Source: Pristiophorus japonicus (lineage: Eukaryota). Taken from it: DNA of 64,000 bases. The stretch spans positions 70,990,001 through 71,054,000 of the forward strand of contig NC_091991.1 in NCBI RefSeq assembly GCF_044704955.1, given 5' to 3'. The notes under the pieces were generated by a model. The model was not told where the DNA came from, did no database searches, and saw nothing but the letters and a program-made list of their open reading frames with translations. The position numbers were made by a program, and so were the translations under genes. This document shows positions 1 through 64,000 of this stretch, in pieces (position 1 is the first letter of the stretch; each line of letters opens with the position of its first letter).

Positions 1-2702
1 CGCCATACCCCTTGATCCCCCTAGTAGTAAGGACCTCATCTAACTCCTTTTTGAATATATTTAGTGAATTGGCCTCAACAACTTTCTGTGGTAGAGAATT
101 CCACAGGTTCACCACTCTCTGGGTGAAGAACTTCCTCCGCATCTTGGTCCTAAATGGCTTACCCCTTATCCTTAGACTGTGACCTCTGGTTCTGGACTTC
201 CCAAACATTGGGAACATTCTTCCTGCATCTAACCTGTCTAACCCCGTCAGAATTTTAAATGTTTCTATGAGGTCCACTCTCATTCTTCTGAACTCCAGTG
301 AATACAAGCCCAGTTGATCCAGTCTTTCTTGATAGGTCAGTCCCGCCATCCCGGGAATCAGTCTGGTGAACCTTCGCTGCACTCCCTCAATAGCAAGAAT
401 GTCCTTCCTCAGGTTAGGAGACCAAAACTGTACACAATATTCAAGGTCTGGCCTCACCAATGCCCTGTACAACTGTAGCAACACCTCCCTGCCCCTGTAC
501 TCAAATCCCCTTGCTATGAAGGCCAACATGCCATTTGCTTTCTTAACCGCCTGCTGCACCTGCATGCCAACCTTCAATGACTGATGTACCATGACACCCA
601 GGTCTCTTTGCACCTCCCCTTTTCCTAATCTGTCACCATTCAGATAATAGTCTGTCTCTCTGTTTTTACCACCAAAGTGGATAACCTCACATTTATCCAC
701 ATTATACTTCATCTGCCATGCATTTGCCCACTCACCTAACCTATCCAAGTCGCTCTGCAGCCTCACAGCATCCTCCTCGCAGCTCACACTGCCACCCAAC
801 TTAGTGTCATCCGCAAATTTGGAGATACTACATTTAATCCCCTCATCTAAATCATTAATGTACAGTGTAAACAGCTGGGGCCCCAGCACAGAACCTTGCG
901 GTACCCCACTAGTCACTGCCTGCCATTCTGAAAAATACCCATTTACTCCTACTCTTTGCTTCCTGTCTGACAACCAGTTCTCAATCCATGTCAGTACACT
1001 ACCCCCAATCCCATGTGCTCTAACTTTGCACATCAATCTCTTGTGTGGGACCTTGTCGAACGCCTTCTGAAAGTCCAAATATACCACATCAACTGGTTCT
1101 CCCTTATCCACTCTACTGGAAACATCCTCAAAAAATTCCAGAAGATTTGTCAAGCATGATTTCCCTTTCACAAATCCATGCTGACTTGGACCTATCATGT
1201 CACCTCTTCCCAAATGCACTGCTATGACATCCTTAATAATTGATTCCATCATTTTACCCACTACCGATGTCAGGCTGACCGGTCTATAATTCCCTGTTTT
1301 CTCTCTCCCTCCTTTTTTAAAAAGTGGGGTTACGTTGGCTACCCTCCACTCCATAGGAACTGATCCAGAGTCAATGGAATGTTGGAAAATGACTGTCAAC
1401 GCATCCACTATTTCCAAGGCCACCTCCTTAAGTACTCTGGGATGCAGTCCATCAGATCCTGGGGATTTATCGGCCTTCAATCCCATCAATTTCCCCAACA
1501 CAATTTCCCGGCTAATAAGGATTTCCCTCAGTTCCTCCTCCTTACTAGACCCTCCGACCCCTTTTATAACCGGAAGGTTGTTCGTGTCCTCCTTCGTGAA
1601 TACCGAACCAAAGTACTTGTTCAATTGGTCCGCCATTTCTTTGTTCCCCGTTATGACTTCCCCTGATTCTGACTGCAGGGGACCTACGTTTGTCTTTACT
1701 AACCTTTTTCTCTTTACATATCTATAGAAACTTTTGCAATCCGTCTTAATGTTCCCTGCAAGCTTCTTCTCATACTCCATTTTCCCTGCCCTAATCAAAC
1801 CCTTTGTCCTCCTCTGCTGAGTTCTAAATTTCTCCCAGTCCCCAGGTTCGCTGCTATTTCTGGCCAATTTGTATGTCACTTCCTTGGCTTTAATACTATC
1901 CCTGATTTCCCTTGATAGCCACGGTTGAGCCACCTTCCCTTTTTTATTTTTATGCCAGACAGGAATGTACAATTGTTGTAGTTCATCCATGCGGTCTCTA
2001 AATGTCTGCCATTGCCCATCCACAGTCAACCCCTTAAGTATCATTCGCCAATCCATCCCAGCCAATTCACGCCTCATACCTTCAAAGTTAGCCTTCTTTA
2101 AGTTCTGGACCATGGTCTCTGAATTAACTGCTTCATTCTCCATCCCAATGCAGAATTCCACCATATTATGGTCACTCTTCCCCAAGGGGCCTCGCACAAC
2201 GAGATTGCTAATTAATCCTCTCTCATTACATAACACCCAGTCTAAGATGGCCTCCACCCTAGTTGGTTCCTCGACATATTGGTCTAAAAAACCATCCCTT
2301 ATGCACTCCAGAAAATCCTCCTCCACCGTATTGCTTCCAGTTTGGTTAGCCCAATCTATGTGCATATTAAAGTCACCCATTATAACTGCTGCACCTTTAT
2401 TGCACGCACCCCTAATTTCATGTTTGATGCCCTCCCCAACATCACTACTACTGTTTGGAGGTCTGTACACAACTCCCACTAATGTTTTTTGCCCTTTGGT
2501 GTTCTGCAGCTCTACCCATATAGATTCCACATCATCCAAGCTAATGTCCTTCCTAACTATTGCCTTAATCTCCTCCTTAACCAGCAATGCTACCCCACCT
2601 CCTTTTCCTTTTATTCTATCCTTCCTGAATGTTGAATACCCCTGGATGTTGAGTTCCCAGCCCTGATCATCCTGGAGCCACGTCTCCGTAATCCCAATCA
2701 CA
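1..2702 (-). mobile_element. CR1-clade LINE, family A, 5'-truncated ORF2 (EN C-terminal part plus RT); 3' tail lies outside the window
   Basis: Near-identical to the 34.1-36.8 kb copy; the reverse strand encodes EN (VGVVYRPPNS, GDFN, SDHN) and RT (GVPQGS, FADD) motifs. Confidence 0.92.
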
Positions 2703-3060
2703 TGCAGGAAAAATGTTCCCAATGTTGGGGAAGTCCAGAACCAGGGGACACAGTCTAAGGATAAGGGGGAAGCCATTTAGAACCGAGATGAGGAGGAATT
2801 TCTTCACCCAGAGAGTGGTGAACCTGTGGAATTCTCTACCACAGAAAGTTGTTGAGGCTAATTCGCTAAATATATTCAAAAAGGAGTTAGATGAAGTCCT
2901 TACTACTAGGGGAATCAAGGGGTATGGTGAGAAAGCAGGAATGGGGTACTGAAGTTGCATGTTCAGCCATGAACTCATTGAATGGCGGTGCAGGCTAGAA
3001 GGGCCGAATGGCCTACTCCTGCACCTATTTTCTATGTTTCTATGTTTCTATGTTTCTATG
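2703..3060 (+). mobile_element. CR1 LINE 3' end fragment with (TTTCTATG)n tail
   Basis: ORF 2713-2952 (RTRGHSL..FFTQRVVNLWNSLP) is the CR1 ORF2 C-terminus; 8-mer tandem tail at about 3029-3060. Confidence 0.9.
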
Positions 3061-3134
3061 GTTGTGAATCTTTGGACTTCTCTATCCCAGAGAGCTGTGG
3101 AGGCTGGGTCATTGAATTTTTTCAAGGTGGTAAG

Positions 3135-3455
3135 AGGCGTGGGCCCAGGGGCAGTATGGGCCAGCGCACACTGCGATATGTGTGCGCACTAGGTCGTGCA
3201 GCAGAGCTGGCTTCCAGTCATCTTGGTTAACCCTTGCCACTGGACCAAGACCAAGCTCTATCAAGCCCGTGTGGTGGCTGGTGTGCCAACGACCACCACA
3301 CATTAAAAAAATCCATGCACAGGTATCTTCCACCTTTCAATATGTAGTTCAGGATCTAGAATATTAGGTCCTTCATTGAAACACCTCTGAACTCATTCCT
3401 TTTTGGCATGGAAGCAAGTCATCCTCAATTTGAGGGACTGCCTAAGAAGAAGATC
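3135..3455 (+). mobile_element. Non-coding SINE-like interspersed repeat, copy 1 of at least 4
   Basis: The core ggaccaagac..gctct.tcaagcccgtgtggtggctgg recurs at about 10207, 17631 and 32062; short-repeat tail. Confidence 0.7.
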
Positions 3456-4225
3456 ATCCAGCCTAATCCCACTTTCCAGCTCTTGGTCCAAAGCCTTGTA
3501 GGTTACGGCACATCAAGTGCATATCCAATTACTTTTTAAATGTGGTGAGGGTTTCTGCCTCTTCCACCCATTCAGGCAGTAAGTTCCAGACCACCACCAT
3601 ATTCTGGGTGAAAAAATTCCCCCTCAAATCCCCTCTAAACCTCCCACCAATTACTTTAAATCTCTGCCCCCTGTTTGTTGACCCTTCTGCTAAATGAAAT
3701 AGACCCTTCCTATCCACTTTATCTAAACCCCTCATCATTTTATACACCTCAATAAGGTCCCCCTCATCCTCCTCTGTTCCAAAGAAAACAACCCAAGTCT
3801 ATCAAATCTTTCCTCACAGCTAAAATTCTCCAGTCCAGGCAACATTCTCATAAATCTCCTCAGTACCCTCTCTCGTGCAATCACATCTTTCCTGTAATGT
3901 GGTGACCAGAACTGCACGCAGTACTCCAGTTGTGGCCTAACCAGTGTTTTATACAGCTCAAACATAACCTCCCTGCTCTTGTATTCTATGCCTCAGCTAA
4001 TAAAGGCAAATATTCCGTATACCTTCTTAACCACCTTATCTACCTGGCCTGCTATCTTCAGGGATCTGTGGACATGCACTCCAACGTCCCTTTGTTCCTC
4101 TACACTTCTCAGTGTCCTACCATTTAATGTGTATTCCCTTGCCTTGTTAGCCCTCCCCAAATGAATTACCTCACACTTCTCAGGATTGAATTCCATTTGC
4201 CACTGTTCTGCCCACCTGACCAGGG
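3456..4225 (-). mobile_element. Older CR1 ORF2 3' fragment
   Basis: Frameshifted ORFs 3529-4196 with LVRPQLEYCVQFWSP and FNPEKCEVIH motifs. Confidence 0.85.
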
Positions 4226-4239
4226 TGTTCGGTCATATA

Positions 4240-4537
4240 CAGGTGCAACATCCCAAATCCGGAATTCCAAAAACCAGAATTGTCCAAAAACAGGACATTT
4301 CGGCGAGCGGCGAGGAGCAGAGGATGGCGGGTACCAGAAATCAGGCAAAACCCAGAATCCGGCATGGATTTGGTTTGCGGCGAGGCCCGAAGTCTGGCAA
4401 AACCCGAAATACAGCACAGATTCGGTCCCAAGGATTCCGGATTTCAGACTATTGATTTTCTTGTCTGAAATCCGGCAAAACCCAAAACTCGGCACGGACT
4501 CCATCCTTAGGATTCCAGATTTTAGACATTGTACCTG
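4240..4537. mobile_element. Tc1/mariner-type MITE
   Basis: TA|CAGGTGCAAC...GTACCTG|TA: terminal inverted repeats flanked by TA; termini related to 19421-19787. Confidence 0.8.
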
Positions 4538-4599
4538 TAGTGATTATGTTACTGGACTAGTAGGAAAAAATCATCATAGTAGCATAAGATTTAGATTAG

Positions 4600-5150
4600 C
4601 TATGGAAGATGACAGACAGACTGGTGGAATGGAAGGACACGTGGCAGATTAAATTTAATGCAGAAAAGTGCGAAGTGATACAGTTTGGTAGAAGGAATGA
4701 GGAGAGGAAATATAAACTAAAGGATACAATCCTAAAGTGGGTGCATGAACAGAAAGACCTAGGGGTATATGTGCACAAAATGTTGAAGGTGTCAGGGCAG
4801 ATAGAGAAAGCAGTTAAAAAAAACTTATGGGATCCTGGGCTTCATAAAGAGTACAAAAGGGTGAAAATTATGATGAACCAGAGGACACAAATTTATGTTG
4901 ATTGGCAAAAGAACCAAAGGTGACACAAGAAAAAACTTTTTTATGCAGCGAATGGTTGGAACTGGAACGCGCTGCATGAAAGGGTGGTGGAGGCAGACCC
5001 AATCACGGCTTTCAAAAGGGAGTTGGATAAGTAACTGAAAGAAAACATTTGCAGGGCTAATGGGGAAAGGGCTGGGGTGTGGAACTAGCTCAGGTGCTCT
5101 TGCCGGATGGCATTCTCTCATGCTGTAGCCACTCTATGATTGTATGATAG
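4600..5150 (+). mobile_element. Decayed CR1 3' fragment
   Basis: WQIKFNAEKCEVI and KDLGVYVH motifs followed by a CR1-type 3' UTR. Confidence 0.75.
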
Positions 5151-5379
5151 CAATCCTGTGCCTGGACTAATGATCCAGAGACATGAGTTTAAATCCCACC
5201 ATGGCAGCTGTGGAATTTAAATTCGGTTAATTAAATAAATCTGGAATTAAAAATCTAGTGACCATGAAATTACTGGCTGTAGTATAGATTCCATCTCGTG
5301 AAATACTATGGTAATGCAACTGCTGCTGTAAATACAATAAAAGTCACATGATGTGATGGAGCCATCTTATAAAATTTGT

Positions 5380-5988
5380 GGGCCCGATATTGGTGGCCTT
5401 ATCGCCCATTGCCGCCGACTGCCACCGAGTTTTGCTGCCGAACTGCCCTCTTTGCCATTTTCCACTTGGCTGGAGCAGGCGGGAGAAGAGTACCGCCGGG
5501 AACCACCCACTGACGCCCTCTGGCAGCCAAGTAGCATAAGTGGCCTCCCGACCGCCAAGCTGCCAGATTGGTGAGGGCGGGAGTCGGCGCCAGCAGGGAG
5601 AAGGACCGCTGCATGGAGGCTGTTCTAACCCCGACGGTATGTACGAAGAACGGAAAAAAAGATTAGTGAACATTTTTTTTTAACAGCAACTTACCTGGTT
5701 GGGGTCTCCTGAAGGTGTTGCGGAGTTTTGTTTTTTTTCCATGATTTTTATTTGCAGGTCTTCAACCCTCCCTGAGCCTGACTCCATCCTTGGCGGCACT
5801 TGGGCGGCAAGAGCATTTGCCGCCGAAATTGAGAGCTTCTGCCCGCTACCGCCCAGATTGACAGTGTAAGCCGTTGTTTGGCTTTTAGAGGAATCTTCCA
5901 GGCAAAGTACCGCCCGGTTTCTCGGCGGCCATCGGTGGTCCCTTGGGCAGCACTCGGGCAGGACTTGGGTTCGACCAAGTTCAGGCCC
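5380..5988. mobile_element. PIF/Harbinger-like non-autonomous DNA transposon
   Basis: Imperfect TIRs GGGCCCGATATTGG / CCAAGTTCAGGCCC with a 3-bp TGT duplication on both sides. Confidence 0.65.
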
Positions 5989-6009
5989 TGTGTGTTTACA
6001 TAATAATAT

Positions 6010-8915
6010 AAGAACATAAGAAATAGGAGCAGGTGTAGGCCATTTGCCGCTTGAGTCTGCTCTGCCATTCAGTAAGATCATGCTGATCTAATCCTGGCTT
6101 CAACTCCACTTCCCCGCCCGCTCCGCATAATTCTTGACTCCCTTATCGTTCAAAAATCTATCTATCTCCACCTTAAATATATTCAATGACCCAGCCTCCA
6201 CACTCTCTGGGGTAGAGAATTCCAAAGATTCACAACCCACTGAGAGAAGAAATTTTTCCTCATTTCCCTTTTAAATGGGCGACCCCTTATTCTGAAATGA
6301 TGTTCACTAGTTCTAGATTCCCCACGAGAGGAAGCATCCTCCCTGCATCTACGATGTCAAGCCCCCTCAGAATCTTATACATTTCAATAGGATCACCTCT
6401 CAGTCTTCTGAACTCCAATGAGTATAAGCCCAACCTACTCAACCTTACTCCATATGACAATCCCTTCATCTCAGGAATCTTTGAGGATGTAACGAACAGG
6501 GTGGATAAAGGGGAACCAGTGGATGTGGTGTACTAGGACTTCCAGAAGGCATTTGACAAGGTGCCACATAAAATGTTACTGCACAAGATAAAAGTTCACG
6601 GGATTGGGGGTAATATGTTAGCATGGATAGAGGATTGGCTAGCTAACAGAGAACAGACAGTCAGGATAAATGGTTAATTCTCTGGTTGACAACCAATAAC
6701 TAGTGGGGTGTCGCAGGGATCAGTGCTGGGACCCCAACTATTTACAATTTATATTAACAACTTGGAAGAAGTGACTGAGTGTAATGTAGCCAAGTTTGCT
6801 GACGATATAAAGATGGGAGGAAAAGAAATGTGTGAGGAGGACACAAAAAATATGCAAAAGGACATAGACAGGCTAAGTGAGTGGGCAAAAATTTGGCAGA
6901 TGGAGTATAATGTTGGAAAGTGAGAGGTCAGGCACTTTGGCAGAAAAAAAATCAAAGAGCAAGTTATTATTCAAATGGAAAAGATTGCAAAGTGCCGCAG
7001 TACAGCGGGACCTGGAGGTACTTGTGCATGAAACACAAAAGGATAGTATGGAGGTACAGCAAGTGTTCAGGAAGGCCAATGATATCTTGGCCTTTATTGC
7101 AAAGGGGATGGAGTATAAAAGCAGGGAAGTCTTGCTACAGCTATATAAGGTATTGACGAGGCCACACCTGGAATACTGCATGCAGTTTTGGTTTCCATAT
7201 TTACAAAAGGATATACTTGCTTTGGAGGCAGTTCAGAGAAGGTTCACCAGGTTGATTCCAGGGATGAGGGGGTTGACTTATGAGGAAAGGTTGAGTAGGT
7301 TGGGCCTCTGCTCATTGAAATTCAGAAGATAGGTGATCTTATTGAAATGTATAAGATTATGAGGGGGCTTGACAAGGTGGATGCAGAGAGGATGCTTCCA
7401 CTGATGGGGGAGACTAGAACTAGAGGGCATGATCTTGGAATAAGGGGCTGCCCATTTAAAACAGAGATGAGGAGAAATTTCTTCTCTTAGAGGCTTGTAA
7501 ATCTGTGGAATTTGCTGCCTCAGAGAGCTGTGGAAGCTGGGACATTTAATACATTTAAGACAGAAATAGACAGTTCCTTAAACGATAAGGGGATAAGGGG
7601 TTATGGGGAGCGGGCGGGGAAGTGGAAATGAGTCCATGATCAGATCAGCCATGATCTTACTGAATGGCGGAGCAGGCTCGAGGAGCCGTATGGCCTACTC
7701 TTGTTCCTGTTTCTTATGTTCTTAACCTCATGAACCTTCTCTGAACTGCCTCCAATGCAAGTATATCTTTCCTTAACTAAGACCACAACTGTACGCAGAT
7801 GCAGCAGGACTTCCCTACTTTTATTATCCATCCCCCTTGCAATAAAAGCCAACATTCCATTTGCCTTCCTAATTACTGGCTGTACCTGCATGCTAACTTT
7901 TTGTGTTTCATGTACAAGGACCCCCAGATCCCTCTGTACCGCAGCATTTTGTAATCTCTCCCCATTCAAAGAATAATTGTTTATTTTTCCTACCAAAGTG
8001 GCTAACCTCACATTAAACTCCATCTGTCAAATTTTAGCCCACTCACTTAGCTTATCTATATCCCTTTGCAGATTCTTTGCTTCCTCCTCACAACTTGCTT
8101 TCCCTTCTATCTTTGTATCATCAGAAAATTTTGCTACATTACACTCGGTCCCTTCATCCAAGTCATTAATATAAATTGTAAAGAGTTGAGGCCCCAGCAC
8201 TGATCCCTGTGGCATCCCACTAGTTACAGTTTGCCAACCTGAAAATTACGCATTTATCCCGACTCTCTGTTTTCTGTTGGTTAGCCAATCCTATATCCAC
8301 ATTCATATATTACCCTCAACCCTGTGAGCTCTTATCTTGTGCAGTAACCTTTTATGTGGCACCTTATCAAATGCTTGCTGGAAATCCAAATACATGACAT
8401 CTACTGGTTCCCCTTTATCTACCTGCTCGTTACATCCTGAAAGAACTCTTAGCAAATTTGTCAATCATGATTTCCCCTTCATAAAACCATGCTGACTCTG
8501 CTTGACTGTATTAAGATTTCTAAATGTCTTGCTACTGCTTCCTTAATGATGGACTCCAGCATTTTCCCAATGACAGATGTTAGGCTAACTGGTCTATAGT
8601 TTCCTGCTTTCTGTCTCCCTCCTTTCTTGAATAGGGGTGTTACATTTGCAGTTTTCCAGTCCGCTGGGACCTCTCCAGAATCCAGGGAATTTTGATAGAT
8701 TACAACCAATATCTCTGCAGCCACCTCTTTTAAGATCCTTGGATGCAGGCCATCAAGTCCAGGGGATGTGTCCACCTTCAGTCCCATTAGTTTGCCTAAT
8801 ATTTTTTCTCTAGTGATAGTGATTGTTTTAAATTCCTCCCGCCACCCACCCCCCACCAATAGCCCCTTGATTATCAATTATTGCAATGCTTTTAGTGTCT
8901 TCTACTGTGAAGACT
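6010..8915. mobile_element. Cluster of CR1 family B fragments (minus 6010-6478, plus 6479-7725, minus 7726-8915)
   Basis: RT motifs QGSVLGP, FADD and RPHLEYC; tails aagaacataag and ttcttatgttctta. Confidence 0.88.
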
Positions 8916-9817
8916 GACGCCGTAAAGAATGTATCACTTTGGTGAATGAGGATAGGATAATTGGATTCCCTAGCTGAAATTTTTGTTGGTGGAGAATTCA
9001 GCCGACTGACAAAGCGACTTTGAGAGGTTCTTTGTTTTGCAGAAAAGCTAAAAATTCAAGTAAATTACAAGCACACTTGGCTGAACTGAAGAGTCCAGAT
9101 GGCCATGCCTGTGGGAACAATAGGGCACTTGGGTGAGTTCCATCGCGACCGAGACTAGTTCGGAGCATATGTGGAGCGGCTAGAAATGTTTTTCACCACA
9201 AATAGTATAGTCGATGATGAAAACCATAACCGGGTGGTTTTAGAAAGAAAACGGGCTATTTTCTTGATTGAAGCAGGCCCCAAGGTGTATGAAACCCTGA
9301 AACATGTGCTTGTTTCCATCAAGCCAAAGGACACATCACTGACAGAGATTCAGCACTACAGTCCTGAGCCCCTGGAAATTGCTGAAAGTTATCGTTTTGG
9401 AATACATCAATCAATTGACGTAGGTATCAGTGTGTTAATTGTAAGTTTTAAAAAGCTATCCATTCATTGCAATTTCGGAAACTTTCAGCGCCGAGCATTG
9501 CGTGACTACTTGAACTAAATGAGGAGTCCACGTCATGTTTGACTATAAATATTCATCAAGGCTACCATTTGGAGTGTCTTCCACCCCCACCATATTCCAA
9601 GGAGTGATGAACCAGATTTTGCAAGGCCTTGAATGGGTAGTATGTTATTTAGATGACATACTCATTTCAGCACCAAACAGGCAAATCCATAATTATGTAT
9701 TGAATGAAGTGTTCAAACGGCTAGAGAAGCACAGAGTACGAGTAACTGCTCCCAAGTGTGATTTATTTCAAAACTCAGTGGAGCACTTAGGGCACAGAGT
9801 AGACAATGATGGTTTAC

Positions 9818-10410
9818 ATCAGCAGGCTGGGCCATTAGAGGGAGCAGCGTGCGGCAGCCCGGCCCAGAAATCAACGTGGTACCGGCCTGCAAGACCATTA
9901 GCAAGACGGGCCATCAGAAGGAGCAGCGTGCGGCGGCATGCCACTTCAAGGAGCAGCGCATGCTGCTGCAGGTGGGTGACGTCTGATTGCAGTATGGGCA
10001 GGTACAGCAGGAGTGGCGAGGCAGGGACAAAGGAATGGCAAGAGTTCGTAGAGGAAAGTGACCGGGGCCCAGGAAAGGCAAAATTTCAGGGCCCAGAAGA
10101 GGTGAGGGCCCAGGGATAGCACGGGTCAGCCCACACTGCAATTGTGTGCACACGAGGTTCGTGCAGCAGAGCTAGTCTCCAGTCGTATTGGTTAATCTTT
10201 GCCACTGGACCAAGACCTAGCTCTGTCAAGCCCGTGTGGTAGCTGGGGTGCAACGGCCACCACACGTTAAAAAAATCCACGCACAGGTGTCTTCCACCCT
10301 TCAGGATGTAGTTCGGGATCCGGAATATCATTGAAACACCTGTGAACTCATCCGTCGGCGTGGAAACAAGTCATCCTCGTTTCAAGGGACTGCCTATAGT
10401 GATATGGTGA
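9818..10410 (+). mobile_element. SINE-like repeat (same family as 3135-3455) inserted in the Gypsy RT
   Basis: The Gypsy frame breaks after ..DGLH and resumes near 10415; (GAT)n-like tail. Confidence 0.7.
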
Positions 10411-11574
10411 TGATGACATCCAACCAAAAGAAAGCTGGATGCAATCAGAAATGCACCCACTCCCAAGAATGTCACTGAACTCATTTTTGGGTCTTTTGAA
10501 CTATTATGGGAAGTTCCTACCAAATTTGGCTACAGTATTACATCCACTGAATGAGCTGTTGAAAAAACAAGTCAATTGGAAGTGGTCAGAAGAATGCGAC
10601 ACGGCATTCAAGGAGCGTAGAAGCCAGTTGGTAGAGAGTACCATGTTAGTTCACTATGACATATCTAAGGAGATCAAGCTGATGCCTCTCCGTATGGAGT
10701 TCGGGCCATGATCTCTCATGTACTACATAGTGGGGAGGAGAGACCAATTGCTTTTGCTTTACGCATTCTCAGTGCCAGTGAGCGTAATTATGCGCAGATC
10801 AAAAGGTAATCTTTGCCATTGATTTTTGGGGTCAAGACGTTCCACAAATACTTGTATGGTCGTATATTTACCATCGTTACTGACTTAAGCCCCTGACAGC
10901 AATTCTCCGACCAAAGTCCCCGGGTCTAACCTTAGCTAAGCCTGAAAGCAGAGATGGTTGATTTTGTCAGCATATGCATATGACATTGAGTACAGATGAT
11001 CAGCTGATCACAGTAATGCTGATCAGGTTGCCATCCCCATCACAGGTTACACCTAATAGGGAAGAAGTGTTCTATTTTACATTCATTGATGAACTGCCAG
11101 TCACAGTTGAAGAGATTGGTAGAGCAACCAAACGTGACCCAGTTATGTCAAAGGTGTATGATTACATAGCAAATGGCTGGGCAAACCATGTATCAGAGGA
11201 AGGTATTCATCTATACTTCATTCGTAGGAATGAATTATCAGTGAATAAAAATTGTATCATATGGGGTGCAAGAGTAGTTATTCCAAGTAAGTTCAGGTCC
11301 AAATTGTTAGATCTTCATGTTCAAGCATATTCCCAGGTGCTGGTCAAGAGTTTTGCACACAGTTACTTATGGTGGCCAGATCTAGCTAAAGATATAGAGT
11401 ACATCTTTAGTCAGTGTACAACATCAATCGGTAAGCAAAAAACCATCACCAGTCTCATTACAGCCATGGAAATGGCCTCCCAGGGTGTGGCAAAGGTTAT
11501 ATGTAGATTTTGCTGAGCTAGAAGGACAGCAATTGTTCACTGTGATTGATAGTCATTCAAAGTGGGTAGGGGCA

Positions 11575-12968
11575 AAAATCGCCCCTATTTTAAAAAGGAG
11601 GCAGACAGAAAGCAGGAAACTACAGACCAGTTAGCTTAACATCTGTCATTGGGAAAATGCTGGAGTCCATTATTAAGGATGCAGTAGCGGGACATTTGGA
11701 AAAGCATGATTCAATCAAGCAGAGTTAACATGGTTTTGTGAAAGGGAAATCATGTTTGACAAATTTGCTGGAGTTCTTTGAGGATGTAATGAGCAGGGTG
11801 GATATGGGGAATGTGGCGTATTTGGATTTCCAGAAGGCATTTGATAAGGTGCCACAAAAAAGGTTGCTACATAAGATAAAAGTTCACAGGGTTGGGAGTA
11901 ATATATTAGCATTGGTAGAGGATTGGCTAACTAACAGAAAACAGAGAGTTGGGATAAATGGGTCATTTTCCAGTTGGCAAACAGTAACCAGTGGGGTGCC
12001 GTAGGGATCGGTGCTGGGGCCTCAACTATTTATGATCTATATTAATGACTTGGATGAAGGAGCCGAGTGTAATGTAGCCAAGTTTGCTGATCATACAAAG
12101 ATGGGTGGGAGAGCAAATTGTGAGGACGATGCAATAAATCTGCAACGGGATATAGACAGGCTATGTGAATGGGCAGATGGAATATAATGTGGGAAAGTGT
12201 GAGGTTATCCACATTGGCAGAAAAAATAGAAAAGCAAATGACTATTTAAATGGAGAAAAATTGCAAAGTGCTGCAGTACAGAGGGACCTGGGGGTCCTTG
12301 TGCGTGAAACACAAAAAGTTAGTATGCAGGTGCAGTAAATAATCAGGAAGGCAAATGGAATGTTGGCCTTTATTGCAAGGGGGATGGAATATAAAAGCAG
12401 AGAAGCCCTGCTACAACTGTACAGGGTATTGGTGAGGCCACATCTGGAGTACTGCGTACAGTTTTGGTCTCCGTATTTAAGGAAGGATATACTTGCATTG
12501 GAGGCTGTTCAGAGAAGGTTCACTAGGTTGATACCGGAGATGAGGAGGTTGAGTTATGAAGATAGGTTGAGTAGGTTGGGCCTATACTCATTGGAGTTCA
12601 AAAGAATGAGAGGTGATCTTATCAAAGCATACAAGATAATGAAGGGGCTCGACAAGGTGGATGCAGAGAGGATATTTCCACTCATAGGGGAAACTAAAAC
12701 TAGGGGACCTAGTCTCAGAATAACAGGTCGCCCATTTAAAACTGAGATGAGGCGGCATTTCTTCTCTCAAAGGGTTGTAAATCTGTGGAATTTTCTGCCC
12801 CCAGAGAGCTGTGGAGCTTGGGTCATTGAATATATTTAAGGCGGAGATAGACAGATTTTTGATAAGGAAATAAAGGGTACGGGGAGTGGGCAGGGAAGTG
12901 GAGCGGAGTCCGTGATCAGATCAGGCTCGAGGGGCTAAATAACGTACTCCTACTCCTATTTCTTATGA
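11575..12968 (+). mobile_element. CR1 family B, 5'-truncated, inserted in the Gypsy integrase
   Basis: ORFs 11738-12004 and 12360-12839 are CR1 RT and C-terminus; integrase sequence resumes at about 12970. Confidence 0.88.
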
Positions 12969-13740
12969 TGCGGAAAATAACAAGTAAAACACTAGATAAC
13001 TTGCGAAGATTGTTTTCTTCATATAGCCTCCCAGAAGAAATTGTGTCTGATAATGGGCCGCAATTTTGTTCAGAAGAATTTGCACAGTTCATGAGCTGAA
13101 ATGGTGTGAAACATACCATTCCACTGTACCTCCCTGCTTCAAATGGTACAGCAGAGCGCACAGTACAACTTGGAAAACATGTTCTCATCAAGCAAATGTT
13201 GGATCCAAATCCAAAGAAACGGCAGTTGTCGTTGGACCACAAACTGGCAAATTTTCTGATAAATTAACGTAATACTCCTCATACAACTACTGGTAGAACA
13301 CCAGCAGAGTTGTTTCTCAAACGACAGCCACGAACCATTTTCTCGTTGTTAAAGCCGAACTTGGCAGTCAGTAGAAGAGAAACAATTAAGACAGAAAGAG
13401 AATCATGATAGAGGTAGAGTGAGAGAGTGAAGTATGAAATTGAATCAGAAGGTTAGAGTGAAGAACCATCACCAGAAATGATTAAAGTAGTTACCAAGAT
13501 GAGCTGTGAGGATATGTGGCCCTCGCACATATTTGGTCAAGATGTTTCATAATGGTAAGATTAGGTTTATTCATATCGATCATATTTTACCCACATATGT
13601 GGAAGGAGTTGAAAGTTGGAATTAAATTGTAGTGTCAAAATGCAGACCAAGGCTTGCCCTTGGAGGAAAACTCTCCTCAGCATCAGCCTAGAATGAGTCT
13701 AAGTTCAACACCAAGTTTGGAAAGTTCTGTTTGAGAACGC

Positions 13741-15553
13741 AAGAACATAAGAAACAGGAGCAAGAGTAGGCCATACGGCCCCTCGAGCCTGCTCCGCCAT
13801 TCAATAAGATCATGGCTGATCTGATCATGGCTGATCTGATCATGGACTCCCCGCTCCACTTCCCCGCCCACTCCCCATAACCCCTTATCGTTTAAGAAAC
13901 TGTCTATTTCTGTCTTAAATTTATTGAATGTCCCAGCTTCCACAGCTCTCTGTGGTAGCAAATTCCACAGATTTACAACCCTCAGAGAAGAAATTTCTCA
14001 TCTCAGTTTTAAATGGGCAGCCCCTTATTCTAAGATCATGCCCTCTAGATCTAGTCTCCCCCATCAGTGGAAACATCCTCTCCACATCTACCTTGTCAAG
14101 CCCCCTCATAATCTTACATGTTTCGATAAGATCACTCTCAATCTTCCGAATTCCAATGAGTAGAGGAAGTCAATCCCCTCATCTCCGGAATCAACCTAAT
14201 GAACCTTCTCTGAACTGCCTCCAAAGCAAGTTGTAACGGGATTTAAAATTTCAGCCCGGGAAGGCATGGGCCGCTGATGTCAGAGTCCTTTCAGCCCGGG
14301 AAGGCATCGGGCCGGTACGTTCGGAGTCTTTTCGGCCCAGGACAGCATTGTGCTGGTACGTTCGGAGTCTTTTCGGCCCGGGACAACATCGGGTTTTAAA
14401 TTTATAATGTTAATCGCTCTAATGGAGAAATCATTTACCCGGCAAAGCCCAATCCCCGAGGGACCCGGATAATCGAGAGTTGCCAATATATTATTTCGTA
14501 AATATGGAAACCAAAACTGTACGCAGTATTCCAGGTATGGCCTCTTTCTCCATTTAAATAATAACTTGCTCTTTGATTTTTTTTCTGCCAAAGTACATGA
14601 CCTCACACTTTCCAACATTATACTCCATCTGCCAAATTTTTGCCCCTCACTTAAGGTATCTTCTTCAAAACAGAAAACCAGTGATTAAGTTTGATTAGTA
14701 AATATGACAAAATAAGTCCATATATTTTGTTGTGTATACCATGCGAGTTATGTATGATGATTATTTGGTTATGATTACTTCATTCAGAAGGGAAGTTATT
14801 ATTTAAATGAAGAAAGATTGCAAAGTGCTGCAGTACAGCAGGATCTGGGAGTACTTGTGCATGAAACACAAAAGGATAGTATGCAGGTACAGCAAGTGAT
14901 CAGGAAGGCCAATGGTATCTTGGCCTTTATTGCAAAGGGGATGGAGTATAAAAGCAGGGAAGTCTTGCTACAGCTATACAGGATATTGGTGAGGCCACAC
15001 CTGGAATACTGCGTGCAGTTTTGGTTTACATATTTACGAAAGGATATATTTGCTTTGGAGGCAGTTCAGAGAAGGCTCATTAGGTTGATTCCGGAGATGA
15101 GGTGGTTGACCTATGAGAAAAGGTTGAGTAGGTTGAGCCTCTACTCATTGGAATTCAGAAGAATGAGAGGTGATCTTATCGAAATGTTTAAGATTATGAG
15201 GGGGCTTGACAAGGTGGATGCAGAGAGGATATTTCCACTGATGGGGGAGACTAGAACTAGAGGGCATGATCTTAGAATAAGGGGCCGGCCATTTAAAACT
15301 GAGATGAGGAGAAATTTCTTCTCTCAGAGGGTTGTAAATCTGTGGAATTCACTGCCTCAGAGAGCTGTGGAAGCAGGGTCATTGAATAAATTTAAGACCG
15401 AAATAGACAGTTTCTTAAACGATAAGGGGATAAGGAGTTATGGGGAGCGGGGAAGTGGAGCTGAATCCATGATTGGATCAACCATGATCGTATTAAATGA
15501 TAGAGCAGGCTCGAGGGGCCGTATGGCCTACTCCTGTTCCTATTTCTTATGTT
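13741..15553. mobile_element. CR1 fragments (minus 13741-14640 with an embedded MITE-like piece at about 14240-14480; plus 14796-15553) within the Gypsy 3' end
   Basis: ORF 14818-15555 is a CR1 ORF2 C-terminus; tails at both outer ends. Confidence 0.8.
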
Positions 15554-15897
15554 AGAAGTGTAATATAGAACGCCACCTAGTGGACTACTGTGGTAATGCA
15601 ACTGCTGCTACAAATAAAAGTCTCCTGATGCAGTGGAGCCATCTTGTGTTTGTGTGCTTTAGTGATGTCCGACGAATGTATCACACCACTTGCCAGAGAC
15701 GCCCACATCCAATGAATTTTTTTTCAAAAACACTAGGTTTGAACTTGCGGTCACTTAATGTTTTTAATAAGCGATAACCTGAACTATGATTGGGGGTCGT
15801 GGTATTGGGCCCAACTCGGGGGAATGTGGCAAAGACACAACTAACAGGACCGAGACACCGACCCATAAAATCTCGGGTATTTGCCGGCATCCAGCTC

Positions 15898-16012
15898 CCG
15901 CCGGGCGGCCCCGGGTACACACTCTGCCCGCCGGGCGGCCCCGGGTACACACTCTCCCCACCGGACGGCCCCGGGTACACACTCTCCCCGCCGGGCGGCC
16001 CCGGGTACACTG
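15898..16012. repeat. GC-rich 30-bp tandem repeat, about 3.7 copies
   Basis: Unit ccgggcggccccgggtacacactctccccg repeated directly. Confidence 0.95.
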
Positions 16013-16019
16013 ACCCCGG

Positions 16020-16205
16020 GCGGCTCCTACCTGCGGGCCCTCACGGTCTCTTCGCTGTCCGGGTCCGGTGAGAAAGACTCAAGCCCCGAGCCTCACCAAG
16101 CTGTTGTCAGCGACGCCATGGCAACCGCCACGTGACCAGCGTGCGCCAACCCCGCAAAGCTGAGCATGCGCAGTGCCATTCTCGGGTGCTGAGCCGCGCG
16201 CCTGC
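16020..16205 (-). promoter_or_regulatory. CpG-island promoter/first exon of a leftward gene, probably IQUB by synteny
   Basis: CpG-rich. X-box-like GACGCCATGGCAAC 16112-16125, E-box CACGTG 16129-16134, NRF1-like TGAGCATGCGCA 16161-16172. Minus-strand donors CAG|GTAGG (about 16030) and TTG|GTGAGG (about 16096). Confidence 0.6.
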
Positions 16206-16299
16206 TTTACACTGCAATCATTTACAGCATTTGCTTTGATGCAAGCTTGCAGCCAGTATCAATCACTCTGGTGCAATTTTCGGAGATGCCTCTCATAAA

Positions 16300-16960
16300 A
16301 TTCAACTTTTCCCCATAACTCTACAATTTAGTCTATTTAAAGTACATGTCCAATTGTCTTTTAAAAGTTTCTATGGAATTTGATTCCATTACCTTTTCAG
16401 GTAGTGCGTGCCAGATATTAGCAACCCTTCCTGTAAAGATATAGCTAATTTCCTCTACTTTTGCCAATTATGTTCAATCTATGCTTTCTGGTTGCCAGAG
16501 AAAATAGTTTCTCTCCACTTGCTCTATAAAAAACCTCTCAATTTTGAACACCTCTATCAAATCTCCTCTTAACCTTCTCTGCTCTCAGAACAATCCTAGC
16601 TCCTCCAATCTCCTCACACAACTAAACTCCCCCATTCCTGGTGGTATCCTCGTAAACCATACCCCCCTCCAGAGCCTTGGCATTTTTCCTAAACTGATGC
16701 CCAGAATTATACACATTCCAGCAGAGGCCTAACCAGAGATTTGTAAAGATTTAGCACAACTTCATTATTTTTGCATTCAATACCCCTCTTTACAAAACAA
16801 AGTATCCATACACTTTCTTAACTGCCTTATCAACTTGCCTTGCCACCTTCAAAGATTTGTGAATGTGTACCCCCAGCTCCCTCTGTTCTTGCACTACCCT
16901 AAAAATAGTACCACTTATATATTGCCTCTCCATGTTGTTTCTTCCAACCTCGTTATTTTT
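16300..16960 (-). mobile_element. Old decayed CR1 fragment
   Basis: QRELGVHIHKSLKV..VDKAVKK motif in ORF 16790-17002. Confidence 0.7.
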
Positions 16961-17621
16961 CTCCAAACCCCTTTTCCTAAATATAACACCAGTAAGCAAC
17001 ACATCTTATAAGTGAAAAGCAAAATGCAGCAGATGCTGGAAATCTGAAATAGAAAAGGTTGAAAACAAATAACAGGTCATTTAGCATCTTTAGCAGTCTT
17101 TATTTTAACAGAAATTTGTTTATCTAATTTATTTCCTCCACATAGTGTTGGAGTCACCAAAAGAAAACTGCAAAACCTGCAACCCTAAAAACAATTTCAG
17201 ACTTTTTTTTTGAGGGATACATGCAATGAAGAAATCTCGTCCACTTCTATCCTAGTGAGAAGCAATTTGCCAGCCTTGTAAAGTTTGATTAATTAATTTT
17301 TTTAGCTTTTTCAACTCATTGAAAAAAACATATAGCATCAGAACTCTGGGCAAATGCCCATTCTCTTACGATGCATTTTGAATGAAAAAGCTTATTATTT
17401 ATAGCACCACAATCTCCTTGGGACATTCCAAAATGTTTTACAACCAATGAATTACTTTTGAAGAGCAGTATCTTATATAAGCAAGTATGGCTGCAAATCT
17501 GGACATAGCAAGGTCCCACAAAGATTCAACCAAGCAATTTCACAGCAGATTGCACTAGAGCAATGTAAGCAAAACCTCCAGGAGCACTGGTTTCATAATC
17601 AGCGTGAGCATAGTCTTCTCT

Positions 17622-17845
17622 CTTGCCACTGGATCAAGACCCAGCTCTGTCAAGCCCATGTGGTGGCTGGTGTGCAACGGCCACCCCACGTTAAAAGAAT
17701 CCATGCACAGGCATCTTCCACCCTTCGGTATGTAGTTCGGGACCTCGAATGTCAGGTCCCTCATTGAAACATCTGTGAACTTATCTATTTTTGGTGTGGA
17801 AGCGGGTCATCCTCGATACGAGGGTCTGCCTAATACTAATACTAT
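17622..17845 (+). mobile_element. SINE-like repeat, same family as 3135-3455
   Basis: Shared core and 3' end gtcatcctcg..gaggg.ctgccta plus an (ACTAAT)n tail. Confidence 0.7.
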
Positions 17846-18714
17846 ACTAGTCTTTTCCAGTTCCAGTTCAAAAGTGCAGTGTAAGGATCCGTCTAAAACT
17901 GAGAGTGTCCCAAGAGACAGCGAGGGGCCAAATCCAGTCCAAGATCTTCCATCACAAAGCCCAGTTGGGTCCTTTCTTTTCTGCATGCTCACGCACATAA
18001 CCTTCTGCAGCCAGCTTCTCAGAGGACTGAAAATAAGTGTGATCTAAATCCACCTGCATCGTTTCCACTCATGAATGATAATTTGAACCAAAGTAATGAG
18101 TAGTTAAATCATACAGAGCAGGAAATTCCCAGGTTTGATCCCTCTTCCGTACAGAGTCAAATGGCCTCAGGCAAGTTAGTGTTAGGACTGCTACAGTTGG
18201 ACTCGAGCCATGGGGGTGGGGAAACTGGGCAGAACTAGAGAGGGAGTACCCCTTCTGGATCCACAGCAATACAGCCCCCTTCCTGTTTGCCTCCCCCACT
18301 GTCCCAGGCTGTACATGCAGGCCAGATTGGCGTCCAAACTGGATGATTTTGGGAGGCCCAGAATGGCGAACTGCATTGGGAAGCCCAACTGGCACCCGTA
18401 GCTTGCCATTGTGAAAATGCAGCTCAATTTAGACCGAGCATTGGGCCTCCACCTTTAATACGTCGCAAATTTCGGGCCAGCTCAGAGATAACCCAATTTC
18501 TGCCCCGGCATCAGGGAGAGGAAAAGGAGAACAGCCAGGATTCCCGCTTCTGTACATTATTTAGCAAACCTTCCTTTAAGTGCACCTGGATTTTGAGTGA
18601 GGGCAGAATTGGGTTTGTCTGCAATTTCTTTCATGGTTAACGATAGCAGACACTCATTGTCGAGGCTCATTCACAAATGAATGATTAATTAGGCAAAATA
18701 CCAGAGGGCAATAT

Positions 18715-21120
18715 TTTAAAAGAATCTAGGGAACAGATAGCAGAGGCTATACTACACATATTTCAAAATTTGTTAGAAATAGGTATAGTACCAGAGGACA
18801 AGCACACAGTCAGCGTAATACCTATATTTAAGAAGGGGATAGAACATGTCTAGGGAATTATAGAGCAGTCAGCTTAACATTGGTGGAAGGAAAAATAATG
18901 CAATCTCAACTAAAATGAGAAAATAGAACTAGAAATAAAAAATTATAATAATGAATACTCAGCATGGATTTCAAAAGGACTATGTTGCTTGACCAACCTT
19001 ATTGAATTTTTGGAAGAGGTAACAAAGAGAGTAGACAATGTAAATGCGGTAGATGTAATGTATCTAGATTTTCAAAAGATCTTTGATAAAGATATCCCAT
19101 ATTAGAGTGATGCACAAGGTCAGAGAATGCGGTGTTAGGAGACAGGTAGCAGAATGGATAGCTAGCTGGCTTCAAGACAAAAAGCAGAGTGTGGATAGTG
19201 GTGCTCCACAAGGATCAGAGCTGGGACCACTGTTGTTCACAATTTATATTAATGATTTAGACTTAAGAATCAAAAACACAATTTCTAAATTTGCAGATGA
19301 TACTAAATTGGGAGGGGGGAGTGTCAATACTGAGGAAGACTGCAACAAATTACAGGAGGACAATAAGCTTGCAGAATGGGCATATAATTGGCAAATTAAA
19401 TTCAATACAGATGTGATGTACAGGTGCATCGAAAATCTGGAGTTCCGGAATCCGGACGGATCAGTATCAGGGTTGTCCGGAAGCCATACAATGTTCTGGA
19501 ATTCGGACCCGCCGACCTCAGGGGCCCTCCGCTGCCTGACCTTAGGCCTCGCCATGGCTGCCCTTACCTTACAGCCTTGGCCAAACAGCTCCTCCGCGGC
19601 GGGGCCCCACCCGAACAGCTCCTCGGCGGGGGACTCCACCCCAACATTCCGAAATCCAGAAATACCCGAACCTGGGCTCAGGTGTTTATGGATTTGTGAT
19701 GTCAGAAAGACGATCGAAAGTCCGGAAACGCCCAGAATCCAGAACAGTCTCGGTCCCAAGTGTTCCAGATTCTCGACGCTGCACCTGTATTACATTTGGT
19801 AGGAAGAATAGGGAAGTTACTTATTACTTGGAGGGTGTGAGTCGAGGTGAGGTAGAGGAATAAAGGGTTCTTGGAGTACAAATATACACATCATTAAAAA
19901 TTGTGACAGATTAGCAAGGCCGTAAAAAAAGCAAACCAAGCACTACGGTTTATTTCTAGAGGTATAGAATTGAAAAGTAGGAAAATATGCAAAACCTGTA
20001 TCGAACCTTGATTAGACCACACTTAAGAGTACTGTGTACAGTTCTGGTTGCCATATTATAAAAAAGATAGAGGCACTGGGGAGGTGCAGAGAAGATTTAC
20101 AATGATGATACCAAAAATGCGAGGGTATACATATCAGAAAAGGTTGAATAGACTGGGTTCCTTTTCTTATGGAGAGAGAAGGCTGAGAGGTAACCCAATA
20201 GCAGTCTTTACAATTATGAAAGATTTTGATAGAAACATAGAAAATAGGTGCAGGAGCAGGCCATTCGAGCCTGCACCACCATTCAATATGATCATGACTG
20301 ATCATGCAACTTCAGCACACCACTCCTGCCTTCTCTCCACACCCTCTGATCCTTTAGCCGTAAGGGCCACATCTAACTCCCTTTTGAATATATCCAACGA
20401 ACTGGACTCAATAACTTTCTGTGTTAGAGAATTCCAGAGGTTCACAATTCTCTGGGTGAAAAAGTTTCTCCTCATCTCGGTCCTATATGGCTTACCCCTT
20501 ATCCTTAGACTGTGACCCCTGGTTCTGGACTTCCCCAACATCAGGAACATTCTTCCTGCATCTAACCTGTCCAATCCTGTCAGAATTTTATATGCATCTG
20601 AGATCCCCTCTCATTCTTCTAAATTCCAGTGAATATAAGCCTAGTCGATCCAGTCTTTCTTCATATGTCAGTCCTGCCATCCCAGGAATCAGTCTGGTGA
20701 ACCTTCGCTGCACTCCCTCAATAGCAAGAATGTCCTTCCTCAAAACTGCACACAATACTCAAGGTGTGTTCTCAGCAAGGCCCTGTACAGTGGATACAGA
20801 GATAACATTTCCATTTGTAGGGAAGAGCATAACTAGAAGTATTAATAAGATAGTCACCAAGAAATTCAATAGGAAATTCAAAAGAAAATTCTTTACCCAA
20901 ACAGTGGTGAGAATATGGAACTTGCTACTGCAGGCAGTAGCTGAATCGAATAGTATAGATCCATTTAAGGGGAGGCTAGACAAGCATATGAGAGAGAAGC
21001 GAATAGAGGGTTATGCTGATAGATTTAGATGAGGAAAGACAGACGGAGGCTCGAGTGGAGAATGAACGTCGGCATGGACTGGTTGGGCTGAATGGCCTGT
21101 TTGTGTCGTATATCCTATTT
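18715..21120. mobile_element. Old plus-strand CR1 interrupted by a MITE (19421-19787) and a minus-strand family A CR1 3' piece (20232-20790)
   Basis: GAPQGSELGP and FADDTKLG motifs; host sequence resumes after each insert. Confidence 0.8.
19421..19787. mobile_element. Tc1/mariner-type MITE
   Basis: TA|CAGGTGCA...TGCACCTG|TA TIRs with TA duplication. Confidence 0.82.
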
Positions 21121-21394
21121 ACTAATATCCATATCTCAGCAAGAGGTCAATGCCTTCATGTGAGGAGAAGAGAGAGTAAGGGGAGCAAACAGGCAGAATG
21201 AAGGAAATGCTCCTTTCCCAGCAAAGATGATTATTCTGTTATGTAAAACAGGAATAAAATGGTGTATTTATATTTCACATCAAGTAATGTGGATTTCAAC
21301 ATTAAAAACAATGCAAAGAATGTTTCAGAGAGTCATTTTAATAACATCTATACAGCTTGGAATTGACAAAACAGACAGTATGGTTTGCCATAGT

Positions 21395-21496
21395 TTAAAT
21401 TGGCCATTTCCATTGGTTGTGAGGGGCTTCTTCTATTAACGGCTCCCATGGTTTCCACTTGACCATTTTATATGCCAGAGAAAGTTCATTCTCAGC
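21395..21496 (-). CDS. NDUFA5: NDUFA5 exon 5 ([33 protein letters not shown])
   Basis: AG acceptor, TAA stop and the conserved QWKWPI C-terminus of this complex I subunit; candidate ATTAAA at 21337-21342. Confidence 0.97.
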
Positions 21497-24026
21497 CTGT
21501 AATTCAAATATAAAATCAGTATCCAGGGGCATTTTAATATCATTTTCTAACAACATTTAAAATATTTCAATTGATTTTTGCTTATCAACTCCCACCAAAA
21601 GAATTAAAACTAACCGTGCCCAATCACTACTTTCTGAAAATTCTAACTCTAGACAGTCAGCGACTGTGATTGAATTATTTGCTGTCGCCCTCAGGGACAG
21701 TTCACAACACCAACTTTAGTCATTGCACTAAATCAGATCTGAAAAATAAAGAATCAACTTTTCTTAAGGATCTCCTCAGAAAAGATTTGCAAATGACCTG
21801 CTCCAGCCTAGCAGTTTTCAACTGTTGTTTCGCTAAGATACAGAGAGAACTCAATGGAGTCTCAAGAAGAAGCATCACTAGGTTTAACAAGGTTGCTTTC
21901 CAATTTGTCTTTGCTCCTCTAATATCCCGTCACCAATAATCAACATATCCATATGCAGAGATTTAAAAAGTTTTTCAAATAGTTACAAACTATCAGCAAA
22001 TGAGTATTCTGTATTCTTGGCTGCCACATTACAGTGCAATGGTCTTTTTGGTTGTTGCGTGGGAGAGAATTTGCATGCCATATATGGACTAAGAATTTCC
22101 CTTTAATGAACTACATGTATTAATGAATAAACCTGAAGTAATGACACCAATCAACATTGAACATTTGGCCACCACTGGCAACACCACCCACAACTGAAAT
22201 AGTATTTTGTTTTTTAATTGCGCAAGGGAAGCAATTTGACCGTTGCGATCTGCACTATCCTCAGCTAGCAGTTATCAACTGCTTGAACCTCATCTGAATA
22301 TCTCAAATAGACAGCCTCATCATCATTCCTTGTCATAACTCTTAATCTGCAAACTTGACAATCAGCTATACAGGAACAAATGGCCAAATCAGGAGCAGTT
22401 CATGTTACTGTGCATAGCACCACGAACATTCAAAGCCTTTAATTATTTTTTGCACCATGATTTATATGCCCCTTCAAATCTTGTTTGATTACACTCTGAT
22501 GAAGCACCTTGGGATGTTTTACTATGTTAAAGGAGCTATATAAATGCAAGTTGTTGTTGTTGCCACTAATGAGTTTAATAAATTGTTATAGTTTGCAGAA
22601 ATCCAAATAAAATCATGGGGTTTTCATGGTTTGTGCTTAATTTGCATTTTTCCTGCAATTCCTCTCAATTATGCATTTTCAAGACATAAATGAGGTACCA
22701 TCAAAATACAATGAGGTATTAATTCATCAGAATGAGAAGTGCAAAAATATAAATCAGTTCAGGCTTCAAATGCTGTAACTCCAAGAAGCTTTTAACTTTG
22801 AAGAGATTCTAAAATATGGGAATACAGCTCTGAACTCAAGATAGCAGGGCACAATTGAAATTCGGACAGTTCCTAGGTGTTCACTTGTATTATATATATT
22901 TAATATAAGGTTTGTTATTCTTTCAGTAAATTAATTCACACTATTTATCTATAAGTTTCTAAACTGTTCAATTTTCCTGCTTTCTCTATTTCTCTAGGCT
23001 ACACTGTAGTTTATTCTTTTAGCTCTTCACGACAATTCAAAGACTGGGGTATTGATTCAGTGCCAATCTGTGCTCTCCTTGAATGCACATACAGAGTGGC
23101 AATGGCAGGTGATTCTTCTCCTTTAATTTCCCCCTCCCATTGGATACAATCAAGTTTACCACATGTTAAATTGCACGTGTTAATAATCTGCACCCCACCA
23201 CTCGGTGATATCCCCCAACAATTGGGCCAGTTAACAACAATTTGTTCCACTTTAGAAACGTGGTATTAAAATATATGTTTTCAAAATATTCTGACTGGAT
23301 GGAACTTTGTAAATAAATACATCACTCCTAACTCAAAAACTAAGCTACTGTGATTTATGACAAGTACTCAAAAGTAAAGAAGCTCCAGTTTTTAGGATTA
23401 TTTCCTTTCCTCTTCTGCCAAAAGTGCCGCTTCATGCTGGGCTACAATTTCACAGGTATTCACAATCCTTCAGTACTGCACCTAAATTATCATGGTTTAT
23501 GTATGAACCTCAATAGTGGGTGTAGACCAGTGATTCAACCGTGCATCATGGCCAAGCTCAAACCCATTCTCACCTAAAATCTACACATAGGATATCTAGT
23601 AAGGGCACTGAATAGCGATTAGGCAATACTGGCTGCCCCTCCCTAACCCAAGCTAGCTGAGGCCAATTGTAATGTTATCCCTGCCTAGGTCAGCTGGCTG
23701 AGCACTGATAAAAGGTTGCACCCGAGATCTTCGCTGTGCCTTCAATTACAGTTATAAGCTGGGTAGGATGCCAGCAATGTGACAGAATGTGTAGTTATGT
23801 AACTCAAACAGAAAAAAATGCTTCACATATAGAATTGGGGCCAAATGTATGCAAAAAAGACAACACAAAACACAATGATATTGGGTTCTCTCCATTTCGA
23901 TAGGAAAGTCCTTCTAATTAACACGATAGTTCCTTCTGCTGCTGAATGAATATGCAATGAATGTCTGCAATAAATACAGTGTATGGATTTTCACGTGGAG
24001 CCTTAAATTCTCCAGCAGTGACTTAC

Positions 24027-24092
24027 CTGTGAAATGACTTCCTCTATCTGTCCACAGTTGATTTTGTCTTCTAGCTTTTGAACATCATGCTC
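24027..24092 (-). CDS. NDUFA5: NDUFA5 exon 4 (EHDVQKLEDKINCGQIEEVISQ)
   Basis: 66 nt with cag/gtaagt boundaries; matches human [22 protein letters not shown]. Confidence 0.97.
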
Positions 24093-24767
24093 CTGCAATA
24101 TACAATACAGAAGAGGTGACTTGAAAAGCCACTTGTGTACAGGGTCTCACTGCCCGTGAACTTAACACTATCCATCTCATACGAATCATCTTTTTAGATT
24201 TTGACACACCAATAAAATATTCACAGAAGGAATCAAATCAGACTGCTGGGAGCAAAACAACCAAACCTGTAGCTGCCACACATCGTAAAACATGACAAAC
24301 ATGGTAGAGAAATTCAGGGTGGCTCAGCAAATCTTCCACAATTTAAAAGGTAAAGTAAAATATATTTTCAGTAAAATGATTACAATTGTTTTTATGGAAG
24401 CTACAATTATGAACAGTATTCCATAAATACTTTTACCTACAGCTTTAGGTATCACTTTATTAACCTTGATCTCTGCAATTGTCTGTAAGACATGCAGTAT
24501 TCAAATGTTTTGTCCCAATAAACATTGAAAAGATGCCCTTTCTTTGTTGTGCAACTTTCATAACCCTCATTTCTTTTAGTGCCATGAGGATAATTGATGC
24601 ATCACATTTACTTAAAATCAATCTTACAAAGTTTAAGTCTTTCAAAAGGAAGCCAGCTAGAGGCCTTGAAATAAGGAAAATACTCAAATGAAACATAACA
24701 GATCAACCTAAGAAAACAATACGTCATCCACTAAAAACATGCAGTCATCTAAATCAAGCTAGCTTAC

Positions 24768-24884
24768 CGATTTCATCAAGTCAAACCTTTCATTGATGAT
24801 CTGCTCGGTGTACTTCCTATAGGCTGCATCCTGAGGGATGGACTGCAGGACAGTGAGGATTCTGGAGTACAGAATTCTCAACTT
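24768..24884 (-). CDS. NDUFA5: NDUFA5 exon 3 (KLRILYSRILTVLQSIPQDAAYRKYTEQIINERFDLMKS)
   Basis: 117 nt, canonical splice sites, AAYRKYTEQI motif. Confidence 0.97.
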
Positions 24885-26514
24885 CTGAAAGGAAACAATA
24901 CAAAAAACCTTAAAAGAATGAACTCTTTTGTGGCTTGTTTCTCTTCTTCTAATCTCTCCATATTTTCTCTGGCAGGCAGGACAGGCTGTAAGCTTGCAGC
25001 CAGGTCCCTGCCAATCTTGTTAGATAGCTGTCTGCAAGAAGCTACAAAAGGCAGCATAATTCATTGGCCTTCAGTTTTGCCAAGCAACATTCATTTTCTA
25101 CCTGGTGCCTCCCAATGGCTCTATCAGATTGTAAATTGGGAATTTATACTTTGAGGTGATGTAATTAAGCTTTAAACTGATGATAGGAATAGACTCTGTT
25201 TAGGTGAATAGTTAGATAGGAATGGGAAAACTAGTACTGTAGTACAAGAATAAAATATGTAAACAGAGTCAGGTTAGATGCCAAGTAGTATTTATTGTCA
25301 CAGTCATTAATTACTAAAACATGTGGCAAGTGTGTACTCACTGCAGTCCTTCAAAAGGGAGCTGGCAAGTTCCCGACAGTTGAGGAGATCTCTAGTTATA
25401 GAAGGTAGATGGAGAAGTAGCTGTAATTACTGATAACAGCTTGCTTGCGTTCGGGAGTAGCAGAGTTTTTTTTAATAAATAAACTGGCCTACAGTCTCTT
25501 CACCTTTCCTAGGAGAGTGTGAAGATTTGTGCTCACAAATCTGCATCTTACCATTCTGACATTGCACAATGCAGCTCATTGCACTGCACCGCCTCACAAC
25601 TTCAACCTTCTTCTTAAAGCCTTGATGAGGTTTAGAGTTGCCTTGAATTAAATCCCAACCATTGTATTTATTTAAAATTACATTGCAGTTTTACAATTTG
25701 TTATCTTCAATCTCCAGAAAATCCTCTGTACACACATTTTCCTAACAAAGATGTCGATTCCTAGATTTCTAACAACATTTGCTGGTGCAAAGAGCAGGCT
25801 CATTCCCTAACCCATTTTTTCTTCGCCAAAAATCAGAAATTGCCAGGTGAAACCAACATGAAAACACTCCTTGATTCAGCAGCCAGGCCAGTAATATATT
25901 ACACCGAAGTATTAGAAGAAATACATTCCAGAGACTTAACAGAAAATCCTTTTCTTCATTTTACATAACTCGTGTACCACAGACATCCAGTGCATACACT
26001 AGCTTTTGAATATCATGCAAATATCATAATTCAGCCTTTAATTGGAAAGCATGCCATCAGTTGTTCAATAACACAGCTTGAAGAAAATGAATGCTGAATT
26101 CTGCTCCAACATATATGCAATCTCATAATTCTTCCATGGATTGTCTCCTATGGTGCAGATAAATTAAAGTAGGCAGTGAATGAGTGCTTCTTGAAAGCCT
26201 CACTGTTAATTCACTACAAGTCTTTCCACCCAGATTAGTTCTCTTCCCCCAGGATTATTCTCCTCAGTCAGAATGATAATTTTCAATACAACAGATAGTT
26301 TTCTCTCTCCCTCCTTGGTCAAGACTGGTGTGTTTTTCAAAAAGAAGCTGATGTTTGAATTCCAACTATATTGGTCATTTTAACATGGGCATCAAAGTAA
26401 GGAATTCAACAATGACAAGAACAGTACCAGATCACATCCTAGTAAGTCATATTTTACAACTCATGGAATTGTCCATGTTACAGAACTCAAAACAAAAAAT
26501 TACAAAAACTATAC

Positions 26515-26559
26515 CTCATGAGGATGCTGGGCCACAGCAAGACCCACCAACCCAGTGGT
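26515..26559 (-). CDS. NDUFA5: NDUFA5 exon 2 (TTGLVGLAVAQHPHE)
   Basis: 45 nt, cag/gta boundaries, TTGLVGLAV motif. Confidence 0.97.
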
Positions 26560-26885
26560 CTGCAGGAAAGAAAACAAATAAGATTAGTATACATTACAAA
26601 TTTCCTCAAGGGTAGCGCTCTTCCCCATATCTCTCGGTCTCATTCCTCCTGCATCTTTATCTCTCTCCCCCCCACCCCCCCATACTCATCTCCCCTCTCT
26701 CTCTCGCTCTCTTCCCTCAATTGTTTTTTCTGTATCTCTAACTCACCCCCATATCCATCTCTCCCCTCTCGTTTTTTTCCTTGTTATCTCTAGATTTCCC
26801 TCAATTTGTCCTTTGTATCTCACTCTTTTCCCTATGTATCCCTTCTGTTTTCCCCATGTATCTCTCTTTTCCCTATATATTCTAG

Positions 26886-27350
26886 TGTCAGTTGTGGCTC
26901 AGTGGGTAGCATTCTCACCTGAGTCAGAAGGTTGTACATTCAAGTCCCACTCCAGGGACTTGAGCACAAAAAAAAAATCTAGGCCAACAGTGCAGTGCTG
27001 AGGAAGCATTGCACTGTTGGAGTGCCGTCTTTCAGATGAGACATTAAACCAAGGCCCAGTCTGCTCTCTCAAGTGGACATAAAATATCCCATGGCACTAT
27101 TTCAAAGAAGAGCAGGGGAGTTCGCACCGATGTCCTGGCCAATATCTATCGCTCAATCAACATAGCAAAAAAACAGATTATCTGGTCATTATCACATTGC
27201 TGTTTGTGAGAGTTTGCTTGTGCGCCGTTTTAGCTGCAGCATTTCCTACATTACAACAGTCACTACATTCCAAAAGTACTTTACTGGCTGTAAAGCGCTT
27301 TGAGACATCCAGTGGTTGTGAAAGCCGCTATATAAATCAGTTTTTCTTAT
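26886..27350 (+). mobile_element. tRNA-derived SINE (Deu-domain/SacSINE-like)
   Basis: A-box-like TGGCTCAGTGG, B-box-like TTCAAGTCC, central tgccgtctttcagatgagac..taaacc domain; a reverse partial copy lies at 31375-31672. Confidence 0.75.
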
Positions 27351-29470
27351 GTATCTCTCTCTTTTCCCTATACATCTTACTCTCTATCCACAGTATCGCG
27401 CTCTCTCTTTTCCCTATATATCTCATTCTCTCTATCCCCAGTATCTCTCTCTCCTTTCCCTATGTATTTCTCTCTATCCCCAGTATCTAATTCTCTTTAT
27501 CCCCAGTATCTCTATCCTTTCCCTATGTATCTCTCCCTATCCCTAGTATCTCTATCCTTTCCCTATGTTCTCTCCCTATCCCTAGTATCTCTATCCTTTC
27601 CCTATGTTCTCTCCCTATCCCTAGTATCTCTATCCTTTCCCTATGTTCTCTCCATCCCCAGTACCCCGCACTCTCTCCATCCCCAGTACCCCGCACTCTC
27701 TCCATCCCCAGTACCCCGCACTCTCTCCATCCCCAGTACCCCGCACTCTCTCCATCCCCAGTACCCCGCACTCTCTCCATCCCCAGTACCCCGCACTCTC
27801 TCCATCCCCAGTACCCCGCACTCTCTCCATCCCCAGTACCCCGCACTCCCTCCATCCCCAGTACCCCGCACTCCCTCCATCCCTCACATTCTCTCCATGG
27901 TATCTCGCACACTCTCCATCCCCAGTATCTCGCACTTTCTCTCCATCCCCAGTATCTCTATCCTTTCCCTATGTATCACTCACTCTCTTCATCCCCAGTA
28001 TCTCTATCCTTTATCCCCAGTATCTCTATCCTTTCCCTATGTATCACTCACTCTACCCCCAGTATCTCACTCTCTCCACCCCCAGTATCTCTATCCTTTC
28101 CCTATGTATCGCTCAATTTCTCCACCCCCAGTATCTCTCACTCTCTCCACCCCCAGTATCTCTATCCTTTCCCTATGTATCTCACACTCTCTCTATCCCC
28201 AGTATCTCTATCCTTTCCCTATGTATCGCTCACTCTCTCTATCCCCAGTATCTCTATCCTTTCCCTATGTATCTCACAATCTCTCCACCCCCAGTATCTC
28301 TATCCTTTCCCTATGTATCTCACACTCTCTCTATCCCCAGTATCTCTATCCTTTCCCTATGTATCGCTCACTCTCTCCACCCCCAGTATCTCTATCCTTT
28401 CCCTATGTATCTCACACTCTCTCTATCCCCAGTATCTCTATCCTTTCCCTATGTATCGCTCACTCTCTCTATCCCCAGTATCTCTATCCTTTCCCTATGT
28501 ATCTCACAATCTCTATCCTTTCCCTATGTATCTCACACTCTCTCTATCCCCAGTATCTCTATCCTTTCCCTATGTATCTCACTCTCTCTACCCCCAGTAT
28601 CTCTATCCTTTCCCTATGTATCGCTCACTCTCTCTACCCCCACTATCTCTATCCATTCCCTATGTATCTCACACTCTCTCTACCCCAAGTATCGCTATCC
28701 TTTCCCTATGTATCTCACACTCTCTCTATCCCCAGTATCTCTATCCTTTCCCTATGTATCTCACACTCTCTCTATCCCCAGTATCTCTATCCTTTCCCTA
28801 TGTATCGCTCACTCTCTCTACCCCCACTATCGCTATCCTTTCCCTATGTATCTCACACTCTCTATCCTTTCCCTATGTATCTCACACTCTCTCTATCCCC
28901 AGTATCTCTATCCTTTCCCTATGTATCTCACAATCTCTATCCTTTTCCTATGTATCTCACAATCTCTCTATCCCCAGTATCTCTATCCTTTCCCTATGTA
29001 TCTCACAATCTCTATCCTTTCCCTATGTATCTCACACTCTCTCTATCCCCAGTATCTCTATCCTTTCCCTATGTATCTCACACTCTCTCTATCCTTTCCC
29101 TATGTATCTCACACTCTCTCTATCCCCAGTATCTCTATCCTTTCCCTATGTATCTCACAATCTCTATCCTTTCCCTATGTATCTCACACTCTCTCTATCC
29201 CCAGTATCTCTATCCTTTCCCTATGTATCTCACACTCTCTCTATCCTTTCCCTATGTATCTCACACTCTCTCTATCCCCAGTATCTCTATCCTTTCCCTA
29301 TGTATCTCACAATCTCTATCCTTTCCCTATGTATCTCACACTCTCTCTATCCCCAGTATCTCTATCCTTTCCCTATGTATCTCACAATCTCTATCCTTTC
29401 CCTATGTATCTCACACTCTCTCTATCCCCAGTATCTCTATCCTTTCCCTATGTATCTCTCACTCTCTTTT
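27350..29470. repeat. Pyrimidine-rich minisatellite in NDUFA5 intron 1
   Basis: Roughly 30-47-bp units built from ccccagtatctctatcctttccctatgtatctcacactctctctat, plus an embedded 25-bp array ctctctccatccccagtaccccgca (about 27650-27880). Confidence 0.97.
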
Positions 29471-29484
29471 TGACCTCTACTCAC

Positions 29485-29505
29485 TTTTTTCAGGAGTCCA
29501 GCCAT
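29485..29505 (-). CDS. NDUFA5: NDUFA5 exon 1 coding part (MAGLLKK)
   Basis: gcggcaATGGCT Kozak context and GTGAGT donor; the five exons splice to 116 aa, the same length as human. Confidence 0.96.
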
Positions 29506-29935
29506 TGCCGCCGCAGTGCATTGTGGGATGGCCTCCAGGCCGTGTAAAGGAGCGCCGAGCTGTCGCGGTGCCTAGACCTGATGAGCGGAGCTGCGAGCCT
29601 GAGCGCGCTGACGGGCGGACGGGCGGACGGAGGAGCAGCAGGCGCGGAGTGTGTGAGCCCGAGCGGGGCCTGGCCACAGCGTGAGGGGAGGGGGATGGGG
29701 CACAGGTGGGGAGCGCGGCCGGACTGGATTACAGACTGGCGGCGGCTGAGACCCGGCCTGTAATCACTGGGGGCGGGCGGCGCTTGGTATCAGTCCCCGT
29801 GTGTTTAATATGGGATCGTGTGTGAGTTATGGTCTGAGGGGGCGTGACCTGGGTGGGCGGGGCCGGGGTATGGTCAGCCTGTGGGCGTTACCTAGGTGGG
29901 CGGCCCTTGTGAGGGGCGGGGCCGATGGACCAGCT
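29506..29935. promoter_or_regulatory. CpG island, NDUFA5 promoter, possibly bidirectional
   Basis: High GC/CpG content and several GGGCGG (Sp1) boxes immediately upstream of the NDUFA5 ATG. Confidence 0.8.
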
Positions 29936-30059
29936 GGTCTTTTCCTCTCCAATGTCCTTAAAATGTCATTCCTGAAATGTCAGCACAGCCTGATGGAGGC
30001 AGGCAGCAATGAGTCGTGGCCCCAGTGAGAGTCTCACATATATATATATATATATATTT

Positions 30060-31370
30060 AGAAACATAGAAAATAGGTGCAGGAGTAGGCCATTCGGCCT
30101 TTTGAGCCTGCACCACCATTCAATAAGATCATGGCTGATCATGCAACTTCAGAACCCCATTCCTGCTTTCTCTCATACCTCTTGATCCCTTTAGCCGTAA
30201 GGGCCATATTTAACTCCCTTTTGAATATATCTAACGAACTGGCCCCAACAACTTTCTGTGGTAGAGAATTCCACATGCCCACAACTCTCTGAGTGAAGAA
30301 GTTTCTCCTCATCTCTGTCCTAAATGGCTTACCCCTTATCCTTAGACTGTGACCCGTGGTTCTGGACATCCCCCAACATCGGGAACATTGTTCCTGCATC
30401 TAACCTGTCCAGTCCCGTCAGAATTTTATATGTTTCTATGAGATCCTCTCTCATTCTTCTAAATTCCATTGAATACAAGCCTATTCAATCCAGTCTTCAT
30501 ATGTCAGTCCTGTCATCCCAGGAATCAATCTGGTGAACCTTCGCTGCACTCCCTCAATAGCAAGAATGTCCTTCCTCGGATTAGGAGACCAAAACTGTAC
30601 ACAATATTCAAGGTGTGGCCTTACCAAGACCCTGTACAACTGTAATAAGACTTCCCTGCTCCTATTCTTGAATCCTCGCTATGAAGGCCAATATGCCATT
30701 TAATGCCTTCACCACCTGCTGCACCTGTATGCCAACCTTCAATGATTGATGTACCATGACACCCAGGTATCGTTGCACCTCCCCCTTTACCAATCTGTCA
30801 CCATTCAGATAATAATCAGTCCTCCTGTTTTTACCACCAAAGTGGATAACCTCACATTTATCCACATTATACTGCATCTGTCATGTATTTGCCAAACCTG
30901 CCCAAGTCACCTTGCAGCCTCTTAGTAACCTCCTCACAGCTCACACTGCCACCCAGCTTAGTGTCATCTGCAAACTTGGAGATATTACATTTAATTCCTT
31001 CGTCTAAACCATTAATGTATATTGTAAATAGCTGGTGTCCCAGCACTGAACCTTGCGGCACCCCACTAGTCACTGCCTGCTCTTCTGAAAAGGACCCGTT
31101 TATTCCCACTCTTTGCTTCCTGTCTGCCAACCAGTTCTCTATCCACATCAGTACATTACCCCCGATACCATGTGCTTTAATTTTGCACACTAATCTCTTG
31201 TGTGGGACCTTGTCAAAAGCCTTTTGAAAGTCCAAATACACCACATCCACTGGTTCTCCCTTGTCCACTCTACTAGTTACATCCTCAAAAAAATTCTAGA
31301 AGATTTGTCAAGCATGATTTCCCTTTCATAAATCCATGCTGACTTGGACCGATCCTGTCACTGTTTTCCA
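30060..31370 (-). mobile_element. CR1 family A, 5'-truncated, next to a (TA)n microsatellite at 30038-30057
   Basis: RT ORF 30867-31268 (YLDFQKAFDKVPH, GVPQGS, FADD); tail gaaacatagaaa. Confidence 0.9.
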
Positions 31371-31374
31371 AAAG

Positions 31375-32092
31375 AAAGTCTTGCATTTATGTTGCGTCTT
31401 TCACGACAACCGGACGTCTCACAGCGCGTTGCAGCCAATGAAGTGCTTTTGAAGTGTAGTCACTGTTGTAATGTGGGAAACGTGGCAGGGAATTTGCACA
31501 CAGCAAACTCCCACAAACAGCAATGTAATAATGACCAGATAATCTGTTCTTGTTATGTTCATTGAGGGATAAATATTGGCCAGGACGCAGGGGAGAACTG
31601 CCCTCCTTTTCTTCAAAATAGTGCCATGGGATCTTTTACATCCACCTGAAAGAGTAGACGAGGCCTCGGTTACCATCAGCAGCCCGGGGCCATTGGAAGG
31701 AGCAGCGTGCAGCGGCCCGACCTGGAAATTGGCGTGGTCCCTGCCTGCAAGACCATCAGCAGGCTGGGGACACTGGAGGGAGTAGCGTGCAGCAGCATAC
31801 CACTGCAGGGAGCAGCATGTGCTGCTGCAGGAGGACGACGGCTATGAAGCCAGGTCGCTGATTGCAGTGCAGGCAGGCACAGCAGGAGGGGCGAAGGAGC
31901 GGCAAGAGTACGTTGAGGGAAGTGATCGGGGCCCAGGAGAGGCGTGAATCTGGGGCCCAGAAGAGGCGAGGGCCCAGGGGCAGCATGGGTCAGCCCACAC
32001 TGCCTGTTCGGTCTGTGCAGCAGAGTTGGTCTCCAGTTAGTCTTGGGTAATCCTTACCACTGGACCAAGACCTAGCTCTGTCAAGCCCGTGT
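31375..32092. mobile_element. Deu-type SINE piece (minus, 31375-31672) followed by the SINE-like family (plus, 31673-32092)
   Basis: Reverse complement of about 27040-27340; second part matches 9818-10240. Confidence 0.7.
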
Positions 32093-34125
32093 TGAAAAAC
32101 TGGATCCATAATCACAAGTAACTTCCCTTCAGATTTGTCCGAAGATATTTAGCTTTTGGGGAAATATTAATGAGCCTGACTTTCCTAATTAATAACAATC
32201 TTTCCTTCTGCAAGCACTTAAAGTCCCCCAAGTGCAATGAAGTTTAGCATTAACAATGCAATCCAGAGGAGTTGTTACTCATAATGTGTGCTTTAGTAGT
32301 GTGTTTTGTTTACAGATTATCTGTTGATGATAATCTCTTAAGTAAGGTCCTTCATCCTTATTTTATGCTGTATGCACTGTAGAAAGCCAAAATTATTTCT
32401 TCTCTAAAAGCTTTTCAGAATGTGGTAAAGACAATGTCAGTTCGCTGTCACAAAGTTGAAAACACTTTTTTAAATTTTGGATTTAAGTTAATGTTCAGAG
32501 ATTATGCATAATTTCTTCCTTACTCTCCTTACATATCGCTGGAATTTAAAGGTTTGTGAAAGTATACCGAGAGGATAGTGACACAAAAATATTGCACTTC
32601 AAAAGAGCAAACTTTAAAGATATAAAAACAAGATTGAAAAGTTAGTTAAAACACTGGTTATGAGATTGACAGTAGTAAAGTGAAAATTAAGGAAAAATTG
32701 GTGAGACTACAATTGAAATTCATGCTGGCTAAGTTAAACAAAAGGAAATAGAGATCAATAATTTTTAGTAGAATAATATGAAGATAAAGGCTTTTCAAAA
32801 AAATCAAGAAATCCAGTAGGTAGGAGGATTGAATTTTTAAAAAATAACTGGAGACAACAACAGAAACATTGAGAGTAAGGTTGCTGAGAACATCTCAAGT
32901 GGGATTAAATCGTTTTTCAACTAGATGCACAGTAACAAAAATCTTGGTCCACTTGGAAATGACAGTGGATTGCTGAAATCTGGGGACAATTAAATGGCAA
33001 AGTTACCAAATGAGTACTTCATAACTCTCTACCCAGGAGGGAGAGAGAAAGGTAGTTGAGTCAGAAATCAGATTTCCAGGAAAGGCAGAATGAAGCAAGG
33101 GTAAAGCAATATGCAGATAACCTCTTTTTGATTTGTCAATTGTCTGTTGTGCCTGTATGTTTCTGCTTTCTAACTCGCATCCTCATCAATTACATTCTAC
33201 CAAAAAAAAAATCCTTTTAATCACAACTTGCATTTATATAATGACTTTAATGTATGGGGAAAAAGTCCCAACTTGCTTCATATGGGCAAAAGGAGAAAAG
33301 TGGATGGCAAGTCTAAGATGGAGCTGTTAGGAGGCATGTTAAGTTTGGTCTTTAAAGACGAGAGGGAAGCTGGGGGTTTTATGGAGGAAATCCCAGAGCG
33401 TTGGACCAATGTGGTCAAAGACAGTGCTGGATCAAAGGAAGGGAGTTGCACAAGAGGTCGAGTGAGAGGAATGGAAAAAGCCCATAAGATTGGAAAGTAG
33501 CCTGGGAGGAGAATGGGATTTTTTTTTAGAATTAGGAACAGGAGTAGGCCATCTAGCCCCTCGAGCCTGCTCCGCCATTCACAAAGATCATGGCTGATCT
33601 GGCCGTGGACTCGGCTCCACTTACCCGCCCGCTCCCCATAACCCTTAATTCCCTTATTGGTTAAAAATCTATCTATCTGTGATTTGAATACATTCAATGA
33701 GCTAGCCTCAACTGCTTCCTTGGGCAGAGAATTCCACAGATTTACAACCCTCTGGAAGAAGAAATTTCTTCTCAACTCGGTTTTAAATTGTCTCCCCCGT
33801 ATTTTGAGGCTGTGCCCCCTAGTTCTAGTCTCCCCGACCAGTGGAAACAACCTCTCTGCCTCTATCTTGTCTATCCCTTTCATTATTTTAAATGTTTCTA
33901 TAAGATCACCCCTCATCCTTCTGAACTCCAATGAATAAAGACCCAGTCTACTCAATCTATCATCATAAGGTAACCCCCTCATCTCCGGAATCAGCCTAGT
34001 GAATCGTCTTTGTACCCCCTCCAAAGGTAGAAACATAGAAAGATAGAAAATAGGTGCAGGAGCAGGCCATTCAGCCCTTCTAGCCTGCACCGCCATTCAA
34101 TGTGTTCATGGCTGAACATGAAACT

Positions 34126-37101
34126 TCAGTACCCCCTTCCTGCTTTCACGCCATACCCCTTGATCCCCCTAGTAGTAAGGACTTCATCTAACTCCCTTTT
34201 GAATATATTTAGTGAATTGGCCTCAACTACTTTCTGTGGTAGAGAATTCCACAGGTTCACCACTCTCTGGGTGAAGAAGTTTCTCCTTATCTCGGTCCTA
34301 AATGGCTTACCCCTTATCCTTAGACTGTGACCCCTGGTTCTGGACTTCACCAACATTGGGAACATTCTTCCTGCATCCAACCTGTCCAAACCCGTCAGAA
34401 TTTTAAACGTTTCTATGAGGTCCCCTCTCACTCTTCTGAACTCCAGTGAATACAAGCCCAGTTGATCCAGTCTTTCTTGATAGGTCAGTCCCACCATCCC
34501 GGGAATCAGTCTGGTGAATCTTCGCTGCACTCCCTCAATAGCAAGAATGTCCTTCCTCAAGTTAGGAGACCAAAACTGTACACAATACTCCAGGTGTGGC
34601 CTCACCAAGGCACTGTACAACTGTAGCAACACCTCCCTGCCCCTGTACTCAAATCCCCTCGCTATGAAGGCCAACATGCCATTTGCTTTCTTAACCGCCT
34701 GCTGTACCTGCATGCCAACCTTCAATGACTGATGTACCATGACACCCAGGTCTCGTTGCACCTCCCTTTTCCTAATCTGTCACCATTCAGATAATAGTCT
34801 GTCTCTGTTTTTACCACCAAAGTGGATAACCTCACATTTATCCACATTATACTTCATCTGCCACGCATTTGCCCACTCACCTAACCTATCCAAGTCACTC
34901 TGCAGCCTCATAGCATCCTCCTCGCAGCTCACACTGCCACCCAACTTAGTGTCATCCGCAAATTTGGAGATACTACATTTAATCCCCTCGTCTAAATCAT
35001 TAATGTACAATGTAAACAACTGGGGCCCCAGCACAGAACCCTGTGGTACCCCACTAGTCACTGCCTGCCATTCCGAAAAGTGCCCATTTACTCCTACTCT
35101 TTGCTTCCTGTCTGACAACCAGTTCTCAATCCACGTCAGCACACTACCCCCAATCCCATGTGCTTTAACTTTGCACATTAATCTCCTGTGTGGGACATTG
35201 TTGAAAGCCTTCTGAAAGTCCAAATATACCACATCAACTGGTACTCCTTTGTCCACTTTATTGGAAACATCCTCAAAAAATTCCAGAAGATTTGTCAAGC
35301 ATGATCTCCCTTTCACAAATCCATGCTGACTTGGACCTATCATGTCACCATTTTCCAAATGCGCTGCTATGACATCCTTAATAATTGATTCCATCATTTT
35401 ACCCACTACTGAGATCAGGCTGACCAGTCTGTAATTCCCTGCTTTCTCTCGCCCTCCTTTTTTTAAAAAGTGGGGTTACATTGGCTACCCTCCACTCGAT
35501 AGGAACTGATCCAGAGTCAATGGAATGTTGGAAAATGACTGTCAATGCATCCGCTATTTCCAAGGCCACCTCCTTAAGTACTCTGGGATGCAGTCCATCA
35601 GGCCCTGGGGATTTATCGGCCTTCAATCCCATCAATTTCCCCAACACAATTTCCCGACTAATAAAGATTTCCCTCAGTTCCTCTTCCTTACTAGACCCTC
35701 TGACCACTTTTATATCCGGAAGGTTGTTTGTGTCCTCCTTAGTGAATACTGAACCAAAGTACTTGTTCAATTGGTCTGCCATTTCTTTGTTCCCCGTTAT
35801 GACTTCCCCTGATTCTGACTGCAGGGGACCTACGTTTGTCTTTACTAACCTTTTTCTCTTTACATACCTATAGAAACTTTTGCAATCCGCCTTAATGTTC
35901 CCTGCAAGCTTCTTCTCGTACTCCATTTTCCCTGCCCTAATCAAATCCTTTGTCCTCCTCTGCTGAGTTCTAAATTTCTCCCAGTCCCCAGGTTCGCTGC
36001 TAATTCTGGCCAATTTGTATGCCATTTCCTTGGCTTTAATACTATCCCTGATTTCCCTAGATAGCCACGGTTGAGCCACCTTCCCTTTTTTATTTTTACG
36101 CCAGACAGGAATGTACAATTGTTGTAATTCATCTATGCGGTCTCTAAATGTCTGCCATTGCCCATCCACAGTCAACCCCTTAAGTATCATTAGCCAATCT
36201 AAGCCAATTCATGCCTCATACCTTCAAAGTTACCCTTCTTTAAGTTCTGGACCATGGTCTCTGAATTAACTGTTTCATTCTCCATCCTAATGCAGAATTC
36301 CACCATATTATGGTCACTCTTCCCCAAGGGGCCTCGCACAATGAGATTGCTAATTAATCCTCTCTCATTACACAACACCCAGTCTAAGATGGCCTCCCCC
36401 CTAGTTGGTTCCTCGACATATTGGTCTAGAAAACCATCCCTTATGCACTCCAGGAAATCCTCCTCCACCGTATTGCTTCCAGTTTGGCTGGCCCAATCTA
36501 TGTGCATATTAAAGTCACCCATTATAACTGCTGCACCTTTATTGCATGCACTCCTAATTTCCTGTTTGATGCCCTCCCCAACATCACTACTACTGTTTGG
36601 AGGTCTGTACACAACTCCCACTAACGATTTTTGCCCTTTAGTGTTCTGCAGCTCTACCCATATAGATTCCACATCATCCAAGCTAATGTCTTTCCTAACT
36701 ATTGCATTAATCTCCTCTTTAACCAGCAATGCTACCCCACCTCCCTTTCCTTTTATTCTATCCTTCCTGAATGTTGAATACCCCTGGATGTTGAGTTCCC
36801 AGCCCTGATCATCCTGGAGCCACGTCTCCGTAATCCCAATCACATCATATTTGTTAACATCTATTTGCACAGTTAATTCATCCACCTTATTGCGGATACT
36901 CCTTGCATTAAGACACAAAGCCTTCAGGCTTGCTTTTTTAACACCCTTTGTCCTTTTAGAATTTTGCTGTACAGTGACCCTTTTTGTTCTTTGCCTTGGG
37001 TTTCTCTGCCCTCCACTTTTCCTCATCTCCTTTCTGTCTTTTGCTTTTGCCTCATTTTTGTCTCCCTCTGTCTCCCTGCATAGGTTCCCATCCCCCTGCA
37101 A
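34126..37101 (-). pseudogene. CR1 ORF2 (APE endonuclease plus reverse transcriptase), broken by about 3 frameshifts
   Basis: ORFs 36199-37101 (LNARSI, ITETW, GDFN, SDH), 35399-36190, 34780-35406 (FADD) and 34126-34761. Confidence 0.92.
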
Positions 37102-37103
37102 TA

Positions 37104-38051
37104 TTAGTTTAACTCCTCCCCAACAGCACTAGCAAACACTCCCCCTAGGACATTGGTTCCGGTCCTGCCCAGGTGCAGACCGTCCGGTTTGTACTGGTCC
37201 CACCTCCCCCAGAACCGGTTCCAATGCCCCAAGAATTTGAATCCCTCCCTGCTGCACCACTGCTCAAGCCATGTATTCATCTGCGCTATCCTGCGATTCC
37301 TACTCTGACTAGCACGTGGCACTGGTAGCAATCCCGAGATTACTACTTTTGAGGTCCTACTTTTTAATTTAGCTCCTAGCTCCTTAAATTCTTTTCGTAG
37401 GACCTCATCCCTTTTTTTACCTATGTCGTTGGTACCAATGTGCACCACGACAACTGGCTGTTCTCCCTCCCATTTCAGAATGTCCTGCACCCGCTCCGAG
37501 ACATCTTTGACCCTTGCACCAGGGAGGCAACATACCATCCTGGAGTCTCGGTTGCGTCCGCAGAAATGCCTATCTATTCCCCTCACCATCGAATCCCCTA
37601 TCACTATCGCGCTCCCAATCTTTTTGCTGCCCTCCTTTGCAGCAGAGCCACCTACGGTGCCATGAACTTGGCTGCTGCTGCCCTCCCCTGATGAGTCATC
37701 CTCCCCAACAGTACCCAAAGCGGTGTATCTGTTTTGCAGGGGGATGACCGCAGGGGACCCCTGCACTATCTTTCTTGCACTGCTCTTCCTGCTGGTCTTC
37801 CATTCCCTATCTGGCTGTGGACCCTTCTCCTGCGGTAAGACCAACTCACTACACGTGATACTCACGTCATTCTCAGCATCGTGGATGCTCCAGAGTGAAT
37901 CCACCCTCAGCTCCAATTCCGCAACGCGGACCGTCAAGAACTCGAGGCGGATACACTTCCCACACACGTAGTGCCCAGGGACACCGGAAGTGTCCCCGAG
38001 TTCCCACATGGTACAGGAGGAGCATATCACATGGCCGAGCTCTCCTGCCAT
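37104..38051 (-). CDS. CR1 ORF1p: CxxC-CxxC zinc finger, coiled coil, SGNH/GDSL esterase
   Basis: CSSC..CGKC, heptad RVAELELRVDSL, IGDSMVR, HIGTND, DGLH; intact 315 aa from an ATG. Confidence 0.9.
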   Translation of the reverse strand: MAGELGHVICSSCTMWELGDTSGVPGHYVCGKCIRLEFLTVRVAELELRVDSLWSIHDAENDVSITCSELVLPQEKGPQPDREWKTSRKSSARKIVQGSPAVIPLQNRYTALGTVGEDDSSGEGSSSQVHGTVGGSAAKEGSKKIGSAIVIGDSMVRGIDRHFCGRNRDSRMVCCLPGARVKDVSERVQDILKWEGEQPVVVVHIGTNDIGKKRDEVLRKEFKELGAKLKSRTSKVVISGLLPVPRASQSRNRRIAQMNTWLEQWCSREGFKFLGHWNRFWGRWDQYKPDGLHLGRTGTNVLGGVFASAVGEELN

Positions 38052-38453
38052 GTCTTAACCTTAGATACCCTTAAATTGGTAATAACAATGTTACAGTTCA
38101 CTTATTGATATAAAAAATAAAAGAAAAGCTACTCACCAATCACCAGCCAATCACTTACCCCATTGGTAGTATATCCTTCCTTAAGTAAGGTGACCAAAAC
38201 TGCACGCAGTACTCCAGGTGCGGCCTCACCAATACCCTGTACAGTTGCAGCAGGACCTCCCTGCTTTTGTACTCCATCCCTCTCGCAATGAAGGCCAACA
38301 TTCCATTTGCCTTCCTGATTACCTGCTGCACCTGCAAGCTAACTTTTTGGGATTCATGCTCAAGGACCCCCAGGTCCCTCTGCACCGCAGCATGTTGTAA
38401 TTTCTCCCCATTCAAATAATATTCCCTTTTACTGTTTTTTTTTCCAAGGTGGA

Positions 38454-39119
38454 TGTTAGCGTTAGTGTTTTCTCTGAAGAATCACTCAACACTCAGGGTC
38501 GGTTCCAATGCTGAAGCAGCTTTATTACGCTCAGCGGGAAGGAAAAACTCAGGACCGTATCCAGGTTTCTCTTCACAGAACAAAGAGTTACATGTACCTT
38601 TATATGTTTTACAACAGTTACAAAACAGCTTACTGCAGTTACACAGCTCATCACGGCTGGACACAAGCCAATCATAACGATTATAGATTACATATGGGTT
38701 TTTTAATCCAATAGAATTCTCCTAGTAACCAGGGAACCATTGTCAATTTGGGTTGATCGATGACTTTATATGTTCTCTCCCTAGTTCTTTCATCTGGGAG
38801 AAATAATTGGTTTGTAGCCTTGTTTACAGCAAATGGTTTCCCTCTTATCTTTCTTCCTGGGGAATTAATTGGTTTATGGCCTTGTTCACAGGAGATGGCT
38901 TCCTTCTTATCTCTGCCTTCCCAGGCATTCCTACAGTGGGCCTCACAGGGTTATTGCTCGGTCAGTGAACGTTCAACAGTTCACAGTTTGACTACCTGAT
39001 TTCCCATAATGCCTGGGCAGCCATTTTATGTGTGTGTCCATTTAAGCTTATGTGAGTTCTAAATATCCAGCAGGTGCCTAATGCCTAAGTCTATATATAT
39101 CTTTCGACTCTCTACAACA
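38454..39119 (-). repeat. 3' LTR (666 bp)
   Basis: Direct repeat of 42560-43225 with only one difference noticed; minus-strand TATAAA 38599-38604 and AATAAA 38521-38526. Confidence 0.95.
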
Positions 39120-39256
39120 ATTCCCCCTTTCGGTAAAGGGACTAGCCCTAGTCCCCTTTTAACCGAAATACTGCCTTTATCTGATATTTGTGCACGGCCC
39201 GGTATTCCTTGCCTCAACGTGCTGGCCAGTCACGCGGTTTCAGGAGTTCCGGTTGC

Positions 39257-40657
39257 TCAAATCAAATTAACAAAGGCTAGCTCCTCCCGTCCCCTTATCA
39301 AACAGACTTGTTTAATATCCAGGGAACGGTGATTGGTCCGTTTCTGCCGTTTGTGGCGCCTGCATACCTGGCAGGCCATCACGCCCCATGTTATTGCTAA
39401 GATTAATTGTATTCCGACCAGTGTGTGTGAAATAATTCGAATCCATGGGTGGATGTTCACATTTATTCCCCAGTCCCAGACCTTTCTCCACCAACTCTGA
39501 CTTTGTAAGTCTACCTCGGTATCTTCTTTGATTTTAGTTTGTAGCTGGTGATAGAGTTTTACAGATTGACCCACTCTGAGCCTCAACTCCCGTAATACTT
39601 CGGTTAGATGTGGGATAGGGACCTGCTCTGGCTCGTCATAATCCTGCAAATGATCATGGAGCTGATCAGTTACTTCAATAACTTCGGACTTCCGGCGCCT
39701 AACCTGGGTGATATGCGCTTGCCCGATCGCGACAGGTCGTAGTGGTGTAAAGCAAAAGTTTGGCTGCGGTATAGGGCACTGCAGGCCATTATACTGGTAT
39801 GAACGCTCAGTAGTAGAGACGCAGTATCTTCCCCTCCCTCCGTAGCCTGCCCTCGCGAAGTGCATGTGTGCGGGCACTATTTCTAGTACACACCCATTGG
39901 TTCGGTTAAACCCGCACTCGTCTAGTTCGCCTCGGCCCACCGGGTGAGGGCATACTGTGATTTCCCCCCTTTGCTTGCAATCTGCTAGGGAAATCCCGGT
40001 AAGTATGTTGTTTCGACGAACGGCAGAGGTGGTGGTTAGGTAGTAGCGTATGGAGACATTTTCCCGTATTACTCCGATATTCTCTAGTTGGTATAAGGGG
40101 AACGGCCCTGAGTCCGGCGTTGCTATGGGGATCAACAGGACTATCCCTATCCCGGTAGTCCTACCCATCTGGCAATCTGGAATTGCGGGGTATACTCGGG
40201 TCAGTCCCTTCAGAGTACAATTATCCAGTGTCCCCCTTTGGTTCGCCAACTGAGCTAAATGTGAACTGTCTATCCAATCGGGTACCTCCCCGCGTTGGAT
40301 CTGGTTGAGGTTGTGGCGGATCTGTCCCACCATCCACAGACCATAAGCATGACAGAGTTGCCCCTGTCTTTGCTTTATTGTATCTTCTTGTTCTCTATCA
40401 ATGAGGTGATTGATGGTTTTAGCGTGAGCTTCCAGGACTGAGATGCCATCCAACTGGATTTCGGCCCCCTCCTTTCCTAGGTTGGCCTGGTCTTCCTGGT
40501 TTTGCTCCACCCTCTCCAATAACCCCTTCATCACCCCTTTAAGCTGTTCTACCCTCTCATTTAGCCCTTGTATGTCTATCGAGTTCACTACGGAGGTTCC
40601 TGTATTGAAAACGGTAGCAACATCATTGCCAAAGAATTTTTTTTTTTTTAAATTGTT
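39257..40657 (-). CDS. Envelope/class I fusion glycoprotein-like open frame, N-terminally truncated (no signal peptide; first ATG at 40531)
   Basis: Fusion-peptide-like NDVATVFNTGTSVVNSIDI, heptad region, Cys-rich domain with N-glycosylation sequons (NCT, NVS, NRT), second heptad, Trp-rich membrane-proximal segment, TM helix, basic tail. Confidence 0.78.
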   Translation of the reverse strand, partial: NNLKKKKFFGNDVATVFNTGTSVVNSIDIQGLNERVEQLKGVMKGLLERVEQNQEDQANLGKEGAEIQLDGISVLEAHAKTINHLIDREQEDTIKQRQGQLCHAYGLWMVGQIRHNLNQIQRGEVPDWIDSSHLAQLANQRGTLDNCTLKGLTRVYPAIPDCQMGRTTGIGIVLLIPIATPDSGPFPLYQLENIGVIRENVSIRYYLTTTSAVRRNNILTGISLADCKQRGEITVCPHPVGRGELDECGFNRTNGCVLEIVPAHMHFARAGYGGRGRYCVSTTERSYQYNGLQCPIPQPNFCFTPLRPVAIGQAHITQVRRRKSEVIEVTDQLHDHLQDYDEPEQVPIPHLTEVLRELRLRVGQSVKLYHQLQTKIKEDTEVDLQSQSWWRKVWDWGINVNIHPWIRIISHTLVGIQLILAITWGVMACQVCRRHKRQKRTNHRSLDIKQVCLIRGREELAFVNLI

Positions 40658-40659
40658 TT

Positions 40660-41830
40660 AAAACAAGACCACACATACAATAGCAATTTTGTTTACTGAA
40701 ATTCAATTCTGTTTTTTTTTTATTTCTCTCTTTCTCCTCGTTATCTTCAAAACCCTCCTGCTTGTTTAGACTGTTCGGGACATTTTGGAAATCTTTTCAA
40801 ACTGCATTGGAACTTTTTCATAATTGAAAATTCGAATCCATGTAGAGTGTTTTTTACTTATTCCAATTTTTTTTTTTCCTCTTCTAATTAAACCAATATC
40901 TTTTTCACAGCAAACATCAACTAGTATTTAGTAAGTTATGTCTTTTTCCATTTAGTCCGTTACATCTTTTTTTTTTTTTTCTTTCTTCAAATTAGGTTTT
41001 GTATTTTACACGGAGGGTTCGTAACTCCATAAAGTTGTTAATTTGTTTACTTTCAAAGTGGCGTCTTTATCTTTTTCTTTTTCTCCATAACTGGAATGGA
41101 GACCAGCTTTGAGAGTTTGAGTGCTGCCTTTCGTTATCTCAAAATGCTCCAGTTTCAAAGCCGTTACTAAAGCTTGCTGTTTTTTAACATTTTCCAAAAG
41201 TTCCTTTTACACCTTCGCAGATAGCTCGCCACTTGCCCAGGAGTTTGACCTGATCAGATTTAATTTAATCTTTTTTTTTTTAAATCCACCTCAGTATTTC
41301 CTGTGCCTTCTCTGAATATCTCAAAATCCCAATTCAAACTTTGTAATTTCAATCTTTATTTGAAACTTTTTTTTTTAGAAGCTCTTTTTTTTTTTAAAGC
41401 ATTCTTTATCTCATTCCGAGACTAAATTTATGTCTTTCAACCCAATCAATCATTGCATGTTTTCTTTCGGCAAGTAAGTGAGCATGTCAAATAAATATTT
41501 TGCTCAACAAACCTATTCTTTATTTGTTTATTCTCCTAGCTCCGTAACTTATCATCCGAATAAATCCACACCTGCGTTTCTAACTTAAATGTCTTAAAAC
41601 TTCCCACATACAGGACAACATTACAAAGGGTTTAAAAAAAAAGACTTTCACTCTGTTTCTAAAATAAACAGACACTTGCATTCCTCTTCCAACCAGGCTT
41701 TCGGAACATGAAAACATAAAACAAAAATTCATTCTGCAGTCAAAAATCACACAGACACTTCTCACTCAACGATCAGACATTTACAACAGTCTCTCTTCTT
41801 GTTTTGGCCGGCTCTATTTTTGGATCCATG
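40660..41830 (-). pseudogene. Heavily degraded gag-like coiled-coil region
   Basis: Short remnants (KPFVMLSCMWEVL; ENVKKQQALVTALK) between the PBS and env; many stops and homopolymer runs. Confidence 0.45.
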
Positions 41831-42559
41831 ACCTTTCAGGGAATTCGTAGTTTTATCTAAATAATTCCTCACATAACTAATTCCTGAGGATTCCACCCTG
41901 CTTTAATCATTTTTTCAATTAGCTTCTTTTGTTTTTCCGCCAGGTGGCGGGTAAGCGACCCTTCTGGTCCCCACTCGAGTTTACTTGTTTTCATGGCCAT
42001 TCCTGGGTAGGACTGGTATCGTTAGGAATCTACTCTCAGCGGTCCGCTTTCTTTCTAGCGCGACTTGTAGTAAACTGTCTCTTGGCTACTGTCAGGTCAC
42101 AAGTTCTGCTGTTACACAAACTTATACAATTCTTAAAAACGCGTTTAAGCAATTCCCGCAGTGCTCTACGTATCCTTAACGACTACCTACCACCGCTCAG
42201 CCCGTTGGTCCGACCCTGTTCACAGGTTTGGATTCCGTTAGCCGCTGTACACCGCTTGGTTCTATCCCGGGGTATTTCAAATTACACTACTGGGTCCGGA
42301 AGATGTCTCTCGGTATCACGATCCCACGGTCTAAGTGTGTTCCCTACGCCTACTTGGTTCCTGGCCGTCACGTGGGACAAAAGTCCTCTTAATTCAGGCT
42401 CAGGCTAGGCGTTTGAGATATTAGACCGTCTCCTCATGTCGATCAACCAGCTTCCACCTTCCGCACCCTTTATACTTAAAAATTGTTTTTTATACTCACC
42501 CGGGTTTTTTTTTTCCAAGGGCGTCCAGCGACTCCGGGAAATCCCGTCGACTACGCCAT

Positions 42560-43225
42560 TGTTAGCGTTAGTGTTTTCTCTGAAGAATCACTCAACACTC
42601 AGGGTCGGTTCCAATGCTGAAGCAGCTTTATTACGCTCAGCGGGAAGGAAAAACTCAGGACCGTATCCAGGTTTCTCTTCACAGAACAAAGAGTTACATG
42701 TACCTTTATATGTTTTACAACAGTTACAAAACAGCTTACTGCAGTTACACAGCTCATCACGGCTGGACACAAGCCAATCATAACGATTATAGATTACATA
42801 TGGGTTTTTTAATCCAATAGAATTCTCCTAGTAACCAGGGAACCATTGTCAATTTGGGTTGATCGATGACTTTATATGTTCTCTCCCTAGTTCTTTCATC
42901 TGGGAGAAATAATTGGTTTGTAGCCTTGTTCACAGCAAATGGTTTCCCTCTTATCTTTCTTCCTGGGGAATTAATTGGTTTATGGCCTTGTTCACAGGAG
43001 ATGGCTTCCTTCTTATCTCTGCCTTCCCAGGCATTCCTACAGTGGGCCTCACAGGGTTATTGCTCGGTCAGTGAACGTTCAACAGTTCACAGTTTGACTA
43101 CCTGATTTCCCATAATGCCTGGGCAGCCATTTTATGTGTGTGTCCATTTAAGCTTATGTGAGTTCTAAATATCCAGCAGGTGCCTAATGCCTAAGTCTAT
43201 ATATATCTTTCGACTCTCTACAACA
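42560..43225 (-). repeat. 5' LTR (666 bp)
   Basis: Followed on the minus strand by PBS TGGCGTAGTCGACGGGATT and a donor CGG|GTGAGT at 42494-42499. Confidence 0.95.
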
Positions 43226-45694
43226 GTGGATGACCTCACATTTTCCAACATTGTATTCCATCTGCCAAACCTTAGCCCATTCGCTTAACCCAACTAAATC
43301 TCTTTGCAGCCTCTCTGTGTCCTCTACACAACCCGCTTTCCCACTAATCTTTGTGTCATCTGCAAATTTTGTTACACTACACTCTGTCCCCACTTCCAGG
43401 TCATCTATGTATATTGTAAACAGTTGTGGTCCCAGCACCGATCCCTGTGGCACACCACTAACCACCGATTTCCAACCCGAAAAGGACCCATTTATCCCGA
43501 CTCTCTGCTTTCTGTTAGCCAGCCAATTATCGATCCATGCTAATACATATCCTCTGACTCCGCGTACCTTTATCTTCTGCAGTAACCTTTTGTGTGGCAC
43601 CTTATCGAAAGCCTTTTGGAAATCTAAATACACCACATCCATCGGTACACCTCTATCCACCATGCTCATTATATCCTCAAAGAATTCCAGTAAATTAGTT
43701 AAACATGATTTCCCCTTCATGAATCCATGTTGCGTCTGCTTGATTGCACTATTCCTATCTAGCTGTCCCGCTATTTCTTCCTTAATGATAGCTTCAAGCA
43801 TTTTCCCCACTACAGATGTTAAACTAACTGGCCTATAGTTACCTGCCTTTTTGTCTGCCCCCTTTTTTAAACAGAGGCGTTACATTAGCTGCTTTCCAAT
43901 CCGCTGATACCTCCCCAGAGTCCAGAGAATTTTGGTAGATTATAACGAATGCATCTGCTATAACTTCCGCCATCTCTTTTAATACCCTGGGATGCATTTC
44001 ATCAGGACCAGGGGACTTGTCTACCTTGAGTCCCATTAGCCTGTCCAGCACTACCTCCCTAATGATAGTGATTGTCTCAAGGTCCTCCCTGCCCACATTC
44101 CCGTGACCAGCAATTTTTGGCATGGTTTTTGTGTCTTCCACTGTGAAGACCGAAGCAAAATAATTGTTTAAGGTCTCAGCCATTTCCACATTTCCCATTA
44201 TTAAATCCCCCTTCTCATCTTCTAAGGGACCAACATTTACTTTAGTCACTCTCTTCCGTTTTATATATCGGTAAAAGCTTTTACTATCTGTTTTTATGTT
44301 TTGCGCAAGTTTACTTTCGTAATCTATCTTTCCTTTCTTTATTGCTTTCTTAGTCATTCTTTGCTGTCGTTTAAAATTTTCCCAATCTTCTAGTTTCCCA
44401 CTAACCTTGGCCACCTTATACGCTTTTAATTTGATACTCCTTTATTTCCTTGGTTATCCACGGCTAGTTATCCCTTCTCTTACCGCCCTTCTTTTTCACT
44501 GGAATATATTTTTGTTGAGCACTATACAAGAGTTCCTTAAAAGTCCTCCACTGTTCCTCAATTGTGCCACCGTTTAGTCTGTGTTCCCAGTCTACTTTAG
44601 CTAACTCTGCCCTCATCCCACTGTAGTCCCCTTTGTTTAAGCATAGTACGCTCGTTTGAGACACTACTTCCTCACCCTCAATCTGTATTACAAATTCAAC
44701 CATACTGTGATCACTCATTCCGAGAGGATCTTTTACTAGAAGATTGTTTATTATTCCTGTCACATTACACAGGACCAGATCTAAGATAGCTTGCTCCATT
44801 GTAGGTTCTGTAACATACTGTTCTAAGAAACAATCCCGTATGCATTCTATGAATTCCTCCTCCAGGCTACCCCATGCGATTTGATTTGACCAATCGATAT
44901 GTAGGTTAAAATCCCCCATGATTACTGCCGTTCCTTTTTCACATGCCTCCATTATTCCTTTGATTATTGTCCGCCCCACCATGAAGTTATTATTTGTGGG
45001 CCTATAAACTACGCCCACCAGTGACTTTTTCCCCTTACTATCTCTAATCTCCACCCACAATGATTCAACATTTTGTTCATTAGAGCCAATATCATCTCTC
45101 ACAACTGCCCTGATATCATCCTTTATTAACAGAGCTACCCCACCTCCTTTCTCTTCTTGTCTATCCTTCCGAATTGTCAGATACCCCTGTATGTTTAATT
45201 CCCAGTCTTGGCCACCTGCAACCACGTTTCTGTAATGGCCACCAAATCATACCCATTTGTAATGATTTGTGCCGTCAACTCATTTATTTTATTTCGAATG
45301 CTGCGTGCGTTTAGGTAGAGTGTTATAATACTAGTTTTTGAACCATGATTTTTAGTTTTGACCCCTCCTGCAGCCCCTTTATATTCATACATATTGTCCC
45401 TTCCTATCACTTTGTGCTACTCTGCTCTGTTGCCTCCTGCCTTTTGCATTCTTTCTTGGGGTCCTGTTCATCTGCGCTCTCACCCACTCTAACTAGCTCA
45501 GAGCCCTCTACTGGGTTCCGAATACTCCTCGCATTGAGGCATCGAGCTTTCAAGCTTGCCTTTTTATTATACTTTGACCCTTTAGAATTTTGCTGTACAG
45601 TGGCCTTTTTTGTTTTTTGCCTTGGGTTTCTCTGCCCTCCACTTTTACTCATCTCCTTTCTGTCTTTTGCTTCTGTCTCCATTTTGTTTCCCTC

Positions 45695-46870
45695 AATGGC
45701 AAGGCTATGTAGTTTGAGGCAGGAGCTAAAGATAATAGCTTTGGTCTTACAGATGTTTAGCTGGAGGAAATTATGGCTCATCAAGACTACGTTTGGACAG
45801 GCAGGCTGAGTACATAGAGGCAGCAGAGGGATTGAGACAGATAGTAAAGAGATAAAACAAGGTATTCTCAGAATACATGTGGAAACTGGCCCCATGTCTG
45901 TGGATAATGACAGCGAGGATAAGGAAGAGGAGGTGACCATGGATAGATCCTTGCGGAACTCCAGAAGTAATGCAGGGGTTGGAAGATGTTCTGGGTACAA
46001 TCGAATAGGTAAGCATGGAATCAGGCAAAGAGATAGTCCCAGTGAGCTGTATACCACAGGAGTGGCATTGGAGGAGGATGATGTGATTGTCTATGTCAAA
46101 GGCTACAGAGAGGATGAGAAGAGATGGTCACAATCACAGAGGATGCCATTTGTGATTTGGTTTGGGCCTTTTCAGTGCTGAGGCAGAAACCTGATTGGAG
46201 AGATTCAATTGGGGAGTAGTGGAGAATATGGGCATGGATTTGGGAGGTGACAACAGATTCAATAACTTTGGAGAAATAAGGAAGATTGGAGATGGGGTGG
46301 TAGTTTGCAAGAACAGAGGGTTTAGGGTGGGTTTTCTGAAGATGGGGTAATGATGGTAGTTTTAACCAGGGGGAGGACAATACCTGAACTGAGGGAACCA
46401 TTTACGATATCAGCTAGCATGGGGGCCAGGAGATAAATTAGGTGGTCAGTGGCTTAATGGGAATAGGGTCAAGAGGACAGGAGGTAACGGTCGGGATAAA
46501 ATAAGTTGAGAGAGAACATGAGGGTAAATGGGAACAAGATTAGAGAGAGATGCAGGTTCAGAGCTAGAGCAGGTGGGAGCCTAGGAGAAGGTTTAGTTTG
46601 GTAGGAGAGGAGGGAAGCTGAAGGGTAGCTGAATGGGTGGTCTTCAGATTAGTGGCAAATAAGTCCATTAGCACCTTGCACTTGTTGGAGAGAGCAGGGA
46701 GGTTTAAACCCCATTGCTTTATTACTTAATGCTCCTCCTTCAAAAGCCTCCTCAAAATATAACCCTTTGATCAACTCATTGGTCACCTTCCCTAATTCTC
46801 TCCCATCACTGCTTGGTGTCCAGTTATTTTTATTTCTATGACATGCTTTGGAACATGTTATATTAAATAT
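45695..46870. mobile_element. Decayed L2-like LINE remnants
   Basis: Minus-strand NYHPISNLPYFSKVIE and TSGVPQGS motifs, distinct from the CR1 families. Confidence 0.65.
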
Positions 46871-47195
46871 AAATGGATATTGTTACTGTAAGAAAGGAAA
46901 TCAGATGGAACCTTTTGAAGCAAATATGTTCTAAATTGAAGCAGACATAAGTTCAAAGGACAATTGGAGGTATTTCTTGAGACAGAAATATGCTGAGTGG
47001 GGTAAGCTTATGATAAAAGGACAGGCTTGTTGTTAAAAGCTCTTATTCTAAAATGCCATTTAGAATGCCAGAGAACCTCTCAACTGACTTACAACGCACT
47101 GCCAGGTATCTGTTATCCTGTACATAAGTTAACCATTATTCTCTTATTTTATCCCTTCCTTGTTAGGTCATAGTGCAGTTTGCCCTATTCCCAAG

Positions 47196-47311
47196 ATGAT
47201 GGATGAAAACACTGACTTGGTCAACGACCATCTGACTCAGTATGCAATCCAGCTCAGTCTTCAAGAGAGTATTGAAGCCAATAATCACTCATCATCTCAG
47301 CATGATGAAAG
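47196..47311 (+). CDS. ASB15: ASB15 first coding exon (MMDENTDLVNDHLTQYAIQLSLQESIEA...); exon begins at acceptor 47167
   Basis: Matches human [27 protein letters not shown]; AG|gtaat donor. Confidence 0.93.
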
Positions 47312-47389
47312 GTAATTTGATGTGGAGCAGAATCTAAATTTGTAACAAAAAGATACATCACTCTAACTCCATTCAGTTCATCATATAAA

Positions 47390-48450
47390 ATAGAAAGCAG
47401 AGAGTAGGGGTAAAGCGTAGTTATTCAGATTGGAAAGCAATGTTCCAGAAGGATCAGCGCTGAAACCACTGTTATTCATAATTTACATTGATGATTTGGA
47501 CTTAGGAATAAGTAACAATATCAAAATTTGCATTTGATACCAAACTGGGGGTATAGCTCACACCAAGGAAGAATGTAACATAATACAAGAAGACATCAGA
47601 AAACTTGCAGACTGGGCAATTCAGTGGCAAATGAATTTTAACATAGATAAATGGGAGGTGATGCACTTTGGTAGAAAAAACAGAAACATCACCTATACCT
47701 TAGAAAATAAGAAACTGAATAGAATAGAAGAGTAAAGGGATACAGATAAACAAATCATTAAAAGCAGCATTGCAGGTCAGCAAAGCAATTAAAAATGCTA
47801 ATAAAGTACTGGGATTTATTTCTCTGGGTATAGAATTCAAAAATAGTGAAGTTGTGTTAAACCTGTACAGGGCCCTGGTCAGGTCACACTGTGTGCACTG
47901 AATAGTACTGTGCACAGTTCTCGTCTCCGTACTATAAAACAGATATAGAAGCACTGGAGAAAGTGCAAAAAAGATTTACAAGGATGGTACTAGAACTGAG
48001 ACACTACAGCTCTCGGGAAAGATTGAATAGGTTAGGGCTTTTCTCTTTAAAAAAGATACGACCAGGAGGAGGCATGATAGAGGGCTTTAAAATTATGAAT
48101 GGGTTGGACAGGCTAGATGTAGAGAGAATGTTTCCACTTGTGAGAGAATCCAAAACTAGGGGCCATAAATTCAGAGAGGTACTAATAAATCCAATAGGGA
48201 AATATGGAGAATTTATTTTACTCAGAGAGTAGTTAGAATGTGGAACTCGCTACCACAGGAAATGGTTGGGGCAAATAGTTTAGATGCTTTCAAAAGGAAA
48301 CCAGATGAGTCCATGAGAGAAAAGGGAATGGAAAGATATGCTGAAAGGCTAAGATGAGGTATATGGAATGGGAAGAGACGTGTGTGGAGTATAAACACCA
48401 GCATAGACTAGTTGGGCCAAATGGCCTGTTCTGTGCTGTATATTCTATGT
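47390..48450 (+). mobile_element. Old decayed CR1 in an ASB15 intron
   Basis: QKRFTRMV..RLNRLGLFSL..TRGHK motif. Confidence 0.75.
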
Positions 48451-48509
48451 AATCATTTTCATTAATCCAGAATAGAGACCTTGCCCATCTCGTGGCATTT
48501 CTTTTATAG

Positions 48510-48562
48510 GTTCTTACCACCCAGTCAAGAAAACAGACAAATAGTGGAATCAATCAGGCAAG
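48510..48562 (+). CDS. ASB15: ASB15 coding exon 2 (RFLPPSQENRQIVESIRQG)
   Basis: tag/gtaaag boundaries, phase-compatible; human RFVPLSAQNRKLVEAIKQG. Confidence 0.93.
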
Positions 48563-48656
48563 GTAAAGTGTCTGACCTACACGCTATATGGTTTGTAGTG
48601 TTATAGCTCTCAATAATACTTACAGAAAAAGCTTTATTTTTTTTCAATTTTTCTAG

Positions 48657-48788
48657 GAGAAGTCTTTGAATTACAACAGTTGATTAAACATAAATTTGCT
48701 TTCGATGAAGCAGATGAGAGAGGATGGTTTCCACTGCACGAAGCTGCTGTCCAGCCCATTCAGCAAGTGCTTGAGATTGTACTGGACT
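48657..48788 (+). CDS. ASB15: ASB15 coding exon 3 (..[28 protein letters not shown])
   Basis: Ankyrin repeat; canonical splice sites. Confidence 0.95.
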
Positions 48789-49684
48789 GTGAGTTAACAT
48801 TAGATACCAGGCCATAATGTGGTAGAACATTACCAATGTCTTTCTGTTTAAAAAATAAATACATTTCTCCCCTCTCCTCCTTTCTTCAAGACATTGAGTG
48901 CAATTCCATGGATAGTGGTCACCCTCCAGTGCCTCATCCACTTGGCCATTATTGATGACAGCAAGTAACAACAGGGTATCACACTGTAGAGGTCATTGCA
49001 GCTGAGCTCAATTCTGTCTGCAGTGGATGTTCACACACCCGCACTTCGAACAAGGGATGCTGGATAGCAGTGTGGAGCAGAATCTGACATCGGTTTTGCC
49101 AAGGGTTGAGATAAAGTTACTCGACACAAATTAGTGATCGAATTTGGGGTGTCCCTGGTCCGTACAGCTTGGGGATAATATTCTATCTCTGAGGGAACAA
49201 TAGAATTTTGATTGAAATGCAATGTTTCCCAAGTGATTGGGATAAAATTATTTTACACCTGTTAATTGGATATTTCAGTAACTGCCACCTCATCGAAAAC
49301 AAAAAATAAAAAAAAGAGGGCAGTTAAAAGTGTCTGGAGTGTCCCCCAGATCAGGGGGGCACTCGATCTAATGTTTATTTTGTCCCCCCCAAAAGAGTTG
49401 TAGAGCTTTTGGAGGCCAAGAAAAAAAAACTGCCACCTCATCGATTTGCTGTGTGCGTAACAAATACCCTAGTGTCTTTTCCACTGGTATAGCAAAGAAG
49501 TTGAAGTCACTGCCAGCCATGGCAGTTGAGCCTGTACTGTGAATTGTCTTTTATGGCACATTAGTTCCCACTTGCTCAAGCCGATATCAGTCTATGTTCA
49601 TTATTATTAGTGCGAATAATGTTGGATAAAAAGGCAGTCCGGTATATAAACATGTCCTTTTATTTTTTATATTGTTAATTGTAG

Positions 49685-49843
49685 CATCCTATAAAACAAT
49701 TTGGCAACAAAAGACTGAAGATGGGGATACCCCACTTACTTTGGCTGCTACAGCTGGGATGTTGGGGAATGTGCAGGCTCTTTTGGAGAAGCGAATCTGT
49801 CCCAATATCGCTAACAACAGGGGGGAAACACCACTACTGATTG
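49685..49843 (+). CDS. ASB15: ASB15 coding exon 4 (SYKTIWQQKTEDGDTPLTLAA..NNRGETPLLI)
   Basis: Ankyrin repeats; tag/gtaagt boundaries. Confidence 0.95.
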
Positions 49844-50473
49844 GTAAGTAGATTTATTTCCTTTGAATATTAGTTTTCTTTTCCTCCTCCCAACCTTTCC
49901 TGACTTCTAGCTGGGGTACGGATCAAATGTTGGGAGAAGGGACACAACCTGATTGTCTTCTCACCTAACATCCGCTCAGGCAGACTTCTAGCAGTGATTT
50001 TCCTTATCGATTTGCCCCTCCCTGATCCTGAGGCCAATAGTAGTACCCCCTAGTACTGATTTAGCTGAGATCTCGTGATCCAGCATAGGCCAAGGATCAA
50101 ACCTGGGATTAAGAAGATATTCTGGCACTTTGTGCAAATTTCTTCACCTGGCACTAAAAGGTAATGGGGCAATTTTCATCTCGCTACCGCCCAAAAACAG
50201 GATGGTTGCGGGATCCAAATCACATGGGGGTCTGACATGCTGGTGCACTGGCAGAGGTCCACTTGTTCTGTTTTTCAGGTGGACCTTGATTTAGCTGGCC
50301 GGAACATCCACTGGAAGTAGGTGGGGCCTTGATAATATATGCAAATTGGGGGTCAAAAAACGCAGCTGTTTTAGTCTTCGGCGAAAGGTCGATGGAAACT
50401 CCGTAGAAACAGCAATAACGGCCATTTACATTGTTTGACCAGGGTATCCACCGATCTGCAGTCAAAATTAGAT

Positions 50474-53070
50474 CAGGATGTTGAAACAGTTTGGGTGGAG
50501 ATAAGGAATAAGGTGGGTGTAATCTATAGGCCCCCTAACGGTAGCAACTTTGTTGGTCAGAGCATAAACTAGGAAATAGTGGGGGCTTGTAAAAAGGGAA
50601 CAGTAATAATCATGGAAGATTTTAACCTCCATATTGATGGGACAAATTAAATTGGTCAGGGTAGCCTTCAGGAAGAGTTCAGAGAATGCATAAGGGAAGG
50701 GTTCCTTGAACAGTATATAACGGAATCAACCAGGGGGCAGGCTCTCTTAGATCTGGTACTGTGTAATGAGACAGGATTAATAAACACTCTCGTAGTAAAG
50801 GATCCCCTTGGAATGAGTGATCATAGTATGGTTGAATTTCAAATTCCGATGGAAGGCGAGAAAGTTGGATCTCAAACCGGCGAACTAAGCTTAAATAAAG
50901 GAGACTATGAAGGTATGAGGGCAAAGTTGGCTAAAGTGGACTGGGAAAATAGATTAAAGTGTAGGACTGTTGATGAAGAGTGGTGTACATTTAAGGAGAT
51001 ATTTCACAACTCTCAAGAAAACTATATTCCAGTGAGGAGGAAAGATAGTCATCCGTGGCTAACTAAAGAAATAAAGGATAGTATCCAACTAAAAACAAGA
51101 GCATACAAAGTGGCCAAAACTAGTGGGAGGACAGAAGATTGGGATGCTTTTAAAAGCCAGCAAAGAATGACTAAAAAAATGATTAAGAAAGGGAAGATAG
51201 ACTACGAAAGTAAGCTAGCATGCAATATAAAAACAGACAGCAAGGGTTTCTATAGGTATTTAAAAAGGAAAAGAGTGGCTAAAGTAAATGTTGGTCCTTT
51301 AGAGGACGAGACCGGGGAATTAGTGATGGGGAACATGGAGATGGCAGAAACTCTGAACAAATATTTTGTATCAGTCTTTACGGTAGAGGACACTAACAAT
51401 ATTCCAACAGTGGATAGTCAAGGGGCTATAGTGGGGGGAGAAACTTAACACAATCGCAATCACTTAAGGAGATGGTGCTCAGTAAGATAATGGGACTAAA
51501 GGCGGATAAATCCCCTGGACCTGATGGCTTGCATCCTAGGGTCTTAAGAGAAGTAGCGGCAGGGATAGTGGATGCATTGGTTGTAATTTACCAAAATTCC
51601 CTGGATTCTGGGGAAGTCCCAGCAGATTAGAAAACTGCAAATGTAACGCCCCTATTTAAAAAAAGGAGGCAGACAAAAAGCAAGAAACTATAGACCAGTT
51701 AGCCTAACATCTGTGGTTGGGAAAATGTTGGAGTTCATTATTAAAGAAGCAGTAGCAGGACATTTGGAAAAGCATAATTCAATCAAGCAGAGTCAGCATG
51801 GATTTATGAAGGGGAAGTCACATTTGACAAACTTGCTGGAATTCTTTGAGGATGTAACGAACAGGGTGGATAAAGGGGAACCAGTGGATTTGGTGGATTT
51901 GGATTTCCAGAAGGGATTTGACAAGGTGCCACATAAAAGGTTACTGCACAAGATAAAAGTTCACGGGGTTGGGGGTAATATATTAGCATAGATAGAGGAT
52001 TGGCTAACTAACAGAAAACAAAGAGTCAGGATAAATCGTACATTCTCGGGTTGCCAATCAGTAACTAGTGGGGTGTCGCAGGGATCAGTGCTGGGATCCC
52101 AACTATTTACAATCTATATTAACGATTTGGATGAAGGGACCGAGTGTAACATAGCCAAGTTTGCTGACGATACAAAGATGGGAGGAAAAGTATTGTGTGA
52201 GGAGGACACAAAAAACCTGCAAAAGGACATAGACAGACTAAGTGAGTGGGCAAAAATTTGGCAGATGGAGTATAATGTTGGAAAATGTGAGGTTATGCAC
52301 TTTGACAGGAAAAAATCGAAGAGCAAGTTATTATTGAAATGGAGAAAAATTACATTGTGCTGCAGTACAGCGGGACCTGGAGATCCTGGTGCATGAAACA
52401 CAAAAGGTTAGTATGCAGGTACAGCAAGTGATCAGGAAGGCCAATGAAATATTGGCCTTTATTGCAAAGGAGATGGAGTATAAAAACAGGGAAGTCTTGC
52501 TACAGTTATACAGAGTATTGGTGAGGCCACACCTGGAATACTACGTACAGTTTTGGTTTCCATATTTAAGAAAGGATATACTTGCTTTGGAGGCAGTTCA
52601 GAGAAGGTTCACTAGGTTGATTCCGGAGATGAGGGGGTTGACTTATGAGGAAAGATTGAGTAGGTTGGGCCTCTACTTATTGGAATTCAGAAGAATGAGA
52701 GATGATCTTATCGAAACGTATAAGATTATGAGGGGGCTTGACAAGGTGGATGCAGGGAGGATGTTTCCACTGATAGAGGAGATTAGAATTAGGGGGCATA
52801 ATCTTAGAATAAGAGGCCGCCTATTTAAAACTGAGATGAGGAGGAATTTCTTCTCTCAGAAAGTTGTAAATCTGGAATTTGCTGCCTGAGAGCTGTGGAA
52901 GCTGAGTCATTGAATAAATTTAAGACAGAGATAGACAGTTTCTTAACCAATAAGGGGTATGGGGAGCGGGCGGGGAAGTGGACCTGAGTCCATGATCGGA
53001 TCAGCCATGGTCGTATTAAATGGCGGAGCAGGCTCGAGCGGCCGAATGGCCTACTCCTGCTCCTATTTCT
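50474..53070 (+). mobile_element. CR1 family B, 5'-truncated within EN, inserted in a GGG-terminal MITE-like repeat
   Basis: ORFs 50813-52889 give EN end, RT and C-terminus. Confidence 0.88.
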
Positions 53071-54837
53071 AAAAAAAAGCCCCACAGGTTCCAGGTGCAA
53101 GTGGAGAGCCGACATTCCCTGCTCCCCAAACATTTCAATTGAGGCTAAGTGGGTTTACAAAGTGCCTGGGGATCCAGTGGACCCTGGACTTTGTGAGCAC
53201 TTTATAAAGCAGGTTTGACACCACATTGGATTTCTACTCCATATGACTTTCTCTTGACTCTTGATTTACAATGCCAGTTTAATGTCGGTATGGACCCAAA
53301 ATCACTTCTCACCGGTGCTAAGCTTGCAATGTAAATGCACTCCTAACGTTGGAAATACATTTCTGCCATAAGGCCAGCCTTTTAAATTTTAAAAACCCAA
53401 TTGTATTTAACAGCTCCTGTCAGTACAGATGATGATTGCTATCAGTCACTCCGCATCTTAAGACATGTGATAACATTCACACAAGGGCATTAACAAATAC
53501 AACATCATTATCATGGGTTTGCAGTTGAGTACAATGCAATTCTATGTCCCATACATCTATATATTCTAAAATAATACCATTAGCAATCGCACTGCCTGAA
53601 ATTTGTTCCATCTGCTGTGCTATTTAAGGTCCCATGGGGTTTAACTGCAGCTGGTCGTCTTTGAATAGAGACCCTGTTCTATAGATGCAGAGTTGAGTCA
53701 TTGCACCTGTCCATATTAGAATGTGAGATTGAATAACATGGTTGAGGGATCGTGCATCTATTAATATATTGTGAATACAGTCTGGAATATGACAACTGTG
53801 AGACACTTACAAACTGCAGAACATATGATAGTGTAAAGGACAGGGTTAATTCTCCAGCCGCCTTCTGAAGCCAGTCACTATTATAACAAAGTGTACTTAA
53901 AAGGGGAGTTTTCAGCCTGGTTTGGATTCTGGAAAAGCCTGTTCTGAAGACTCAAATCCAGAATTTTTGGCCACGGGAAAATTTGCACTGCAAATTTGCA
54001 AAAACTGCACATAACGCAGCTTAAACTTTTGCATTGGGTTTTGTTTTAAAACAAATTGAATCAAGGTGGTCAGGCGGTATCAGTGATGCAAAACACAGTG
54101 TACACCATTTCTTGCTTCTCTGTGCATAACCAGTTTTGTGCAAACTTTGCAACCATGTGCCTTTAAATGGTTGTTAAAGTGCTGCTGTGTGCTTCTTCGT
54201 AACTCTTTTAAGATGACGTGCTCCTGATACAGTGGAGGATAATGGAAAGCTGTTAGTGAACTACAAGGCATTAAACTCATTGAGGGATTGTTTTGGATCG
54301 ATAATAATAGACCCAGGTTCGGGATCTGGATGAATGTTAAATAAGAGACAAGACAAATGAAGTAAAGATAAAACATCGTTTAATGAGAGAAAAGAAAATT
54401 AATACAGTTTACGAAGAAAAGAGAAGTATGATAAGATGCAACAAAGCTCACCGCCTTCGGCCCATCTGTAACTCCGCAACGATGGCTGGTCAGGAGCCTT
54501 GGGGGGTCCCGGCACCGCTCGCGAATCACGGTCTAAGGTGAAGTTCAAAGAGCTACTGGACAGTTCCATTCCTTTATACTATTGAACAAACATGGGTGCA
54601 TGTGGCTCATGGCCAACTCCTGATCTGTAAGACCCCAGCTGGTCTTCCACAAAGCATGAGACCTCGAGGCGCCGACCGTCCCATAAACAAGATGGTGTGC
54701 GCATCAAGGCCTCTCTCTCTCTCTCTCTGCATCAACAACATTCCACGAGGCATGAAGCAGAAACAAACTGTAAATGTCGGAATATCATAATTAACCCGAT
54801 GTGATTAACCCTATACAATACAATCCACCCTTGATAT

Positions 54838-55216
54838 TTAGGCATTCTGAGTAATATAATCGAGTTGAAGGCGTAATGCATCAGTTACACGTTGAGTATG
54901 CGCAAGCAACGCCCGCCATCTACACCAAAGAATACATATGAGCAGTAATATCCGTAATAATGCGACGAGTAGAACAGCGATAGGATGTATTAGTAGCTTC
55001 AAAGCGGCGGATGTTTTGGGGACCATCCGTAAAAGATGTCCCACCAATGGTGTACCATAAGGTCAGTGACCGTTGTCGCAACTTGTCTTGCGTACGATCA
55101 GAGTTAGCAAACTGCCACCCTATACGGCCATCTCATGCTGTGTTTGAGGATGGAAGTAGCACAGTCACAGATAACGAGACACAGAGACTTGCCTACACGA
55201 GTTGGTAAGTCGCCAT
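54838..55216 (-). pseudogene. Internally deleted env remnant
   Basis: Acceptor tctcccacag (about 55231), ATG plus hydrophobic leader, then HHWWDIFYGWSP / LLIHPIAVLLV TM segment across frameshifts. Confidence 0.7.
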
Positions 55217-55258
55217 TTTGGGCAGAATTCCTGTGGGAGAAAGCATAAGTATATTAAT

Positions 55259-58200
55259 TCAGCCCTGTTTAGTCAATTTACCCTTGTCAACACAGAGAGG
55301 AATATCTTGACCAGTCAGGAGCACCCAATAAGTGTTTCCTTCTCCTTTTGCTAAGATTTCCCCTGCTTGTAAGGGTTTCTGGGGGTACTGCACCCACACT
55401 TTTCCTCCTTCACAAACTGTGTCCTGAGTCTGATTTTCTTTTTCAATAGTAGGGACACTAACTTTGCCTAACATGTGGCTTATGGGAGCTCCCTCCCACA
55501 ATGGTCTGTGATTCAGATTGCGCATTGCTTGTGGTAAGACCTTTAACCACCCTTGTAATGTGTTACTGGGAGTTAATATTTTAATCTGTTGCTTAAGTAG
55601 TCCATTCATGCATTCTATTAACCCTGCAGCTTGCGGATAGTAAGGTATGTGAAACATCCAATAGATCTCGTTGTCTACCGCCCACTGTTGCACTGTTTGA
55701 CTTGTGAAGTGCGACCCATTATTGGACTGTACTTCTGCTGGCCCACCGTAGTATGTGATTAAATTCTCCATCCTTTAATCGTACTTTGTTGATTCGCTTT
55801 AGTCACTGGATAAGCTATCAAAAGTCCAGAATAGGTATCAACAGCAGTGAGCAAATATTGGAACCGTAAATATTGCAATGGTAAAGGTCCTACATAATCA
55901 ACTTTCCATATTTGTGCTGGTTGAGTCCCTCTCTTAATATGGGCACCGAGTTGTCGTTGTAGGGGAAAATGCTTCACCTTTTGACAAATTTCATCGGTGT
56001 TTATGATCTGTTTAACACCGTCCGTAGTCAAATGTAACCCCCTATTTCGTGCCCATTGTATCGTACCCTGAATGACCAAATGTCCAGATTTGTGGTGGGC
56101 TCACTTGCCTATGTCATATTCTTCCTCTTCTGCCTCTTTGACAGCCCATACCCGGGCTATATTATCAACAGTGTTATTATGTTCAGAGGTCTTTGAAGTG
56201 TTTTTCATGTGAGCGTCCACATGCTATACAGTTATTTTCATCTTCTGGGCTTTGGACCATATTTGTTCCCATAGGTGCTTTCCCCACAAGTCTTTCCCAG
56301 TTATTTGCCAGTTATGTTCATGCCAGTTTCGCATCCAGCTCGCCATGCCATTGGCTACTGCCCATGAGTCAGTATATATGTGTACTCTTCTAACGCAAGA
56401 ACTACAGCTGCTAGTTCTGCTAGCTGGCTGGAGCCTCCCACGCCCTCATCATGCACAATTGTCCGGGTTTTTGGATTGAAGGCAGCGGCTCGCCATCGCC
56501 GAAGGCCATTTCGCCAGACCACTGACCACTGAGCCATCTGTGAACCAGGCATGGCTACGTTCTTCAGGTGCTAACTGTTCAAAAGACATGCCCCAGGAGA
56601 TCGGTGACACTTTGGTTAAACTGACAGACGACTGCATAAGTTCACTCTCAGCTGTTTGTGGGTATTCAGCCACATGCTCATGTAGTCGGGTGATTCCTTC
56701 TTTTCCTTTACTTGCTCTGTCTGTCTGCGATATACCATTTCCAGCGCACTGTGGAGCTTTGCTGCGCTCGCCCGACCTTGTGTGTCTCATTTACTGAGAG
56801 AGCCCAGGATAATATGGGTAGGTCTGGTCTTAAACTGACTTTGTCGTCCCATGTCTATCCTTCTGTTTCTGTTAGGGCCCAATAATATGCTAATAATTGT
56901 TTCTCAAATGGAGTGTAACGAGTAGCAGTATCTGTCAATTTTCTAGACCAGATACCTAACTGTATACGAGTGCCATGTTGAACCTGCCACAAACTCCATA
57001 CTGCAGTATCATTGGTAACAGATACCTGTAGCTCAAAAGGCTGCCCAGGCACTCGCGGGGCTAGGGGTAAAGCTTGAGCTACGGCTTCTTTGGCTGCATC
57101 AAAAGCCACCTGCTGTTCCCTTCCCCACTCGAAGTGGCCCTTTTTTCGTGTTACGGCATACAGCGGTTTTAATAACATCATGAGGTGAGGTATGTGTCTC
57201 CTCCAGTAACCCAGTAGTCCCACAAACTGTTGTGTCTCAGTTTTATTCGTGTGGGTGGCCATTTCTTGAATTTTATTCTTCACAGGCTCGGGTATGATGC
57301 GCTCACCCCGAGACCATTGGATCCCCAGAAACTGGACAGTCTGGCTAGGGCTCTGCACCTTCTTCGGATTTATCTCCCAGCCCCTGTCTCGCATGTGTTG
57401 GACTAAAGTAGCTGGGGTTTCTGACACCACTGCCTCGGTGGGACCCCTTATTAGTACATCATCGATGTAGTGTGCCAGTGAGACATTAGGAGCCAACGTG
57501 CACATGTCCAGGTCCCAGGCCACCAATCCGTGGTATAGGGTAGGGCTATGTAGGTAACCCTGAGCTAGGTGTTTAAACGTGTATTGCCTCCCTTCCCAAG
57601 TGAATGCAAACTGGTCCTGGAATCCTTCCGCTATTGGAATGGAGAAAAAGGCATTGGCCAGGTGGATTACTGTATACCACTCCGCACCTTCAGACAGCCG
57701 CTCTGTTATAGTTACTACATCTGGGACAACGGTTGCCAGGGGAGGGGCAAATTTGTTCAGTTGTCAGTTGTCCACAGTCATCCTCCAACTTTTGTCGGGT
57801 TTCTGCACAGGCCAAACAGGGCTATTGTAGGGGGACACCGCATGTCTAATGATACCCGCCTCCAAGAGCCCTTGTATGGTTTCCCCTATTTCTTTCTGTC
57901 CCCCAGGTATTTGGTACTGTTTCATAGTCACTATACGGGATGGCCGTGGTATTACCACTGGTTCCCACTTTGCTTCCCCTGCAATCACAGTGATCGCCCG
58001 TATCCCGAATGAGAATTGCCCGACCGAAGTGTTGTGTGTGGTTCCCTTTAAAAAGTCCATCCCAATAATATGTTCCTTTACTGCCGATATTAAGACCGTT
58101 ACCCAGCGCGGAGGCCCATTTCCCAATGCCATTCTGATAGTTGTTCGGAGAGTGGGTGTTTCTGCCCCTCCGAACCCATTAATCATCATATGGGTCCCTG

Positions 58201-58300
58201 TGTGTTTCCTAGAATTTCCATGGACAATAGTAACTTCTGCCCCTGTGTCTAGCATCTCTTTGTATGTTCCCCCCCCCGCGAATGTATCGTAATCAGAACG
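55259..58300 (-). pseudogene. ERV pro-pol: protease (LDTGA), RT (YNSPVWPV, YIDD), RNase H (WFTDGS), integrase (WKVDYVGPLP, VDTYSG, HIPYYPQAAGLIE)
   Basis: Fragmented ORFs 57764-58255, 56855-57526, 56355-56790, 55759-56079 and 55259-55771. Confidence 0.92.
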
Positions 58301-59972
58301 TGTGGCCTCAGGCTCCCGGGAGCTTGGGTTGATGTGGTTCTAACGGGGAGTACTCCTGGATCCCGGCCACACACCTTGTCGAGGGGATTACTAGCCTTCC
58401 ACAGCTCTTCTACGTTGGGGTATAGGCTAGCGGGAGGTGGTTTCTCCGCATCCGCAGACTTATCACTATCCGACTTAGTCTCCCTTACCTCCTTCCTTTC
58501 ACCCTTCCCTGTTCCCGGGATGCAGTGTTGCTTCCACATAGAATACATCGCTCCTGTTGGGATTCCATCAATTTTTTCCTTGGGGACCCCTGCCTTCAGT
58601 ACAGCCGCGAACATGTCCGTCCGCGTAATTCTTTTTTTTGTCTTTCCTGACCCTGTACCTTTCCCAGAGGTCGAACCTTGTCGCTGGTCCTGATCCCCCT
58701 CTACATTAGCCGTTCTCGACTCTCGCGCACTATCTTCTACATCCTCTAACTGTCCTAACAATAGACAAGCGTGCCCCACCCGCTGCCCTTGGGCTGGCCC
58801 CAATAATGCGAGTAGCGCACCCCTCATCATAGGAGGGCCACTCTTCATCAGCCTGCTCTGCATTCCTGCCGTAAAGAACTCCTGATCTGGCCCCCCATAT
58901 GGTTGGTGATATAATCCTCCCTGAGTTGCCATGTTGCACAACTGTATCGCACCCTCCGCCATAGTATTCCAAGGTTTTACCTCCCCTTCCCAATCAACGG
59001 CAGAGGGATATTTTTGCCGGACCCCTATAGTAACCATGTCCCATAGCGAACCTGTGCCCTGGACATTCCATAGCACTGCTGTGATATGGTGGTCCGTAGT
59101 CATAGTCCCCATTTTTGTTAACTCTTCGGGGTTAAGTATTACGCCTGATGCTCCCTGGTCCCAAATCCGGGTTAGCCATTCTGACAATGATTCCCTGGGT
59201 TTTTGGCGAAATTGAGACCCTATTTCTTGTAACTCACTAGTGGTGAAGTCACGCACCCCTCTAGTGGTTACCGGCTGTTCCCCATCTTGCTGTTTTGTTT
59301 TATTTGTCATAAGGGATCTAGTTTCCGTGCTCGGAGTGTATGGGGGAGTGTCTTTAGTTTCCTCCCGTTTCCCCCCCCCCCTTTCCATCTGTCCACTCAT
59401 ATTCTGAGTCAGAGGAGTACCAGATGTCTCCGTCCCAACGAGCCAGATCCCAAGTGGGTCCAGTTACCAATGCACATACCTTTGACCGATCTATCTAATT
59501 TCCGTCGTCTAGCTTTCTTTTTATTTTGTACTGTCGCCAGACGGCATATTAAAGTTTCTGATTGTTCATTGACTTTGTCCGCCCGTTCTTGTGCAGTGCA
59601 GACCGCTTCAGTCAGAGTCGAGTTTTGACTTTCCAAAACCTTAACAGATGTTTTTAACTGTAGGTTTTCTGCCTCACTTTCCTTAAGTTGTTTACACATC
59701 GCCCTTAATGCTGTCAACAAAATCCATCCCATTTGTGTGGGACTACTTTTCTCCTGTGGGAAGCCCGCTTCCTCCAGGAGAGACAGTACCGCGTGGGGTA
59801 CGGTTCTATCTTTGCTCTGTTCCAATAACTGCGTATCCCAATGTTGCGGGGGTCCAAACCGGGCTCGCACATTGGCAAGAGAGCCAATACCCTCGTCCCT
59901 CGTGCTCCACCCTGGTATTCTATACTTCTCTCCCGCAGGAGGAGACTGTTTCTTGTCTTTTCTCTGAAACAT
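58249..59972 (-). pseudogene. ERV-L/Fv1-like gag, frameshifted
   Basis: RQKPRESLSEWLTRIWDQG resembles the ERV-L/Fv1 gag core; ATG at 59972 just after the PBS; no CCHC knuckle seen. Confidence 0.82.
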
Positions 59973-61744
59973 TTTACCAGATCCTGTTCGTGACGCCAAA
60001 ATGTTTTGGATTGATAATAATAGACCCAGGTTCGTGATCTGGATGAATGTTAAATAAGAGATAAGACAAATGAAGTAAAGATAAAACACCGTTTAATGAG
60101 AGAAAAGAAACATAATACAGTTTACGAAGAAAAGAGAAGTATGATAAGATGCAACAAAGCTCACAGCCTTCGGCCCGTCGGGAACTCCGCAACGACGGCT
60201 GGTCAGGAGCCTTGGGGGTCCCGGCACCGCTCGCGAATCACGGTCCAAGGTGGAGTTCAAAGAGCTACTGGACAGTTTCATTCCTTTATACTATTGAACA
60301 AACATGGGTGCATGTGGCTTATAGCCAACTCCTAATCTGTATGGCCCCAGCTGTTCTTCCACAGAGCATGAGACCTCGAGGCGCCATCCGTCCCATAAAC
60401 AAGATGGTGTGAGCATCAATGTCTCTCTCTCTCTCTCTCCCTCTCTCTCTCTGCATCAACAACATTCCACGAGACATGAAGCAGAAACACACTGTAAATG
60501 TCGGAATATCATAATCAACCCTATGTGATTAACCCTATACAATACAGGGATGAGGTGACATCATGCACTGTAAATGTGAAGCTCAAACATGATTTGAAGT
60601 TATAAATGGGGTTGCATCAGAAATGGCACATTTGGCCATCCATTAATTCGTTATTTGGCATCCATTGTCTTACCCGATTCCTTGAAAGCTTTTCTTTCCA
60701 ATGCACTGGTCTTTTCCTTGGTGCAGGAAACGTTCAAGTGCTGCGTTACAGAGGCTATAGCGTAACTTTAAACCTGGACCCGAAGCATTGCTCAGTGTCT
60801 GAACAGGAAGTGTCCAACAGCATTATCATCCTTCCTCCCCAGAAGGTTACAGCAGAATGAATTGTTAGTCATAGATAGTATTTTTGAGACTGTACAGAAA
60901 AAATTATGGACCATAGGTTATAGATTTATTATTCATGTAATTACTGATTGGAACAGAAGGTTTTGCAGAGTGCACAGGGACTTAGGCAACCCATCTTTCA
61001 GGATGAATCTCCTATCTAGTGGAGTGGAACCTTGAGCGAAAAAAAAAAAATCCTTTTGTCCAGCTGTTTTAATCCATAATTAATATACATTCTTCAGCCC
61101 ATATTCTCTCATTTGTTTATAATAGTTTCTAAAACCTTGTATTTACACTGGAATCACCATGACAAGTGGTAGAGATTACTAACAGTGAATTAGTAAATTG
61201 CCCAATAGAGGGCAGGCCATGGCTGTATTTTCTGAGTTTCAGTCCCGGGCCTTTGTTTACGGATATCACAGCCCTGTATAAATTAAAGCACTCATAGGAA
61301 TCAAGCTATCTCTTTGTCTCGTAAAGTACATCATTTGTAAGCCCTCGATAAGCGAGTAAGATTGTTTCTCAGTATAACATTTGAGTTTTAAGATTGGCCA
61401 TGTCTTTGAACAATTAGATGGTTTTGTAAGCCAATCCCAGAGAGACACACTTTGCCACAAAGCTGACATATGAAAAACAACCCAATTTATGGTATTTCAG
61501 CTTCTTCCCAATCAATAACTATCAATGGAACGATTCTGGAGAATGTAGACTACTTTGCATTACTTTGTCATTAAAGTACAAAATGCAAGTGTTGCACTGG
61601 CCAGCATAGAGAATATTGTAGAATATCATACTGGAATTCGGGGCCTGGAATATTTGGCTGTATTTGGACTTGTACTGAAAGCTTCTGAAATATATTAGAT
61701 TATTTCATTTCACATCTTAAAATGCTTGTGAAAGAGGGCGTTAA

Positions 61745-61998
61745 GGGGGCAATTTTAACCCTACTCGCTCAGCAGAAACTTGGTGACTGTACTGGCTCTT
61801 ACCTGTCCCAAAACCACCATGATCACAACATCGGCAGTTTTAACCTGCTCTCCTGAGCTGGCAACAAGGACACGCACCCAGAGCCAACAGGGTCCTTCTT
61901 TGCATATGCATTTTGCGGCCCAATGACATAATTAAGACTCGACTGTAATTTTAATTCAGTCCTGAGCGGGGAATCCACCTGGGGTTAAAATCAGGGCC
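61745..61998. mobile_element. GGG-terminal MITE-like repeat (a related one at about 62150-62796)
   Basis: Imperfect TIRs GGGGGCAATTTTAACCC / GGGTTAAAATCAGGGCC. Confidence 0.5.
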
Positions 61999-63015
61999 TA
62001 GGGCACAGTTAAGTGCTATTACCACTAAGTACTCACCTAGAGTATTTGGGATTGAATTGGGCGTTCACTAGTCCCTAGCAGTGTGCTTTTCAAGTCTATA
62101 ACCAAATTTATTTAAGGGAGACTGTTCATTACATTATAAAGAATAAACAATGGTCCCGATCTTGACTGGGGCAGGATTTGTGAGCAGGGAGGAGGAGTTT
62201 TGATCTGGATGCATGCAGTGCAGTTTTAACATCACAGTGGTGTCATTTTTTTCAGCAGGTTCCCCAACCAGAAGCCATGAGTACATAGGGAGCTTGCAGC
62301 TGGGTTAATGGTCGTGTATGGTGGGGAAGGTGGGGGGGGGGGGAAGTGGGGTCTGAAATGTGGGGGTGGTTGGCGATCCCAGTGGGGGGGTGCAGGGATC
62401 TCATCGAGGGTAGATCAGCGGTGCCAAGTTGGGTAGTGAGGGGATTCGATGGTGGGCAAGGAAGCCGGTAAGCTAGGTGGGCTGGGAGGAAGCACTCCTG
62501 CTCCTATTGACCCATGAAGCAGACCTCACCTCCCTTTAGCTGCCGGGTTTCCCGAAGCCCTGGAAACCCAGTCGGCCAGGGTTAAACCTGAAAGATAGGT
62601 TAAATCTGAGGCACACAGCCTCGTTATAATATTTAAATGACCAACCCACCTCCTGTGAGTGGGTTGGTTGTTCTCGCCCCCCGTCCCGCTTCCGTTAAAA
62701 CCGGAATTGGGCGGGTTGGGGTCAGATTTGAGATTTTAAACATTTTTACACTCACCCGACCCAAACCCAGTAGTTTTTGGGGCTTAAAATTCCTCCCAAT
62801 GTCTCTGAGCGTTTTAGAGCATAACACACTCTAGGGCTTCAGATCACCATCATTAACCATCGCTTTTGCTGATATCACCAAGCCCCTTGTACCATGCACT
62901 CATCCATTAGGAATCCTCTACCTATTTATTCTGTTTCATTTTGTCTTTCAAAGTTACATGCTTTTTTAAAAAAAAAACTTTCTTCTTGTATTCCTGTCTA
63001 TTGTACATTTCCAAG

Positions 63016-63261
63016 CTGTGAGGAAAAATTTCTTGGAGATGATATCAGTGCTACTACAACATGGGGCGCTTATAAACCGGCCCTGTGTTAGGCGGTGGAC
63101 AGCAATGCATGAAGCAGCCAAACGAGGGCATGATGACATGGTGGCACTGCTGCTGAGGAACAATGGAAGCGTCAATCAGAAGGATGGCTACGGAGTAACT
63201 CCTGTTGCCACTGCTGCTGCATTTGGACACTGCAGTGTGTTGGAGCATCTGATACATAAAG
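63016..63261 (+). CDS. ASB15: ASB15 coding exon 5 (AVRKNFLEMISVLL..WTAMHEAAKRG..GVTPVATAAAFGHCSVLEHLIHKG)
   Basis: Ankyrin repeats matching human ASB15; aag/gtacc boundaries, phase 1. Confidence 0.95.
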
Positions 63262-63296
63262 GTACCATAAGAAAATGTCACTAACAATAACATGAC

Positions 63297-63783
63297 CTAC
63301 ATAAGAACATAAGAAATATGAGCAGGAGTAAGCCATATGGCCCCTCAATCTTGCTCCGCCATTCAATAAGATCATGTCTGATCTTCGCTCTCAACTCCAC
63401 TTTCCCACCCTATCCTTATATCCCTTGATTCCCTTAGTGTCTAAAAATCTAATGATCTCCATCTTAAATATACTCAATGACTCAGCTTCCACAGGCATCT
63501 GGGGCAGAAAATTCCAAAGATGGACAACCCTCTGAGTGAAAAAAGTACTCCTCATCTCAGTCCTAAATGGCCGACCCCTTATCCTGAGACTATGCCCCCT
63601 CATTCTAGACTCTCCAGCCAAGGGAAACAACCTCTCAGCTTCTATCCTGTCAAGTCCTCGAAGAATTTTATTCATTTCAATGAGATCTCATTTTTTTAAA
63701 CTCCAGACAATACATGCTCATTCTACTCAATCTCTCTTCATAGGACAACCCTATCATCCTAGAAATCAATCTAGTGAACCTGT
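63297..63783 (-). mobile_element. CR1 3' fragment filling most of a short ASB15 intron
   Basis: ORF 63391-63675 is a CR1 C-terminus; tail cataagaacataag. Confidence 0.85.
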
Positions 63784-63845
63784 AGGAAGTATGACTTTTA
63801 TCCAGGTTGCTTATTCCAGTGTGGAATGCCTTGTTTTGTCTGCAG

Positions 63846-64000
63846 GAGGCGATATTCATGCACAAGCGGACGATGGTGCCTCAGTGCTGTTTGAAGCAGC
63901 TGAAGGCGGGAATCCAGATTGTATCACTGTGCTGCTGGAGTATGGAGCAAATCCCAACGGACCAGACAACTCAGGCCACCTTCCGATCCACAGAGCAGCG
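63846..64000 (+). CDS. ASB15: ASB15 coding exon 6, cut by the window edge ([42 protein letters not shown])
   Basis: cag acceptor; near-identical to human [28 protein letters not shown]. Confidence 0.95.

Follow-up and report, generated by a model that had tools for sequence, protein, structure and literature searches.

The question raised by this locus is whether a short LTR element without pol can serve as the envelope carrier of another retroelement. The element lies in a 64,000-nt stretch of the genome of the shark Pristiophorus japonicus (NC_091991.1, positions 70,990,001 to 71,054,000), the whole of which is called the window here. An earlier note, made from the sequence alone, had described the element as a very young satellite with an intact env as its only cargo, mobilized in trans by a helper that supplies gag and pol. 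The anatomy given there was reproduced in full, that is, an element of 4.77 kb, LTRs of 666 bp that differ at a single position (38825/42931), a 5-bp target site duplication (TSD), a primer-binding site (PBS), a polypurine tract (PPT), a splice donor recognized by its consensus, and no reverse transcriptase (RT), RNase H or integrase anywhere in the element. The PBS matches the 3' end of the host tRNA-Ser(AGA) at 16 of 18 bases in a comparison by eye, and no tRNA gene was found in the 64-kb window. The element split the ORF2 of a host LINE, the frame of which resumes to the left of position 38454; judging from an adjoining ORF1 of the esterase type, this LINE is presumably of the CR1 type.

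Features of the element and of the insertion site (positions within the window)
Feature	Position	Strand	Remarks
Whole element, 4772 bp	38454-43225	-	TG...CA LTRs, TSD on both sides
5' LTR, 666 bp	42560..43225	-	TG...CA
3' LTR, 666 bp	38454..39119	-	TG...CA; one difference from 5' LTR
TSD, left copy	38449..38453	+	GTGGA
TSD, right copy	43226..43230	+	GTGGA
PBS	42542..42559	-	directly 3' of 5' LTR; complementary to host tRNA-Ser(AGA)
PPT	39121..39131	-	directly 5' of 3' LTR
Predicted major splice donor	42494..42502	-	CGG|GTGAGT, GT at 42499; consensus match
gag remnant, first 41 codons	41878..42000	-	95% protein identity to complete provirus
AT-rich tract, rich in A runs, in place of gag-pol	40627..41877	-	shortened here by private deletion
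Private deletion junction	40626..40627		about 1.48 kb lost; 2-base microhomology
env, 3' two thirds	39257..40626	-	open; no start or signal peptide
Host LINE ORF2 (RT domain)	43226..43879	-	split by element; RVT_1, E 1.8e-30

The env-like frame of 466 codons (39257-40657) is indeed uninterrupted but does not amount to an intact env: the A-rich tract supplies the first 10 codons, and the env portion starts directly after the cleavage site and encodes the fusion subunit with heptad repeats, a Cys-rich domain and a transmembrane (TM) anchor. The private deletion removed the end of the tract, the remnant of a small membrane-protein ORF, the env splice acceptor that would pair with the donor at 42499, and the 5' third of env, and with it the ATG, the signal peptide, the cleavage site and the N-terminal Env subunit. 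Therefore, no Env is expected from this copy. The deletion junction has a single match in the genome, which is the window itself, while on either side of it the window is 99% identical to a longer pol-less form of 6.25 kb. The 1.48 kb may have been lost during reverse transcription or after insertion; since the exact 4.77-kb structure is single-copy, this last deletion may have followed the insertion. The joint was absent from the joints listed for four DNA-type runs, beyond which these runs hold 42 further joints. The locus is a dead deletion copy.

Genome-wide searches for copies of the same structure retrieved the 4.77-kb arrangement nowhere else; the pol-less family as such turned out to be abundant. 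The 6.25-kb form is present in roughly 1,000-2,500 copies, and its layout was shared by all 20 of the nearest copies and by 39 of 40 copies picked by their PBS alone. The junction between gag and the tract has 902 matches in the genome, and the exact LTR-PBS junction has 579. The pol-less form occupies hundreds of independent loci, each with distinct flanks and its own TSD (LTR ends were resolved for 88 copies in the LTR-pair and TSD comparison), so that gag and pol had been lost before insertion, as the note had proposed. Throughout, gag is cut between codons 41 and 83 and pol is absent; the LTRs, the tRNA-Ser PBS, the leader with the first gag codons, the env region and the PPT, that is, the parts acting in cis, have been kept. 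Several satellite lineages have followed one another in the family, with identities as low as about 70-80%; a further, third class of copies lacks gag and carries pol. Env-bearing loci of all kinds number 1,871.

The sequence downstream of the gag remnant had been taken for a gag-like region full of stops. This holds for about 41 codons; the remainder has no detectable gag homology. When the tract was aligned with the gag of the family, the score of 208 fell within that of shuffled sequences (219 +/- 21), a Gag profile built from eight sequences gave at best 4.1 bits (shuffles, -0.7), and neither a six-frame Pfam search nor nhmmer against older gag-pol DNA yielded a match. Hypermutated gag was rejected as the origin of the tract on the basis of the alignment, profile and nhmmer results. 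A genome search for its source returned only tract-like matches among the best 40 of 2632 candidates.

The autonomous partner that the note had suggested looking for is present in the genome, in the form of complete gag-pol-env proviruses of 9.4 kb with the same type of LTR and PBS. The complete layout was found in all 11 exact gag-start matches that were fetched (15 such matches exist genome-wide), and one older copy was added to give a set of 12. All three genes are open in five of these 12 and env is open in eight; a TGA follows gag in 11. Their LTR pairs have 0, 1, 3, 6 and 15 differences, and their LTRs are 92-97% identical to those of the satellites. With such partners in the genome, some of them with all frames open, mobilization of the satellites in trans by these proviruses, which we call helpers, is likely.

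Do the satellites, then, carry a functional env? Among the pol-less copies that were read, which number 112 of more than 1,000, the unbiased ones coming mostly from a single chromosome, env is broken in every case, mostly by breaks within the first 115 codons that are shared by whole lineages. A reading frame open from the start was found in none of 74 copies of the first set (one locus without env was left out), in none of 38 further copies chosen for absence of the common break (two non-B loci having been dropped from 40), and in none of 33 gag-less pol-bearing copies. The common break, near codon 75, was seen in 67 of 73 copies of the first set and has 1004 matches in the genome. Among the further 38 copies, 27 have a stop in the signal peptide and six a break near codon 101, and a break near codon 114 is common to all 33 chimeras of the gag-less pol-bearing class. 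Against this picture stands one of the 38 older pol-less copies, in which an ATG lying past the signal-peptide stop begins an open frame of 708 codons. The 3' part of env is open in 20/20 nearest copies and 29/33 chimeras, but only in 14/39 PBS-picked and 2/14 older copies, and lineage-shared frameshifts were found there as well. Env sequence has been kept in every satellite lineage. The pol-less copies thus lack functional gag, pol and, among the 112 that were read, env; together with the many insertions and the competent partner, this is the picture of a defective, trans-complemented ERV morph.

The note had also proposed to examine selection on env across copies, and the outcome did not favor a maintained gene: private changes are neutral (pN/pS 1.05, 232 N and 93 S, in the first set with one tandem neighbor dropped; 1.07 in the further 38-copy set with one truncated copy dropped), and env is broken in all sister pol-less copies read. 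Against this, shared variants confined to satellites have a low ratio (0.36, 39 N and 46 S, p 2e-6), as do those inside the lineage with the common signal-peptide stop (0.31-0.43), which we tentatively ascribe to helpers that are unsampled or extinct. For variants present in at least four copies, the ratio is 0.46 downstream of a shared frameshift versus 0.34 in the TM part, and such similarly low values are expected if the sequence had been imported. Comparison of a young satellite with a young helper revealed 8.7% divergence in env codons 1-100 and 0.3-3.1% beyond, whereas the same region of a young and an older satellite differs by 1.3% and the rest by 4-10%. Such an abrupt change at codon 100 suggests exchange. 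Sites failing the four-gamete test are far more frequent in codons 101-700 (125/192) than in codons 1-100 (5/40), and a split of the env tree into helpers and satellites was rejected (p-AU 6e-8; the trees were thinned to 73 and 34 rows, the latter serving for this test).

Taken together, the window probably holds one copy, shortened by a further deletion, of a long-lived lineage of class I (epsilon-like) ERVs that has no pol and a dead env and is likely to be copied in trans by the Gag and Pol of complete proviruses of the same family. Satellite and helper RNAs would be packaged together and would recombine during reverse transcription; sequences of mosaic make-up were indeed observed. Such exchange would renew the downstream env of the satellites, which would account both for the open 3' frame, likely swapped in recently from a helper, and for the signature of purifying selection among shared variants. 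Lineage-wide breaks near the start of env would persist because this region, beside the non-homologous tract, is rarely replaced. Selection for the loss of env was considered as their cause; given the linkage to the tract boundary, it is not needed.

Three other readings have to be weighed against this one. It is improbable that selection within the pol-less lineage itself preserves the env body, either for an Env product that lacks the signal peptide and arises by alternative splicing or from a start further downstream, or for an RNA element acting in cis in packaging or export. The low ratio of satellite-only shared variants, the clustering of breaks at the 5' end with an open 3' part in the nearest copies and the chimeras, and the retention of env in all lineages would agree with this, and a role in cis has been suggested for the flanking gag and env pieces of other ERV pairs (PMC10924933). 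However, the 3' part is mostly closed in the PBS-picked and older copies and carries lineage-shared shifts of its own, the ratios on either side of the shared frameshift are those expected under import, the divergence step indicates exchange, and an Rfam search matched no family. It is equally improbable that the satellites outlived several helper generations and hold the env body under selection of their own, each wave breaking only the front of env and retaining a long open frame, with a signal-less F-type Env product or cis-acting env RNA favoring their own packaging and spread.

The split system envisaged in the note, in which satellites would provide functional Env for a gag-pol helper that has none, is very unlikely. 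In its favor, the genome does contain env-bearing copies without pol as well as a partner with pol, and the gag-less pol-bearing class means that the family contains complementary defective forms; yet none of the 112 pol-less copies has an env open from its start, the complete proviruses carry an env of their own, and the copy in the window has neither acceptor nor start nor signal peptide. Least credible of all is the insertion of a complete provirus at this site with subsequent loss of gag-pol: the single-copy status of the 4.77-kb structure would suit this scenario, but it is refuted by the gag/tract junction common to 902 loci, and the window resembles the pol-less form on both sides of its deletion.

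The F-like nature of the Env, also part of the note, was borne out for the full Env of the family, for which a paramyxovirus-F-like fold is predicted; the frame of the window itself has no significant Pfam or PDB sequence match, nor has a 567-codon frame of a longer copy any match in Pfam. The best viral match to the predicted structure was the Env of WEHV-1 (E 2.5e-14), with WDSV at rank 8. Only the complete copies combine the F-like Env, with signal peptide, RxKR site, coiled coil and TM segment, with a dual RNase H. Their Pol scores 405 bits to MLV/XMRV RT versus 205 to foamy virus and 204 to Ty3, and an MLV-type RT is the closest among solved structures. Errantivirus, a Ty3/gypsy group with F-type env, was rejected on these scores. 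In a quick, midpoint-rooted RT tree of 43 rows, without walleye virus or lokiretrovirus sequences, the family groups with ERVs of sharks, teleosts, frogs and coelacanth outside the gamma clade; an IMG/VR search found no RT relative. ERVs of the epsilon-like clade Mu have gag and pol in one frame with one stop between them. The sequence thus suggests a class I-like Pol and an epsilon-like class I family.

The in-frame stop between gag and pol is shared with WEHV-1/WDSV and with the clade Mu CmiERV lineages II and III of the elephant shark. The Env of the family is much shorter, however (707 aa versus 1,160-1,320 in that group), and CmiERVs are dated to more than 50 My, whereas many LTR pairs of the shark family are identical (PMC6001957 and PMC4422223). 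Lokiretroviruses have the same Env features and dual RNase H as the complete copies; they are reported as sister to all retroviruses, with a host list from which cartilaginous fish are absent (PMC7947760). The Pol scores, which favor an MLV-type RT two to one, seem to fit class I better than a lokiretrovirus. A paper on the foamy Env assigns the Env proteins of orthoretroviruses to another subclass (PMC11468914). No published statement of an F-like fold for an epsilonretrovirus Env was found in a search that left most subscription journals outside. A class I-like ERV Env with a predicted paramyxovirus-F-like fold, most like that of the walleye epsilonretroviruses, may interest structural virologists.

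We regard the family as a shark counterpart of ETn/MusD, recKoRV and the cattle D/C pairs, a known kind of parasite of a parasite. The following comparisons draw on PMC10924933. As in the cattle ERVK[2-1-LTR] D/C pair, a defective morph of 6-7 kb outnumbers a competent one of 9-10 kb, the center has been swapped while LTRs and pieces of gag and env are kept without functional genes, and the flanks recombine, with linkage near the boundary. Unlike the betaretrovirus-like cattle pair, the shark family is class I-like with an F-type Env; the competent share, by junction counts, is about 1-2% in the shark versus about 15% in cattle; the several successive satellite lineages and the gag-less pol-bearing class are features of the shark family; and de novo mobilization, demonstrated in cattle, is inferred for the shark. 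A trans-complemented morph with a replaced center and shared LTRs is likewise known from mouse ETn/MusD and koala recKoRV/KoRV-A. ETn keeps the ends of gag and pol, unlike the shark satellites, and the central piece of those pairs is described as an old retroelement, whereas the search for a source of the shark tract gave no such origin.

The family also illustrates how a defective copy may deceive by its open env frame, which can be a fresh import from a helper. Outside mammals, it offers a clear-cut example of a helper outnumbered by its defective ERV morph, with several layered waves and a visible recombination gradient, and it could serve to examine whether passengers of this sort push ERV clades to extinction, as proposed in PMC10924933.

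The LTR anatomy proposed in the earlier note was confirmed: two 666-bp LTRs (TG...CA) differing at a single base, the TSD GTGGA at both ends, a PBS directly 3' of the 5' LTR, a PPT just 5' of the 3' LTR and a splice donor. Of the 18 PBS bases, 16 match host tRNA-Ser(AGA) genes, and the insertion site lies in the RT frame of a LINE. The designation "very young" can be used only in a relative sense, because one difference in 666 positions corresponds to ~3.4 My by hand calculation (Poisson range ~0.1-19 My) at the shark rate of 2.2e-10 per site per year assumed in PMC4422223. The window is dense in LINE fragments throughout, and one of them (37104-38054) has an open 316-codon esterase-type ORF1 (Lipase_GDSL_2, E 8e-13); a pyrimidine-rich minisatellite with units of 25, 29 and 46 bases occupies 27350-29540. 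Genome-wide, the tRNA-Ser 3' motif has 1,067 matches, and it forms long tandem arrays (period ~1.95 kb) at G000:C23, ~18.57-20.47 Mb.

Features of the element and of a related locus (L031, a fetched family copy)
Feature	Position	Strand	Basis or remark
Whole element	38454-43225	-	two 666-bp LTRs, TSD at both ends
Consensus splice donor	42499	-	consensus match
66-codon ORF remnant	L031:6493-6606		deleted in window copy

The intact env frame that had been described as the cargo of the element does not exist as such. Searching the genome with env DNA produced 2,484 first-look candidates, of which the best 40 reach ~100%, and all 20 of the nearest copies fetched carry ~1.48 kb extra at window position 40627/40626. 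The stretch lost from the window copy contains the env acceptor, the ATG, the signal peptide, the N-terminal subunit and the RxKR site; therefore, the 466-codon frame opens with ten codons of an A-rich tract and has neither start nor signal peptide. The earlier note suggested looking for copies with the same structure at other loci; the deletion junction occurs once in the 5.9 Gb genome. The window copy is a deletion derivative, private to its locus.

A partner of the kind that had been postulated was found, in the form of complete 9.4-kb proviruses (helpers). These encode a Gag of ~465 aa with two zinc knuckles, followed by an in-frame TGA, a Pol of ~1,180 aa that contains two RNase H-like domains and an integrase, and an Env of 707 aa; 5 of 12 copies have all three open. 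Between pol and env, complete and chimeric copies share a conserved 66-codon ORF with one hydrophobic segment, possibly an accessory membrane protein, of which satellites, the 6.25-kb pol-less copies, retain the final 37-50 codons, preceded by an ATG. Exact matches to the LTR-PBS junction number 579, and 39 of 40 copies picked from these have the pol-less layout (one has pol). Following pol yielded 39 copies, 8 complete and 31 gag-less but pol-bearing (~8.8 kb), and a gag-start fetch of 20 copies added five complete-type or older copies, less one (4 young, 1 older). With one mismatch allowed, the gag/tract junction has 902 matches and the continued gag start 175, of which 15 are exact; all 11 exact matches fetched are complete proviruses, whereas 15 of 16 one-mismatch matches fetched are older tract-bearing copies. 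From these junction counts, helpers make up about 1-2% of the family.

The young 8.8-kb class (L072, L091-L123) joins the satellite 5' half, including the tract, to pol from the protease end onward. Its env has a common deletion near codon 114, and 7 of 33 copies have an open pol frame of >1,000 codons; the class likely arose by recombination between satellite and helper and is amplifying in its own right. TSDs are 5 bp in 24 and 4 bp in 22 of 54 pol-less copies (1 ambiguous, 7 none), 5 bp in 21 and 4 bp in 8 of 29 chimeras, and 5 bp in 4 of 5 complete copies (1 none). The mixture could reflect a single integrase that uses two spacings, or several helpers.

The region that had been described as gag-like and full of stops is gag only for its first 41 codons, shared with helpers (up to ~83 in older lineages). 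Beyond them, up to just past the pol end, where agreement resumes, lies the tract (39-40% A), with no detectable gag similarity: its alignment to helper gag-protease scores 208 (shuffles 219 +/- 21, thus no better than chance), the Gag profile gives 4.1 bits at most, and a Pfam search gave no match. A genome search found no source, the best 40 of 2632 candidates being tract-like. As older tract versions are down to ~70-80% identity, the pol-less line is long-lived. There is a weak hint that this lineage is older than one species. Contigs of a second organism (organism B, run X8) fall in every one of 30 bins into which the internal region of pol-less copies was divided, tract included, at a likeness of at least 85%, in short pieces from one study.

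Satellite env is dead, and the idea that it serves as working cargo is contradicted: env is open from the first ATG in 8 of the 12 complete copies and in none of 33 chimeric and 74 pol-less ones. Because one common break accounts for only 1,004 of the 1,871 env loci (env motif occurrences), we sampled 40 further loci chosen for its absence. None of the 38 pol-less copies among them is open (27 with the same signal-peptide stop, 6 with a common shift near codon 101, 4 with a break near codon 75, 1 truncated), and one has 708 open codons behind the signal-peptide stop. All 20 nearest copies are open over the env part that the window retains, as are 14 of the 39 copies picked by PBS and 2 of 14 older ones.

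Across copies, private env variants are neutral (pN/pS 1.05, and 1.07 in the extra pol-less copies) and shared ones are constrained, with 0.18 for shared variants also present in helpers and 0.36 for satellite-only variants in at least 4 copies (shifted-frame controls in the larger pol-less sets, 1.1-1.5 overall). Recombination with the helper appears to account for much of this constraint and of the open 3' env frame. One young satellite compared with a young helper shows 8.7% divergence in env codons 1-100 versus 0.3-3.1% downstream, and compared with an older satellite 1.3% and then 4-10%. Four-gamete sites number 5 of 40 in codons 1-100 versus 125 of 192 in codons 101-700. Young helpers fall among satellites in the leader and env trees, and a topology that separates the two groups is rejected (p-AU 6e-8, 34 rows). 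The main result against import from helpers is the value of 0.36 for satellite-only variants, for which unsampled helpers may be responsible.

The defective layout recurs at many loci beside a complete partner, with dead env and mosaic sequences. Helper Gag and Pol would package, reverse-transcribe and integrate satellite RNA, which would supply LTRs, PBS, leader and PPT in cis. Packaging of both RNAs together would permit template switches that renew the LTR and the env portion lying 3' of the tract; the env 5' end would remain linked to the tract and so retain its breaks.

The F-like nature of Env is supported for the full family protein, as judged from a predicted structure: the AlphaFold model (mean pLDDT 65, pTM 0.40) matches paramyxo-/pneumovirus F in the PDB (best E 7.8e-10, TM 0.31 by query) and, among viral models, best the Env of the walleye epsilonretrovirus WEHV-1 (E 2.5e-14). 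A feature-based Atlas search also indicated fusion glycoproteins, at low recognition value. Named Env relatives occur in five shark species (46-92% identity), on which the identification of the host as a shark rests, and in frogs (~20%). Against Pol, the RT of MLV/XMRV scores 405 bits, that of foamy virus 205 and that of Ty3 204; in the tree, Pol clusters outside the gamma clade with ERVs of sharks, teleosts, frogs and coelacanth. The family thus fits an epsilon-like class I ERV, a provisional placement based on these scores and a quick, midpoint-rooted tree of 43 rows.

F-like Envs have been described for lokiretroviruses (PMC7947760), foamy viruses (PMC11468914) and errantiviruses (10.1101/2023.10.26.564294), and epsilon-related ERVs in sharks (PMC4422223, PMC6001957). 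Epsilon SU modelling was unsuccessful in 10.1101/2021.11.05.467493, and the accessible Viro3D text (PMC12583693) does not mention epsilonretroviruses. For non-autonomous ERVs in elasmobranchs, the literature search returned general reviews only; supplements of PMC10435555 and PMC7947760 may include the family. A cattle ERV pair has the same arrangement as the shark satellite and helper, including the linkage at the boundary (PMC10924933, where ETn/MusD and recKoRV/KoRV-A are named as parallels). The element is real, but its cargo is not as claimed; the family is a newly found shark case of a defective, trans-complemented ERV, a kind already known.

Follow-up and report, generated by a model that had tools for sequence, protein, structure and literature searches.

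What kind of envelope does the long open frame of this locus encode, and which retrovirus brought it there? The window (the whole 64-kb stretch of Pristiophorus japonicus DNA that was analysed) contains a stop-to-stop frame of 466 codons on the minus strand (positions 39257-40657), which an earlier note had read as an F-type class I fusogen of the paramyxovirus/pneumovirus kind rather than a gamma-type envelope. Our analysis makes it probable that this frame is the truncated env half of a young provirus lacking gag-pol, and that the intact Env of the family, predicted to be F-type, is carried by a likely SnRV-like virus and not by a lokiretrovirus.

The env half and its provirus

The order given in the earlier note (fusion peptide, heptad, cysteine-rich domain, heptad, Trp-rich stretch, transmembrane helix, basic tail) was borne out by heptad score, hydropathy and cysteine positions. 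The fusion-peptide region (residues 11-28 of the frame) is weakly hydrophobic (Kyte-Doolittle 0.63) and a strong heptad starts at residue 29. Nine cysteines lie within residues 147-302, a second heptad starts at residue 348 and a Trp-rich stretch at residue 389, and a single TM helix (residues 408-431, Kyte-Doolittle 1.9) precedes the basic tail. The two heptads, HR1 and HR2, are about 230 residues apart. The absence of CX6CC and of an immunosuppressive motif, also claimed earlier, agrees with a pattern search of the frame, which found no match to CX6CC or to an ISD-like motif. By this spacing and this absence, the shark env differs from gamma-type TM subunits.

The first 10 codons of the frame are filler DNA and not env, since they come from across a deletion junction (40626/40627). 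The deletion also took away the three leading residues of the fusion peptide. The window ORF appears to be only the membrane-anchored half of an env gene. It is enclosed in a provirus of 4,772 bp that has the following features:

38449..38453, no strand: left copy of the 5-bp target-site duplication (TSD), identical to 43226-43230
38454..39119, minus: 3' LTR, 666 bp, TG...CA, one mismatch with the 5' LTR
39120..39135, minus: polypurine tract ahead of the 3' LTR, from its sequence; common to sister copies
39257..40627, minus: env, membrane-anchored (F1/TM-like) half, open, without start codon context or signal peptide; recognized by motifs and 97.6-98% identity to the same half of intact envs
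39365..39493, minus: Trp-rich membrane-proximal stretch and TM helix (hydropathy)
39500..39610, minus: HR2 (heptad score; model helix 432-469)
39701..40294, minus: cysteine-rich beta core resembling F domains I/II; model pLDDT mostly 65-92, aligns to F proteins, cysteines conserved in 77 rows
40295..40579, minus: HR1 and following helices (heptad score; model helices 108-202 of low confidence, with much pLDDT under 50)
40574..40627, minus: fusion-peptide region, first three residues missing; sits after an RVKR furin site in sister copies
40626..40627, minus: breakpoint of a deletion of 1,483 bp (2-bp microhomology), from comparison with a sister copy; occurs once in the genome
40628..41876, minus: A/T-rich non-coding filler standing in for gag-pol; matches neither gag nor pol nor the full-length provirus
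41877..42000, minus: start of gag, about the first 41 codons, with 93% identity to the same part of gag in full-length copies
42541..42558, minus: primer binding site (PBS) of tRNA-Ser(AGA) type with two differences; the tRNA-Ser(AGA) 3' end is present in the genome and the variant in 11 of 20 sister copies
42560..43225, minus: 5' LTR, 666 bp, one mismatch with the 3' LTR
43226..43230, no strand: right copy of the TSD, identical to 38449-38453

The deletion took the remnant of a small TM ORF, the splice acceptors, the signal peptide, the surface subunit and the furin site, and ends just inside the fusion peptide; its junction sequence was matched once in the assembly. The window copy is, on this comparison, a dead deletion derivative whose deletion is unique to it. 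The 1,483 bp would have been lost either while this copy was itself being reverse-transcribed or once it had integrated, and no secreted, cleavable Env can be made from it. The earlier note had left a choice between a fresh pseudogene and a frame needing a spliced leader: the first holds, given the unique deletion, and the second is rejected because both splice acceptors of intact copies lie within the deleted part. Intact relatives have a signal peptide of their own.

Two PBS variants coexist in defective copies (11 vs 8 of 20) and in full-length ones. A search for a tRNA-Ser gene matching the PBS variant gave 0 matches and none among the first 100 of 1,085 tRNA-Ser-type 3' ends. These 1,085 matches, counted genome-wide, include long tandem arrays with a period of ~1.95 kb on contig C23 (~14-20.5 Mb). 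Elsewhere in the window, a separate, older ERV-L-like element without env (54289-60546, minus strand) has LTRs that are 92% identical and a broken gag-pol; it was rejected as a helper since its LTR and PBS differ. A compound 25/46/29-bp pyrimidine-rich minisatellite occupies positions 27336-29684, and the remainder consists mostly of CR1-type LINE pieces, with a Gypsy-like fragment near 9523-11516.

Defective copies, full-length relatives and hosts

All 91 genome matches to the env frame that were scored, out of 24,188 candidates, show 98-100% identity, an internal stop being present in 12 of them, and the dN/dS of the env core against relatives is 0.07-0.15 in six of six pairs. Therefore, the frame is not a chance one. 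The env core seems to evolve under purifying selection, and such low ratios would be expected if Env served reinfection.

The 20 sister copies that were fetched, selected as near relatives of the window copy and hence biased to its sub-lineage, all measure 6.08-6.42 kb and have no pol frame; their LTRs are 0-2 mismatches apart (one pair also with a 19-base gap). Since 19 of these 20 envs are already interrupted ahead of the furin site, 14 of them by the same frameshift and stop, the burst did not depend on their Env. Where full-length copies have gag-pol, the defective family has 1.75 kb of A/T-rich DNA. This filler is 82% identical in an older copy, which indicates that the defective lineage is old and that its env was kept close to that of the helper. 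The possibility that the A-rich filler is hypermutated gag-pol was rejected, as comparison with gag and pol gave no match at the nucleotide or protein level. Exact pattern counts in the genome were 571 for the gag/filler junction, 163 for the intact gag continuation and one for the deletion junction of the window copy. These counts point to ~571 copies without gag-pol in the genome and to a very abundant retrovirus family.

Loci bearing pol were reached through an integrase end fused to a bamboo-shark env protein. Of the ten fetched, most of them picked for long frames, five have unbroken gag, pol and env in a gag-stop-pol layout, with an LTR common with the window copy; the counts may be inflated because two of these loci have the same flanks and could be a single insertion that was assembled two times. 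LTR pairs are 99.3-100% identical in seven loci, and LTRs are 90-97% identical to those of the window copy. The full-length provirus is ~9.4 kb long, with a gag of 469-472 codons, an in-frame stop and a pol of 1,178-1,181 codons. Pol comprises PR, RT, tether, RNase H and IN with an MLVIN_C-like end, and Gag has two CCHC fingers. A 70-codon frame with a TM-like stretch stands between pol and env in full-length copies (L050:12-224) and is partly kept in defective ones; it possibly encodes an accessory protein.

The intact Env is 707 aa long from its ATG and consists of a signal peptide, a Cys-rich N-terminal module, a Pro/Thr linker and an RVKR site, followed by the half found in the window copy. 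Signal peptide, furin site before the fusion peptide, HR1, HR2 and TM are all present in intact relatives, and the window copy is without the first two. The surface subunit has one CXXC, located in the N-terminal module, without a TM partner motif: CXXC in SU is common to gamma-type and shark Envs, whereas the ISD and CX6CC of the gamma-type TM are absent from the latter. As suggested by fold and motifs, the precursor would be furin-cut at RVKR and the variable N-terminal module, on its Pro/Thr-rich linker, would likely bind the receptor. The F core would then refold, HR1 projecting the fusion peptide and HR2 packing back, leading to membrane merger.

All 13 near protein matches to env are shark proteins, in keeping with the cartilaginous fish host proposed in the earlier note. 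An env profile search gave 53 matches, of which 17 were looked up for names; the named relatives come from Mustelus, Chiloscyllium, Heterodontus, Scyliorhinus, Pristiophorus, Rhinoraja, Latimeria (E 1.4e-7), Pelodytes, Mantella and Xenopus tropicalis. Relatives of env thus appear to occur in sharks, a skate, the coelacanth and frogs, those outside sharks being known from env alone. The sawshark genome itself has at least three families, 27-35% identical in env and 55-61% in pol, which is consistent with a long joint descent of the two genes. The N-terminal env module is not the same from family to family: one relative shows a weak match to V-set (E 0.045) and another is annotated as Ig-like. 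Other families of the clade in the same genome (L084:6975-9167, L083:832-2820 and L093) combine different N-terminal modules, one of them Ig-like in appearance, with the same core. Two predicted sawshark proteins (P0152 and P0163) combine parts of env with host sequence of Niban-like or cadherin-like type and would be either gene-model artefacts or exonised env.

The polymerase and the placement of the virus

In the supplementary alignment of PMC7947760, ~96 of 199 RT positions (~48%), counted by eye, are identical between the shark virus and SnRV; identity to MLV is 39% (BLASTP). By eye also, the RT motifs RLTIDY and LD.NGFWSI are common to SnRV and absent from WDSV and Xen-1. The Gag zinc finger, GPY/F-like IN motif and in-frame gag-stop-pol that characterize SnRV-like elements (PMC4299795, PMC2717909) are all present. 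SnRV and SnRV-like ERVs share with the shark virus the RT motifs, a non-myristoylated Gag start, a zinc finger and a small ORF besides gag-pol-env, and have been reported in elephant shark, coelacanth and amphibians, i.e. the host groups of the env matches (PMC12193657, PMC2717909, PMC4977317, PMC4299795). Compared with what these sources give for SnRV, the shark virus differs by its two zinc fingers, an Env tail of ~34 aa (136 in SnRV) and no 3' ORF seen.

The RT phylogeny of the helper suggested in the earlier note was built on 58 and 29 rows picked from 125 RTs, among which there were no named SnRV, loki, foamy or WDSV rows. The three shark families grouped with a Heterodontus protein and two further, unnamed proteins in a clade (97/94) apart from gamma-like rows. 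Joining this clade to the gamma rows was rejected (p-AU 0.00026), deep branches being open under a mixture model; a gammaretrovirus-like class I virus was discarded on this basis. ERV3/ERV4 (ERV-L/S-like) elements, as tabulated in PMC4299795, are excluded because of the two CCHC zinc fingers and the GPY-like motif in the MLVIN_C-like end. On these data the helper virus is likely SnRV-like and not a lokiretrovirus, the SnRV placement being that of the by-eye RT comparison.

An unlikely alternative is that the Env is F-type and the virus, rather than being SnRV-like, belongs to a basal lineage of class I (epsilon-related) or to a distinct one without a name. MLV is indeed the best PDB match over RT, tether and RNase H (404 bits vs 205 for foamy virus), and gag-pol read-through, CCHC fingers and the GPY-like IN motif fit class I too. 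In addition, the Envs of WEHV1 and WDSV are among the closest BFVD folds listed and the TSD is 4 bp long in six of the 20 sister copies. However, it is 5 bp long in 12 (two being unclear), in the window copy and in the four full-length copies read, whereas ERV1 elements typically have 4 bp (PMC4299795). Moreover, the shark RT clade falls not only outside the gamma clade but also outside an 81/94 branch of gamma and unnamed epsilon-type rows, and the two RT motifs common to SnRV are not those of WDSV or Xen-1.

It is very unlikely that env is a true lokiretrovirus env, which would make the family the first chondrichthyan lokiretrovirus. Lokiretroviruses are the vertebrate group published with a sequence-detectable F-like Env (PMC7947760), and the shark layout matches theirs motif by motif by eye (GP..GI at the F2 start, RxKR, G..P..W/Y after HR1, a four-Cys cluster). 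Their Env, as described there, likewise has a signal peptide, RxKR, fusion peptide, coiled coil, Cys cluster and TM and is related to F; the shark env adds a variable N-terminal module of ~130 aa, the Pro/Thr linker and the Trp-rich pre-TM stretch, and its virus has a non-loki polymerase and a cartilaginous fish host. The RT has LPQG where loki RTs show C/T-PFG in the alignment of that paper, and the RT core gives near-equal PDB scores with MLV/PERV (150 bits) and foamy virus (144) against 78 with Ty3. The best PDB match of RNase H is XMRV, whereas loki RNase H groups with foamy viruses (PMC7947760). Furthermore, Chiloscyllium punctatum and Scyliorhinus torazame carry the env; both were among the species screened in the same paper, yet are unstarred in its survey table, a star being taken as a lokiretrovirus found.

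Of the earlier proposal of a loki-like or class III-like env, the part that stands is a layout homologous to that of loki Env; the helper is not a lokiretrovirus, and its RT is by eye nearest to SnRV among the readable references. The NSID motif said to be shared with class III envs was not confirmed on the one class III env considered, that of XtERV-S, which is described as gamma-type in PMC8278194.

The predicted fold of Env and its significance

The AlphaFold model that was searched is that of the 479-residue core of an intact sister env, not of the window copy, with an alignment of 77 rows from three or more families (pLDDT 63.9, pTM 0.40, 151 of the 479 residues under 50); a model of the window half made with seven sequences (pLDDT 32.6) was not used. 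With Foldseek against PDB, the search advised earlier, there were 254 matches at E up to 0.001, and the best 45 were all paramyxovirus/pneumovirus F or foamy Env (RSV F, E 1.7e-11; hPIV3 F, E 3.1e-11; foamy Env, E 3.6e-7), listed matches having 9-15% identity. With VIA over 48,161 chains, the best 12 were again paramyxovirus/pneumovirus F and foamy Env (Z 7.5-10.1, 260-321 residues aligned, rmsd 6-30; foamy Env, Z 8.0 over 264 residues). TM-scores of the structural matches are 0.2-0.45, with high rmsd. A Z near 8 alone is indecisive, and it is the aligned length that separates the F matches from helical bundles (60-120 residues). BFVD matches include lispivirus/arlivirus glycoproteins (7e-13), baculovirus F, WEHV1 Env (2.7e-11), WDSV Env (2.1e-7) and feline foamy Env (2.5e-5). 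No gamma-type Env was found among the fold-search matches listed and no SnRV Env among the 50 BFVD matches listed. The predicted model also has the nested F domains built from both subunits. In the ESM Atlas, the window protein and a Mustelus relative adjoin Fusion_gly, Baculo_F and Gypsy clusters (0.91-0.95), at a recognition value of 1738 that is below the reliable range.

At the sequence level, Pfam gave no F family (PF00523/PF12259) for the window env, the intact env or the 32 relatives scanned, phmmer and two profiles against PDB gave only coiled coils, and no env relative was found in IMG/VR. A PF00523 scan of the genome gave a single match, below the cut-off (26.4 bits), on a copy of a distant family whose env matches the window-type env at E 1e-13. 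The least likely reading of all is that the resemblance to F is a coiled-coil artefact and that env is unrelated or a highly diverged gamma-type protein: the lack of a sequence-level match to F, the low global confidence of the model and the CXXC of the surface subunit would agree with it, but the matches span model residues 12-402, beta core included, at lengths beyond those of helical bundles and with E-values down to 1e-11 to 1e-12 in two libraries, and the HR1-HR2 spacing and missing CX6CC/ISD are unlike a gamma-type TM.

The intact Env of the family is therefore predicted to be an F-type (class Ib) fusion protein that would, by its fold, work like F. Fold and language-model searches support the initial distinction from gamma-type envelopes; the specific tie to paramyxoviruses and pneumoviruses does not hold, since matches across F, foamy, baculovirus and epsilonretrovirus proteins place the env in a wide F superfamily. 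With the F of paramyxoviruses, pneumoviruses and baculoviruses and the F-type Env of errantiviruses (10.1101/2023.10.26.564294), the shark Env shares predicted fold, furin site and heptads; it differs by the 9-15% identity and by its carrier, a vertebrate retrovirus. Foamy virus Env, of class Ib, is likewise a retroviral Env built on an F scaffold to which a receptor-binding module is added; that module sits within the surface subunit and an N-terminal TM leader is present, whereas the shark module is N-terminal to the core; the same paper puts orthoretrovirus Env in class Ia (PMC11468914). The shark virus differs from foamy viruses by its CCHC fingers, gag-pol read-through and tRNA-Ser PBS. 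The Envs of the exogenous epsilonretroviruses WDSV and WEHV are described as without gamma-type hallmarks (PMC9967133); they are much longer (1,159-1,317 aa) and the RT is different. The predicted structures of WEHV1 Env (Q9WHI8) and WDSV Env (A4GTG3) match the F-type model, hinting that exogenous epsilonretrovirus Envs are F-type, of which no statement was found in the open-access literature searched.

So far, F-like envelopes of retroviruses have been reported for lokiretroviruses, from sequence (PMC7947760), and for foamy viruses, from structure (PMC11468914); a preprint leaves vertebrate ERVs for a publication to follow (10.1101/2023.10.26.564294). No report of an F-type Env on an SnRV-like gag-pol was found in the open-access literature searched, subscription papers lying outside this coverage. 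The available parts of PMC7947760, 10.1101/2023.10.26.564294, PMC11468914, PMC12193657, PMC2717909, PMC4299795, PMC4977317, PMC9967133, 10.1101/2024.03.25.586437, PMC13709493, PMC11089739, PMC8922424, 10.1101/2024.03.17.585361, PMC8672886 and PMC8278194 contain no description of an F-type Env in sharks or on a virus of the SnRV-like kind.

Taken alone, the window copy is an unremarkable dead derivative, and the interest lies in the pairing of Env and polymerase in its family: likely a further branch of retroviruses with an F-type envelope, here joined to an orthoretrovirus-style, likely SnRV-like gag-pol. The co-divergence of env and pol over at least three families in one genome, together with the occurrence in sharks, skate, coelacanth and frogs, speaks for an old and widespread envelope and against a one-off capture from a mononegavirus. 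Such envs escape Pfam, so one may be present in many ERVs of fish and amphibians that are called env-less. We tentatively suggest, as a plausible reading that falls short of probable, that Retroviridae had an F-type (class Ib) fusogen as their ancestral envelope, that it persists in lokiretroviruses, foamy viruses, the SnRV-like lineage of sharks, coelacanth and frogs and, judging by the fold search, the walleye epsilonretroviruses, and that gamma- and beta-type Envs are later replacements. If so, the shark family would be a living-fossil example, with swappable N-terminal receptor domains and recent full-length insertions.
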